A DNA stretch of 64,000 nucleotides from Stegostoma tigrinum (lineage: Eukaryota): positions 744,001 to 808,000 of the forward strand of contig NC_081392.1 in NCBI RefSeq assembly GCF_030684315.1, read 5' to 3'. Every line of letters starts with the position of its first letter. Position 1 is the stretch's first letter. Made by a program: the position numbers and the translations under genes. Positions 1 through 64,000 of this stretch are shown here, one piece after another. Under the pieces are notes generated by a model. It was not told the origin of the DNA. It was given only the letters and a program-made list of their open reading frames with translations, and made no database searches.

Positions 1-189
1 TTGGCTAATCCATCTAAACTGCACATCTTTAGATTTGGGGATGAAACTGGAACATCTGGAGGAAATCTATGCAGATGCAGGCAGAACATACAAAATCCAC
101 AGACAGGTACTTGCCTGAGGATGGAATCGAAAATGAGCCCTTAGGGCTGTGAGGCAGCAGTGCTGAGCCACCATTCCACTAGATTGCTG

Positions 190-3112
190 GTGCCAAGCGT
201 TTGTGGTTGAGGCAGTGGATGTTTGTAGATGTGGTGCTAGTCAAGTGGATTGATTTATCTTGGATAGATTCGAGTTTCTTGAGTGTACTTGGAACTGCAC
301 CCATCTACACAAGCATGGAATATTCCATCACACTCTTGACTCATACATTGTAGCTGGTGGGGCAGATTTTGTTGAGCCAGGAGATAAACTGCTCTCTGCA
401 GAATTTCTAGCATCTGACCTGCTCTTGTAACCATTGTGTTTACAAGGTGAGTCCAGTTGAATTTCAGGTCGATACTAACTCCAAGTATGTTGATAATGGA
501 GGATTCAGTGATGATAACACCGTTGAATGTCACAAGGCAGTAATTAGATTGTCTCTTTTTGGAGATGGTTGTGGCATTGCATTTGTTTTGCTTGAATGTT
601 ACATGTCACTTGTTAGATCAAGCCAGGAAATTGTCCAGGTCTTGTTGCATTTCAACATGAACTGTTACAGTATCTCAAGACTTGCAAATGGTATAATAAC
701 CAGTTAATATCCCCACTTCTGACCTTATGATGGAGGGAAGATCATTGATTAAGCAGCTGAAGTTGTTTGGGACTGGGACAGTATCTCTGAGGAACTCCTG
801 AAGAGATATCCTGGAGCTGAGATGACTGACCTCCAACAACCACAACCATCTTCCTATGTGCCAGGCATGACCTCAACAATTTTAGAGATTTTTTTTCCGA
901 ACTCCATTGATGCCAGTTTTACTAGGGTTCCTTGATGCCACACTCAGTCAAATGCAGCTTGATGTCAGGTCTGTCATTCTCACCTCATCACTGGAATTCT
1001 GATCTTTTGTATGTGTTTAAACAAGGGTTGTAATGAGGTCAGGAGCTGAGTGGCCCTGGCAAAACCCGAATTGTGTTTCACCAAACGGGTTATTGCTAAA
1101 CAGATGCTGCTTGAGAGCGCTGTTCATAACACCTTCCATCACGTCACTTATGATCAAGAGTATACTGATGGGGCAATAACTGACTGGATTTTGTGTACAA
1201 GACATAACTGCAAATTTTCCACATTGCTGGGTAGATGATAATCGTAGTTGGATTGGAACAGCTTGGCTAGGAGAGTGGCAAGTCCTAGAGCATGTCTTCA
1301 GTACATTGCCGAAATATTGTCAGAGTCCATAGCTGTTGCACTATCCAATGAATCAATCTGTTCCTTGATACCCTGTGGAGTGAATTAAATTGGCTGAAGA
1401 ATGGTATGTGTAATGCTGCGCACCATTAGAGAAGGTTGAGATGGATCATCCATTTGGCACTTCTAGCTGAAAATTCCTGTAAATGCTTGAGCTTTTCTTA
1501 TGCTCTGATATACTGGGATCTTCCAACATTAAGCTTTGGAATATTTCTGAAGGCTCCTCCTTTAGCGAGTTATTTAATTGTCCACCACCATTTATGACTT
1601 GTGGCAGGACTGCAGAACTTAGATGCTTATGCTGTTTAGCTAGCATATGCTCCTGTTTTGTAGCTTCACCAGGTTGACACCTCATTTTTGGGTATGTCAG
1701 GTGCTGGTCCTGGCATGCCATTCTACACTCTCTATTCAACTAGACGATGGTATTGGTTGAGTGGCACAAATGCCGGGCCAGATTGTGCTGGAGTACAATT
1801 CTGCTGCTGATGGCCCACAGTGCCTCATGCTTGCCCAGTCTTGAGTTGCTAGATCATTTCAAAGTCTGTCCCATTTAACACAGTGATAGTACCATACAAA
1901 ACAATGAAGGCAATTCTCAGTGTGAAGGCAGGACTTTGTTTCCACAAGGACGATGTAGTGATCATTCTCATCAATAATGTCATGGATAAATGCATTTGTC
2001 ACCAACAGATTAGTAAGGATAAATGAAGTATGTTTCGTTATTTTGTTGGCTCTCTCACCACCTGCCACAGACCCAATAAAACAGCAATGTCTTTAAGACA
2101 TGACCAGCTTGATTAGTAGTGCTGTTGCAAAGCCGCAGTTGCTGTTGGACATTGAAAACCATTAGTGTATATTTTGTGCCCTTCCTCACCTCAGTGCTTC
2201 CTCCAGATACTGTTCAACATAGAGAAGTGTTGCCTCATCAGCCAACAGACAACAGTATGTGGTTATCAGCAAGAGGCTTCCTTGCCCATCTTTAACCTGA
2301 AGGTTAAAGGGGTTTTGAGAGACAGGGCCTGAATTCATTGGATCCAGAGTCAATGCTGAGGACTCCCAGAACAACCTCCTTACGACTATATGCTATTGTG
2401 CTACCATCTCAGCTGGGCCTGTCATGACAATGGGACAGGACATATCCATGGACGGCGATGGTAATACAATGGTGAGTATAGGTGCCTTCTCAGAAGTTGA
2501 CTTGGGTTTGATTCTTAGCCATTGCACAGTTCCTGATTGGAGGCAGCACATTGGCTCAGTGGTTGGCAATGCTACCTCACAGCGTGAGGGACATTGGTTC
2601 GATTCCACCCTCAGGTGACTGTGTGGAGTTTGTACATTCTTCCCGTGTCTGCATGAATTTCCTCAGGTGCTGCAGTTTCCTCCAACAGCACAAAGATTTC
2701 TGGGTTAGATGGATTGGCCATGCTAAGTTTCCCATTATATCCAGGGATGCGCAGGCTATGTCAATTTGCCAGTGGAAATGCGGGGTTACAGGGGATAGGG
2801 TGGTGGGGTTTGAGTCTGGATGGGATACACTTTGGTGGGTCAGTGTGAGTTCAACGGGCTGGATGGCCTACTTCTATTTTGTGAGGAATTCTCTGACTGC
2901 GAGGAATAATTCCATGCATATTATTATGTCCGGATATTGCTTGAGTAGTTCGTGACACACCTCTCCCAATTTTGGCACTAATCCCAAGATCTGAATAAAG
3001 AGGACTTTGCGGAGTTGACAAAACTGTTTCTGCCGTTGTCTTTTCTGGTGCCTAGGTCAATGCCAAGTTGTCCATCAGTTTCATTTCTTCTTTATAGCAA
3101 TTGATACAACTG
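190..3112 (-). mobile_element. Degenerate CR1/L2-group LINE (endonuclease-RT), interrupted by a SINE
   Basis: RT fragments (NPVSYCPISIL..QFGFCQGHSAPDL) and endonuclease fragments with many stops. Confidence 0.8.
2541..2895 (+). mobile_element. HE1-like tRNA-derived shark SINE
   Basis: GGCAGCAC..GGCTCAGTGGT A-box, TGTGTGGAGTTTG..TTCTCCC core. Many copies in the window. Confidence 0.8.
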
Positions 3113-4443
3113 AGTTATATGAGCGTCAGTGGTGGGTAAGTTATTGATGGGGATTCTAAGAGATGGGACCCACATGCAAGACTGATTAGGAATAGTCAAC
3201 ATGGCTTTGCAGATGGGAAACCATTTCTCACAAATTTAATTGATTTTTTTGCAGAGGTGACCAAGAAAATAGATGAAGGCAGAGTGGTAGCTGTTGTCTA
3301 CATAGACTTTGGCAAGGCTTTCCACAAAGTTCTACATGGTAGACTGGCTGGTAAGGTTAGATCCATGGAGAGCTACCCAATTGGATACAAAATTGACTCG
3401 CTGGTAGGAGACAGAGTGGTGGTAAAAGGTTGTTGTTCAGACTGGAGGCCTGTAATGAGCAGTTTGCCACAAGGATTGGTGCTGGGCCCACCGTTGTTCA
3501 TCATTTATAGGAATGATTTGGATGACAATACAAGAGGCATAATTAGTAAGTTTGTGGATGCCGCCAAAATTTGTGGTATAGTGGACAGTGAAGAAGGTTA
3601 TCTAAGAATACAGTGGGATTTTGATCACCTGAGCCAGTGGGCCAAGGAATGGCAGATGGAGTTTAATTCAGATAAATGTAATATGTTGCAGTTTGGTAAA
3701 ACTTACGCAGTTAATGATAGGGCTGTGTGGAGTGTTGTCAAACAGAGAGACCTTTGGCTACAAAAACATAGTTCCTTGAAGGTGGGGTCACAGGTACACA
3801 AAAATGGTGAAGAATGCATGTGGCACACTCATTGATCAGAGCATTGAGTACAAGAGTTGGGACATTATGTTATGGCTGTACAAGACATTGTTAAGGACAC
3901 ATTTGCAGTACTGAATATATTTCTGGTCAGCCTGCTATAGGAAGGACAGTATTAAACTGGAAAGGGTGCAAAAAGGATTTGCAAGGATGTTATCAAGGCT
4001 GAAAAGTTTGAGTTATAAGGAGAGGCTGGATAAGCTGGGACATTCTTCCCTGGAAGATAGGAGGCTAAACTTTGAAGAGATTTAGAAAATCTTGAGGAGC
4101 ATAGATAAGGTGAATAGCCAACATCTTTTCTGTGGTGTAAGGGAGTCTAAAACTACACAGTGAGAATTTAAGGTGAGAGGGGAAAGATTAAAAAGGGACC
4201 TGAGGGGTAAGTTTTTCACACAGAAGGTGGTGCATATATGCAACGAGCTGCCAGAGGAAGTGATAGAAATAGGTACAATTTTAACATTTAAAGAACATTT
4301 GGACAGTTATAGAGATAGGAAAGGTTTGGAGGCATATGTGTCAAATGCAGGCAAACAGGATAAGTTCAGTTTAGGAAATCTGGTTGACTTGGACCAAGAG
4401 GCCTGTGTCTGTGCTGTATATCTCTATGAATCTATGGCTCTAT
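3112..4443 (+). mobile_element. 5'-truncated CR1 LINE
   Basis: RT motifs VYIDFGKAFHKV, PQGLVLGP, KFVDA; (TCTATGA)n-type tail. Confidence 0.88.
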
Positions 4444-4929
4444 AGGTGGCTTGCCAGACCATGTTAGAGGACAATTGAGAGACACCCACCTTGCTGTGTG
4501 TCTGGATTCACATGACAGACACGTGAGAATTTTGATTTTTATTTTGTTACACATTTTAAAATTTGTCACCATGAAATGTACCCTTTTGAGTAATTTAAGA
4601 AGATGGATAAAAAGAAATATATAGCTTAAAGTCCATCAATACTGTTCCAGCTCATCAGCATCAATGACACCTGCACCACCATTCCTCCACAATTGTTTTG
4701 CTGCCATCTACACCGGACCCAACCAACATCAAAGTAGCTAATGCTCAGGCACCATCTTTGCCACTGGTCAGATACTCCTCTGTCATCGCCTCATCGCTGC
4801 CTGCGAGGGATCCACCAACGTCAGAGCCTAGTTTCTCACTGCTGGGCTGACCTTATTGATGTTGCCATGATGGTCTTCTACCATTGCTTCACTGCCACCA
4901 GTGCCTGATGCAGCCAACAACAAAGTTGC

Positions 4930-5680
4930 TGATCCTTAGATGATCAATGAATCAATTTTCTAGAGGGGTAGAAGCATTTCCCACCTCAGACTGTTCAGCA
5001 GTGACCACTGCTCGAATAATGTTAGAGGTAATTGCCCAGTGGGAAATACCATTACAAATATTTTCAGATTAGGGGACACATTTTGCAGGGAAAGTAATCA
5101 ATGAAGTTTGTAAATACCTGACTGTAAAGCAAGCACATTCCAAACGATCTGCAGTGTTCAGGTGTCATTGAACAAATGAACCAAACCTGAAAGAAAGCCT
5201 AGCTAAAGCCATTCAGGACACCAGAAAAGAATGGGTGATTCATCACCAGATATTCTGATAAACCCAATAGGATGAAAGACTTATCCCATATGAGTTAATG
5301 ACTGGAAAGTCTATGATACTGCCAGGGGACATCATTATAGGAAGTGAGGAGATAGGGCCAATGAGAGACAGATTAAAATAGTTTATAAGAGAATTGCACA
5401 AAACAACATGCAGATTAAGATAGGAAGTCAGAGACTTGCAGTTAATATGTGATATGCAGGGATATAACAGGACCAAGCAAGCCAAGGTGCCAGGGGCCGG
5501 GAAGGAAGTGATGGTTATCATCTGACAAGACTGGACACACATTTAAATGGCTAAGACTGTTCAAGACTGTTATGACCAGTGACGAATGTGCCTGTGTGGA
5601 TACAAAAGGCAGAAGGCGGTGGAAGCCTCAGTCACAATTGAAGTGCTGTGCAATTGATCATGAGCTACAGGACTAAAGTC
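4930..5680 (+). mobile_element. Degenerate retroviral-type integrase remnant
   Basis: FSRGVEAFPT..EVIAQWEIPLQIFSD*GTHFAGKVINEVCKYL..SGVIEQMNQT. Confidence 0.75.
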
Positions 5681-8600
5681 ACCTGGCCATTTACAACTGG
5701 GGTGATATTCTGTTCAATTTGAAAAGTGCCAGAAGTCATTTTAACTATTGAAGGACTGTTGATCTTAGCCATGTGAGCAGTGACTGATACCACAAAGTGA
5801 GGACTGCAGACCCTTGCATGAATAGAGTGATAAAGCTACACAGCATGGAAACAGACTCTTCAGTCCAATTCATCTACACTGACTAGATATCCTAAACTGA
5901 TCTTGTCCAGTTTGTCAGTATTTAGCCCATATTCCTCTAAACCCTTTCTATTCAGGCACTCAACCAGATGCCTTTGAAATTAAATCTTGTAATTATACCC
6001 ACGTCCACCACCTTTTCTCCCAGCTCCTTGCATACACACACCACCTTCTGCATGGAAAAGTTATTCCTCAGGTTCCTTTAAATCTTTCCCCTCTCACTTT
6101 AAATATTGAACACTACAATAGGAGAAAGGATTGGGAAGAGGAGTTTAAATTTATTTATATAAAAGGATGGGCCTGTTTATATGGGATGTTTGATAGATTT
6201 TCCCATATTGCAAGTTCCTTTCTTTCCCATATTGCAAATGCCAGTCGGTCTAAACATTTCTAGTCTAAATATACCCTGCCCGAATGGTGTTCATCCCACA
6301 CAATAGACCTATATGCGTTCTCTCAGTGCAATGCAGTGTTTTGCTTGGGCTTGATGTACTTGGTTTTGCTTTTTTGCCCTCCAACATGGTGTGCTTGGCC
6401 AGCTGCATGGGCAGTGACAGGCGTATGGCAGTCTGGATCTATCTGGAGCTAATGGTGCTGCACTTGTTGTAATGGGCCATGATGCACATGGCCTTGGAGG
6501 AGTTGCTGGTGTCAGGGTAATACATGATCTTGATAAGCCATTGAGGACTGAAGCAGCTCAGTTCAGTGAATGCGGTCACACCCAATGGTTACGCCTTAGC
6601 TTCTGAGCGGAAAGTTAAGTCCAAATGCAGTTTGATGAATCACATTGTACCCATTTTAAATTAAGTTATATCCATAGTTAATTCTTTCAATCTGGTAGCC
6701 ATGGACCAGAAGGTCTGATACTGAGCTCTCAGTTTAGGACAATCATAACAGAAGGGCAAATAATTCAAGGCATGCAGCTAAATGCAAACCAGGGTCTGAG
6801 AAAATGGATCCAAATCTGACCACTGTGTTGAACCACCATGCATGAAGTATTAATAATTTAATCAAGTTAGAGAAAAGCATCTTGGATGTTGTCCTCAGCA
6901 CCTATAATTTGTAGCTTCTTAAACAAACTGGGAAAATCAAAGATAACAAGGTGTAGACCTGGATGAACACATCAGGCCAAGCAGCATCAGAGGAGCAGGA
7001 AGGCTGATGTTTCGGGCCTAGACCTTTCTTCAGAAATTTCTTCTGCTGTTCATCCAGCTCTACACCTGATTATCTCAGATTGTCCAGCATCTGCAGCTCC
7101 TGCTATCTCTGAGAAAATCAAAGGCAGATTAATGAAAACAAAAACAGAAATAGCTGGAAAATTTCAGCAGGTCTGGCAACATCTGTGGAGAGAAATCAGA
7201 GTTTCAGATCCAGTGACTCTTCTTCAGAATGTCTGAAGCTATACGGAGTAGAAAATATTAGGATAATTACTTTAGGTATCATAATGTGACATCATATGCT
7301 GCAGGTACAGAGGATTTGTGGAACTGGGACTCAAACATACAAATTTACCCATGTATATGTATCATCTCACATGACTTAATAAAATAAGATTCCAATAGTC
7401 ATGCACATGTCTTTCCTCATTTCCTGTACAAGAAAGGAACAAAGAAGTGGCAGTGGTAAGTCAGATTTAGAAATTGGAGTAATAAGGTAATGGACTATAT
7501 GCCTGAAATAAAGGATTGATTCATACGGATGATCTAATCACCCAGGGTCAATGGGAGCATACTAATGAAATTGGCCATGTGAGTGGAAACAGGGAGTCGT
7601 GGTGAATAAAATCAAAATAGAAAATGCTGGCACCGTTCCTGGTGAGGAATAATCTTTGGATAGAGAAACAATGTTAACATTTTAAAATTCTTTGACCTCT
7701 CAGCAAAGCTGAAACCATAACTCTACATACCATAGAGTTATAGAAGTGTACAGCACAGAAAAAAGACCCTTTATCCTATCACATTCACATCAGTCAGAAA
7801 TGCCTACCATTAGAGGGAAATTTAGGTACAAGTTAACCATTGAGTCCAACATCAGTGGGAGAGAGATTATTGGACAAAACAGTGAAGGGAATACCTAACC
7901 TCCATTTACATTGAAAAGGTTGGAAGACGAATAGTCAGCATGGATTTGTCAGAGAGACAATTTGTTTAATGACACTGATGGAATTTTTTGAGGAAGTAAC
8001 CAAATGTTTGAACCACTTGATGTAGTTTATATGGATTTTAGCAAGCCTTCTGGCAAGGTTCCACATGGGAAACTGTTAAAGTAATGGGATCAAGTGTAAC
8101 TTGCCAAGATCCAAAGCTGGTTTAGTGATGGGGATGAATGTTAATTGTTGAAGGTTATTTGTTTTTCAGCAATACAGATTGCTTTAATCCTTTTCTGCCT
8201 TGTCTTTAATGGTACATAATGAGGCTCCTTTACTCCCATTGCATGAACAATATCACATGTTTTTTTTCATTACATTCAAAACACTTTATAACATCCAGCT
8301 TCCCTTCAGTTTTATCACCAGGATGCTTCTTGTAGACATTCTTCTTACTTTGTCCTCCCATATTTATGGGCAACAGAGCATAATTGCAAAAAGAAAAGAA
8401 AATTAGAGTATCTCTCAAAAAAGACTTCACAACAAAGCACATGAGTCAACTGAACATGTGATGTTGCCAAGGAGACTCCATTGGCATCAACATTGTATTC
8501 CTCTGTGCACCATGACACTTAAAATGTTGGGGATGGAGTTGCATTATGGCCAACACACGTATGTGAAAGCTTGCATCTTACAGACAGAGTTCACCTATTC

Positions 8601-10777
8601 ATTAATCATGTTACAGCCAATTTGCATTGATGAAACATGCATAACAGCAGAAAGGACTGCATCTCTCAGCCAGGGCTCCCTGATTGGACTAGGTTGAAAG
8701 CTACAATCTGAAAACTCATTCTGTGAGGTCCATCTGGCTGACCTTGTTACAATTACTACGTCTGCCTCTCTAATTACAGATTAATTTTGTCCCTCAGAAT
8801 TGCTTCCAATATGTTCCCACCACTGAGGTTGGACTGACTGGCCTATAGTTTCCCTTGCTCTTTTCTTGGATGATGTTAACATATTGGCTGTCCTCCAATC
8901 CTTTGCCGCCTCTGTTGTGGTAGAGAGGAACTGAAATTTTTTTGAAAATTCCCCTGCCAGTTGCTCCCTTTCCTCACTCCATAACCTGGGATACATTTCA
9001 TCCAGACCTGAATGTTTATCAACTTTTAAGCATGCCGGGACACTCAACCTGCTCTCTGTCAATGCTATGATTTCTGAAGAAGGGCCTGGGCCCGAACCGT
9101 CAGCCGTCCTGCTCCTCTGATGCCGTAGTTCATCCAGCTCTCCACCTTGTTATCTGTGTATGCAAATTTCTTTTGTGGTATTACTGACCCTCTCCCTAAT
9201 TTTAATATGCATTTTGCCCCTCAAGTGTTGACTGGTATTTTGAATACTTCCAGCATTATCTGTGCCTGTCGTAAATGTCCAACTCCCACCATAATTTGAA
9301 TTTGTATTGCTGGAGCAGCCGCCGATGGATACTACTATTTGCCATGCATTTAAACAAGGAACAAAGAACAGTCCATCACAGGAACAAGCCCTTTGGCCCA
9401 CCAAGATTGCACCAACAAATGATGCCTTTTTAAACTAAAAATCTTTTCCCAACATGGTTTTTGTCCCTCTATATCCTATTTATTCATGCATCTATCTACA
9501 TGCCTCTTAAAACATTGCTATTGTATTTTTCCAACACCTTCTCCAGCAGTGCAGTCCAGGCACTTACCAACCCCTGCGTAAACAAAAGACTTGCCTCTCA
9601 CATCTCATTTAAACTGACCCTCTCTTAACTAACACATATGTTCCCCCATTAATTGACATTTCTATACTGGGGGAAAAAATAACAATCCATTCTGTCTATG
9701 CTCTCATAATTTTGTAAGCTTCTATCAGGTCGTTCGTCAGTCTCTAACGTTCAAGTGAAAGCAAAACAAATTTATCCAATCTCTCCTCATTACTAAAACC
9801 AAGTTTGTCTAATCACTCCTCTAATCACTCCTCATAGCTAATTTGTTCAACGCCTGTGTCGTTGGTTCACAGATAACCTGCAAGCGTCTTGGACCTCTTG
9901 GACCTCGTTCTGGCAGCTTTGTAGGAATACATCGTGTTCTTCCTTGTTGCAGACGTGGTATCTGGGGAGAAGAATCGCATCTCCGAATTTCCAACAGTCA
10001 GTTAAACACAGAAAAAACATGTGCTGTTAGTACTGCCACAATACGAAACACATTTTTCACAATCATAGATCCATACGTGATTGTTGTTAAATGGCAACAA
10101 ATTGCTTTGATGTAATTAATGGAACCAACGTATTCAAAACATCACAGGAACCCCAATTCAATTATCTTTTGACATGAGACAAGTAATCCACAGCTCAATC
10201 AGTTTGAGTAACATCTCAAAGAAGAATGGAGAAGTGTGGATTTTAGGGAGATTACACGGAGAGGAAACACGGTTGATTAGATTAGCTTACCTACAATGTG
10301 GAAACAGGCCCTTCGACCCAACAAGTCCACACCGCCCCTTGGAGCATCCCACCCGGACCCCAAACCCAACAAACCACACACCCCCGAACACTATGGGCAA
10401 TTTCGCATGGCCAATCCACCTAGCCTGCACATCTTTGGACTGTGGGAGGAAACCCACGCAGACACGGGGAGAGTGTGCAAATTCCGCACAGTTAACCGCA
10501 TGGTTGGGAAAGAGAATGACGATGTGTTTCAAAGCAATTGCGCCACTTACCGTCCATCTCTCGCTAATGCAGCTAACACTTCGGCTGAAGTCATGAACCA
10601 CAAAGAAGGCGTTCCCTCTACATAGCTTTTTTTTCGAATTGTGGATTTCAAAAGTAACTTTTTAGCTGGAAGAGAAAAAAATTGTCAACCAGATGGGGAC
10701 TTTCGACCAGTTCGAAGCTGTGTAATTAAGTCATTAATTGTGTCTCAGTTAGTTATTCTATTGTTTCTGAATCAAAT

Positions 10778-11030
10778 TCTACCAGGTTTATGGATAATGG
10801 GAACTGCAGATGCTGGAGAATCCAAGATAACAAAGTGAGGGCCTGGGTGAACACAGCAGGCCAAGCAGCATCTTAGGAGCACAAAAGCTGACGTTTCGGG
10901 CTTAGACCCTTCATCAGAAAACCTCAATGATGAAGGGTCTAGGCCCGATACGTCAGCTTTTGTGCTCCTAAGATGTTGCTTGGCCTGCTGTGTTCATTCA
11001 GCCCCACACTTTGTTATCTACCAGGTTTAT
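10778..11030. mobile_element. Penelope-derived fold-back insertion with 14-bp TSD and hammerhead motif
   Basis: Inverted arms centred near 10922. TCTACCAGGTTTAT duplicated at 10778-10791 and 11017-11030. Intact CTGATGA..GAAAC-GTC on the - strand at 10890-10917. Confidence 0.8.
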
Positions 11031-13019
11031 ATTCTATTTCGGAAACGTCATCTTAAATATACGCTGAAGTATCTACTACAGTAGGATAGAAATACACATT
11101 GCTGAATGGATTTCACTGAATGAGAGCTGTTTGTTTGAGGGGAAGTACAGAGAGAGAGAGTGTGAGAGCTGCACTATCGAAGAGCTGGCTTTGACAGAGC
11201 GCTGAAGTAGGAATTTCCAGTACTAGGAAGATGCGATCTTTCAGAGCGTCAGCATTGAGAGATCTGTACAATTGTGGGTCAGCATAGAATGGACACCATG
11301 CTGCGACAGTAATAATGCAGCACTGCAATTTCAAGTATCAATCCTGTAGGAGCGCAGCACTGTTATCACTTTTTCTAGTAAAGAAAATAACCAATGGTTG
11401 TTTTAGGAGGGCCGCCACACACCCAATGGACAATAATGTAAAAAATAGTGAAGTACTCCCCGTGACCTGAACCAATTGCAAAGACTTTGACTTTGTCCAT
11501 GTTTAATCTTGATACAAGGCTCCCAATCACTCCCAGTGGTAGCCAGTTGCGCGTTCTCTCTTCTATTTGGTTAAAAAAAGACTTCTCTCCAGACTGAAAG
11601 TATCAATGAATTCGAAACATTAATTATACTTTCTTTGCCGAGTTTCTGTAGTTTGTTTTTGTTTTTTTTTGTTTTCCAACATCCTCGATTCTTAGTTTTA
11701 TTGAAATTATTGGTGGCTATGTTTAGAGTCTCCAAATTCTGGATCCCCACAAGTGGAAACATTTTCCCTCCATGTACCGTGTCAGAGGATTTCAGCATTT
11801 TAACGAGATCTATTAGGTCGTCACACCACCTAGCGAACAGAAAATAAAGAAGTTTACAGTTTCAGTCTGTCTTTACTTCCCCGCCGGCATTACATCTCGT
11901 TATAAATATTTTCAGCACATGCTCCAAAGCCTCTATATCCCTTTCGTAAAATTGATGAGATTTATGCTCACGAATTCTAAATGCACTGGTTTAGTAGAAT
12001 TGCTGACAACAGCCAACAGCTCTGTTGTGTCCGGAGAACATCGGGAAGGATTGAAAACGGAAAAAGAAAAATGTATTTAGCTCAGTAACTTCACCATCAC
12101 CTTCCTATGCAAACGTTTATAGCCCTTATGACACTTCTTCATTAAAAGTTTTCTTTTCTTGGAAGGTCTGCAACTTGAAGGATCATGCTACATTTGATCG
12201 TATTTCAAACAGTAATAGGATGTGGTAGGTTTTGTGATTTCAGATGCACGTGTACGATGACTTAGACATTTTTGAAACGACATCATAAAAAAAACAGTGC
12301 CCCGTGTATCAGCAGAACACGTGAACAATTAAATTTTGGAGACATTGGGGCTTAGTAGAGGTGACAGTGGGCATGATTTAATCGGTAAACTACTTGTATT
12401 CCATTTGAGGGAATTTTCAGCAAGTTGTAGATGAAATGAGGGCACTATGACAGAGGAAGAGAAGACGACATGAGAAACACGAGAGAAGGCCTAAATAATG
12501 GTGGAATAAAATGACAAAAAATGGAAGAAAGAATAATAGCTGAATGACCTCCTCCAGCTCAATATGTAACAGGTAAAGATCCTGTCAAAAGGACCAAGGG
12601 AATGAATGCCTACTCCTTGCTTCCTATGCACCTCCCTAAATGGGATGGAATGGCAAGCTTCTGTTCCCCGGAAAAGACTCAAGATGGGCTAAATTCCTGC
12701 TATTCCAGGTAATGGGTCCAGTGGGGTGAATGGGTCTCCTGTTGCTGTGTAACAATTTCTGGGCAGTGAACAATCTCCAATTTCTTTGAAGTTGGGATGA
12801 ATAACTTAAATGGTCCTCCGTCAATTCCCATGTCACTAGTACAACTGGATGAATGGTCTCCTCCTGTTTCCATCTGTTGAGTTCCAGGCAACGAATGATC
12901 ATCAGCTGTTTCCATACAATAAACCGAGGCGCTGAATGGCTTCCTATCACGTCCGAAAGACTTTTTACTCGTTTTCAAGACCTCAATCCCATATCAGATC
13001 ACGATCTGAAAAGGCGGGG

Positions 13020-13047
13020 CCTTTTTGTATGAGATTAAATTACTGTG
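13020..13047 (-). other. 5' D-beta 12-bp-spacer RSS
   Basis: Nonamer CCTTTTTGT (13020-13028), 12-bp spacer, heptamer TACTGTG (13041-13047), as read on the + strand. Confidence 0.95.
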
Positions 13048-13060
13048 GGGACAGGGGGGT
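13048..13060 (+). CDS. TRBD: TCR beta diversity segment (D-beta), GGGACAGGGGGGT
   Basis: Near-identical to the conserved vertebrate D-beta1 core GGGACAGGGGGC. Open in all three frames (GTGG / GQGG / DRG). Flanked by a 12-RSS and a 23-RSS. Confidence 0.97.
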
Positions 13061-13099
13061 CACAGTGATATATTGTAATTCAGTCTCTGTACAAAAACC
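13061..13099 (+). other. 3' D-beta 23-bp-spacer RSS (perfect consensus)
   Basis: CACAGTG (13061-13067), 23-bp spacer, ACAAAAACC (13091-13099). Confidence 0.98.
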
Positions 13100-13905
13100 T
13101 CCCTTGTCTTTCGGGGTCATCAGAAAAGCAGAGACAAGGGCTGGAAAGCGCTGACATCCTGTGGCGATAATGAAACCAGCTGGTTCTTTTTCACCTTAAT
13201 ATGCACTTGATTTGCCTGTGAAGGACTTTTTTTTTAAAGGTTATAAGGTTCATTTTGTGCCATGTATGGAAATGCCGAACACTCTTCGCCCTCAAAACCT
13301 CTCCAGCGCCATGACCGATATTTACTTTCATTCCACATTTAAAATGGAAATCAGATAAGTCAACGCAAGTATATTTGAGTGATTTCTTGGCATAATTCGA
13401 TTCCGGCGTCACCCTATAATGCTCACGTTAGGAAAATATTTTATCGCGTTTAACCTGCTTTGTATATCAGTTTGATGAATTAATCTATTTCTGAGACGGA
13501 ATTGGTCATTTTGAGTTACAAAGGATTGCTCTTTCATCTTCCAGCACAATAAGGCGTATTTAAAGGATGGCTATTCCAGTTGGTTCATTACAAGAGGGAT
13601 GACTTGGCAGTACTCTGAACACAGTTTTATATCCCCTTCGCTAACCGTTAATTGCAATCATAAGAGTTAATATAGAGACTATTGTTTAAAATCTGATTCC
13701 CGGGGATCAGAGCTCAATCATTCCGGACAAATTGAAATCAATTGATGAGGATTGAACCATAAAGAATCATGAAGATCAACATGGAGTCGTGCAGTCTACA
13801 ATGAAATTCAAACAGTTATTTGCGGCATTACACGGATTGGATACAGATTACAGTGGAAAGAAGTGGCAAATCTGAGGCTTTTAAAGATGCTGTAGTGTCA
13901 CTGTG

Positions 13906-13953
13906 TGACCGATCCGATTTACTTTGGGCAAGGGACGAGACTAACAGTTTTGG
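13906..13953 (+). CDS. TRBJ: J-beta 1 (TDPIYFGQGTRLTVL)
   Basis: FGxGT motif. Heptamer CACTGTG at 13899-13905 with a degenerate nonamer. Phase-1 donor G|GTGAGT. Confidence 0.95.
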
Positions 13954-14121
13954 GTGAGTTCCTCTTATTTCTAGTGTATCTCTCAGGCGGTTGATGATTA
14001 GTTTAAAATCTGTCCACGATAGCGTTTGACTCTTGAATATTCTCTTCTAAACGACACAAATCTTCTCAATTGGAAAGAGGTATTTCTGGCGACTGTTCAT
14101 GATTTAGAATTGATCATTGTG

Positions 14122-14169
14122 CAGGAAGCATCGTTTATTTCGGCGAAGGAACAAAGTTAACAGTTTTGG
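14122..14169 (+). CDS. TRBJ: J-beta 2 (GSIVYFGEGTKLTVL)
   Basis: FGxGT motif. Heptamer CATTGTG at 14115-14121, nonamer TGTTCATGA at 12 bp. Donor G|GTAAG. Confidence 0.95.
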
Positions 14170-14687
14170 GTAAGGTTTCTGTGCCTCTGTTAACTAAACA
14201 TAAATCTATACAATTGCTTATGTGTCAGGCTTTTAAATATATGTCGACGACTAGTTGTTTAGACTAAACTTGTATTCTCTCGATTTAAAAGCATCCGTGG
14301 TTTCATATAACCTATGCGTTTAAGTTTTCGTAGAATTGTTAGCGAGAAACTATTTAGTCTAATCCAACTGAGTCAAGAACAATTGAACTTCGAGCCAGAT
14401 TTGAAGTGAATGTAAAAAAAAGTAGCGGGAGACATGAAAATCTCTTCCCAGAAACCTGTTGGGCCTATTTCAATATAGTACGTGATTCGAAGTATTGAGG
14501 GTTAGTGAAACCAAGGCTTGAGATACAAAGCGTCAATAATTTGAATGACTGATGAGGCAGCTTAGAAAGTTGAATGGCCGCTACATGGCCTACATTCCTT
14601 ACCGATCATTGATTTCGTTAATGTTCCAAAAATAAAACTAACGAGCCAGACGTGAGGAGGATTTTGCTTTCGGTTCATACCATTGTG

Positions 14688-14737
14688 TTCTGCTGGTGAG
14701 GCTTACTTCGGAAGAGGGACAAAATTGACCGTTTTAG
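14688..14737 (+). CDS. TRBJ: J-beta 3 (SAGEAYFGRGTKLTVL)
   Basis: FGxGT motif. Heptamer CATTGTG at 14681-14687, nonamer-like GGATTTTGC at 12-13 bp. Donor G|GTAAG. Confidence 0.95.
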
Positions 14738-15901
14738 GTAAGTGAATATATTCCTAATACTGGAAAGTGTTGGTTCACTTCTTGAACTCTTACTGCTGAT
14801 TAAGGGAATGAAATTATAGGAAGTCGGTGAAAACAGGGCATCAACAGAATGGTCAGTAATAATTCCAGCTGAGAATTCCAGTGAAAACTCCTTTCCAGAG
14901 AGTGCTGATAAAGTGTCACCTCCGGGAATGAGTTGAGGTGAGTAGCCCAGATGCAGTCATAGGAAAACACATGAAGGAAAAAGGAACAGAAACCTATTCT
15001 AAGATAATAAGGTGTAGAGCTGGATGAACACAGCAGGCCAAGCAGCATCAGAGGAACAGGAAAGCTGACGTTTCGGGTCTAGACCCTTCTTTAGAAATGT
15101 TTTCCAGCATCGGTAGTTCCTACTATCTCAGAAAACTGTTCTATGACATCGCCATTGTCTAACCGAGGTCAGGGGTTACTACCATTTGGAGACAATCTAT
15201 TGTAAAATTACTATTTGAATTCGATAGTGTTGTTAAGTTGTATCTGTACACTTTAAGGTGTCTATTGTCTAAGGAAACATTTCTCTTAGTCCAGAAAACT
15301 ACCGGAGCTAAAAGAGTTGCATTCCATCGAGAGGTTCCTAAGCTTGGTTTGGCTATCATTTTAAATATCGAACATTAAGGGATGTCCCGACTGATGTCTT
15401 TAAAATTCTGTAGGATTAGATTACATGTATAACAATAAGCTATTTTCTTTGCTTTGGCGAATACTGAATGATGCGTTAAACTTTAAAATTGGTATGGAAT
15501 CTTTCAAGAATGATATCATGCTTTTCTGATTAACGCGGAGTCTGCTGAAATTCTAGATGTGTAATCCCGAGAAAATTGTTAAAACAGGAGGGATTTAGTG
15601 ATAAGGCTGTTGTGAGTGAACTAGCCGAATCTGTAACAGATTGAATATATTGGCATTAAAGTTATGGAACTTTGTCCAAAATGGATAAATTACATCAGAT
15701 TTGAGATAAGCCGAATTACATGTTGGAGCAAAGTCGATTGACTGAATGTACCCGCTCCCTCTTCCTATAATGCCTTCGTCCTCATGATCCCATTCTCCTT
15801 TGGTGGCGTGTTCCTCTCCCCTTACTGGTTCACATGCAAGTTCCCCAGGAAAACTAATCGTAGGCACCTGAGATGTTTTTAAATAGGCATTAACCCCTGT
15901 G

Positions 15902-15949
15902 CTGCTGACAAGTACTATTTCGGAGCTGGAACTAAAGTGACTGTTTTAG
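15902..15949 (+). CDS. TRBJ: J-beta 4 (ADKYYFGAGTKVTVL)
   Basis: FGxGT motif. Heptamer CCCTGTG at 15895-15901, nonamer TGTTTTTAA at 12 bp. Donor G|GTAAG. Confidence 0.95.
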
Positions 15950-16161
15950 GTAAGTTCATATTTATAAGTATATTCCTAAAAAACAGTAGGCTAAATTAAA
16001 ATATCTGTGGATCTACCTTTATATGTATCTACCTGTCTGTCTTTCTATAATTCAGACACTCTGCCTGTTTGCGTAAGTATCGTTATCTATCTATCAGAAT
16101 ACACGTTTTAGTACCTCTGTTTAGAGACCACGGATTTCTTGTACTATAGTTTATCAAAGTG

Positions 16162-16212
16162 ATTCTAACAACCCTCTGCATTTTGGGGACGGGACGATTT
16201 TAACTGTTTTGG
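16162..16212 (+). CDS. TRBJ: J-beta 5 (SNNPLHFGDGTILTVL)
   Basis: FGxGT motif. Heptamer CAAAGTG at 16155-16161, nonamer ATTTCTTGT at 12 bp. Donor G|GTGAGT. Confidence 0.94.
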
Positions 16213-16532
16213 GTGAGTTCGACTTCTATTTTTGCATCAAAGTTAGAGTGGTGTGTTTTAAACAGAATTGAACGACTATTTACGAGTAAATAAGGGAAAA
16301 TTTTTCAATACTGTCAGGACTGTAATCTTAGACAAGAGACATGCAGATCCATAGGTCGGGGGACAGGTCTATTAAGAAAGATACTTGGAAACTTCCTGGT
16401 AAATTAATGAGCTTAGATCAAACCTGCTGTTACCTTTTGTTATCTACAACCCTTTACCAAAGATTTGGGATGTGGTGAAATTTTGCCCAGAGACTGTTGT
16501 GAACTGTTTTTGTGGTGTGATATGTTGGCGTG

Positions 16533-16590
16533 GGAGCAAGTAACAGTCAACCCTTGCATTTTGGACTTGGCACGAAGTTGATCGTTCTCG
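16533..16590 (+). CDS. TRBJ: J-beta 6 (GASNSQPLHFGLGTKLIVL)
   Basis: FGxGT motif, which explains ORF 16530..16760. Heptamer TGGCGTG at 16526-16532, nonamer TGTTTTTGT at 16505-16513. Donor G|GTAAG. Confidence 0.94.
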
Positions 16591-18031
16591 GTAAGTTATT
16601 GGTCAACAGCATCCCATATCAAATGCGCATCAATCGGTTTGCTCAATCGGCAGGACAGCTAGTTAGAAAAGCGATAAATGCGAGTTCAATTCCTGCTTCG
16701 GGTGAGGTTGCCAAAAAGAACTCTCTCTTAAAAAGAACATTTCTAATCACCCTGAATTAAATGTCATTGTATACCTCCGGAGCAAATGGGATTTGAACCG
16801 GATCACCTAGCTCAGAGGTGGGCGCATTACCACTGTGCTAAAACAGCCCTTTCCAAACTGTTTCTTCTCAACCTAACCCCTGATCGCAGCCGTGGAGGCT
16901 CCTGTTAAAACATTGCCTGTCGTTTCGCTCTAATCAGGGAGCAGGATATGGTGACTACCGCTTTAATCTTTTAGATAAGTATTGAAACTCTCGACTTATT
17001 CATTCTAATCAATTTAAAGATAGGGCAGAAACAATGAAATTTAGAAGGCTTTACATTTTCTTTAAATAGCAAATACGCCAACTAATTTAACATAAGGGAG
17101 AATTTGTATGGATATTGAAGGAAAACGAATAAGACATAAGCAGGCATTTCACATTTAAGACATGTTCACAGAATGCATAAGAATGAATTAAGCAGTGGTT
17201 CCTCCAGTTTCTCCCACAGCTCATCATTAAAATTAACATGTCGTTGATTGAAATATATTCTACGCCATATTCCTTACAACTTCATAGTTCAAAAATCCGT
17301 CTGAACAACATTGAATATAATGATTTAACCTCCAGAGCTCTCTAGGAAGAGAAGTCCAAAGATATGCCAACCTACGAGAGAAGGAATCAATCTTCATCTC
17401 CGTTTAAAATGGGTAGCCACTAATTCGGAATTATGCCTCAAGGGTTCTAGATTACCCATATGGAGAAACATCATCAGCATCGTCCTGTCAAGTCCCATTT
17501 AAAATTTCATAGATCTTAATAAAATCCCTTCCCATATTCTCAAATTCCAGCTATAGTACAATTTCTTTTCAGCGACTATGTATGCCACTGACTGGACCAT
17601 CCTGTGTTGACCATCCTGAAGTGACCTTGAACTGAGTAGCATCTTCTGGCCATTTCAGAGGAAGGTTATTGTCGAGCAAATTTCTGTTGATCTGTATACA
17701 TATCTATGCCAGACCAGATAAGGATGAGAGATTTCTTTCCATGAAGGATACTAGTGGCTCAAGCGGCTACTGACAAAACTAAGCAATGGTTGCATATTTA
17801 TCATTAGACTAGCTTATAATTTCAGGTTTTATTTAAATAAAGCTGCATGAGGATGATAAATTAGAGACATAAAGCAGTAGGAAAGACTCAAAGCCCAGGC
17901 TAACTCTACAGCACCAGAGGATAAAGAGTTATACGTTAGAATAACACAATATATAATTACTAAATAAGTTCATGAACTAACCTGTAAAAACAACAGAGTC
18001 AAGAGTTTTCATACAAACATGTAATGCTGTG

Positions 18032-18083
18032 TCAGGAATTTATGACTATACATTTGGTGTTGGTTCAAAACTTGTGGTGTGAG
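18032..18083 (+). pseudogene. TRBJ: J-beta 7, nonsense codon in last position (SGIYDYTFGVGSKLVV*)
   Basis: FGxG motif. 12-RSS: AGTTTTCAT, 12-bp spacer, TGCTGTG at 18025-18031. Intact donor G|GTAAG but TGA at 18080-18082. Confidence 0.88.
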
Positions 18084-20649
18084 GTAAGTGATATAGAGTC
18101 AAGTTGGCTCTTCACAGCGAAGTAGCATAAGAGAATATTGTCTTATTAAAATCCAAAGAACGTTGAAGGCTAAATGCACGGCCAAGTGCATAATATGTGA
18201 ACATAATCAAAGCCATATATTCATGCTCAGATTCCAACATTGTATGCTTCCAAATACTAAAATCAAAATTTGCTGAACCAAATTCAATTTTCAGCATTTT
18301 AACTGACATGAACTAACTGCCCTGAATGTTAGAAGCTGATTGTGATACCTTTGTTCTAAATGTTCCTACAATAATTTAATGTGATGCTAGTTGTGAGGCA
18401 GAAAGACAACTAGATCACAAAAATGTCTGGAGGTTTAGACTGAAACATTGCTGAAGGTTAAAAGCACACAAAATGGTGAAGGGTTTACAAAGTTATGAAA
18501 GGAAGTTAGACCTAACTTTCATAAATCACTGGATAGACCCCTGCTGAAATAATGTATCTAGTTGCAGATATCACGTAGAAAGATGTCAGAAGGTTGCATA
18601 GAAGATTCATTTAAATGCTTCCAAGGATGAGCAAATATATTTCAGTGTCCATACCAGAGAAATTGGGAATGTTATTCTTAGTGTTTAGATGAAGTTTAGA
18701 TTAAAGTTTCAAAAATAATGTAGACTTTGGTGCATAAAATAACGGGAGACAGTTTCCATCAGTAAAGGTATCTGTAGTTTAAGGTAATTTAGTGAAATTG
18801 TAAAGCATGGTTTTCCGACAGCACATTGTTGTGATCTGGAAACTTTTACATAAAAGGGACATGGAAGCAAATTGAATTGCAATATTCAAAAGAAAAATTG
18901 AATGAAAAAGATTGCTTCTAGCAAGCAAGAAAGCCACCAATTAATGGTTATATATTCACAAACATTAAAGAAATATTCGCAGCAGCATTTAGGAGGTTAT
19001 TTATAAACTAATATTGAATACATTCAGAACTGACTGAAGAGGAAGTGAAAATTCACTATGAATAGGCTTGAATGGGATTTGTCTAAAACTGAATCATAGG
19101 AACATATGATGTATAGCAGGACATTAACTCATTCAATCTGTTTTACCATTCAATAATATCATAGCCAATTTGTACCCTAAGTTCAAATATACTTGCCCCA
19201 ATACCTGAATAATATTTTTTGACGATAACAATTAGCCTGAGAATTAAACCTTTCAAAAGATATTTGAACATTTGAATTTTATCCTTGCATCATCCTTTGC
19301 CTATAGAAATGTTTCCCAAATTCACGCCTGAGAGCTCTGAACCCCAAAGACTAGATTATAATCCATGAGTGCGAAAGTGCCCAATCTGCAGAACTACTTC
19401 ATCTCTATCAAGTATGTCAGTCAGTTAATTATGAGCTCTTTAGTTTTATAAAGTCTAGTTATCAAAATGCTACTTAGAAAAATCCTTCTTTGTAAGGTAA
19501 CATTTGAAGTACAGATATAATTTAAAGAAGATAAGCAAAGGAAGTTTTTATTTTAACACTGGGACGCAAGTGCCTGGAAAAGGCCACCAAGGAAAGTGAC
19601 AGAAGCAGATGCATGAGCAAAGTTTAAAAGGCATTTACACAGACATATGAACAGGCAGGGAATGGAGGGATACAAACCATGTACAGGCAGATGGAGTTAG
19701 TTTAGACTAGTATCATGGCCAGCACAGATATGGTGCGCCAGAGGACCGGTTCCTGTGCTGTCCTGTTCTATGTGCTGTATTTCTAATCGATCAACTGCAG
19801 TCCCTTGAATGCAAATAAGCATTGTGATGACTGAGTAGGCAGAGTGAATTGTAATTAAATTAGCTACATAAAAAAGCACAATGAAAGGTTAAGAAATGGT
19901 AAATTGAAAGCAAAAGGGCAAAAAAATCGAAAAATAATGAAAAATGTAAACCGTTTAGAATTCATTTAATTAAAATTTCCAAAAGCAATTTACCATCATT
20001 AGTAATGAGATACAACAACAAGCAATGGATACATTTATGGCCTAGAGACATAGGCTAGGATTGCCTTAAGAAATATCACTTTAAAAATATTGATTTCAGT
20101 GCTGGTTTAATCAATATGATAGTGTATTGTAAAGTTTTGTGATATTGTGAATTGTAAAATTGTAGTATTTTGTAATGTTTTGTATTGTAATGGCCAGTTA
20201 CTCTCCAGCAGTCAAATCACAAATGAGAAAATTATAAATCTCAATGCAGTTCTTAAAAATATAGATGTATAGTACTATTCTTAGCTAAACAAACAAAAAC
20301 GCACCAGAAAATCGAAGTTAGGAATTTATAATAGGAATGCTGACTGCACATGATTTAGGCTTTAGCAGAGACATCAGGGCTGAGAGGAGAATATTTTAAC
20401 ATAGAATTATAGCAGCTAGGAGTGAAATCCAAAAGCATTGTTTCACAGAAATCACAATCGAATCTGAATGCCTTCTCTATAAAAGGTCAGTGAATACAAA
20501 AAGTACTTTGAACTTTTAAGATTGAGATTGATAGCATGTAGGTATCAAGGGATGTTGCAAATTGTGTTCTGGCTCTAGGAACTGAAAGGCATTCCAGCTC
20601 AACAACCTGTGAATTAATAGATTTTTTTCAGAGATGAGTGTTTAATGTG

Positions 20650-20708
20650 GTACTACAGCAACAACAGTCTATTATATTGCGGTGAAGGCATTAAATTGAC
20701 AATTGTGG
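20650..20708 (+). pseudogene. TRBJ: Decayed J-beta 8 (YYSNNSLLYCGEGIKLTIV)
   Basis: CGEGI in place of FGEGT, with a KLTIV tail. Heptamer TAATGTG at 20643-20649 and a T-rich nonamer at 12 bp. Donor GT replaced by CT. Confidence 0.75.
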
Positions 20709-21689
20709 CTAGGAAATCTAAATATATTATTGGTTCCTAAAAAAATTGCTAAGATATTCTTTATATAATACTATACCTCCAAGTTCTCCCAACTGAAAAG
20801 TATCACCTCAAACTTCATCTAACAACTATTCAGCCACTACACCAATTTGTCTGTATCCTTCCTCACAGTTCACATGATCTGCAATTGTTGAAGTTTCCTC
20901 CTGTGTCTCAATCATTTATATATACATCAGTGAAAAGAAGAGGACTGTGATGAATGGCCAGAAAACATTGGAATTATAGAAGCCTTGCAGCACAGAAAGA
21001 GGCCATTTGGCCCATCAAGTCTATACTGACCTCCAAAGAGCATCCCACCCAGATCCAGCCCTCCACTCTATCCCATGATTACGTATATCATGGCTAATCC
21101 ACCCAACCTGCAGATTCTCAAACACTACAGGGCAATTAAATGTGGTCAATCCACCCAACCACCACATCTTTTGGACTATTGGAGTAAAACAGAGCAGCTG
21201 GCAGGAAAACGTAAAAACTCCAGACATTTGCCCAAGCCTGGAATCTGGTCCTCAACCAGCATTTTTGTTACCTCTTCAAAAGCCTCCAACACATTAATTA
21301 AAAATAATTTTCCCTAAAGAAATTCATGTTAACTCTTCCTAAGCAATTACATTTTATAAATGTAACCTGTAATTTGTTCCAATTTCTTGTTTTTGCATTT
21401 TTCCCCAACACAGAAGATAAGCTAGCTGGCTTGTAGTTGTTTGGCTTTTCCTAATGCACTTTTTATAAAAAATAATTTGTCTTTTCAAAAATATGCTCTT
21501 GGATTTATCTCCATCACCAAGTCAGGCAGATCTTATTTTGTAATTTTTGTTGAATTCTCCAATCTTCCATCACCACCCTACATCAAAGAACAATAGAAAG
21601 GAGACCAGGGTCTCCTGAATTTGCACTCTCTCTTCACATAATATGTTCCAATGCACATCATCTGCCCTCGGTGCCTGGGAAACTTAAAA

Positions 21690-22012
21690 GCCGGGTGTCT
21701 AACATCACTGTTTCACTGCACCAGAGACCTGGGTTTTATTCTAACCTCAGGCGACTGTCTGTGTGGAGTTTGCACATTCTTCCCATGTCTATGTGGGCTT
21801 CCTCTGGGTGCTCCGGTTTCTTCCCATAGTCCAAAGATGTGCAGGATTGGTGGATTGGCTATGCTATATTGCCCATTGTGTCCAGAATGTTCAGGTTAAG
21901 TGGGTTAGACATGGGAAAAGCAGTGATAGGGGAATGTGTCTGGGTGGGATGCTCTTCAGAGGGGTGGTGTGGACCTGTTGGCCAAATGGCCTGTTTTCAC
22001 ATGATTCCATGA
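21690..22012 (+). mobile_element. HE1-like SINE
   Basis: Same core as the 2541 copy. Further copies at about 1-180(-), 10285-10492(-), 20975-21258(-), 23870-24163(-), 31511-31862(+), 32370-32715(+), 58445-58636(-). Confidence 0.75.
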
Positions 22013-23277
22013 ATATAATATAATTCTCAATTGTATATTCTGTTTCACAACAGTTGTAAGAACACATTATGAGTTCTTCATAATAACTTGCATTTCTTTT
22101 ATCATCTAGTGAAGCCTGGCTTTTTTTGCTTTGCCTATTCCTTTCAATACATTAACGGTGCCTAACTTAGCTTTCCTATGAAAATAGCCCATTGTTTGGC
22201 TGCCAGGCTTCCCTGTCAACCTTTGGTTCTAATTTATGCCTTACAAATACATTCATTATTAAATGTCATTAAAATTGGCTTTCACAAATTAATTATTACT
22301 CCAAATTGTCATTTTCATTGTAACGTTAAACCTTATGATATAATGATCACAATCTCTTAAATGTTCTCCCGCTAACACTTGATTTTCTTGCCCACCTCAT
22401 TCTCAATAATCAAATCTGGCAGTCTGTTTCTTTCTAGTTTTACTGAAAACATTTTAACGTAGGAAATTCTCTTGACACACTATAGGAACTCTTAACCATC
22501 TCTGCCCTTTACACTAGAACCATCCTCATCTACATTCAGATAATTAATGCTCCGATTAATGCAGTGCTATAGTTTTCCTTAAATTTCCTTAAAAGTCTTT
22601 CCTTTCCAAATATCAGTGGATTACAGACCATAACATCTTTTTAAAGAGTGTATTTGATTTGACATGTATTGGCTGACTTGGTGATGGAAACAAATCTAAT
22701 AGTATTTTACAATAAATATATTTTATAAATGGCAAATTACTTGAATTTGGGGAATTTTGCCGTCCTGTGAGTTAAGGAGTCGGGGTTGGCAGGATTAATC
22801 CGTTATCTGTACTTGCTATCACATGACTGACCAAATAACATTTTCATTTACTGTAACAGTTTATGGTTACATTGCTGATCACAAGATGTAGAGAATAGCT
22901 ATGAACAGAATTGGAAATGTTATCTACAGAGCAAATGATGATTTGGTAAATTAATAATAGGTCTGACAAACATTCAAAAACAATTTCAAATTGATGGAAA
23001 ATATTTTGAGTTTGGGACAGAATTGCATTGCCAAACAAAGGATCTGATTTCAATTCTTACTGCTTTGATTGAAAGGTACAAAGAACACATACTGTGCAAA
23101 GAGATTCAGTGGTTTATTGCTAATAGGTAACTTGTTGACAAGAAAACAGACAGCACTATTTTGTATTTTACATTAAGCTATTTGTGCTATCTAAGAATTA
23201 TGCACTATTTAAAATTTGCAGATGATTTTATTTTCATCCATGTTCTTTTCAATTGTCATTGTCTAAATTCCACACAG

Positions 23278-23622
23278 AATATGATGTTAAGGATCCTGTC
23301 ATCACTATCTATGGACCCTCTCCAGAAGAGCTTAAAGTCAAAAAGAAGGCAACTATCGTATGCCTAGTAACTGCCTTCTATCCTGACAATATCAAAATCC
23401 TCTGGTTTCTTGATAACGCTGAATTATTGCCCACTGATGTGCGTGTTCAGACTGACCACAATTCCATGTTAGAAGATGGAAACAAATCTTACAGCATCAG
23501 CAGTCGGATCAGATTGTCGGTTAAAGATTGGGTCCGGTACGAAAATTTTGAGTGCAAAGTGGATCACTATCAACAAGGAACAGAAAAGAAAACAAAAACA
23601 GCAGCTTTACCCATCAAAGCTG
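23278..23622 (+). CDS. TRBC: C-beta exon 1 (Ig C1 domain)
   Basis: EYDVKDPVITIYGPSPEEL..KKATIVCLVTAFYPDNIKILW..SYSISSRIRLSVKDW..FECKVDHY, the TCR C-beta pattern (ATLVC, FYPD, SSRLR). Acceptor CAG at 23275-23277, donor G|GTAGG, phase 1. Confidence 0.97.
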
Positions 23623-24254
23623 GTAGGTGCTTGATTGTCCCTCATATAAATTTTAATTTTAGTTTCAAAGCAAGCAGGAATGTTGATTTGTATAGTGCCT
23701 ATTCTCTTATGAAGAAGTGAGCAATCAGTCAAATCTGTAGATTTAAATAAAATCTGGTTAAATAATTCAAAAAATATATATGTGGATTAATATAAAGGTA
23801 ATGGGAAACAGTGTTCTAAAATCTTGAAACAACAGCGGTCACATTGCAACAGACTGCAGACTCATGTACAACTAATGGAATCCCCACAGATTGGAAAGAA
23901 GCCATTTGGCCCAATTAACTCTCTGAAGAATATCTCACTCAGACCCAGACCCCACATTTGCCATGGCTAATTCAGTTAGCCTGCAAACTACAGGGAAACT
24001 TAGCATGGCTAATTTACCTAACCTGCAACTTTCAGACTATGGGAGGAAACCAAATCAGACACAGGGAGAATATGCAAACTCTGCAAAGTTATCCAAGGCT
24101 AAAATTGAACCCAGGTCATTGGCATTGTGAGACAGCAGTGCTAGCAAATGTTCCACCACGCCGCAATATGATAACATAATATGATTATGATAATCTGTAT
24201 CTACACAATAATTCCAGCAAGTACTCAGGTGCTTTTTCTTAAAATCTCTTTCAG

Positions 24255-24275
24255 AAATCTGCGGTACAAGTAAAG
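24255..24275 (+). CDS. TRBC: C-beta exon 2 (connecting peptide EICGTSK, interchain Cys)
   Basis: 21-nt exon, TTTCAG|...AAAG|GTAAG, phase 1-1. Matches the DCGFTS-type mini-exon. Confidence 0.92.
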
Positions 24276-25783
24276 GTAAGTAACTATATCCTTCTAAATG
24301 CTTCTGGACATTATGCTTTATGAAGAATATAAGCATTCATGAGGGATTGGATCCAGGAATAGAACTGTTAGTTACAAAGTTAGTCTGGAGAATCTAGAGT
24401 TGTTCTCTTTGTAATGAAGGTGATTGAAGCAATATTTGATTAAGGTGTATGAAAGACTACAAAGATTTTGATAATTTGAACAAAGAAAATCTGCTCTTTT
24501 AACTGACGATGCATGGTTCAAGGAACATGATTTTAGGATTTTTAATGAGAAATGCAGGGAGAATGTGAGACGTAATATTTTTATGTAGGAATGATGACAA
24601 ACTTGAACTCCTTGCCAATGTGGGTGGTGAAAGCCAAGACAATCAATTATTTCCAAAGGAAATTGGATGAGCACTTGGAGCAATAAAGTGAGGAAATCAG
24701 AAAGCTTGATTTCTTCTACAGTTCAATGTGCCAAATGGCATTTTTTGTCCATAACATCTACGACTTTAAATAGTCGCAGTGCATAAATGGCATTTATAAA
24801 TGTGCTATTGTAACAGATTTTTCATGCAAATAGTTTTTTCAACATTGGCAACTGCTGTTTCCCATTAAAAAAAATTGACACCAAGTTAATAGAATACCCT
24901 ATCATGAGGGAAATATGATTAGGCTTTCAAGATAAGTTTGGCCCATCAATATCCTTCTTAACTAACTCATTGGAACCTATAAGGGAGAAAAAACGCTTCA
25001 GGGTGGATTGAGTGAGTTGAATGGAATTACATTAGTCTTCTAACTGTGAGATTAGTTTAAATTTTTCATAGGAATAATAGGTGAACTGCTCTATCAAGAG
25101 GAAAAAAATCCATTGTGCCTTCCAGGACCATTTTACATCCCAATATACTTTATTGCAAGAGAAGTAAATTTGAAATGCAGCCACTGCAGCAATATAGGGA
25201 GTATAATAACAAATTTTCACCCAGCAAACTCCCAAAAACAGTAATGACCAGATAATTTGTTTTTGGTGAATCTGGTTGAGAGGTGTATGTTGTTCCAGGA
25301 CCCTTTGCAGAATGTAATCATGCTACTGGATGCTTGACATTTGCTCCAAAGGAAAGTAGGTCAATGAGTCAATGCTTTTGCACAAAAGTGCAGTTTTCTC
25401 TCTCTGCTGACACTGAGAGTAGGCCTTAAGTGACCCTAAGGGGAAAATGCTTTACATTGAAAAAAGTTATCATGGTTGACACAAGCTCTTAATTCATACA
25501 TTTCTGAGTTCCAAATTCAAATATTTTCTCACATTTAGATGTAAACGTTAGTGTGATTCCTATAGTGAATAAAAATATTCAGAATGTACTATTATACATC
25601 ATTGGAGAATAATTGATACAGAGATGTAGGGTAACGTCTTGCATCAAAGGAGAATGTATTCTATTTTACAGATTAACTTTACATTGGGAGTCTGAAATAA
25701 AAATACGATTCACTTGCTAAAAGAAACATCTTATTTTATGAAAACAGGTATTTTAACAATGTTTATTACAAATATCTTCACAG

Positions 25784-25890
25784 AAGACAAAATCCACAGC
25801 ATGGATGCAGGAAAATTGACGTACCTGATATTGACTTGCAAAAGTGTCTTTTATGGAATATTCATCTCAATAATTGCTTGGAAAACTAAG
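25784..25890 (+). CDS. TRBC: C-beta exon 3 (transmembrane, CART motif)
   Basis: EDKIHSMDAGKLTYLILTCKSVFYGIFISIIAWKTK with Y..L..K...Y including the charged TM lysine. Acceptor CAG at 25781-25783, donor AAG|GTAAAA. Confidence 0.95.
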
Positions 25891-26127
25891 GTAAAAATAA
25901 ACTCAGTAAATGTTTTAAAGTATGCATTCTAAGGCTCGGTTATTTGTAGTTCACTCATATAATTACTTAGAAATTATGTTTTAGAACAGTCCATTCTGTC
26001 TGCACAGTGCCTTCTACTGTTCGTGCACCATACGAACCTTGTCCGCTTCATCCAACCTGTGCAACATGATGCTCTGTTACTATGCACATGGATTTGTTTA
26101 TCTAGCCTGCACCATAACAGCATCCAT

Positions 26128-29100
26128 ATGATTTATGGTGGAAAGAGGGACTGATAGAAGATTTGCCAGAAACAAAAGAGACTCGCGGTTGGTGTGTTGC
26201 CTCCCAGGTGCCAGGGTCTGTGATGTCTCAAATCGTGTCTTTGGGGTCCTGAAGGGAGAGGGTAACCAGTCCCAAGTCGTGGTCCACATAGGCACCAACA
26301 ACATATGTAGAAAGAGGGATACGGATGTCAGACAGGATTTCAGGGAGGTAGGGTGGAAGCTGAGAGCTGGAACAGAGTGGTTATCTCTGGTTTGTTACCG
26401 TTGCCATGTGATAGCGAGGCAAAGAACAGGGAGAGATTTCAGCTGAACACGTGGCTGCAGGGATGGTGCAGGAGGGAGGGCTTCAGGTACATGGACAATT
26501 GGGGCTCATTCTGGGGAAGGTGGGACCTCTACAAACAGGACGGTCTCCACTTGAACCAGAGGGGTACTAATATCCTGGGTGCGAAATTTGCTAGTGCCAT
26601 TCGGGTGGATTTAAACTACCTCAGAAGGGGGATGGGAAACTGAGGTGTAGTTCTAGTACATAGGAGGATGAGCGTAGGGAGGACATAGACAGGACCTCAC
26701 TGTCACAGGACTGTGCTGGCAGATAGCAAGCTGGATTGAAGTGTGTCTACTTTAACACCAGGAGTATCCGGAATAAGGTAGGTGAGCTTGCAGGATGAAT
26801 AGGTACCTGGGGCTTCGATGTTGTGGCCATTTTGGAGACATGGATGCAGCAGGGTCAGGAATGGATGTTGTAAGTTCCAGGGTTTAGATCTTTCATTAAG
26901 GTCAGGGAAGGTGGTAAAAGAGGGGGAGGTGTGGCATTGTTAGTCAAGGACAGTATAACGGTGGCTGAAAGAACTTTTGATGAGGACTCGTCTACTGAGG
27001 TGGTGTGGGCTGAGGTCAGAAACAGGAGAGGAGAGGTCACACTGCTGGGAGTTTTTTATAGGCCTCTGCAAAGTTCCAGGGATGTGGAGGAGAGGATTGG
27101 CAAAACTATTCTGGGCAGGAGTGAAAGGAACAAGGTTGTCATTATGGGAAACTTTAACTTCCCTAACATTGACTGGAAATGCTAAAACTCTGGTACATCG
27201 GATGGATCAGTTTTTGTCCAATGTGTGCAGGAGGGTTTCCTGACTCAGTATGTTGAAGAGCCAACAAGAGGGGAGGCCACACTGGATCTGGTACTTGGTA
27301 ATGAGCCAGGCCAAGTGTTTGATTTAGTGGTAGGTGAGCACTTTGGAGAGAGTGACCATAATTCGGTTATGTTTACTTTAGCGATGGAAAGGGATAGGAA
27401 CATGCCAAAGGGCAAGAGTTATAGATGGGGGAAGGGCAATTATAATGCAGAGAATGGGTTAGCAAAATGCAGGGGACGGGGACAATCGAAATGTGGAGCT
27501 GGTTGAAGGAACAGATATTGCGTCTCCTTGATAGGTATGTCCCTGTCAGGCAGGGAGGAAGCAATAAGGTAAGGGAACCATGGTTTACGAAAGAAATTAT
27601 ATCCCTTGTTAATCAGAAAAGGGAGGCTTATGTGACAATGAGACGAGATGGTTCGGATGAGGCGATGGAGAGTTACAGATTAGCTAGGAAGGATTTAAAG
27701 AGAGAGTTAAGAAGAGCAAGGACGGGACATGAGCAGACATTAGCAGGTAGAATAAAGGAGAACCCTAAAGCTTTCTATAGGTATGTGAGGAATACGAGGA
27801 TGACTAGGGTAGGAATAGGGCCAGTCAAAGGCAGAAGTTGGAAGTTGTGTGTGGACCCTGTGGAGATCGGAGAGGTGCAAAATGATTATTTCTCATCTGT
27901 TTTCACTGAGGAACAGGAGAATATTGCAGAGGAGATGACTGAGTTACGGGCTACTAGAATTGAAAGGATTAAGGTTAGTAAGGAGGAGGTGTTATCAATT
28001 CTAGAAGGTGTGAAATTAGATAAATCCCCTGGGCCAGATGGGATTTTTCCGAGGTTTGTCTGGGAAGCTAGGGAGGAGATGGCGGAGACCTGGGCCTTGA
28101 TCTTTGAGTCCTCACTGTCGACAGGTTTAGTATCAGAGGACTGGAGGATTGCAAATGTTGTGCCCTTGTTCAAGAAAGGCAGTAGGGATCACCCAGGTAA
28201 TTATAGACCTGTGAGCCTTATGTCTGTTGTAGGAAAGGTTTTGGAAAGGATTATAAGAGATAGGATTTATAACCATCTCGCAAGCAACAATTTGATTGGA
28301 GAAGGTTAGCATGGATTCGTCAAGGGCAGTTCATGTCTCACAAACCTCATTGAGTTTTTTGAGGTGACCAAGCATGTCACTGAGGGAAGGGCAGTTGACG
28401 TGGTGTACATGGACTTCAGTAAAGCCTTTGATAAGGTTCCACATGGTAGGCTATTGGAGAAAATACAGAGGCACGGGACTGAGGGAGATTTAGCAGTTTG
28501 GATTAGAAACTGGCTTCCTGTAAGAAGGCAACAAGTGGTGGTTGATAGAAAATATTCAGCCTGGAGTCAGATTACTAGTGGTGTGCCTCAAGGATCTGTT
28601 TTGGAACTGCTGCTGTTTGTTATTTTTATAAAAGACTTGGACGCAGGCACAGGTGGATGGGTTAGTAAGTTTGCAGGTGACACTAAAGTCAGTGGAGTGG
28701 TGGACAGTGTGGAAGAATGTTGCAGGTTGCAGGGAGACTTGGATAAACTGCGGAATTGGGCTGAAAGGTGGCAAATGGAGTTCAATGCAGATAAATGTGA
28801 GGTGATTCACTTTGGGAGGAATAATAGGAAGGCAGAATACCAGGTCAATGGTAAGATTCCTGGTAATGTGGATGTGCAGAGGGATCTTGGTGTCCGTGTA
28901 CATAGATCCCTGAAAGTTGCCACCCAGCTTGATAGTGCTGTTAAGAAGGCTTATGGTGTGTTAGGTTTTATTGATAGAGGGATTGAGTTCTGGAGCCGTG
29001 ATATCATGCTGCAACTGTACAAAACGCTAGTGCGGCCTCATTTGGAGTATTGCATGCAGTTCTGGTTGCCCCATTACAGGAAGGATGTGGCAGCATTGGA

Positions 29101-29573
29101 AAAGGTGCAGAGGAGATTTTCCAGGATGTTACCTGGTCTGGAACGCAGGCCCTATGAGGAAAGGCTGAGGGACTTGGGTCTTTTCTCATTGGAGAGAAGG
29201 AGGCTAAGAGGGGATTTAATAGAGACATACAAGATCATCACAGGATTAGATAGAGTGGACAGTGAGAGTCTTTTTCCAAGGATGATGACTTCAGATTGTA
29301 CAAGGGGGCATAGCTGCAAATTGAGGGGTGATATATTTAAGACAGATGTCAGAGGCAGGTTCTTTACTCAGAGAGTGGCAAGGGTGTGGAATGCCCTGCC
29401 TGCCAATGCAGTTAACTCAGCCACATTAGGGGCATTTAAATAGTCGTTGGATAAGCATATGGATGATGACAGGATAGTGTAGGGGGAGGCGGTTAGATTA
29501 GTTCACAGGTCGGCGCCACATCGAGGGCTGAAGGGCCTGTTCTGCGTTGTATTGTTCTATGTTCTATGTTCTA
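26128..29573 (+). mobile_element. Long CR1 LINE (esterase-type ORF1 fragment plus EN-RT ORF2) in C-beta intron 3
   Basis: ORF1-like CCLPGARV..VVVHIGTN..DGLHLN (SGNH esterase). ORF2 endonuclease (GNFNFP, SDHN) and RT (YMDFSKAFDKV, PQGSVL, KFAGD). Tail (GTTCTAT)n. Only a few stops and frameshifts. Confidence 0.95.
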
Positions 29574-29869
29574 AAGTGAGACAAAGGCTCTGGGGAAACT
29601 GCAAAGAACTGGTGCTACTTTTATTCCTGTTGTTCATCCCAAACTGCCCTTCAACTGAGTGACTTGCCATCCATTTCAGAGGGTGGTTTAGAGTCAACTG
29701 CATTTCTATGGATCTACAGTCACATATGGGCAAGGACGGCAAATTTCCTCCCCTGAATTACATCAGCTATTCATATCATATTAAAGACAGATTATCAGAC
29801 TAGTCTACCGCTCGGCTGCATATTCATGATTCTATGACAATAATATCAGCAATCTTTTTTTATCATTAG

Positions 29870-29896
29870 ACATCTTACAGCAAAAGATTTGACTGA
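29870..29896 (+). CDS. TRBC: C-beta exon 4 (cytoplasmic tail TSYSKRFD*)
   Basis: T-rich acceptor CTTTTTTTATCATTAG, phase 0 as exon 3 requires, short tail then TGA. AATAAA follows about 200 nt later. Confidence 0.8.
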   Translation, partial: TSYSKRFD

Positions 29897-30090
29897 TTAT
29901 CACAAAGCAATGAAGACAATGAACAGATGAATAGCAGAACATATGGACGAGAGGGAGAAGCAAGAAAAATGAATATTGTGTTTATCTATGGGGTGAATTT
30001 GATCCACCTCACCACTGTAAAAATAAGCACAATAACACTGTGGAAGATGAATGAAGGACATTTATACATCAGCTTATCATTTTCTGCTGA

Positions 30091-30096
30091 AATAAA
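30091..30096 (+). terminator. Probable C-beta polyadenylation signal
   Basis: AATAAA followed by GT/T-rich downstream sequence, about 195 nt after the stop codon. Confidence 0.6.
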
Positions 30097-33000
30097 TCTT
30101 TTCAGGGTCTTGATATGTCTTTGCTTTCTTGGGTCTGAATAGGTTAACTTTTGAAGAATACATAAAATTTTTCCAGTTTTTTGTGTTTACTTATCCATTA
30201 TCCATTATCTTTAAAACTTCATAGAGAATCATAGAACTCTTAAATCAAAATGGAAAACCAATCGGCCAAACATGAAAATACAGATATCCTTGAAATTTTT
30301 ATTACAAGACCATTTTTTACAATTAATTTCAGCTTTCCCATTTTTTGTGTGAAACTACATCACACACCTCCTGTGTCAGTCTATTAAACTATGTATATTG
30401 TTAAGCAAAATGGCAGATTGTAACTCAAATCTTGTTTAAAGCAACTCTTATCTCTTAAAGTACAAACTGTTATTGCTTTCTTTAGATTTCATCTTATCAG
30501 TTGCTGAAACTGAGATCCACATTGTCCATTATTTTTCATTAGTTTCTCAGTAAATCAGTTATTGACAGTTTTCTCATGATTTTGTCCTTTACTCATTTCT
30601 ATGTTTGTTCGATGCTTAAGAAATAAATAGAAAGTTTATACGATGAAAGCTATTGCTTTTTGTTATTATTTCAGTTCTTTCTTCTACACCATGCCTGGCC
30701 TTTCTGAGCATGTTCAAAGTGTGTAGTTGAACTTTTGCGAGGTGTTTGTTGGGTAACACTATCAAGGGATACTGATCAATGAGGTGTACATGTATCTGAG
30801 GTACAGAACTGCCATGATCTAACTGAATACCAGAACAGGTGTATGTAATCCTCCTGTTGCTGTGCAATACGCATTAAAGGGGTAAATCATCTCTTTCCAT
30901 TGCACCATAGCAGGCTTAAGGAGATTGAAAAAGACTTATTTTTAAATCAACCAACCATGCCAGTGCAAAAGACTTCAGGCAATTCCATCTTCTTTTTATT
31001 CACTTATGGGACTTGGGAGTCGCTGACAGGGCCTGCATTTATTGCCCATCCCTACTTTTCCTTGAGAAAATAGGGGTGAGCTGACTTCTTGAAGAGCTGC
31101 AGACCCACAATGCCTGTGGGAGGGAATTCTGGGATTTTTAACCCAGCAACAGTGAAGGAATAATGATATATTTCTAAGTCAGGAACATGACTGACTTCGA
31201 GGGAAAATTGTAGGTGGGAGTGTACCCATGTATTTGCTGCCCTTGTCCGATCAGACTGAAGTGTTTGTGGGCTTGGAAGCTGTAGTCTAAGGATCTTTAC
31301 TGAATTTCTGCAGTGCATTTTTCTGATAGTACAGACCAATGCTATTGATGGTGGAGGAAGTGAATGTGAGCCCAGTCAAGTAGTCTGACTTGTCCCGGAT
31401 GATGTCCAGCTCCTTGAATGTTGTTGGTACCACACCCATTCTGGTAAGTGGGAGCATTCTATCATACTCCTGATCTGTGCATTGTAGATAGTGGATAAAC
31501 TTTGGGAAGGGAGGCATTGTGGCTCAGAGATTAGCGCTGCTGTCTCAAAATTCCAGGGACCTGGAATTGATTCTAGCGTCAAGCAACTGTCTTGTGGAGT
31601 TTGCACGTTCTCCCTGAGTCTGTGTGGATTTACTGTAGGTGCTCCAGTTACTTCTCACAGTTCAAAGATGGGCAGTTGAGGTGGAATGGCGATGCTAAGT
31701 TGCCCAATAAGTCCAAAGATGTGCAGACTATGTGGGTTAGCCATGTGAAATGAATGGTTATGATAGGATAGGGGGTTGGGTCTGGGTTTAAAGCTCTTTG
31801 GAGACTCTGTGAGTTGGATGGGCCCTATGGCTTGCTCCCACTCTAGGGATTCAATGATTCTAATTCAGTAGGTGAGTTAGTCACCACAGAATTGCTCATC
31901 TCTGACCTGCTGTTTAGCCACTGTATTTATATGGTGAGTCCAATTGAGTTTCTGGTCAATGTAACCCCAGGATGTCAATAGAAGTGGATTCAGTGATGGT
32001 AACACCATTGAATATCAAGAAGGTGCGGTAAAATTGTCCCATAATGGAGATGGTACTTGCCTGGCATTTGTATGGCATGAATGTTACTTGCCGCTTGTCA
32101 GCCCACACCCGGATATTGTCCCATTCTTGTTGCATTTGAAAATGGGACTGCTTCAGTAGTTAATATTCCAGACCTAAGTGTACTGAATAGTTTATAACAT
32201 GACGTATTCAAGCAGGTTGCATGAATTCTCATTTCCATTTTACTGAAGCTGCAATATGTAATTCTGGGAATGAAATATTAAACCAATACCTCAGGAATTG
32301 GAGCTGTTTTCATTTAATCATGGAATATGCTCAACACTGCTAAAGTCAGCACATTTTAGCCATCCCTAAGGTCAGCACAAATGCTCAATGGTTAGCATTG
32401 CTGCCTCATAGCACCAGTGACCCAGGCTCTATTCCAGTTTTGGGTGACTGTGTGGATTTTGCACTTTCTCCCTGTCTCTGTGTGGCTTGCCGTTGGGTGT
32501 TCCGGGTTCCTCCCACAGTTCCAAGATGTGCATGTTATGTGGCTTGGCCATGCTAAATTGCCTAAAGAGTGCAGCAATGTGAATGGGAGAAGGTTTAGCC
32601 ATGGTAAATGCATGGTTATGGGAATGGAGTGCAGGGCTGGGATGCTCTTCAGTCAATGCAGACTAGAAGGGTTGAATGGTTTCTTTCCACAACTGTAAGG
32701 ATTCTAGATTCTAATTGTACTTGAAAAAGTGGCCCACGTTCAAACACAACTGAATTAGTGTTAGGGTATTTCAGAGGTACATTAAGTCTTACTATATGGC
32801 TAAGTGCTTGGAGGTATGTTAAGGCCACAATATGAAAGGCTGGCATATTTCTCTCAAACCAGATGGAATGAAGGAATTTGAATTCTGTCATCTGCAACCA
32901 CTATGCCACTGTAGACTCATATGCAATTTCATTAAGATATCTTTAATTTTTTTCTGGTTTTGGATCATTTATCTTCCCAATTATACACAGGACAAAGAAA

Positions 33001-36000
33001 CCACCTTTGTAAAAAGTTTCATTCAAATTGACAGTGGCCCAAACACCTCCAAGATAATGTCCAAGTGAGAAATTGGTAATCTCATAATCACAGAAGTGTT
33101 AATGGTGGAAGGATGCCATTCAGCCCATAATTTCTGCACCAACTTGTTGTATGAACATCATCACTTCATGTCATTCTACCATCAATTTCCTGGAACTCTG
33201 CACATTGTTTCTATTTAAATAATTATCCAATATCCACTTGAATGCCTCAGTTGACTCTTCCTCCACTACACTTCCAATGGCTATATTCCTTACACAATCT
33301 ACTCACTGAATGAAAAAGATTTTCCTCACTTCATCCTTGCTTGTTTTACAAATCACTATGTATCCATGCTCCTTCTGTTACTGTCTTCATTAACTATCTT
33401 TCCGGATTCTCCATAGAAGCATCTATTTCTTGCTCAAGCGTTCCTGCTGTGTCATGATTTCTACATTCTCAGTGTTCACTAATTCAGTAATTGCTCCAAA
33501 ATCTCCAGAAGAGTTATTATCAACTGGAAAAAAAATCTTAGATTATTTAATGACTACCTTCTTGCCTATCTTTCTGATCTCCCCAAAATGAGAAAGTATC
33601 TTTTCTTAGACCTATCCTGTTGAATACATTGGTGAATTTAACAGCACCTATCATGTTTCCATTCAGCCTTCTGTTCTCAATAGAAAAGTGAACAAGCCTT
33701 TACTGGTGGATTAACACTCCAAACTGACATAGTCTCTTGGATTTTATTTTAATAAATGTCTTCACAGGATGTTGACATCACTAGTTAGGCCAGCATTTAG
33801 TTCTCATCCCTAGTCATCCCGACTACAGTTATTCTGGAGTTGGACCAGCAAGGAAAGTAGGTTTTCTAACGAGTTTGATTTTGATTTATTGTCATCACGT
33901 GTACCAAGACACAGTGAAAAGTGTTATTTTATGTGCTATACAAGCAGATTGTACCATACAAAGTGCTTCAGGGTAGCAGAATTGAATGAGGAATAGAGTG
34001 TTAAAATTGCAGGAAAGGTGCAGAAATAGATCAACATTAATATTTAAGAGGTCTGCTCAAAAATCTGATAACAGCAGGGAAGAAGATATGCTTGAACTAA
34101 AACAGAAGTTGCTGGAAAAGGTCAGCAGGTCTGGCAGCATCCGTGAAGAGGGAATCAAAGAACTGAAGAAAGGTCACTGGAGCCGAAACATTTACTCTGA
34201 TTTTCTCTTCACAGCCGCTGCTGAGCTTTTCCAGCAACTTCTGATTTCGTTCCTGATTTACAGCACCCACAGTTCTTTTGGTTTTTATTAAGATGTGCTT
34301 GAATCTGTTCATATGTGTATTCAAACTTTTATGTCTCTTGCCCATTGGAAGGGGACAGGAGAAAGTATGACTGGATGGGAGGGGTCTTTGATTATATTGG
34401 TTGCTTTTCCAAGGCAGCAGGAAGAACAAATGAAGTCAATAATTGGGAGGCTGGTTTGCGTGATGGACTGGGCTGTGTTCACAATTCTGTAATTTCTTGC
34501 AGCCTAAGGCAGAGCAGTTGCCACACCATGCTGTGATACTTCCAAATAGGATGCTTTCTATGGTGCATCTTTTCTGTCGCTTTAACATGGGTGGACCAGG
34601 GCAAATTGCTGGTGACCAACATTCCCAGGACAGAAGCACAAAGGTTTAAATGGCAATCAGCGCATGACCACCATTAAGCCACCTTTTGATTCCCGATATT
34701 TATAAATTCAAACATGCTGCTGTGTAATGTGAATCCAGGTTCGCAGAACGTGAGCCATGTGTTCAACATTACTAACCCAGGAACATTACTGCTTTACCAT
34801 CACCTCCACACAAAGATCAAAGCATTCTCATGTACCAATTCAACATTTAGGCCTGCTTTACAACATTGTAAGCAGAACATGTTTTGAGAACTCATAACAC
34901 TCTCTATCGGGGATAGTAACTCTTTGATTCTGATTTCACTGTTACCCTCTTTGCTCCTATCTGTCCACTCCTCCAACACTGCGACCCATACCCCCCTCCC
35001 CCATATCCTAAAAGTCTTTGTCCCTGTATTCTCTTTTCCTAAATCTTGATTCTTTTTTTCTAAGTAACCTCCCCACTATCACTTTTTTTTTGTGAATTCC
35101 CTCTCTTTTTACTGAATCTTTGTTACTCTCTTCTGCTCCTATCTCTCTTGATATTTTTAACAATAAGTTCTCTCCCTTTCTTTCCCACCTGTCTCTCACA
35201 CACTTGCTTTTATCCTATCTACTGTTTCTTTACATTCTTTTCTGTCTCCATATTTCTCACCAGTTCTCTCAGATATAAGCATTCCACACAATCTTTCCAA
35301 ACCTGTTCTATCTATGTAACCTCCCCCTCTCATACTCTCTCTCTGCCTCACCCAATCTAACTCCTGTGAATGTCTGTCTTTCTTTCTCTCTCACTATATA
35401 TCCTGCCCTCTATTTTACTATTTTTCTATCCCTTACTTATTTCAATTCATTATTTCACTCATCGTCTCTCTCCTTCTCCGTCAATCTCTTTTTCTCTCTC
35501 TGACTTTATATCTTTCCCTTTCTCATTTGCCTTCCTCATGCCCTCTGCCTTTCTTGCTAAACTCAAAACTAATCTCTTCTCTCCATACACTTGTCTACAT
35601 ACACATCTAATTCTTCACTTCAACCAACACACAAGGTCCACCAACAGGACTGGATGGCCCAATGACATTGTTGCTAATGTTCTGCCATCTGATGCTTGAA
35701 TATCACCATGACAGATTGTGGAACTTGAATTCAATATTGAAAATCTGGAATTAAAAATCTAATGTAACTATGATTGTTGGGGAAGGAGGTTGCTATCTGT
35801 ACCTGGTCCGGTCCTCATGTGACTCCAGATTCCCTTCTGGGCAATTAGGGATGGGCAATAAATGCTGGCCTGGCCAGTAATGCTAACACTCTGTGAATTA
35901 AATTAAAAATAATAGTAACTTTGGAAGAAGTCGATGATGGAAAGCAGTATCAATCAAAAATTAATGAACATTCTCAGCTGGGGTGGGTAGAGGAATGTAA

Positions 36001-36159
36001 TTTTAGTTTTGTCAAAGCATTTCGCTGTTTGTGTGCCAAAGCTAACAACAAGGCAATAATGTGTTTTGACATTAAAACTCTAGCTCAATATTATTTCCAT
36101 TGCTTGATCAGACAACTCTGGAATAACTAACTGAAAGCAAGATTTGATCTGGGGTTTAG

Positions 36160-36380
36160 AGTTCAGGTGGGTGGGGGAAAGGTAACATCATGCAGCTGCA
36201 CAGAAAAATATATTGAACGGAAGTCGTGGGATCTGAGCTTTCAAACTGCACAGCACAGCTTTTGACTGATAGGCCCACCACACATGGTTTTGAAAGTAGG
36301 TCATCGCACCCAAGTTTCATTCTGCGGTATAACGGAATGGGGCCAGCTGCAGTTGTGGTGCTCTCTGTTTAGAGATAGTG
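36160..36380. promoter_or_regulatory. Candidate TCR-beta enhancer module A
   Basis: Runx motifs at 36277, 36323, 36354; Ets at 36218, 36333; E-boxes at 36164, 36193, 36281, 36344, 36350; GATA at 36267, 36373. Confidence 0.45.
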
Positions 36381-36789
36381 ACTGAGATAACAAGGTGTAG
36401 AGCTGGATGAACACAGCAGGCCAAGCAGCATCAGAGAAGTAGGAAAGCTGACGTTTCAGGTCTGGACCCTTCCTACTATCACTGTGCCTGAGTTAGTGCT
36501 TCCTCTTCTCCTCCTAGGTGATAAAAATCCCTAAGTTCCCGCACCTGCAACCCTCATGCAAAGTAATGTGTTGTTGGGCACCTTCAACAGACTCATTGAA
36601 GGACACTGCAGCTGAATTTCCACCTCTAACATTTCATTTATTCATTTGTTATGCTCCCCATCTTCAGTTTGTTTTTGTTTCCACTTATCATTCTTTCCAT
36701 ATTTTGTGTTCCATACTTTTTGTATTTCAACCTTTCCTTGTCTGTCTTTTATTTTTTTTCATTGTTATAACATATTCTTCACCTCTATT

Positions 36790-37312
36790 TGGTATGTCCA
36801 ACTTCTACAGATGCACCATTGAAAGCATACTGCCCAGTGGTGTAATGGTCTGGTATGGCTACTGTTTTGCCCAGGACTGTAAGAAACTACAGAAGGCAGT
36901 GCACACAGCCCAGACCAACACTGAAGCCAACCTTCCATCCATGGGCTCTGTTTATGTGGCTCGCTGCCATGGAAAGGCTGCCAACAACATCAATGACCCT
37001 TTTCACCCCAGTAATGATTTCCTACAACCACTTCCTTCAGGCAGAAGCCTGAACACACACATTAGCAGGTTCAGAAACCCCTTCTTCCTGGCTGTTATTA
37101 GACTGATGAATGGACATTCTAGCCTCAAATAATGATGATTTTACTAACATTGATCTTGCCGAGCGCACACCCTGTGCAGTGTAACCTGTATGCCTCTGTC
37201 TAAGTTGTTTTTATCAGTACATCCTTGTTTACTATGATCTTCCTGTTTTGCTCATAAACAAATCTTTTCACTGTACGTTAGTACACCTAAAAATAATTCA
37301 ATCATTCAATCA
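36790..37312 (+). mobile_element. Rex1/Babar-like LINE 3' fragment
   Basis: NFYRCTIESIL..VWYG..DCKKLQ C-terminal domain and (ATTCA)n tail. A related minus-strand copy lies at about 33870-34575. Confidence 0.75.
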
Positions 37313-39649
37313 GCCTACCTTATTCTTTCCTTTGGTTCTTTGCCTTTGTTACACTTCCTTTCTTATTGTCATTCCACCTCTTTTTCCTTAACCATTCTTC
37401 TCCTTATCTTCGCAACTTCTTTCTTCATATCTCTGATTCTTTTCACTTGCTCATTGTCCTTTTATTCCTCTTCACTTCCTCTCTTTATTCATGACATTCC
37501 TTCAATTAACTTTCCCAAATTCATCCAAACAATTCATTTCCAGCTGTCTTTCATTTCTCCTTCCCTTCTATTCTCACAGAACACAAGATGATCAAAAAAG
37601 AACCTTTGCTATTCCCTGCAGTCTGTTGTGTTCTCCGCTCAGCCTTTGAAATGAGATGGACAGATAGATGGATGTTTAATAAAGAAAAATGACCTAAATG
37701 TTGATTCTAAAATGCCTTCATAATTAGTCACCAATCCTGAATATGCTCAATAATTTTGGCCAACAAAATTTATTCATCAAAGATGAGCAAGAAATATATT
37801 TCGTTTTCTCACTCTCTCACACTCATTAAAAATATATACATTTAATGGAATTATATCCAATGTCAGGCACCACAGTGTGGGAAAGTTCTTCAGGGTTTGC
37901 AAGGCCTGTATTCACTGGAAGGAGAGAAGATCTAATTGAGATATATAAATGTTAAAGGATATTGACGATGTAGATAATAGAGCAGATGTTTACCCTAATG
38001 GGTAATCTTGAATGAGAGTTTTAGGCTGAATGGTGCCCGATTTAAGCACAAATGAAGAGGAATTTCTTCTCACAAATGGTCATGAATCTGTGGAATTCAT
38101 TACCTTAGAATTTAATGGATGCTGGGATATTGATTAAATTTAACAAGGAGATAGGTGGATTTTAATTCATGAATTAAACAGTTATTGGGAATGACCAACA
38201 AAGTCGACTTGAAATCTTGATGAGGTCTGTCATGATCAGATTGAATGTAGGGCAGGATCAAGTGGTTGAATTCTCTACTCTTATTCCTAGTTCTTCTGAC
38301 TTTATGTTATTTAAGTATGCACAGGGGGTGTACAGGAATGGTACCAATGCTGAGGAACTTTTGTTTTGAAGAGAGAGTGGGGCTATTTAAATGTTCTCCT
38401 CTTAGCAGCAGATATGTTCAAAAGTGACTAAGGAGCTCAAAACTAATGATGCTTTAGATAAGGATGTTAAGGAGAAGCTCTTCCACTATCATTACTTACA
38501 GTAACCCAAGGGTCCAAGTTTAAAGCCATTGCCAAAGTAGCCAGAGGTGAAATGTGGCAAATCAATTACATAGCTAGTTGTGATAATCCGCAAAGAATTT
38601 CCTGAAACATGTGGGAAATAGATTAAATAGTCACTCTAAAAAACAAAGGTCATAGTTATTTGAATATGAAAACACTTCCAGGGTTATGTATTAACTGCAC
38701 TGAACATGGGGTGGAGAGTGGTGGTAGGGCGTGGTGAGTGCAGCTAATATTATAGCGCTTTCAAAGATAATACACAAGTATTATCCTTCTGTGATGTATG
38801 AATTTCTGACCAGAATTTGAAGGTTGCCACTCATTATTTACATCTAAGCAATAATTAGTGTTTTCTGTGAATTAATTCCTTATTGTGACAGACAGGGAAC
38901 CAGGTCATCCTTCATAATAACTTACGTGCAGATGTACAAAAAGATAGATTGCACTGATAGGTTTTCAACTTGCTATTCAATTATTTTCACTTAAAGGCAA
39001 AGCACATAGAGATAGGAAATGGTATTGAGCCAATCATTTCCATTTGCTAGCCAATTTACATTTTAGTTTTATATATCTGCTGGGCCCATGATACTTACAA
39101 ATATTACTGGAATTCATGAAAAATCTTTGGTTTCAACATTGTCAATCAATCCCTAATCTTATTAGTGGGAAATGTTGGCATATTCCCATTAACCTTTGCG
39201 TGAGGACACTCATCCTGGCATCACCCCTGGGTGGTCTAGTTCTTGAGAGAAAGTGTTTCCATCTATTTTTCCAATCAAATTAGTAAATCATCATAAATAC
39301 CTATAGCTGATCACTCCTAATCTTCTACGCTCTAGGGAATGAAAAAGCAGAAATAAATGTAACTCGGCTGTTGCATTTGTTTCTGTCTTGATCATTTGGT
39401 TATTCATACATAGAGAGCATCCAGCAGAGGAAGCACACTCTCTATAATGCAGTAATAGCATGGTAAGCACTGAAAGAACTCATTGAGGTGTTTGAATCCT
39501 GCTTTTTTAAAGAGAAATGCTGTTGGTCCCACATCTACTATCTACCATATCGATTGTTATCTTGAATTCCTATGGCGTTTTTCTTCTCTGTTCTGTTTGA
39601 ACATTCTACCTTGGGGAAAATAAGTTTTGTCAAAAATGGCAACAACATA

Positions 39650-39850
39650 GCGCAGAGATAGGAAACAAAGCAGCCAGGATGTGCAGTTATAAGTGCAGTT
39701 GCCGATGTATTTTTCAACAAAAGAAGACAAACAATACAAAAACAGCCGGATGTGTGGTTTCAAAGACAAACGAATCAGACTATCACACAAAATTTGCTGC
39801 AACCTACATGCACTGACTGTTTTTATCCTATAGTACAATTGTGGCTTGAA
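39650..39850. promoter_or_regulatory. Candidate TCR-beta enhancer module B
   Basis: CCGGATGTGTGGTTTCAAAG (Ets-Runx-TCF composite, 39746-39765), CAGGATGT at 39675, AACAAAG at 39664, Myb-like CAGTTR twice, GATA at 39656. Confidence 0.5.
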
Positions 39851-40955
39851 AGCGTGAGACGGCAGAGTTTTCTTCTTAATAGGCTAATAATCTCCTTATG
39901 TGGCTATGAGTTCAAATCCCATCTTTGCCCAACCATGTTTTATATTTTAGCATGATCTCCATTTGGAACTCCACTCTGCTCACCAATTCCCTTTCCTTTC
40001 CCTTTCTTTTCTCTTCTTCTTTTCTCTCTTCTCTGCAATAATTCTATCCCCCCTCCTGCCTGTTTAACTTTCTACTTAAGGAGACAGGAAGGAGCCAGGT
40101 CGCAACCGGGAACCGCATGGTGGGACCTCAAAGCGCCAGCCGTGTATTGCAGCGACGGTGGATTGAGTGTGAGCCAAAGAAATATGAGTGGATCAAGAGT
40201 GGCCGTTTCAGCATTGAGAGAGGGCTGGTAAGGCAGCGGCTGAAAGAATAGGCTAGTGTGGCAGCAGCAATTGGCAGTGAATGCAGGCCCGTGAGGCAGC
40301 ATCAGTTGGCGGTGACAGCGGGCAGATGACGGGGCAACAGCGGCAAAAGCAGACCTTTCACAAGGTGGTGGCAGAGGCCCGCTAGGTGTCCTCACAATTG
40401 GAGTGGCTTCTGCATAATTGTGGAGATAGAACTTGGGACTCTGAGATCTGGACTTATTTTCTTGCTTACTCTTTGGTAATCTTCCGTTAAAATCTTTTAA
40501 TTCTGGTGTTTGTAACACTTTCGCTGTACTAATGTATTCTTATGCATAGTACATTGGACTAATAAATAAATCTAAATCTAAATACATCTGGAATTGCTTT
40601 TAAAACAGCTATTATTAATGACGGTGACTAGTGTCTAAATAAATGGTTCATTATGTGCTTTAGTAAAAAGAAAACAACTCTCATGAGCCAAGTCATTCAG
40701 CTGTGTCAAAGTTGCTATAAGAAGTGATAATAGATTACCCAAGTGACATTCAAAAAAAGCAAATATGGAGGAACTGAAACAATTGTTCACTCCTGTCTGG
40801 CATAAAACTAAATGAGAAAGATGGTCCGATGATAGCTTAGGAATGATGTCAAATCTAAGGAAAGAACATTCAAATTGGAAAAAGAAAACAGCAGACCTGA
40901 GGATTGGAAGCAGATTAGATTTCAGCGTATGAAGGTAAATTGATTGAAAACGAGG

Positions 40956-41195
40956 TAGAAACTAGACTATAAAATGTGAGGCTGGATGAACACAGCAGGC
41001 CAAGCAGCATCTCAGGAGCGCAAAAGCTGACGTTTCGGGCCTAGACCCTTCATCAGATGAAGGGTCTAGGCCCGAAACGTCAGTTTTGCGCTCCTGAGAT
41101 GCTGCTTGGCCTGCTGTGTTCATCCAGCCTCACATTTTATTATCTTGGAATTCTCCAGCATCTGTAGTTCCCCTTATCTCTTAGAAACTAGACTA
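40956..41195. mobile_element. Penelope-derived fold-back insertion with 14-bp TSD and hammerhead motif
   Basis: Near-perfect palindrome centred near 41055. TAGAAACTAGACTA at 40956-40969 and 41182-41195. Intact hammerhead core on the - strand at 41029-41056. Confidence 0.85.
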
Positions 41196-41199
41196 CAAG

Positions 41200-44100
41200 T
41201 GTAAGATTGTAGGGACATACAAACTGACGGTAAAAGCTTCTGGAGATATGTGATGAGAAAAAATTAATGAAAGACAAATTTTGGTGCCTTACAATTATAA
41301 ACAGAGGAAGTTATAATAGGGAACAAAGAGGTGGCAGACTAATTAAACACATAATCTGATTTTATCTTCGCAAAGGAAGACACAGATATGCCCCAAAAAT
41401 ATCTGCATTCTGCCTTTCAGAGACAGATGTATGAGGTCACCCAGGTGTCATTGAACCTCCCCTTCCCCAACTTATTGCCATTCAAATAATAACCTGCCTT
41501 CTTGAATTTGCTACCATGGTGAATAGCATTACATTTATACATATTATACCTCAACTGTCATACATTTTCTCCCTCACTCAACTTGTCAAGTTCACCATCC
41601 TCTGTGTACTTCACCTTTCCACTCATCTTTGTGTTGTCAGCAAACTTGGATTTATTACATTTAGTTTTCTCATTTAAATCATTAACATACATTCAGCAAG
41701 GTCATTGGGGTCATTTAAGAGACTGCTGGACATGTATATGGTCACAGAAATTTGAGGGTGCATACATGAGGATCAATGGTCGGCACAACATTGTGGGCTG
41801 AAGGGCCTGTTCTGTGCTGTACTGTTCTATGTTCTATGTTCTATTGTCATTAGCATGTAAAATTAAAGTGCATGGGATTGGGGGTAGTGTACTGACATGT
41901 ATAGAAAACTGTTTGGCAGACAGGAAAGAAAGAGGAAAGGAATAAATGGATATTTTTGAGTGTCAAGCAATAGCGTGAGGAATACCACAGGGAGCAGTGC
42001 TCAGACCTCAACAATTTGAGCACAGGAGTGGGGATATCTTGCTACAATATTTACAGGACCTCAGTGAGACCATATGTGAAATAATGTCTGCGACAAGATT
42101 AGAATGTTCTGGCTATGGAGCAAGTGTAATGACAGTTTGCCAGACTGATTCCTGGGATGGCAGGATTGATGTTTGAAGAAAGACTGGATCAGTTAGGATT
42201 ATATTCACGGACGTTTAGGTCTCAGAGAAACCAATAAAATCCTAACAGACTAGACATGGTAAACTCAGGAAGGACATTTCTGACGACTGGAGTCCAGAAC
42301 CACGGGTCACATTTTAAGGTGATAGGATAGGCTGTTTGGGCCTGAGATGAGAAGGTATCTTTCCATCCAGACAGTGATGAAGCCTTTAGAACTCTCTACT
42401 AAAGAAAGTGGTTGAGGCTAAAAGATAGAATGTTTTCAATAAATGGTTTGTAAAAAAAAAGCAAGAGTGAAATGGAAAATAATGTTTTCACTCAGCAAAT
42501 AATTAAAGTATGGAATGCACTTCCGTGAACTCACAGAGTCCAAGTCATACAACATAGAAACATGCCCTTTCGCTCACTATGTCTATGCCAACCAATAAGC
42601 TCCAAACTTATCTTATTTTCCTGTATTTGATCCATAGCCTTCTATGCACTGGCACTTTATGTGCTTGTCCAGATGATTCTTCAGTGTTTCAAGAGTCTCT
42701 GCCTCCATCATCATCTCAGGCCAGACTTTCTATATTTCTACCACCCTCTGCATGAAAACATTTTTCCTCGGATCCCTTCTAAGTTATTTACCCCTCATCT
42801 TAAATTTATACCCTCTGGGCTGAGACACGTAGAGTCATTTAGCACGGAAACAGACCCTTTAGTCCAACTGATCCACCCTGACCAGCCATCCCAATCTGAC
42901 CTAGTACTATTTGCCAGCATTTGACCCATATCCCTCTAAAACCTTCCTATTCAAATACCCGTCAGATGTTTTTTAAATGCTGTAATTGTATCCATCTTCA
43001 CCACCTCTTCTGGCATTTCGTTGTACATACGTACCATCCTCTACATGAAAAGGTTACTCCTCAGGTCCTTTATAAATCTTTCTCCTCTCACCTCAAACAT
43101 ATGCCATCTAGTTTTGAACTCTCCCACCCTTGGATATTCACCCGACCCATGTCTCCCAGGATCTTATAAACTTCTATAATTTCACCTCTCAGTCTTCAAT
43201 GCCCCAGGAAAAAAAAACTCAGCTATTCTGCCTCTCCCTTAATCTCACACCCTCCCATCCAATGAACAACCTTATAAATCCTTTCAGCAGCCTCTCAAAT
43301 TTAGCAACATCCTTCCTGTAGAAGGGCAACCAGAACTGTACACAATATTCCAAAAGTGACTTCATCAATGTTTTACCATGGAGAAAAGATTCTCACAATC
43401 TACCCTGTCTTTGTATCTTATAAATTTGCATACCTCAATCAGATCCACTCTCAGCCTCCTCTGCTCCAGGGAAGCAAACCTAGTCAATCCAATTTCTCCA
43501 TATAACTGAGACTTTCCATCCCAGGACTGGTGAATAACCTTTGCACCTTCTCCAGTGTAATCACATCCTTCTAACAGTCTGGTGACCAGAGCTACACAGG
43601 GTGTACATCTGTTGCCTAACTAATATTTCATAAAGTTGTAATAAGACTTCCTTGCTCCTACATTCTTTTTACCAGTTAATGAAGATAAGCATCTCTATGC
43701 CTTTTCACCACTCTATGTACCTGTGCTAATGCCTTCAAAGGCCTACAGATTTGTATACCAAGGTTCCTTTGCTCCTCAGTAATCTCCGGACACCTGCCAT
43801 TCACTGTGCTTGTATTTTCCTTACCGTACCTCACAAATTATGTCACCTCGCACTGAACATGATTCCGCCATTGCTCCCAATTTACCAGCTGATCAATGTC
43901 AGACTGTAGCTGGAGACAGTTTTCATGCTAATTTTACTTTCTATATTCAGACCCATATAATTAATGTACATGACAAAAAGGATCCCATCATCAGCCTGTG
44001 TGATACATTGCTGGCTGCAGGCTTCCAATCACAAATATAACACTATACCATCTTCATTTGCCTCTTATCTGCAAGCAAATTTTGGATCCAGCTTGCCAAT

Positions 44101-45330
44101 TTGCCTTGTATGCCATGGGCTCTTATCTTTTGGATCAACCTTCCATGTGGAACTTTGTCAAAGATCTTACTGATGTTCATATAAACCACACCAACAGCAC
44201 TACCCTCATCAATATTTTTAGAGAATTTTCAAAAACTCAAATACGCTAGTCAAACAGGACCTCCCTTTATCAAATCCATGCTGATTATTCCAAGGTTTTG
44301 GAGTAGATTTGTAGCTCGGTTGTGGGCTTTGAGGTTGGTTGGCTTGCTCAGCTGGTTTGGTGTTCCGCAGAAATTTCTTTACCATGCTTGGTAACATGCT
44401 GATTATCCCTGATCAACCTCTGCCTTTCCAAAAGTTGAATAGAATTAGCATTAGAATATTAGAATATCCCTTATTGTCACCAGAAGTAATCCTATCCCTC
44501 ATAAATTTTTCCAATAATTTTCCTACCCCTGTTGTCAGATTGATTACTCTGTAATTACCGACCAATACCCACTGACCTTCTTGAACAAAGGAATCACATT
44601 AGCAATCCTCCAATCATCTGGCACTCTACCTGTGACCAGAGTACTAATTGTCCCTGCTGGGGCCCAAGCTATCTCTTCCCCCACTTCCCATAGTAGCATG
44701 GGATCATCAGACTCTAGCAATATATGGACCTGTATGTCTGCTCAGACATCAAATATAACTTCGTTATCAATCTTAACATAATCTAGAATCTCACTATTCC
44801 AATTGAAATCTCCAGCAACAATGTCTTTCTCTTTTGTGAATACAGATGATAAATATTCATTCAACTCCTCACTCTCATCCTCTGGTTCCACACACAGAGT
44901 GCCCTTTGGTGTCTAACAGGCTGTACCATTTCCCTGGTAATTCTTTTGCTCTTAATATACTTTTAAAATGCCCGCAAAGTGTGGTGAAGGCAGGTTCAGT
45001 TAAGACATTCATTCACAAGAGCATTGCATAATTACTTGGATAAAAAGAACGTGCAAGAATATGGGGAAAAGCCAGGAAGTTGGCAACACATAATGATGTT
45101 CATTTAATGATCTGGCACAGACACATGAGCCGAATGATTTCTTTCTGCACACTATGACTGTGATTCTGAGGAGCAGTTAGATATCATTCTTAGGGCTAAG
45201 TGGATCAAAGAGTATGGAAGAATGCAGAAACAATAGGCCACAGATTTTGCTGCTAACCCAGGATCATATTGAATGGTGGGGCAGCCTTGGAAGACAAAAT
45301 GGTTTAGTTTTGCGCTTATTTTCTATACAT
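41200..45330. mobile_element. Nested degenerate CR1 fragments, both orientations
   Basis: Multiple CR1 RT and 3' UTR pieces, including a (GTTCTAT)n tail near 41840. Confidence 0.7.
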
Positions 45331-46734
45331 CCAACCTTCTGAGGAGAAAGAAGGAATGGACATTCAATGTTGTACTTCCCAGCTACATACCATGACTTAA
45401 AATAGAAAATACCAAATGAAATAAAAAGGCCTCAACACAGATTTTTATACGTTGACATGTCTCTAATTGCTTGCACGTGCTACAGTTCCCTCATTAATAT
45501 CACTACATTTCAGGATACCTGTAAATCCTAAACTTGTATGTACAACAGTCAAATGTGTCTGCTATGCTACTCTCTTCAAGTACTTGTGTCTCTTTATACC
45601 AGTAATTCATACATATCTTGAGTGTATTACTTTCCTGTATTTTGAGCATTTTTTTATAATAACATATCCAATTAAGGCTCTGTATCTAATCTGTTTTCCT
45701 TGATACTGTTGGTGTACATCAAAACTTGCATCTGCTCTATATTTGCTTCAGTGACAGATGCCCCTCCTATTACATTTGCAAAGACTGAAACCATTATCTT
45801 CCCTCCCCTCTCTGAACTGTTTTCTCTCAATCTCTCTCCTTGGCATCAGTCTAAGACACAATCTTCATGCCATATTTTACTGCAAGTTTCTATTGAGTTT
45901 CAAAACACATATTTATGCCATCCATTATGACTATGACCTTATTAGAATGTTTCTATCCATCTCAGCTCACCAATTGCTGACGTTCTCATGAATACCTTTG
46001 CCAACCGCACTCTCGACTAAGCTAAAGGCCTATTGGGAGGTTGTGGTATTTTGGTCACCATGACAAACGATGAAAACGTTATCCTGTAAAAATCTGAAAT
46101 AAAAAGCTAATCTAATGGCAAGTTGTAGTTGATTATCCTGAAAATCCATCCTTTTCACTAATGTACTGTAGGGAAGGAAATCTGCCAATTTTGCCTGGCC
46201 TAGTTTACATGTTGTTCTACACCCGCAGCGCGGTTGACTGTTACTTGCCCTCTGGGTAATTAGGGGCTGGGCAAAACCTGCTGGCTTAGCCAGCCATGCC
46301 AAATGCATTGAACAAGTAGAAGCACACTGGTTTCCCACATTCTATTTCTGCCATAGGCTTACTTCTGCTATGGCTCCCTCCACAGCAAACTGGTGGTCAT
46401 CCAAAATCTACTCCACCCTCCGCCCCACGCCCACCCGTCCTAATTCACAGCAAGTGCAATTCTCCATGACCCTCATTGACATACATTGGCTCTCGGTCAA
46501 GCAACTCGAATGGAATGAACAACAGAATGGAAATTATTGAGTCAGCAATGAAGTATTTTTGTAACATTTTACGGGTGAATTTGCAAAATTACTTTAAAAT
46601 CGATTTACAATTTTAGGTTGAGGCCCAGTGATATTCTCGCAAGAGATAATCCAGAGACAACAGATATAATCATCCCAGGCATCTGGGATCAAATCTCTGC
46701 CATGGCAGATGGTGAAATTTTAATTCAATAACAC

Positions 46735-48775
46735 ATAGAACAATACAACACGGTACAGGTCCTTCAGCCCATGATGCTGTGCTGATCTTTTACCCTAATC
46801 CTAAAGTCTATCTAACCCCCACCCCTACCTTACACTATCATCCATATGCCTATCTAATAGCTGCTTAAATGCCCCTAATAAGGCCAACTCCACTACCCTC
46901 TCAGCAATGCATTCCACATTCTGACCACTCTTTGAGTAAAGAACCTACCTCTGACATCTCCCTAACATCTACATTCACTCACTTTAAAACTATGCCCCCT
47001 CGTAATAGTTACCTCTACTCTAGGAAAAAAGTCTCTGCCTGTCTTACTGTATCTATACCTCTGATCATTTTGTACACTTCTATCAAGTCACCTCTCATCC
47101 TTCATCGGATGAAAAGAAAAGCCCTAGCTCTCTCAACCTTTCCTTGTAAGGCCTTCCCTCCATTCCAGGCAACAACTTCCTCCAAATCATTTACAAAAAT
47201 CACAAGTAGAAGAGGACCCAGAACAGATCCTTGTTGTACACCATGCATAACTGAGCACCATGTTGAATATTTTCTGTCCACTACCACCCTTTGTCTTCTA
47301 AGGGTCTGCCAATTCTGAATCCAATCTGCCACATTTCGCCCTATCCCATGCTTCCGTATCTTCTGCATGAGCCTACCAGGGGAGCCTTATCAAATGCCTT
47401 GTTTAAATCCATGTATACCACATCTGCTGCTCTACCTTCATTCACATGTTTGGTCACCTCTTCAAAGAATTCAGTAAGGTTTGTGAGGCATGATCTACCT
47501 GTCACAAATCCATGCTGGCTATCTCAAATCAAACCGTGCCTTTCCAATTCATCATAAATCCTATCTCTCAGAGCACTTTCCAATAACTTGCCCACCACTG
47601 ACATAAGGCTAACTGGCCTTTAATTTCCAGTGTTATCTCTATTCCCTTTTTTGAACAAGTGAATGACGTTTGCCTCTCTCCAATCTTCCAGCATCATACC
47701 TGTGGACAGTGAGGATTAAAAGGTCATCACCAAAGGCCCTGCATTCTCTTCCCTCACATCCCATAGAATCCTTGGATAAATCCCATCAGTCCCAGGGTAC
47801 TTATCCATCTTCAAGTTCCTCAAAATTCCTAGTACTTCTTCCTTACTAACATTGACTTCCTCTAGCCTACCAGCCCGTTTCACACGGTCCTCCTCTACAA
47901 TTAGGTCCCTCTCAGTTGTGAATACCAGAGGAAAGTATTCATTAAGGACTTCTCCTATCTCCTTCAGCTCCATGCACAAATTCCCCTTACCATCCTGGAT
48001 TGGCCCTACCCTTTCTCCAGTCATTCTCTTATTCCTCACATATGTGTAAAAAGCAGGGCGGCATGGTGGCTCAGTGGTTAGCACTGCAGCTTCACAGCAG
48101 GTTCGATTCCAGTTGCGGGTGACTGCCTGTGTGGAGTCTACACATTCTCCCCGTGTCTGCATGGGTTTCCTCCAGGCGCTCTGGTTTCCTCCCACAGTCC
48201 AAAGATGTGCAGACTAGGTTGATTGACCATGCTAAATTGCCTGTGGTATTCAGGGATGTGTGGGTTATGGGGGGGATGGGTCTGGGTGGGATAATTCAAG
48301 GGGCAGTCTGGACTTGTTGGGCCAAAGGACCTGTTTCCATACTGTACGGAGTCTAATCTAATCTAAGCCTTGTACTTTTCCTTGATCCTATCTACCAAGG
48401 TTTTCTCATACCCCCCTTATAGCTCTCCTAAGCCCTTTCTTCAGCTCCTTCCTGGATAACTTGTAACCTTCTAGAGCCTTTTCCATTCCTTGTTTCCTTA
48501 CAAAAACATCCTTCCTCCTCTTAACCAGTCATTTGACCTCTCTTGAGAATGAAGGCTCCCTCACTTGACCACATCTTCCCTGCCTGCTATGGACAAACAT
48601 ATCGAGCACACACAGTATGCTTTCCTTCAACAATCTCCACATTTCAATAGTGCTCTTCCCTGACAGCACCTGTTCCCAATTTATGTTACCCAGCTCTTGT
48701 CTAACAGAATTGTAATTACCCTTCCCCCACTTATAAACCTTACCCTGTTGTATGTACTTATCATTTTCCATGACG
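46735..48775 (-). mobile_element. CR1 LINE with internal deletion, interrupted by an HE1-like SINE (48055-48365, +)
   Basis: RT/tether peptides (QQGSVLGPLLLVIFVNDL, AFYTYVRNKRMT). Deletion junction near 47172. Confidence 0.88.
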
Positions 48776-49459
48776 ATGGAATTAAAAATCTAATGGTGAC
48801 CATAAGCCCATTGTCGATTGTCAAGGAAAAACCATCTGATTCACTCATGTCTTTTCAGGAAGGAAACTGCCTCTGTTACCTGGCCTGTCCTACTTGTGAC
48901 TCCAGATCCACAGCAATGTGTTTGAGTCTGAACTGCCTTCTGTGCAATTAGACATGGGCAATAAATGATGTTTGGTCAGTAACGTTCTCATTCCGTGAAT
49001 GAGTAAAGAAAAGAATTAATAAAAGACCAGAAGAGAAAACGAGAACTTTTTTCAGGATCTGGAATGCACTGTCGGAGACTGTGGTGGGGCAAGTTCAGCA
49101 GGGAATTAGATTCTTATTTGAAAAGGATCTACGTCCAAGGATGAGAAGGCGGCAAGGAAATAACTAGAGGTAATTCAATCATAGGGAGAGCAAGCACGAC
49201 ATAATGCGCTGAACTGATACATTTCGCGTTGAAAAATTCTGTAATACTGTCATTTTTATTTTGATGCAAGCTGTTGACATAGAATACACAGTCTGAAAGC
49301 AGTTTCAATAATAATTCAGAAACAGATTTGCATGTGTAATTGCAATTAAAAAGTTCATCGGCGCTAACAGGACAGAACAGGGCGTAGGGCGAAGGGCATG
49401 TTGTATAATCTACAATATCGCCTTTTACTTTCCGTCATAATTCCCAGTACAGATTACCG

Positions 49460-50370
49460 TCCATCACTCCCTCTCTCTCGCGCTCTCTCTCTCTCAACGC
49501 CCCCTGTCGTTTCTGCATGTGTGTGTTCCTTTCCTTTTCCTTCTGCTCTTCCTCCTTGCTCTCTTTGTCTCTCCCTTACTACGGGCTCTCTTTATTTTCT
49601 AGCGTCTTTGTTTCTGCATTTGTGTATGCCACTCTGTCCTTCCGTTCGGTTCTACCTCTAATTCTGTTTCTGAGTGCTTCTTCCACTTTCTGTCTCTGAG
49701 TCTTTCTAAATCTGACTGCATCGTTCTCTCATAATATCTTTTTCTCGTTTTGTTATTTTCAAACACTCACTTAATCTCTTCTTCTGTTTCTTATAACTTT
49801 CTAACTACCTATCCACTCCTCTCGCCTTTTCTTTCAGTTTATATTTTTTTTCTTGCTATTTTCCCTCTCTATTTACCAAAATGCTTTTTTTTTTTCTGTT
49901 TCTACTTTCTTTTTGTCCGTATTGTGCTTCTCCATCTTTTATCTTTCTTGCTTTCTCTGTCGCTGTTCATCTCTTTTTTACTTTTGTTCTGTGTCTTTCT
50001 CACGATCTCTCCCTCATTCTGTCTTTTCTTTGGTCTTTTTGCTCTCACGGCGATCTCTTTATACGATCTTCTTTCTTCCTGCTAAAGCCCATACTTTTAT
50101 TCTCTCATTCTATTTTGCCGTCTGTTTTTCTTTCTGAATGCCTATCGCACTTTTTCTGCTTGCCTACTGAAATCTATTTGTCTCTAATTCAATGTTCATC
50201 ACTCTTTCTGTCTCTCTCAGACAATCCCTTGATCACTGCCTGCCACTTCGTTCAGTCGATCATGCGTTCATTTTTTTCTCCATATGCCAATAATCTTTCG
50301 GATTATCTCTCTCCGTTTATAACCCTCTCTATCATTTTACTATTCTTCTTTCTTTCTCTCACTTTGTTCA
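49460..50370 (+). repeat. Pyrimidine-rich low-complexity tract
   Basis: About 900 bp of CT-rich sequence. Similar tracts at about 34940-35620, 37310-37580 and 39980-40070. Confidence 0.85.
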
Positions 50371-50693
50371 TCACGAGGGAGGGATGAAAATTCAGAGATG
50401 TTGAATGCAGGACTGTGGTAGCACCTGTACCATCACCTCACCCCTCTGCAACTTTCCCTGGATTCACTGCCGTTTTTTTACAGGAACCTGATGGTGCTTC
50501 GACCTTGCGAACAAATGACTGAAGTTTTGACTCTACATTTCAGCAAACTCTCTTGATACTCCTCATGACTTGATTTTTGACACCAGGACAGTGACGGTGT
50601 ACAGGTAAAGGGAGTTTTGTGGGGAGCAGTGAAATCGGTACACTTTTTTCCTGCCAGTGTATGTTGCTTCCCTACCCACTCCATTGAAAGACA

Positions 50694-50865
50694 GACACAA
50701 AGCTACGAAACAACAAGGTGCAGAGCTGGTTGAACACAGCAGGCTAAGCAGCATCTTAGGAGCAGAAAAGCTGCTTGGCCTGCTGTGTTCATCCAGCTGC
50801 ACACCTTGTTATCTCGGATTCTCCAGCATCTGCAGTTCCTATTATCTCTGACACAAAGCTACGAA
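50694..50865. mobile_element. Short Penelope-derived fold-back insertion with 16-bp TSD
   Basis: GACACAAAGCTACGAA at 50694-50709 and 50850-50865. Inverted arms, with the central hammerhead region deleted. Confidence 0.8.
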
Positions 50866-51699
50866 CTTGTTTTAAAATCCAACTTGCTGTAGTTACAATA
50901 TAACCCGCATTTATGTAATATCGCGTACACTTCTCGGGATCCTAATACGATTAAATATTGACGCTAACTCTCGTGAAGAGACAATTCAACATGTTATAAA
51001 CTGAGTTGGGCAATTTAAGAAACCATAGTCAAGGGGTCGCGGGGGAGATATCAGAAGTTTTGAGAAGGAGCTCACTCATATGAAAGCAATAGTCTTGTGC
51101 TGATTTACCTTAACCTTCAGAGAACCCTGAACTCGGGCTCCATTAACGTCATCTACCTTTTGACATGTTGTTCAACTGCCCTAAATTCTTTCATTTTGGC
51201 TCATTGCCGTAGTTCTGTTGGATAAGCTCCATGAAGCGCCATGAGACGTTTGTCAATGTTAAGGAAGACATATCCGTTCAAATTGCCTTGAAGCATTTAT
51301 GGTTTCGAAAGGAGGGATGTATAGCAGGTGGAGTGATACATTTTCTGACACTGAAAGACTTTATAACAGGTGGATATTTCTTGAAAATAATAGCGAGGCC
51401 ATTTATAGGCGAGGTTATGAATATTTTATGCTTGTGAGGGTCTCCTCATTCTCTACCTTCGAATTACTGTCCATCTATTTCTGTACAACCTTGGACATTC
51501 TCATACCGCATGCCCTTCTCTACCCCAGCCTTCCCACCCAACCCTGAGATCCCTCGCCGCCTGTCTCCCTACTCTCCTTTCTTTCGATGTATCCTCCTCC
51601 ATCTAAACCCCCATCAATGAGTATATTTTAAAGTAAATCTCACTTACGTACGCCTACTTGTCCCTCATGAATGCAACTGACATGTCACAGTATGATTGA

Positions 51700-52895
51700 A
51701 GATCTCAATGTGAGGAGAACGCCCTTGACCGCGTCTCCCGCATTTCCCGCAACACATCCCTCACACCCCGCCCCCGCCACAACCGCCCGAAGAGGATCCC
51801 CCTCGTTCTCACGCACCACCCCATCAACCTCCGGATACAACGCATCATCCTCTGACACTTCCGCCATCTACAATCCGACCCCACCACCCAAGGCATTTTT
51901 CCATCCCCACCCCTGTCTGCTTTCCGGAGAGACCACTCTCTCCGTGACTCCCTTGTTCACTCCACACTGCCCTCCAACCCCACCACACCCGGCACCTTCC
52001 CCTGCAACCGCAGGAAATGCTACACTTGCCCCCACACCTCCTCCCTCACCCCTATCCCAGGCCCCAAGATGACTTTCCAAATTAAGCAGAGGTTCACCTG
52101 CACATCTGCCAATGCGGTATACTGCATCCACTGCACCCGGTGTGGGTTCCTCTACATTGGGGAAACCAAGCGGAGTCTTGGGGACCGCTTTGCAGAACAC
52201 CTCCGCTCAGTTCGCAACAAACAACTGCACCTCCCAGTCGCAAACCATTTCCACTCCCCCTCCCATTCTTTAGATGACATGTCCATCATGGGCCTCCTGC
52301 AGTCCCACAATGATGCCACCCGAAGGTTGCAGGAACAGCAACTCATATTCCGCTTGGGAACCCTGCAGCCCAATGGTATCAACGTGGACTTCACCAGCTT
52401 CAAAATCTCCCCTTCCCCCACCGCATCCCAAAACCAGCCCAGTTCGTCCCCTCCCCCAACTGCACCACACAACCAGCCCAGCTCTTCCCCTCCACCCACT
52501 GCATCCCAAAACCAATCCAACTTGTCTCTGCCTCCCTAACCTGTTCTTCCTCTCACCCATCCCTTCCTCCCACCCCAAGCCGCACCTCCATCTCCTACCT
52601 ACTAACCTCATCCCACCTCCTTGACCTGTCCGTCTTCCCTGGACTGACCTACCCCCTCCCTACCTCCTCACCTATACTCTCCTCTCCACCTATCTTCTCT
52701 TCTCTCCATCTTCGGTCCGCCTCCCCCTCTCTCCCTATTTATTCCAGAACCCTCACGCCATCCCACTCTCTGATGAAGGGTCTCGGCCCGAAACGTCAGC
52801 TTTTGTGCTCCTGAGATGCTGCTTGGCCTGCTGTGTTCATCCAGCCTCACATTTATTATCTTGGATTCTCCAGCATCTGCAGTTCCCATTATCAC
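51700..52895 (+). mobile_element. 5'-truncated Penelope-like element (GIY-YIG endonuclease end plus pLTR)
   Basis: ORF 52069..52539: FTCTSANAVYCIHCTRCGFLYIGETKRSLGDRFAEH..VANHF..QEQQLIFRLGTLQPNGIN. CpG-rich, which suggests a young copy. Ends in the repeat shared with the fold-back copies. Confidence 0.93.
52768..52800 (+). ncRNA. Minimal type-I hammerhead ribozyme motif in the Penelope pLTR
   Basis: CTGATGA (52770-52776), A, GGGT/GCCC stem II, GAAAC (52790-52794), GTC cleavage triplet. Helix III is reduced to palindromic ACGT. Confidence 0.75.
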
Positions 52896-54527
52896 CTATT
52901 AGCCATGGTTAAGTTGTGCGCCAAATGACTTGTTAGGCAACAGCTCCCTCTCGTGGCGCGGTGGGTGAATGCCACCGTTGGAGTATTTTACGACAGGACC
53001 ATGAAACTCACCGAGAGTGCAAAGTGGCATTGGAAAAATTGTTTAAAGGAAAGGTTACAAAGAGGACGTTAGATATGCCACAAATATTCAAAATTACTTT
53101 CTTTCCCTCCCGAGGCCTTGGACCTGCTATACTCCTTTGATGAAGCATTATCCCCATCAGAACCCCCGCCACCCTACTCATAACCGTCTGCAATAAAACT
53201 GACACGTGCCCTGGTCCGTCCCATCTTGCACGTTCCTCGAGGTCATGGCGCCAGTTCTGATGCCGAAATTCGTCGTAGTCCTCCTGCGAGGGTGAACAAA
53301 TGGGTTCACCAGTTTAATGGATGAAAATTGAAAAGTCTGATCTTTATTTTGATTCTTATGTCCAGCAGGAAAGGATGCTGCCAGCTGGAGAAAACCTGTA
53401 AACAAGCATGGCCGCAATGTGTTGCTGACTTTACAAATAGAGCAGATTCGGGCGTAAATAGGAATCAGATATTGAAGCGCTGATTAATCATTAGGAAGTA
53501 CCGGCAAATCAGTGGAGATATAGCGTCATATAGTGCCGACAATGTGCAATAAGTCTCACCTGAAAATATTCCAATATTAAAGATTAGGAAGGATTTTTTA
53601 AGCTTTAATTTGAAATAAATAAGTCTTCCGGTGGTCTCCACTCTTTCACATACATTTGCAACGCAGTAGTAAATAATTACGCAACGCAAAATCAGGCGTT
53701 TGACTAAACAGGTCTGTGCCGTCAATCACGCTCCAAGTGAGAAGTCAATAAAACCTTCACCCTAATCCAAATCCTTTCGTACGCTGAAAAATACCTCAAA
53801 TTAGTTTCAGTTATCTTCGTTCCAGAGTAAATGCCACGACGCGTTTAGTCAAAATTGGTAGATATTGGACATGAGCTGTGGCTAACGTCGGCTTAAAGCA
53901 AGGACGGGGAAGCCTCTTTGCTGGAAGCGCAAATCCAGCCAAAATCTATCAAAGTCTACCAAATCAAAGACTATGTGCAGTAGGTATGGAAATCAAACTC
54001 TACCATAAATATATTCAACGCCTGAGCATTCGCAGCCCTCTGTCGTAGACAATTCCGAAGGGTTAGGACATTTTGTGTAATAAAATTCCAAGGTGTTCAA
54101 TGCGGTGCCATCTAATAGATTCATGCGCATGATGTTTGATGCAAATATATTAATGTGGTCAGAGTTTTGGCTAACAGGAGAAAGCGATCAATTGCAGCAA
54201 ACCGTAAGTTATGGAGTGCCGGAGAACATTGGAGGGTCACTGTTATTGACTTGAATGAAAGGACCAATGAATTACGGCCAAATTTGGAGACGAAATAAAG
54301 ATAGTTGGAAAAGCTAGTGATGATGAAGGCGTCTTGCCAACCGCTCTCACTAACCGTCTGACTAGGAGCATCATGCTACAACTGAGAGACCCGCCCCATC
54401 AGATAATGATTATCATGGAATCATAGTTTCACCAACAACTCCGCTACGCCCCTAACAGTATGTTGATCCGTGTGTAAAGTAGCTTGATTCAAGACTGGAA
54501 CAGTTTGAGACTGAGCGAATGGGGGCG

Positions 54528-54565
54528 GGGTTTTGATCGCGGGAGGTTTTTGTCGCGGCGCTGTG
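54528..54565 (-). other. 23-type RSS of the inverted V
   Basis: Minus strand: CACAGCG, 22-bp spacer, TCAAAACCC. Confidence 0.85.
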
Positions 54566-54874
54566 CTCCATCACTAGCTGCACAGTAGTAAACCGCCGAG
54601 TCTGACCCTCTCACTCTGTCCAATCTTAGCTCGGATTTCCTATCGTTCGCACTTCGGGTGATGGTAAACCCAGACTTAAACTCCTCTTCATAGTTCGCTT
54701 GGCTCCCTATAACCAGGTACCCGATGAGGGCAAGGCCCTCTCCGGGACGCTGCCGGTACCAGAGCATGGTAGTACGCGTGGTTTCATTCTGGTAACAATT
54801 CAGTTCGGCGTTTCCATCTTCCTTCACAACGAGAGTAAACGGCCACTGATGCACCACATCGCCGGTGGAAGCAC
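54566..54874 (-). CDS. TRBV: Inverted TCR V-beta, V exon
   Basis: GASTGDVVHQWP..AELNCYQNETTRTTMLWYRQRPGEGLALIGY..YEEEFKSGFTITR..SELRLDRVRGSDSAVYYCAASDG: V-domain Cys, WYRQ, DSAVYYCAAS. Acceptor TTACAG. Followed directly by an RSS. Confidence 0.96.
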
Positions 54875-55267
54875 CTGTAAATATTTTGGGGGGCATTAAT
54901 AAGTAAACGTGAGACCTGGTAAGCGCTAAAGCTGCGTCTGAAAATGTGTTATCGAAAATACTGGATGATTGAATTAACCCCATTCCGCTCTATGGCCCTA
55001 CATATCTACAAATGTTCTGCTGATTTTAAGTGCCAGCTTATGTTTTGACATTCGTTTTACGATTTGCTCCCACGACCCTTTCAGGCAGCGCATTTCAGAT
55101 CACAACAAAACCGTGCTTTAAATAAAATTCGCCTCCAGTTCATTGGCAAAAGATCTCAGTGACACGGTATATCCCCTGTATTTCATTTTTAAAGTGCAAA
55201 TTTAATGATATTCATGGACCGAGCGCACAATTAAACCTGAGACTTTCAATAAATCTTTTTTGCTTAC

Positions 55268-55329
55268 ATGGCAGCAGAAAGACTAGAGAGGGCGAGAGGC
55301 TCGAAACGCATGTTGAACTGACTGATCAT
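55268..55329 (-). CDS. TRBV: Leader exon of the inverted V-beta (phase anomaly, see findings)
   Basis: ATGs at 55329 and 55311, donor AT|GTAAGC. Hydrophobic LVFLLP lies just before the donor but in a different frame from the ATGs. Confidence 0.7.
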
Positions 55330-55359
55330 TTAGTCAACTATGCGCAGCTATTCCTGAGA

Positions 55360-55406
55360 CCGGAGGTGACGTTAGAGTGACGTTTAAACGGCCGGAACGA
55401 GGAAGC
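55360..55406 (-). promoter_or_regulatory. V-beta promoter: tandem CRE/decamer-like motifs plus Ets sites
   Basis: GGTGACGTTA (55365-55374) and AGTGACGTTT (55377-55386) resemble the V-beta decamer AGTGAYRTCA. CCGGAA and AGGAAG are adjacent. The CRE-like motifs lie about 35-60 bp upstream of the leader ATG. Confidence 0.6.
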
Positions 55407-55407
55407 G

Positions 55408-55623
55408 AGATAACAAAGTGTGGGGCTGAATGAACACAGCAGGCCAAGTAGCACCTTAGGACCACAAAAGCTGACGTTTCGGGCCTAGACCCTTTTCTGA
55501 TGAAGGGTCTAGGCCCGAAACGTCAGCCTTTGTGCGCCTGAGATGCTGCTGGGCCTGCTGTGTTCATCCAGCTCCACACTTTGTTATCTTGGATTCTCCA
55601 GCATCTGCAGTTCCCATTATCTC
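55408..55623. mobile_element. Penelope-derived fold-back insertion immediately upstream of the V promoter
   Basis: Inverted arms. Intact + strand hammerhead core at 55497-55524. No clear TSD. Confidence 0.8.
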
Positions 55624-57049
55624 CGCTCCTTCCAGGTGTTAGGCTGGTAAACCTTAAGTGATCTGCTTGCAACGCAGTAACATCCTTTCGTAAGCAAGGT
55701 ATTGTACGCAGTACTCCAGTCTTACTAATATCATGTATAAATGAAATATAACCTTCCCAGTCTTGCATTGAATTATCCTCACAATAAACTATAACATTTT
55801 GTAGTCAAATAGAAGAGTTGACGTTTCCAGGCTGGTGACTCTGGTGAGCTTTGATGAAGAGTCAGGAGATTCGAGATATGGGTGCTTCCTTCTCCGCACA
55901 GATGCTGCCAGACTTACTGAGTTTTGCCAGAAATTTCTGTTTTGGTTTCGGATCTTCAGCATCCGCAGTTCTTCGCTTAGTGGCAAATTATGGTACACCT
56001 TTGCAGCAAATGGGATTTGAACCGGCACTTTATTGCCCAGAGTAAACAATCGTTTGTATACTGTTAGGGCTAAGAATTTCGGAAGTGGAATCTGCAAACA
56101 TTTCTTGACACAGACGATTTAAGAAATTTGAAAGTCCCAACAACAGACCAACGATGCTGATAACTTGGACATTTCAAGGCGGAGATCGAAAAAAATGCAT
56201 TCGCTTGTCTGCTGAGGGATGTGGTGTGGTGGGGGTTAGATACAGATCAATTATAATCGAATTGATTTATGCGGCAAGTTGAGAAGCTGTACGACTTCGT
56301 CCCTTCCTGTGTTTGTGTTGAAACATTTTTGAATCATTCATGGTTTCTTGGTACTACCGCGCCTTCTGCGCCTTACATAGAGGAGTCTAAGAGTCAATTT
56401 CCTGTGCCCTTTGAAAATCGGCTTCAGCTGCTCACTGAATTAATTCCACACTCAGCACCCAAGGGTTGATGTTCCATCCTATTCGCAAGGGTTTTCTATT
56501 CATTCATCCGTCTTCTAACTTTCAATTACCTTTACATCGGTTACTCGGCTCAGTCTAGTGCCTGTCACGCTGAATTCCACATTCATATCGATCCTCGAAT
56601 TAAAAACATTCGCCAGAATTTCCAGTTACACTCTTACCCATTCAAACCTAACGAGAGTTGTTATTTCACTCGCGTCCTCCCTTACAGTCACTCACTAACT
56701 TTCTAACGCCGCTCTTTTAAAACCGTATTAGCTTGCAAGAAGGGAAACATCGGAGGCGCCCTTTAGTTTTATCTGGAACTGCTGCTTTCTGCCGCATTTT
56801 TGATGAAATGCTCCATCTCTGAGTTATTGAGCACGTTTAATGCTAATAAACTGGGTACTTACTTATCACGAAGAACTATTCCAAATTTTGTGAGGCAAGT
56901 TATGTTTCCGACTAATAATGTTTCAGAAGATTAGAAAGAATATTAATTTCTACCAATTATCGTAAAGTCTTTAAAATCAACTGTAATATAAAGTAACTAC
57001 AATTCTGCTACACAGCTGACAAATTGGGAACAACCTTCCTCTCACTTCA

Positions 57050-59250
57050 GTGTGAGAGATCAACCACAGTCCTTCAGACTTGTGGTTGTTATTTATGACC
57101 TCTAATAATTAAACTAAAAACCAAGGGCTGATCTTTTATGACAGGAGTTGGCATTCCCCTCTAATAATTACCCCCCATAACACCCTGAAAAGCTTATTTT
57201 ACCCCTCGCAATCTATTAAAAGAGTGGTTAAAAGAAAGAAAATCCCTATTCTCCACTTTACAAGTAACATGAAACAATTTACTTACTTAACCCAACAATG
57301 AACAGATTAACAAAATTCCTAACGAACCAACGATCCCTCTTAGACTACTGACCACTTCCCAACCGGTATAAATTCTACTGGAACGCTGTTTAAATAAAAC
57401 CAAGTCCCACTAATATAAACCCAATTAACATGAAGCAATAAATTATAACTTAACTCTCCCAGTTCACATAGACAGTTTTCTGGAATCTTCTGTTGTCTCC
57501 ACTCTTTACACAAACGCCTTTCTTCCATTAATTCTGCTGTCAGGAGGGTTCTATCTCTAAAATTTCTTTCATGAGGACTTTGAGCTAAAATACGTTCGAT
57601 AAATTTATTGGGCTTTCTCAGAGCTGAATGGTGCTAACTCTGGCAGGCAGTGGATGGCTGTCTCTTTCAAGTGGCAGCTAGCTCTTCCTTTATTATCTAA
57701 CATGGCTCTTCTTTCCCTTTCTTCTGCTTGTAATTCATACTCTCTTACTTTCCTTTCATTCTCTAACTCCAGTTGTCTCATTTGCAATCTAAGTTTTTCT
57801 ATCTCCACTGCACTTGCCTGCTTCTCTGATATACCTAAATACTTGACCTACTCTATTACAATTTCAGCTTTTCTTTTATCCTGAGTTAAACCCAATTCTA
57901 ACCTGCTTCCTAATTCAAATAGTATAGCTTTCGTCTGCCTTTGCAAACTTTCTTGGCAAATTTGGGAAGCACCTTCAAATTCCAAAACCTCTTTTGCAAT
58001 GTTAAGAGCCACTTCCCTCCCTTTTAATTTAACAAACAACAAATAAACCAACAACAAAATTAAACTGATTTTTTGTCGCCCATGTTTTATTTTAAGATCC
58101 AGGGCACCAATCCACAAGTCTCTTTAAATCTGTGCAAATTCTGTTCAGATCCTCAACTCAAACCATCCAGAGCCCAAACTTGAGCCCCCATTTTTTTGTT
58201 ACGAAGGAGAATGAACAAACCCCTCTGACAATTAAACTAAAACACAAGCCCTGATCTGTTATTTCAGGATTAGAGTTCCTTTCTAATAATTAATAGTTTC
58301 CTTTCCTTAAAATCTATTTGAATTGATGAGTGAAATTCAATCACTTTACAACTTTACCAAATAATTAAAACAGAACCTATTCGGATTCCCCCAGTAGCTA
58401 CTGAAAAATCTATCTTTTAACCTGTTGTGACAACGCTGTGACTAAGAGGTTAGAATCTCTGCAGTGCAAAAACAAGCCCTTTCGCCTGACAGGTCCACAC
58501 TGACCTTCAAAGCATCCCTCCCAGATCTATCTCCCTAATCTACACATCCCTGGTACTGCAGGCAATTTACCCTGGTCAATCCAGCTAGCCTGCATATCTT
58601 TGGACCATGTGAGGAAACCCACACTGACACAGGGAGGTTATTTTGTCTTGTTTATTTTTAAGGAGAGATTACGAGGCAGAAGCATGGAATATCTATCAAC
58701 AGCACTTGACTAAACAGTTAGGAGGCCTTGGGTTATTTTTTTAAACAGCCTGAATGTGTGTGGCCAGCTCTCACAGATCAAGATTTCTAGGTTTTGGTTT
58801 TTCAGCAGCATCTGAAGCTTTTGGTATCTCAGATTTGGAGGCTTTAGTAATTATCTCCAGGGTGCTATTCTCTCTGAAACTTCTGCTGACGTTTTTTCCT
58901 CCTGGATTGGAAAACAGTAGGTGAGAATCTGTCTGAATTTGCGTTTTTCCCGAGGCTTATATTTGTGGGATATTCCTGTACTGGAACAGTTGATTAATAA
59001 GTTAGTATATCTATTATTCAGTTGCGTTTTTCAAGAGTTGTTATTCTAAAATCATCTTCCTTTTTTGTTTCTTTTTTAACTACAGTGTTTAAATTAATTA
59101 CCACAGTGTTTTTGCTTAACATCAAATAGTTTTACCAGTTGAGCTACAGTTGGAACACAGCATTTCACGTTAGCTTTTAAAATAAGAAAAGGTGCAGGTC
59201 TAAGCTACTTCCTTAAAATATTTTGAGGGAGTCTGTTCTGGTCCATAACA
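57050..59250 (-). mobile_element. LTR retrotransposon remnant (Gypsy-like gag start, tRNA-Pro PBS, LTR pieces)
   Basis: PBS TGGGGGCTC (- strand, 58182-58190) next to an LTR end ..TAACA. Coiled-coil gag fragments in ORFs 57848..58117 and 57605..57808. Repeated LTR sequence near 57108 and 58230. Confidence 0.7.
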
Positions 59251-60939
59251 TGATCACTATTCCCTTGATACCTGGATGTAAGAATTTGTTCATTTATCTA
59301 CATCTGCACTTAAGCCTCAATTAATAATCAGTCCCCAGTCCTGAACTGTCTTTTTACAACCTTCCTCTGTCCTCCTTCAGTGCCAATGGTCTTTACACCA
59401 TTTATTTCCTTATCTTCCCCAGTAACGCAATGGGCCTCTTTACTGCCCACAAACATTTGCTAAGGAATGCAATTAACTTTTTTACACTAATTTGTTCTTT
59501 GCATTTTTAATTTTACAATTACCTAAGATGTTTTGAATACATTAGGATGAGATGTTTCCTTCTACTTTTTACTAAATAAAAAACTTGGGACTGTGGTTAA
59601 TCTGGGCTTTCAGAAATGTCCCTTATTAAAGTGTTTTTTTTTATGTTTAGTACTGCCTTAATGAACTTCCCCTTCTTCATATAGAAAATTTTATCTTAAC
59701 CATTATCACCATATAGAGACTACAAGTCTGTCTATGAACATCTATCCTATGTAGCTGTCAACCTCTTTCAGCTGTCTTTTGTCACCTAAAACCCCAAAAC
59801 GGCCATTTAGTCAACTGCAGTCGTGGACCACTGCAACAATATTGATGGCTGTTGAGTAAAATATAAACTGTAACTCCTTCACTGGGTACATTCCGTACCA
59901 GTACATGTTAGGTGTACTAGTTCCCATCACGACGCACTTCAAGCTCACTCTCTCTCCCCAGGCGATTTGAAGACAGTAGTAGGAGTCTGGTGGATAATCT
60001 GTGTGTTCACATCTGGGGAAAATGTGGAGATACCAAATTCAAGAAATTGGAACATGGTGTACAGTGGGGGGAGGCCTGAAACGTCAGCTTTTGTGCTCCT
60101 AAGGTGCTGCTTGGCCTGCTGTGTTCATCCAGCTCCACACTTTGTTACCCTATAAACAAATTTATCTATATGTCCTGCCATCTTTAAAGATTTATGGAAC
60201 GCAACAGTGATCCCTCTGATCCTTTGTACTTCCTGCGATCCTATCATTCAAAGAGTGCACACTTGCCTCAATTGTCCTCACAACATACATGACTTCACAC
60301 TTCAGAGGATTAAATTCCATTTGCCACTGTTCATCTCATTTGATCAGCCATGTTTCCGTGACAGCAATGATATCACATCTTCATGCTTAATTAAAATAGT
60401 CAACCCAACTTTCTCACAAAGTTCCTTGTATAAAATAATTGACATTCAGGCTTGCCATTGCTCACTTGTGCTTTAACTTGACTATATTCACATTGCCTTT
60501 CAGAATGACTAACCTCTTCTTCTCTACTTGTTTGTGCATCATGCCTGCTGTACCTCCACTCATCTCTCTGCCAAGTTGGTTTAAACTTCCACCAACCACA
60601 TGAGCAAATGTCCTTGCAAGGATGTTTGTCCCAATTCAGTTCAGGTGAATCCATCAGATATGTAGAGTTCCTGCCTTCCCCAGAAATGGATCCAATAATC
60701 CAGGAAATGAAATCCCTCCCTTCTACTCAAACTCCTCAGCCACTCTTCATCTGTTCAACCATTCTATTCCTCTGCTGGCAAGCACGTGGCATTGAGAGTA
60801 GTGCACAAACTTTTGAGATGCTGCCTTTCAATCTGCTATCCAGCTCACTAACATCTTGTTTCAGGAATTCATCCATCTTTCAAATTCTCATTGATCCCGG
60901 TGTGAACTATTATTTCTGACTCAAAACAAAGTTGCTGGA

Positions 60940-61435
60940 AAAGCAAGATGGAAAAAACAACACTTCATTTTCTACTTGGGCACCCTGCAGCCCCCCTGGG
61001 CTCAATATCAAGTTCAATAATTTTAGGGCATAAACTGTCCCATATCCCAACCCCTACCCCACACATCAGGCCATGTTATCACGTAGCCTGCCATTAGCAC
61101 ACTACCTGTTGTTAGTCACTAATAGTCCCCATTAACAACTATTCACCCTCCGAGCCTGATCATTATCAACCCCTTTGTCTGTCCACTCATTCTTCTCTCT
61201 CTTTAGGCTATATCCTATCATTTATTCCCGACACCACCACCTCCCTTTTTTCTGCATATAAATTCATGTTTTCCCAGCCACCATCACTTCTGAGGTTGGG
61301 TCACCAGACCCAAAACGTTAACACTGTTGCTTTTCTTTTATTCAAAGATGCTACCAGATCTGCTGAGCTTTTCCGGCAACTTTGTTTTTGTTCCTGATTT
61401 ACAGCATCAGCAGTTCTTTTGCTTTTTATTGTTTC
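60940..61435 (+). mobile_element. Second Penelope family, 3' fragment
   Basis: IFYLGTLQPPGLNIKFNNF-like C-terminus, then a pLTR with a degraded hammerhead near 61290. Confidence 0.7.
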
Positions 61436-61864
61436 TGGCTGTTCATCACACTGAATCGTGTTATTCAGTTTTGTCACTGAAGTTAAAGGAACAGCCATCG
61501 AACAGGCCCGTTAACTCAAGATTGGGCATCCATGAGGCACAGTGAGCTAATCAACAGCAGCAAATTTATAATCCAGCACAGTCCGCAAAATCATAGCCTG
61601 GCATTTGCCCCATTCTGCCATTATAACCAAGTCAGATTTATAACCAACCTTGGTTCAATGAACAGTGCAAGAAAGCATGCCAGGAGCAGCAACAGAGGAG
61701 CTAAAAGTGAAAGCGTCAACCTGGTGAAGTTGCAGACAGGACTTTCTACGGGGATTGTTAAAGAATAAGGTATACACTTAGATTGAAACGTCAGCTTTTA
61801 TGCTCCTAAGATGCTGCTTGGCCTGCTGTGTTCATCCAACTCCACATTTTGTTATCTCCATTCT

Positions 61865-62985
61865 GTCAGGCTGGTTTTTGTGTCAATACGGGCCTTACTT
61901 TGCTGCTTCTTCATCCCGTGTTAGTGAGCTACTATGTAAATTTCTTTCTTTACTGATTCTACCGACCGTGGTATCCATGTTTTCCGATATGATGTTGTCT
62001 GTCTTGGGTTCAGACAAGCCCAAATCTACAAACCCCTCCATTCCTCTCATGTCCTTTCCCATCCTGAGTTTATAAGGAGTGTATCCTTGTTTAAGAACCT
62101 CAGTACTCCTCAGTACATTAACACATGGGACAGAACAACCTGCCAAGTTGTCTTATGCCGCTGTACCATTTTGGGTATCATGTTTTTCAATGTCCGATTC
62201 ATCCTTTCCACAATTCCACTTGACTGTGGTCTATACGGTATGTGGAATCTGTCTGATTCCAAAATGGGTCATTACATTTTGCACTACTTGGGTCGTAAAA
62301 TGTGTTTCCCGGTCTGATTCTATGCTTCAGGGTGTACCCTAATGGGTGAACACCTTTTCTGACAGAATTTTTGTGGTAACTCTGGCTGTGTTTGTAGTCA
62401 TTGGTAAAGCTTCCACCCCTTTAGTAAAGGTATCCACCATTGCGAAAATGCATTTGTATCCTTCTAGAGTTGGAGGTAGAGGTCCTATATAGTCTATATA
62501 TGAACAAATCTATGGCCCTTCTATTGGTCTAGTACGTCAGAGGGCCCCCCTCTTAAAGTTCCTGATGGGGTTATGCTGTGCACAAATCAAACAGTTCATC
62601 AGAGTGTTCCACCTCACCTTTCATTCCAGGTCACCGACATACTTCTATTAACTTATCCAAGGTATCCTCTGCCCCTTTATGCCCCCGTAAGTCATGGTAC
62701 CAGTGAATTATTTGAGTTCATCCGCTCTCTAGAACCACAAATTTTCCTTCATATTAAACTACTTTGTGCTGGACATTGATCCCCTTGTGTGCTATTCAAG
62801 TGTCTGATTCTGCTCTTTCTGTTGTTTTTTTTTCAATTCCCTGCCTTTGTTTTACTCCTCTGCTAAATTTGTTATTTCAAACTGTTTCTCCTTCTGGCCC
62901 CGATTTCTTCATCTGGTGGCCACCAATCCTGTCCTTTCACAGCACCTTGTTTGGCTAACTCATCAGACCCCCTGTTCCCCCTGAG
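61865..62985 (-). mobile_element. Degenerate retroviral pol fragment (RNase H end plus integrase)
   Basis: DELAKQGA; HDLRGH and CLICAQHNP (HHCC finger); IDYIGPLPP..VDTFTKGVEALP; ESDRETHFT; PYRPQSSGIVERMNRTLK. Confidence 0.85.
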
Positions 62986-64000
62986 TTAAACTAATGGAGG
63001 CATGGATAAAATGGATAATTGGATTTTTTTTTCCCCAGGGCAGAAATGCCAATTATTTCAGGCGTAGGTTTAAGGTAAAATGGGGTAAGTTTAAAGGAGA
63101 TGTGAAGAGCATTTTTTTTACATCGAGGGTGATAAGTGCACAAATTTGCAGCCAGATGAAGTGGCAGTGGCAGACACAATAGCAATGTTTAAGAGTCACC
63201 TCGTCAGATATATGAATTGGCATGGAATAGATGGATATGGAATGCGTTGACGCAAAAGGTTTTTAGTTTATAAAGGCATCGTGCCATGCAGACTTGGCGA
63301 ACTGAAGTGTCTTTTCCTGTGCTGTACAGTTCTTTGTTCTTTATTTATCAAAGACGGGCTTCAGTTGCCCAAATGTGTGCAGTATTTCATTTAAATCTAT
63401 TCTGAACTTTGATTTGGATGGGGCGCAATGCAGATTATTCAGAATGTCTTTAGTGTGTAAACTGAGAACAAAGGTTCCATTCACGTAGGTTCCCTTTGAA
63501 TATAAAAGATACAGGGTTGAGCTGATCGAGTTTTCCACCATTGGTATTGGCAAATAAAATTGAGAAGAAATCTATTTCCACTGGCGTGATGGAGGCCAAA
63601 ACAAAGGACAAAATAATTTTAAACGGAGTGGAACTTTATTTCCCAAAGGCTGCAGCGGCTAGTCAAATCGACCCTGAGTCGTATGTGTTCGTAGATCTTA
63701 GTGTTAAATATATGAGTGGATAGGGAACAATGGATTTAAAGTTGAAGAACATCCTGATTTCAAAGCAAGCTTTGTGTACAATATAGTCACTTCCCGCTCC
63801 ATTTCAACATCTTCAAAATTGAAAATCCAGTAACTCTAGACCGAGGATTGAGTGGCTTCCTCCTATTTATGTGAGACAGGCTCAATGTGGGGCTGTGGCC
63901 TCCTTCTTTCCACTATCTCGGAGCTAAGGGTCTGAAGGTCCTTCGCCTGTTCGTGTCTCACATGCCTGCTGGACTGAGTGGACTCCTCTTGATCCTCTTC

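Follow-up and report, generated by a model that had tools for sequence, protein, structure and literature searches.

The window analysed here is the whole stretch of 64,000 nucleotides from positions 744,001 to 808,000 of contig NC_081392.1 in the Stegostoma tigrinum assembly GCF_030684315.1, and it contains one complete TCR-beta D-J-C cluster on its + strand, made up of a single D, seven J and a TRBC (Table 1). A scan for recombination signals (RSS) placed the D, GGGACAGGGGGGT, at 13048-13060 (+), preceded by a 12-RSS and followed by a perfect 23-RSS. The J segments, spread over 13.9-18.1 kb, are of the J-beta type FGxGTxLTVLG and only one of the seven, the last, has an in-frame stop; this seventh J (18053-18090, + strand, FGVGSKLVV*G) was classed as a pseudo-J because the stop lies just 5' of the splice donor. 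Exon 1 of TRBC is 49% identical to the TRBC-like protein scyTo_0004486 of Scyliorhinus torazame and the transmembrane exon is far better conserved; on such sequence comparisons the C-beta isotypes of sharks seem to be very divergent. When exon 1 was searched against the PDB the matches were swamped by multi-domain antibodies. Open reading frames of the LINE reverse-transcriptase type were found at 3257-3835 (+), 26135-29443 (+) and 47716-48195 (-), the largest block (26.1-29.4 kb) lying in the interval from TRBC to the inverted V described below, directly 3' of TRBC. A tRNA-like match at 2455-2526 on the + strand (Rfam RF00005, 30.5 bits, barely above threshold) is probably the head of a SINE.

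Table 1. Features of the beta-chain region in the Stegostoma tigrinum window (positions within the window) and, for comparison, in the published map of Chiloscyllium punctatum (PMC10322711)
Feature	Source	Position	Strand	Remarks
TRBD with both signals	window	13020..13099	+	nonamer CCTTTTTGT, 12-nt spacer, heptamer TACTGTG, D, heptamer CACAGTG, 23-nt spacer, nonamer ACAAAAACC
Seven J-beta	window	13880..18090	+	FGxG motif starts 13923, 14139, 14707, 15919, 16182, 16560, 18053
TRBC exon 1	window	23278..23622	+	Pfam C1-set domain, E = 4.9e-18
TRBC transmembrane exon	window	about 25783..25889	+	KLTYLILTCKSVFYGIFISIIAWKTK; matches Scyliorhinus torazame TRBC-like protein
Altered RSS of V	window	54528..54565	-	heptamer CACAGCG, two nonamer-like motifs
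V exon	window	54566..54874	-	stop-free, 309 nt, 102 codons, ends YYCAASDG
Leader intron	window	54875..55267	-	393 nt
Leader exon (L-PART1)	window	55268..55311	-	44 nt, ATG 55311, donor AT/GTAAGC
CRE half-site pair	window	55366..55384	-	GTGACGTT twice on + strand, upstream of V leader
Truncated TRBV30-like V remnant	window	59814..60031	-	FR1 to CDR2 only, frameshifted
TRBV01-11 (15 genes)	C. punctatum	5,258,549-5,347,664	+	
TRBC_1, J01-07, TRBD1	C. punctatum	5,381,857-5,397,162	-	
TRBV12-14	C. punctatum	5,436,971-5,458,238	-	
TRBV15-16	C. punctatum	5,465,330-5,489,593	+	
TRBD2, J08-14, TRBC_2	C. punctatum	5,498,080-5,514,074	+	
TRBV17 to TRBV22_5 (15 genes)	C. punctatum	5,560,621-5,705,714	-	

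Beyond this cluster a V exon was found on the - strand, 3' of TRBC and in the opposite transcriptional orientation, so that it faces the D-J-C cluster. The exon has kept C23, W41 and YYC (Cys104), matches the Pfam V-set (E = 6.4e-11) and is translated as (G)ASTG DVVHQWPFTLV...LNC...MLWYRQ...DSAVYYCAASDG; its acceptor AG is at 54876-54875, a boundary that is confirmed by a spliced contig of another shark. A preliminary description of this DNA had reported such a stop-free V exon on the - strand, downstream of C-beta and facing the D-J-C cluster, and both the Pfam match and the coordinates agree with it. The distances that it gave are also correct; as measured here, the V heptamer is 28.7 kb past the transmembrane exon and 41.5 kb from D. 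The signal joint that it predicted, TACTGTG/CACAGCG with a new GTGCAC (ApaLI) site, follows from the letters. The V was typed as beta from its position next to D-J-C-beta and from its nearest proteins, which are fish V regions and a V of the bamboo shark Chiloscyllium punctatum. Four fish V regions were found, ending SDSAVYYCAAS and in one case joined to a J-beta-like FGNGTKLTVL, and at the protein level the V is 83% identical to the C. punctatum gene model P0005. Contigs of the organism's own DNA reads indicated that the V is single-copy in its genome at an identity of at least 85%. Structural searches with the whole exon were again swamped by multi-domain antibodies in the PDB and gave generic V-set clusters only in the ESM Atlas.

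The sequence GTGACGTT occurs only twice on the + strand of the window, at 55366 and 55377, both of them 45-70 nt 5' of the V start codon (ATG, 55311). As both occurrences sit just upstream of the V ATG, a CRE-type promoter for this V is plausible. Such a promoter had been claimed outright; the pair of CRE half-sites upstream of the ATG is indeed there, while the motif is antisense to V and the promoter itself is to be regarded as plausible only. A palindromic and very highly repeated element at 55400-55640 abuts the V promoter, ~20 nt upstream of the CRE-like pair, and related copies occur near 10850-10990, 52800-52835, 60080-60150 and 61800. Its summed contig depth in the DNA runs of the organism itself is ~10 million, and each arm of the palindrome holds CACAGCA-22-ACAAAAGCT, which mimics a 23-RSS. 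A search of Rfam at the gathering threshold gave nothing at this repeat, the sole match being the tRNA-like one at 2455-2526.

The V had been described as a lone one, which it is not. A pattern scan revealed another V element 5 kb further on, also on the - strand (60031-59814). It consists of an acceptor, FR1 VNTQIIHQTPTTVFKSPGER and, after a GA run near 59950 in which the frame shifts by +2, VSLKCVVMGTSTPNMYWY...ELQFIFYS and a stop; neither FR3 nor an RSS was found in this remnant. Searched against all PDB chains, the remnant had its best matches (E = 5e-7 to 7e-7) in 5xov_J and 3hg1_E (the MEL5 TCR beta); among unrelated TCR chains the next was 3tf7_C at 1e-3. The MEL5 TCR (3hg1) uses TRBV30 (PMC5887915), and the remnant and the TRBV30 chains have GTS.PN.YWY...LQ..FYS in common. 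The likeness of the main V to TRBV30 is weaker: its FR1 reads VVHQWPFTLV against TIHQWPATLV in TRBV30 (shared HQWP.TLV), with E = 0.02, a score only slightly better than that of a chain that is not TRBV30. With the remnant and four TRBV proteins of fish as queries, tblastn detected no V in the window other than these two. Scans for RSS, J motifs and Ig patterns and a tblastn search with the C and V of the window itself found no D, J or C on the - strand within the window, and joining of the V by deletion inside the window is therefore ruled out.

The leader of the V does not connect with the V reading frame. With 44 nt the leader exon ends in phase 2 and the V exon requires phase 1, that is, one nt from exon 1. 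The two upstream ATGs, at 55329 and 55311, are in one frame, which ends in TAA at the donor, and neither is in frame with the V exon; the reading frame of V, followed upstream, contains a stop and has no ATG 5' of the donor. When splice phases were counted, no other AG or GT restored phase 1 save a poor GTCTTT donor with a leader of 9 codons. In C. punctatum the leader length is 1 mod 3 in 26 of the 26 TRBV with an annotated intron (PMC10322711). The leader claimed earlier for this V thus fails on its frame, the relatives having phase-1 leaders. Contigs X3 and X4 from the organism's own DNA show no difference from the window over 55152-55335 and so, as far as these data show, the 44-nt leader is not a slip of the assembly.

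A pointer to how the frame may have been lost comes from a contig of another shark (X2, 338 nt), which covers exactly 54874-54566 at 90.6% identity and has 29 nt more on its 5' side. This contig was taken to be spliced because the 29 extra nt correspond to leader-exon rather than intron sequence and are joined straight to 54874. Set against the leader of the window the 29 nt agree at 11 of 13 positions upstream of a 2-nt gap, and at 8 of 15 ungapped, in a comparison that involves one contig from another species, possibly a paralogue, with the ATG outside the part covered. With 2 extra nt, giving a leader of 46 nt, the ATG frame of the window would read MRFEPL.LSIAFLLPC-ASTG into the V exon. 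Between the window V and the V of this contig there are 12 synonymous and 14 non-synonymous changes; the latter are fewer than neutral drift would give, which suggests a V family under constraint. Another contig, from a third organism (X1, 887 nt), agrees with the V at ~96% identity as far as 54570, so that the last 4 nt of the coding sequence are outside the match, and its other 793 nt fit neither the RSS nor the flank. Such a structure would be expected of a V-D-J-C transcript, and our guess is that X1 and X2 are both RNA.

The recombination signal has also been altered. A heptamer, CACAGCG, lies at 54565-54559, directly after the coding end of V, and agrees with the consensus at 6 of 7 positions. 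The consensus nonamer ACAAAAACC (9/9) follows at 54553-54545, only 5 nt past the heptamer, and a nonamer-like TCAAAACCC (7/9) at 54536-54528, 22 nt past it. The 32 nt past the heptamer, 54558-54527, consist of two 16-nt tandem units, CCGCGACAAAAACCTC and CCGCGATCAAAACCCC, which match at 13 of 16 positions and each contain one of the nonamer-like motifs; among adjacent 17-mer pairs across the window none reaches 13 matches. In the C. punctatum model P0005 the germline signal is translated along with the V, as CAASDG-AQR-LIIAHRH-DKN-FQ, equivalent to the heptamer CACAGCG, 23 nt and ACAAAAAC, a spacer length that was inferred from the protein model and not from DNA. Where P0005 reads AQR-LIIAHRH-DKN the window V reads AQR-R-DKN, and this is why its ACAAAAACC comes only 5 nt past the heptamer. 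Of the RSS described previously the heptamer therefore stands; the nonamer assigned to it, TCAAAACCC at 22 nt, is a diverged 7/9 copy within the 16-nt duplication, and the consensus nonamer is at 5 nt. We infer that the signal with the 22-nt spacing is not the ancestral RSS. The duplication may nevertheless have re-created a nonamer at a working distance once the spacer had collapsed, and the 22-nt-spaced signal could still act, though weakly, so that some recombination of this V may occur. V-beta RSSs of poor quality have been reported (PMC7478721).

For C. punctatum a map of TRB with strands is available in the supplementary TRB table of Giorgetti et al., Nature 2023 (PMC10322711), the V having been obtained from cDNA carrying J and C. 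It includes two D-J-C clusters in opposite orientations, and each outer V cluster is on the same strand as the far D-J-C; 30 of the 35 expressed TRBV are located 3' of a TRBC and inverted (PMC10322711). The D-J-C that has the orientation of the inverted V itself is ~163 kb away (PMC10322711). The words 'inversion' and 'orientation' are absent from the main text of that paper, and in the running text of the literature searched no description of the shark TRB layout was found, its place being the supplementary table (PMC10322711). The window follows the same order of D, seven J, C and then V on the opposite strand, and corresponds to the D2-J-C2 half of the map. There are differences in detail: the first inverted V is 46.5 kb past TRBC_2 in C. 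punctatum and about 29-31 kb past TRBC in the window, and the window V departs from its bamboo-shark counterpart in the 44-nt leader and the collapsed RSS spacer. P0005 fuses two tandem V, one being the 83% identical homologue of the window V, whereas the next V of the window, the TRBV30-like remnant, is unlike the other V of the fused model. A second D-J-C cluster that could serve the V by deletion, which the preliminary description had named as a finding that would refute its own reading, is present in the C. punctatum map, with none inside the window.

Taken with the map, it is likely that the V is the C-proximal member of an inverted group 3' of D-J-C-beta, in a locus that is probably bamboo-shark-like, and that the copy in the window is probably a recent pseudogene. 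By analogy with C. punctatum the locus of S. tigrinum would comprise two opposite D-J-C clusters, each followed by a V cluster that is inverted to it and on the same strand as the far D-J-C. Two routes would then be available to RAG: the V could be inverted onto the neighbouring D (13048), the signal joint being kept on the chromosome, or it could be joined by deletion to a D-J-C cluster that would lie on the - strand, upstream of the window. Both routes obey the 12/23 rule, and deletion to the far cluster is a rival to inversion because C. punctatum has two opposite D-J-C clusters. In the window copy a loss of 2 nt from the leader exon would have cut the ATG off from the V frame and the ancestral nonamer would have come to lie 5 nt past the heptamer. 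The V exon has stayed open, and in related sharks its homologues are spliced and, it appears, rearranged. It is on account of these two lesions, in leader and RSS, that we rate a recent pseudogene as rather probable for this copy, and the leader frameshift and the altered RSS make its use doubtful.

It could be argued that the V is instead a working member of the inverted cluster and that what sets its leader and RSS apart is tolerated, is a polymorphism or is peculiar to the family, for example with the nonamer at 22 nt as a real signal or with a non-standard start or splice. The V exon is, after all, intact and conserved (83% protein identity to C. punctatum), the CRE-like pair and the splice sites have been kept, the X1 homologue looks rearranged, and a heptamer, 22 nt and a 7/9 nonamer are in the range of the weak natural V-beta signals (PMC7478721). 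This reading is nonetheless unlikely, as there is no in-frame ATG 5' of the donor, phase 1 can be had only through the poor GTCTTT donor and its 9-codon leader, and all of the annotated bamboo-shark TRBV leaders are phase 1 (PMC10322711).

Much less probable is a single functional inverted V-beta that, like human TRBV30 and mouse Trbv31, joins only by inversion to the D-J-C of the window. Its orientation, position and open V exon would suit this, as would the lack of - strand D, J and C within the window and the FR1 HQWP.TLV in common with a TRBV30 chain. However, that FR1 match is weak (E = 0.02) and hardly better than the match to a non-TRBV30 chain, a second - strand V remnant is found 5 kb on, the leader frame does not run into that of V, the consensus nonamer is at 5 nt, and in the bamboo shark there are inverted clusters of 15 genes and an opposite D-J-C cluster (PMC10322711). 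That the inverted orientation is an assembly error, whether a local inversion or a false join, is scarcely credible given that an independent assembly of another shark has the same order and strands of D, seven J, C and inverted V (PMC10322711), that short read contigs confirm the local letters and that two V elements are on the - strand.

The layout, as distinct from the state of this copy, is real and is an ordinary case of a known arrangement, already published for shark, bichir and sturgeon (PMC10322711). Inverted V-beta genes behind C-beta have been recorded in a variety of other vertebrates. Human TRBV30 and mouse Trbv31 (V-beta 14) resemble the window V in being 3' of TRBC and in the opposite orientation. 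According to PMC10464911, the 3' inverted V of mammals is single and functional and is inverted relative to every D-J-C cluster, for which reason it must join by inversion. The shark locus differs: it has several V elements, of which the copy in the window is probably disabled, and it probably includes an opposite D-J-C cluster. An inverted TRBV 3' of TRBC is found in most amniotes, with five in the tuatara, and the inverted genes form a clade of their own; amphibians and salmonids are also mentioned as having inverted TRBV (PMC11754216). In the newt there are three clusters of inverted V; these V are expressed, and their rearrangement is assumed to proceed by inversion (PMC12698447). In the bichir one to three + strand V are found 20-33 kb behind each of the - strand TRBC2, TRBC4 and TRBC5, and in the sturgeon a large + strand V cluster is behind the - strand TRBC1 (PMC10322711). 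The bichir and sturgeon rows, which PMC10322711 gives without comment, show that inverted V behind C-beta are widespread in early-branching fishes.

Tuatara, newt, axolotl, Chinese alligator, bichir and sturgeon resemble the shark in having groups of inverted V 3' of TRBC (PMC11754216; PMC12698447; PMC10322711). In those loci, however, all of the D-J-C units have one orientation, whereas in the shark map there are two. Pike and salmonids are like the bamboo shark in having two opposite V-D-J-C loci on one chromosome, but their V are between the clusters, head to head, whereas most of the bamboo-shark V are outside, behind each C (PMC10464911 for pike and salmonids).

Recent papers treat the inverted V-beta behind C-beta as an amniote feature, hinted at also in amphibians and salmonids (PMC11754216). 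A shark with a TRBV30-like sequence behind C-beta supports an origin at the base of the jawed vertebrates, and it raises the question of whether such a V is used via inversion to the near cluster or via deletion to the far, opposite one. The gain is modest, since the bamboo-shark layout was already in a supplementary table (PMC10322711) and the window copy is probably dead. We would suggest, tentatively, that the TRBV30 lineage, together with its location behind C-beta, may go back to the common ancestor of sharks and mammals, in which case the single inverted TRBV30 of the mammals might be the last relic of the outer V cluster of two interleaved, opposite translocons that sharks would still have. 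The presence of a TRBV30-like remnant beside the inverted V would fit such an old lineage.
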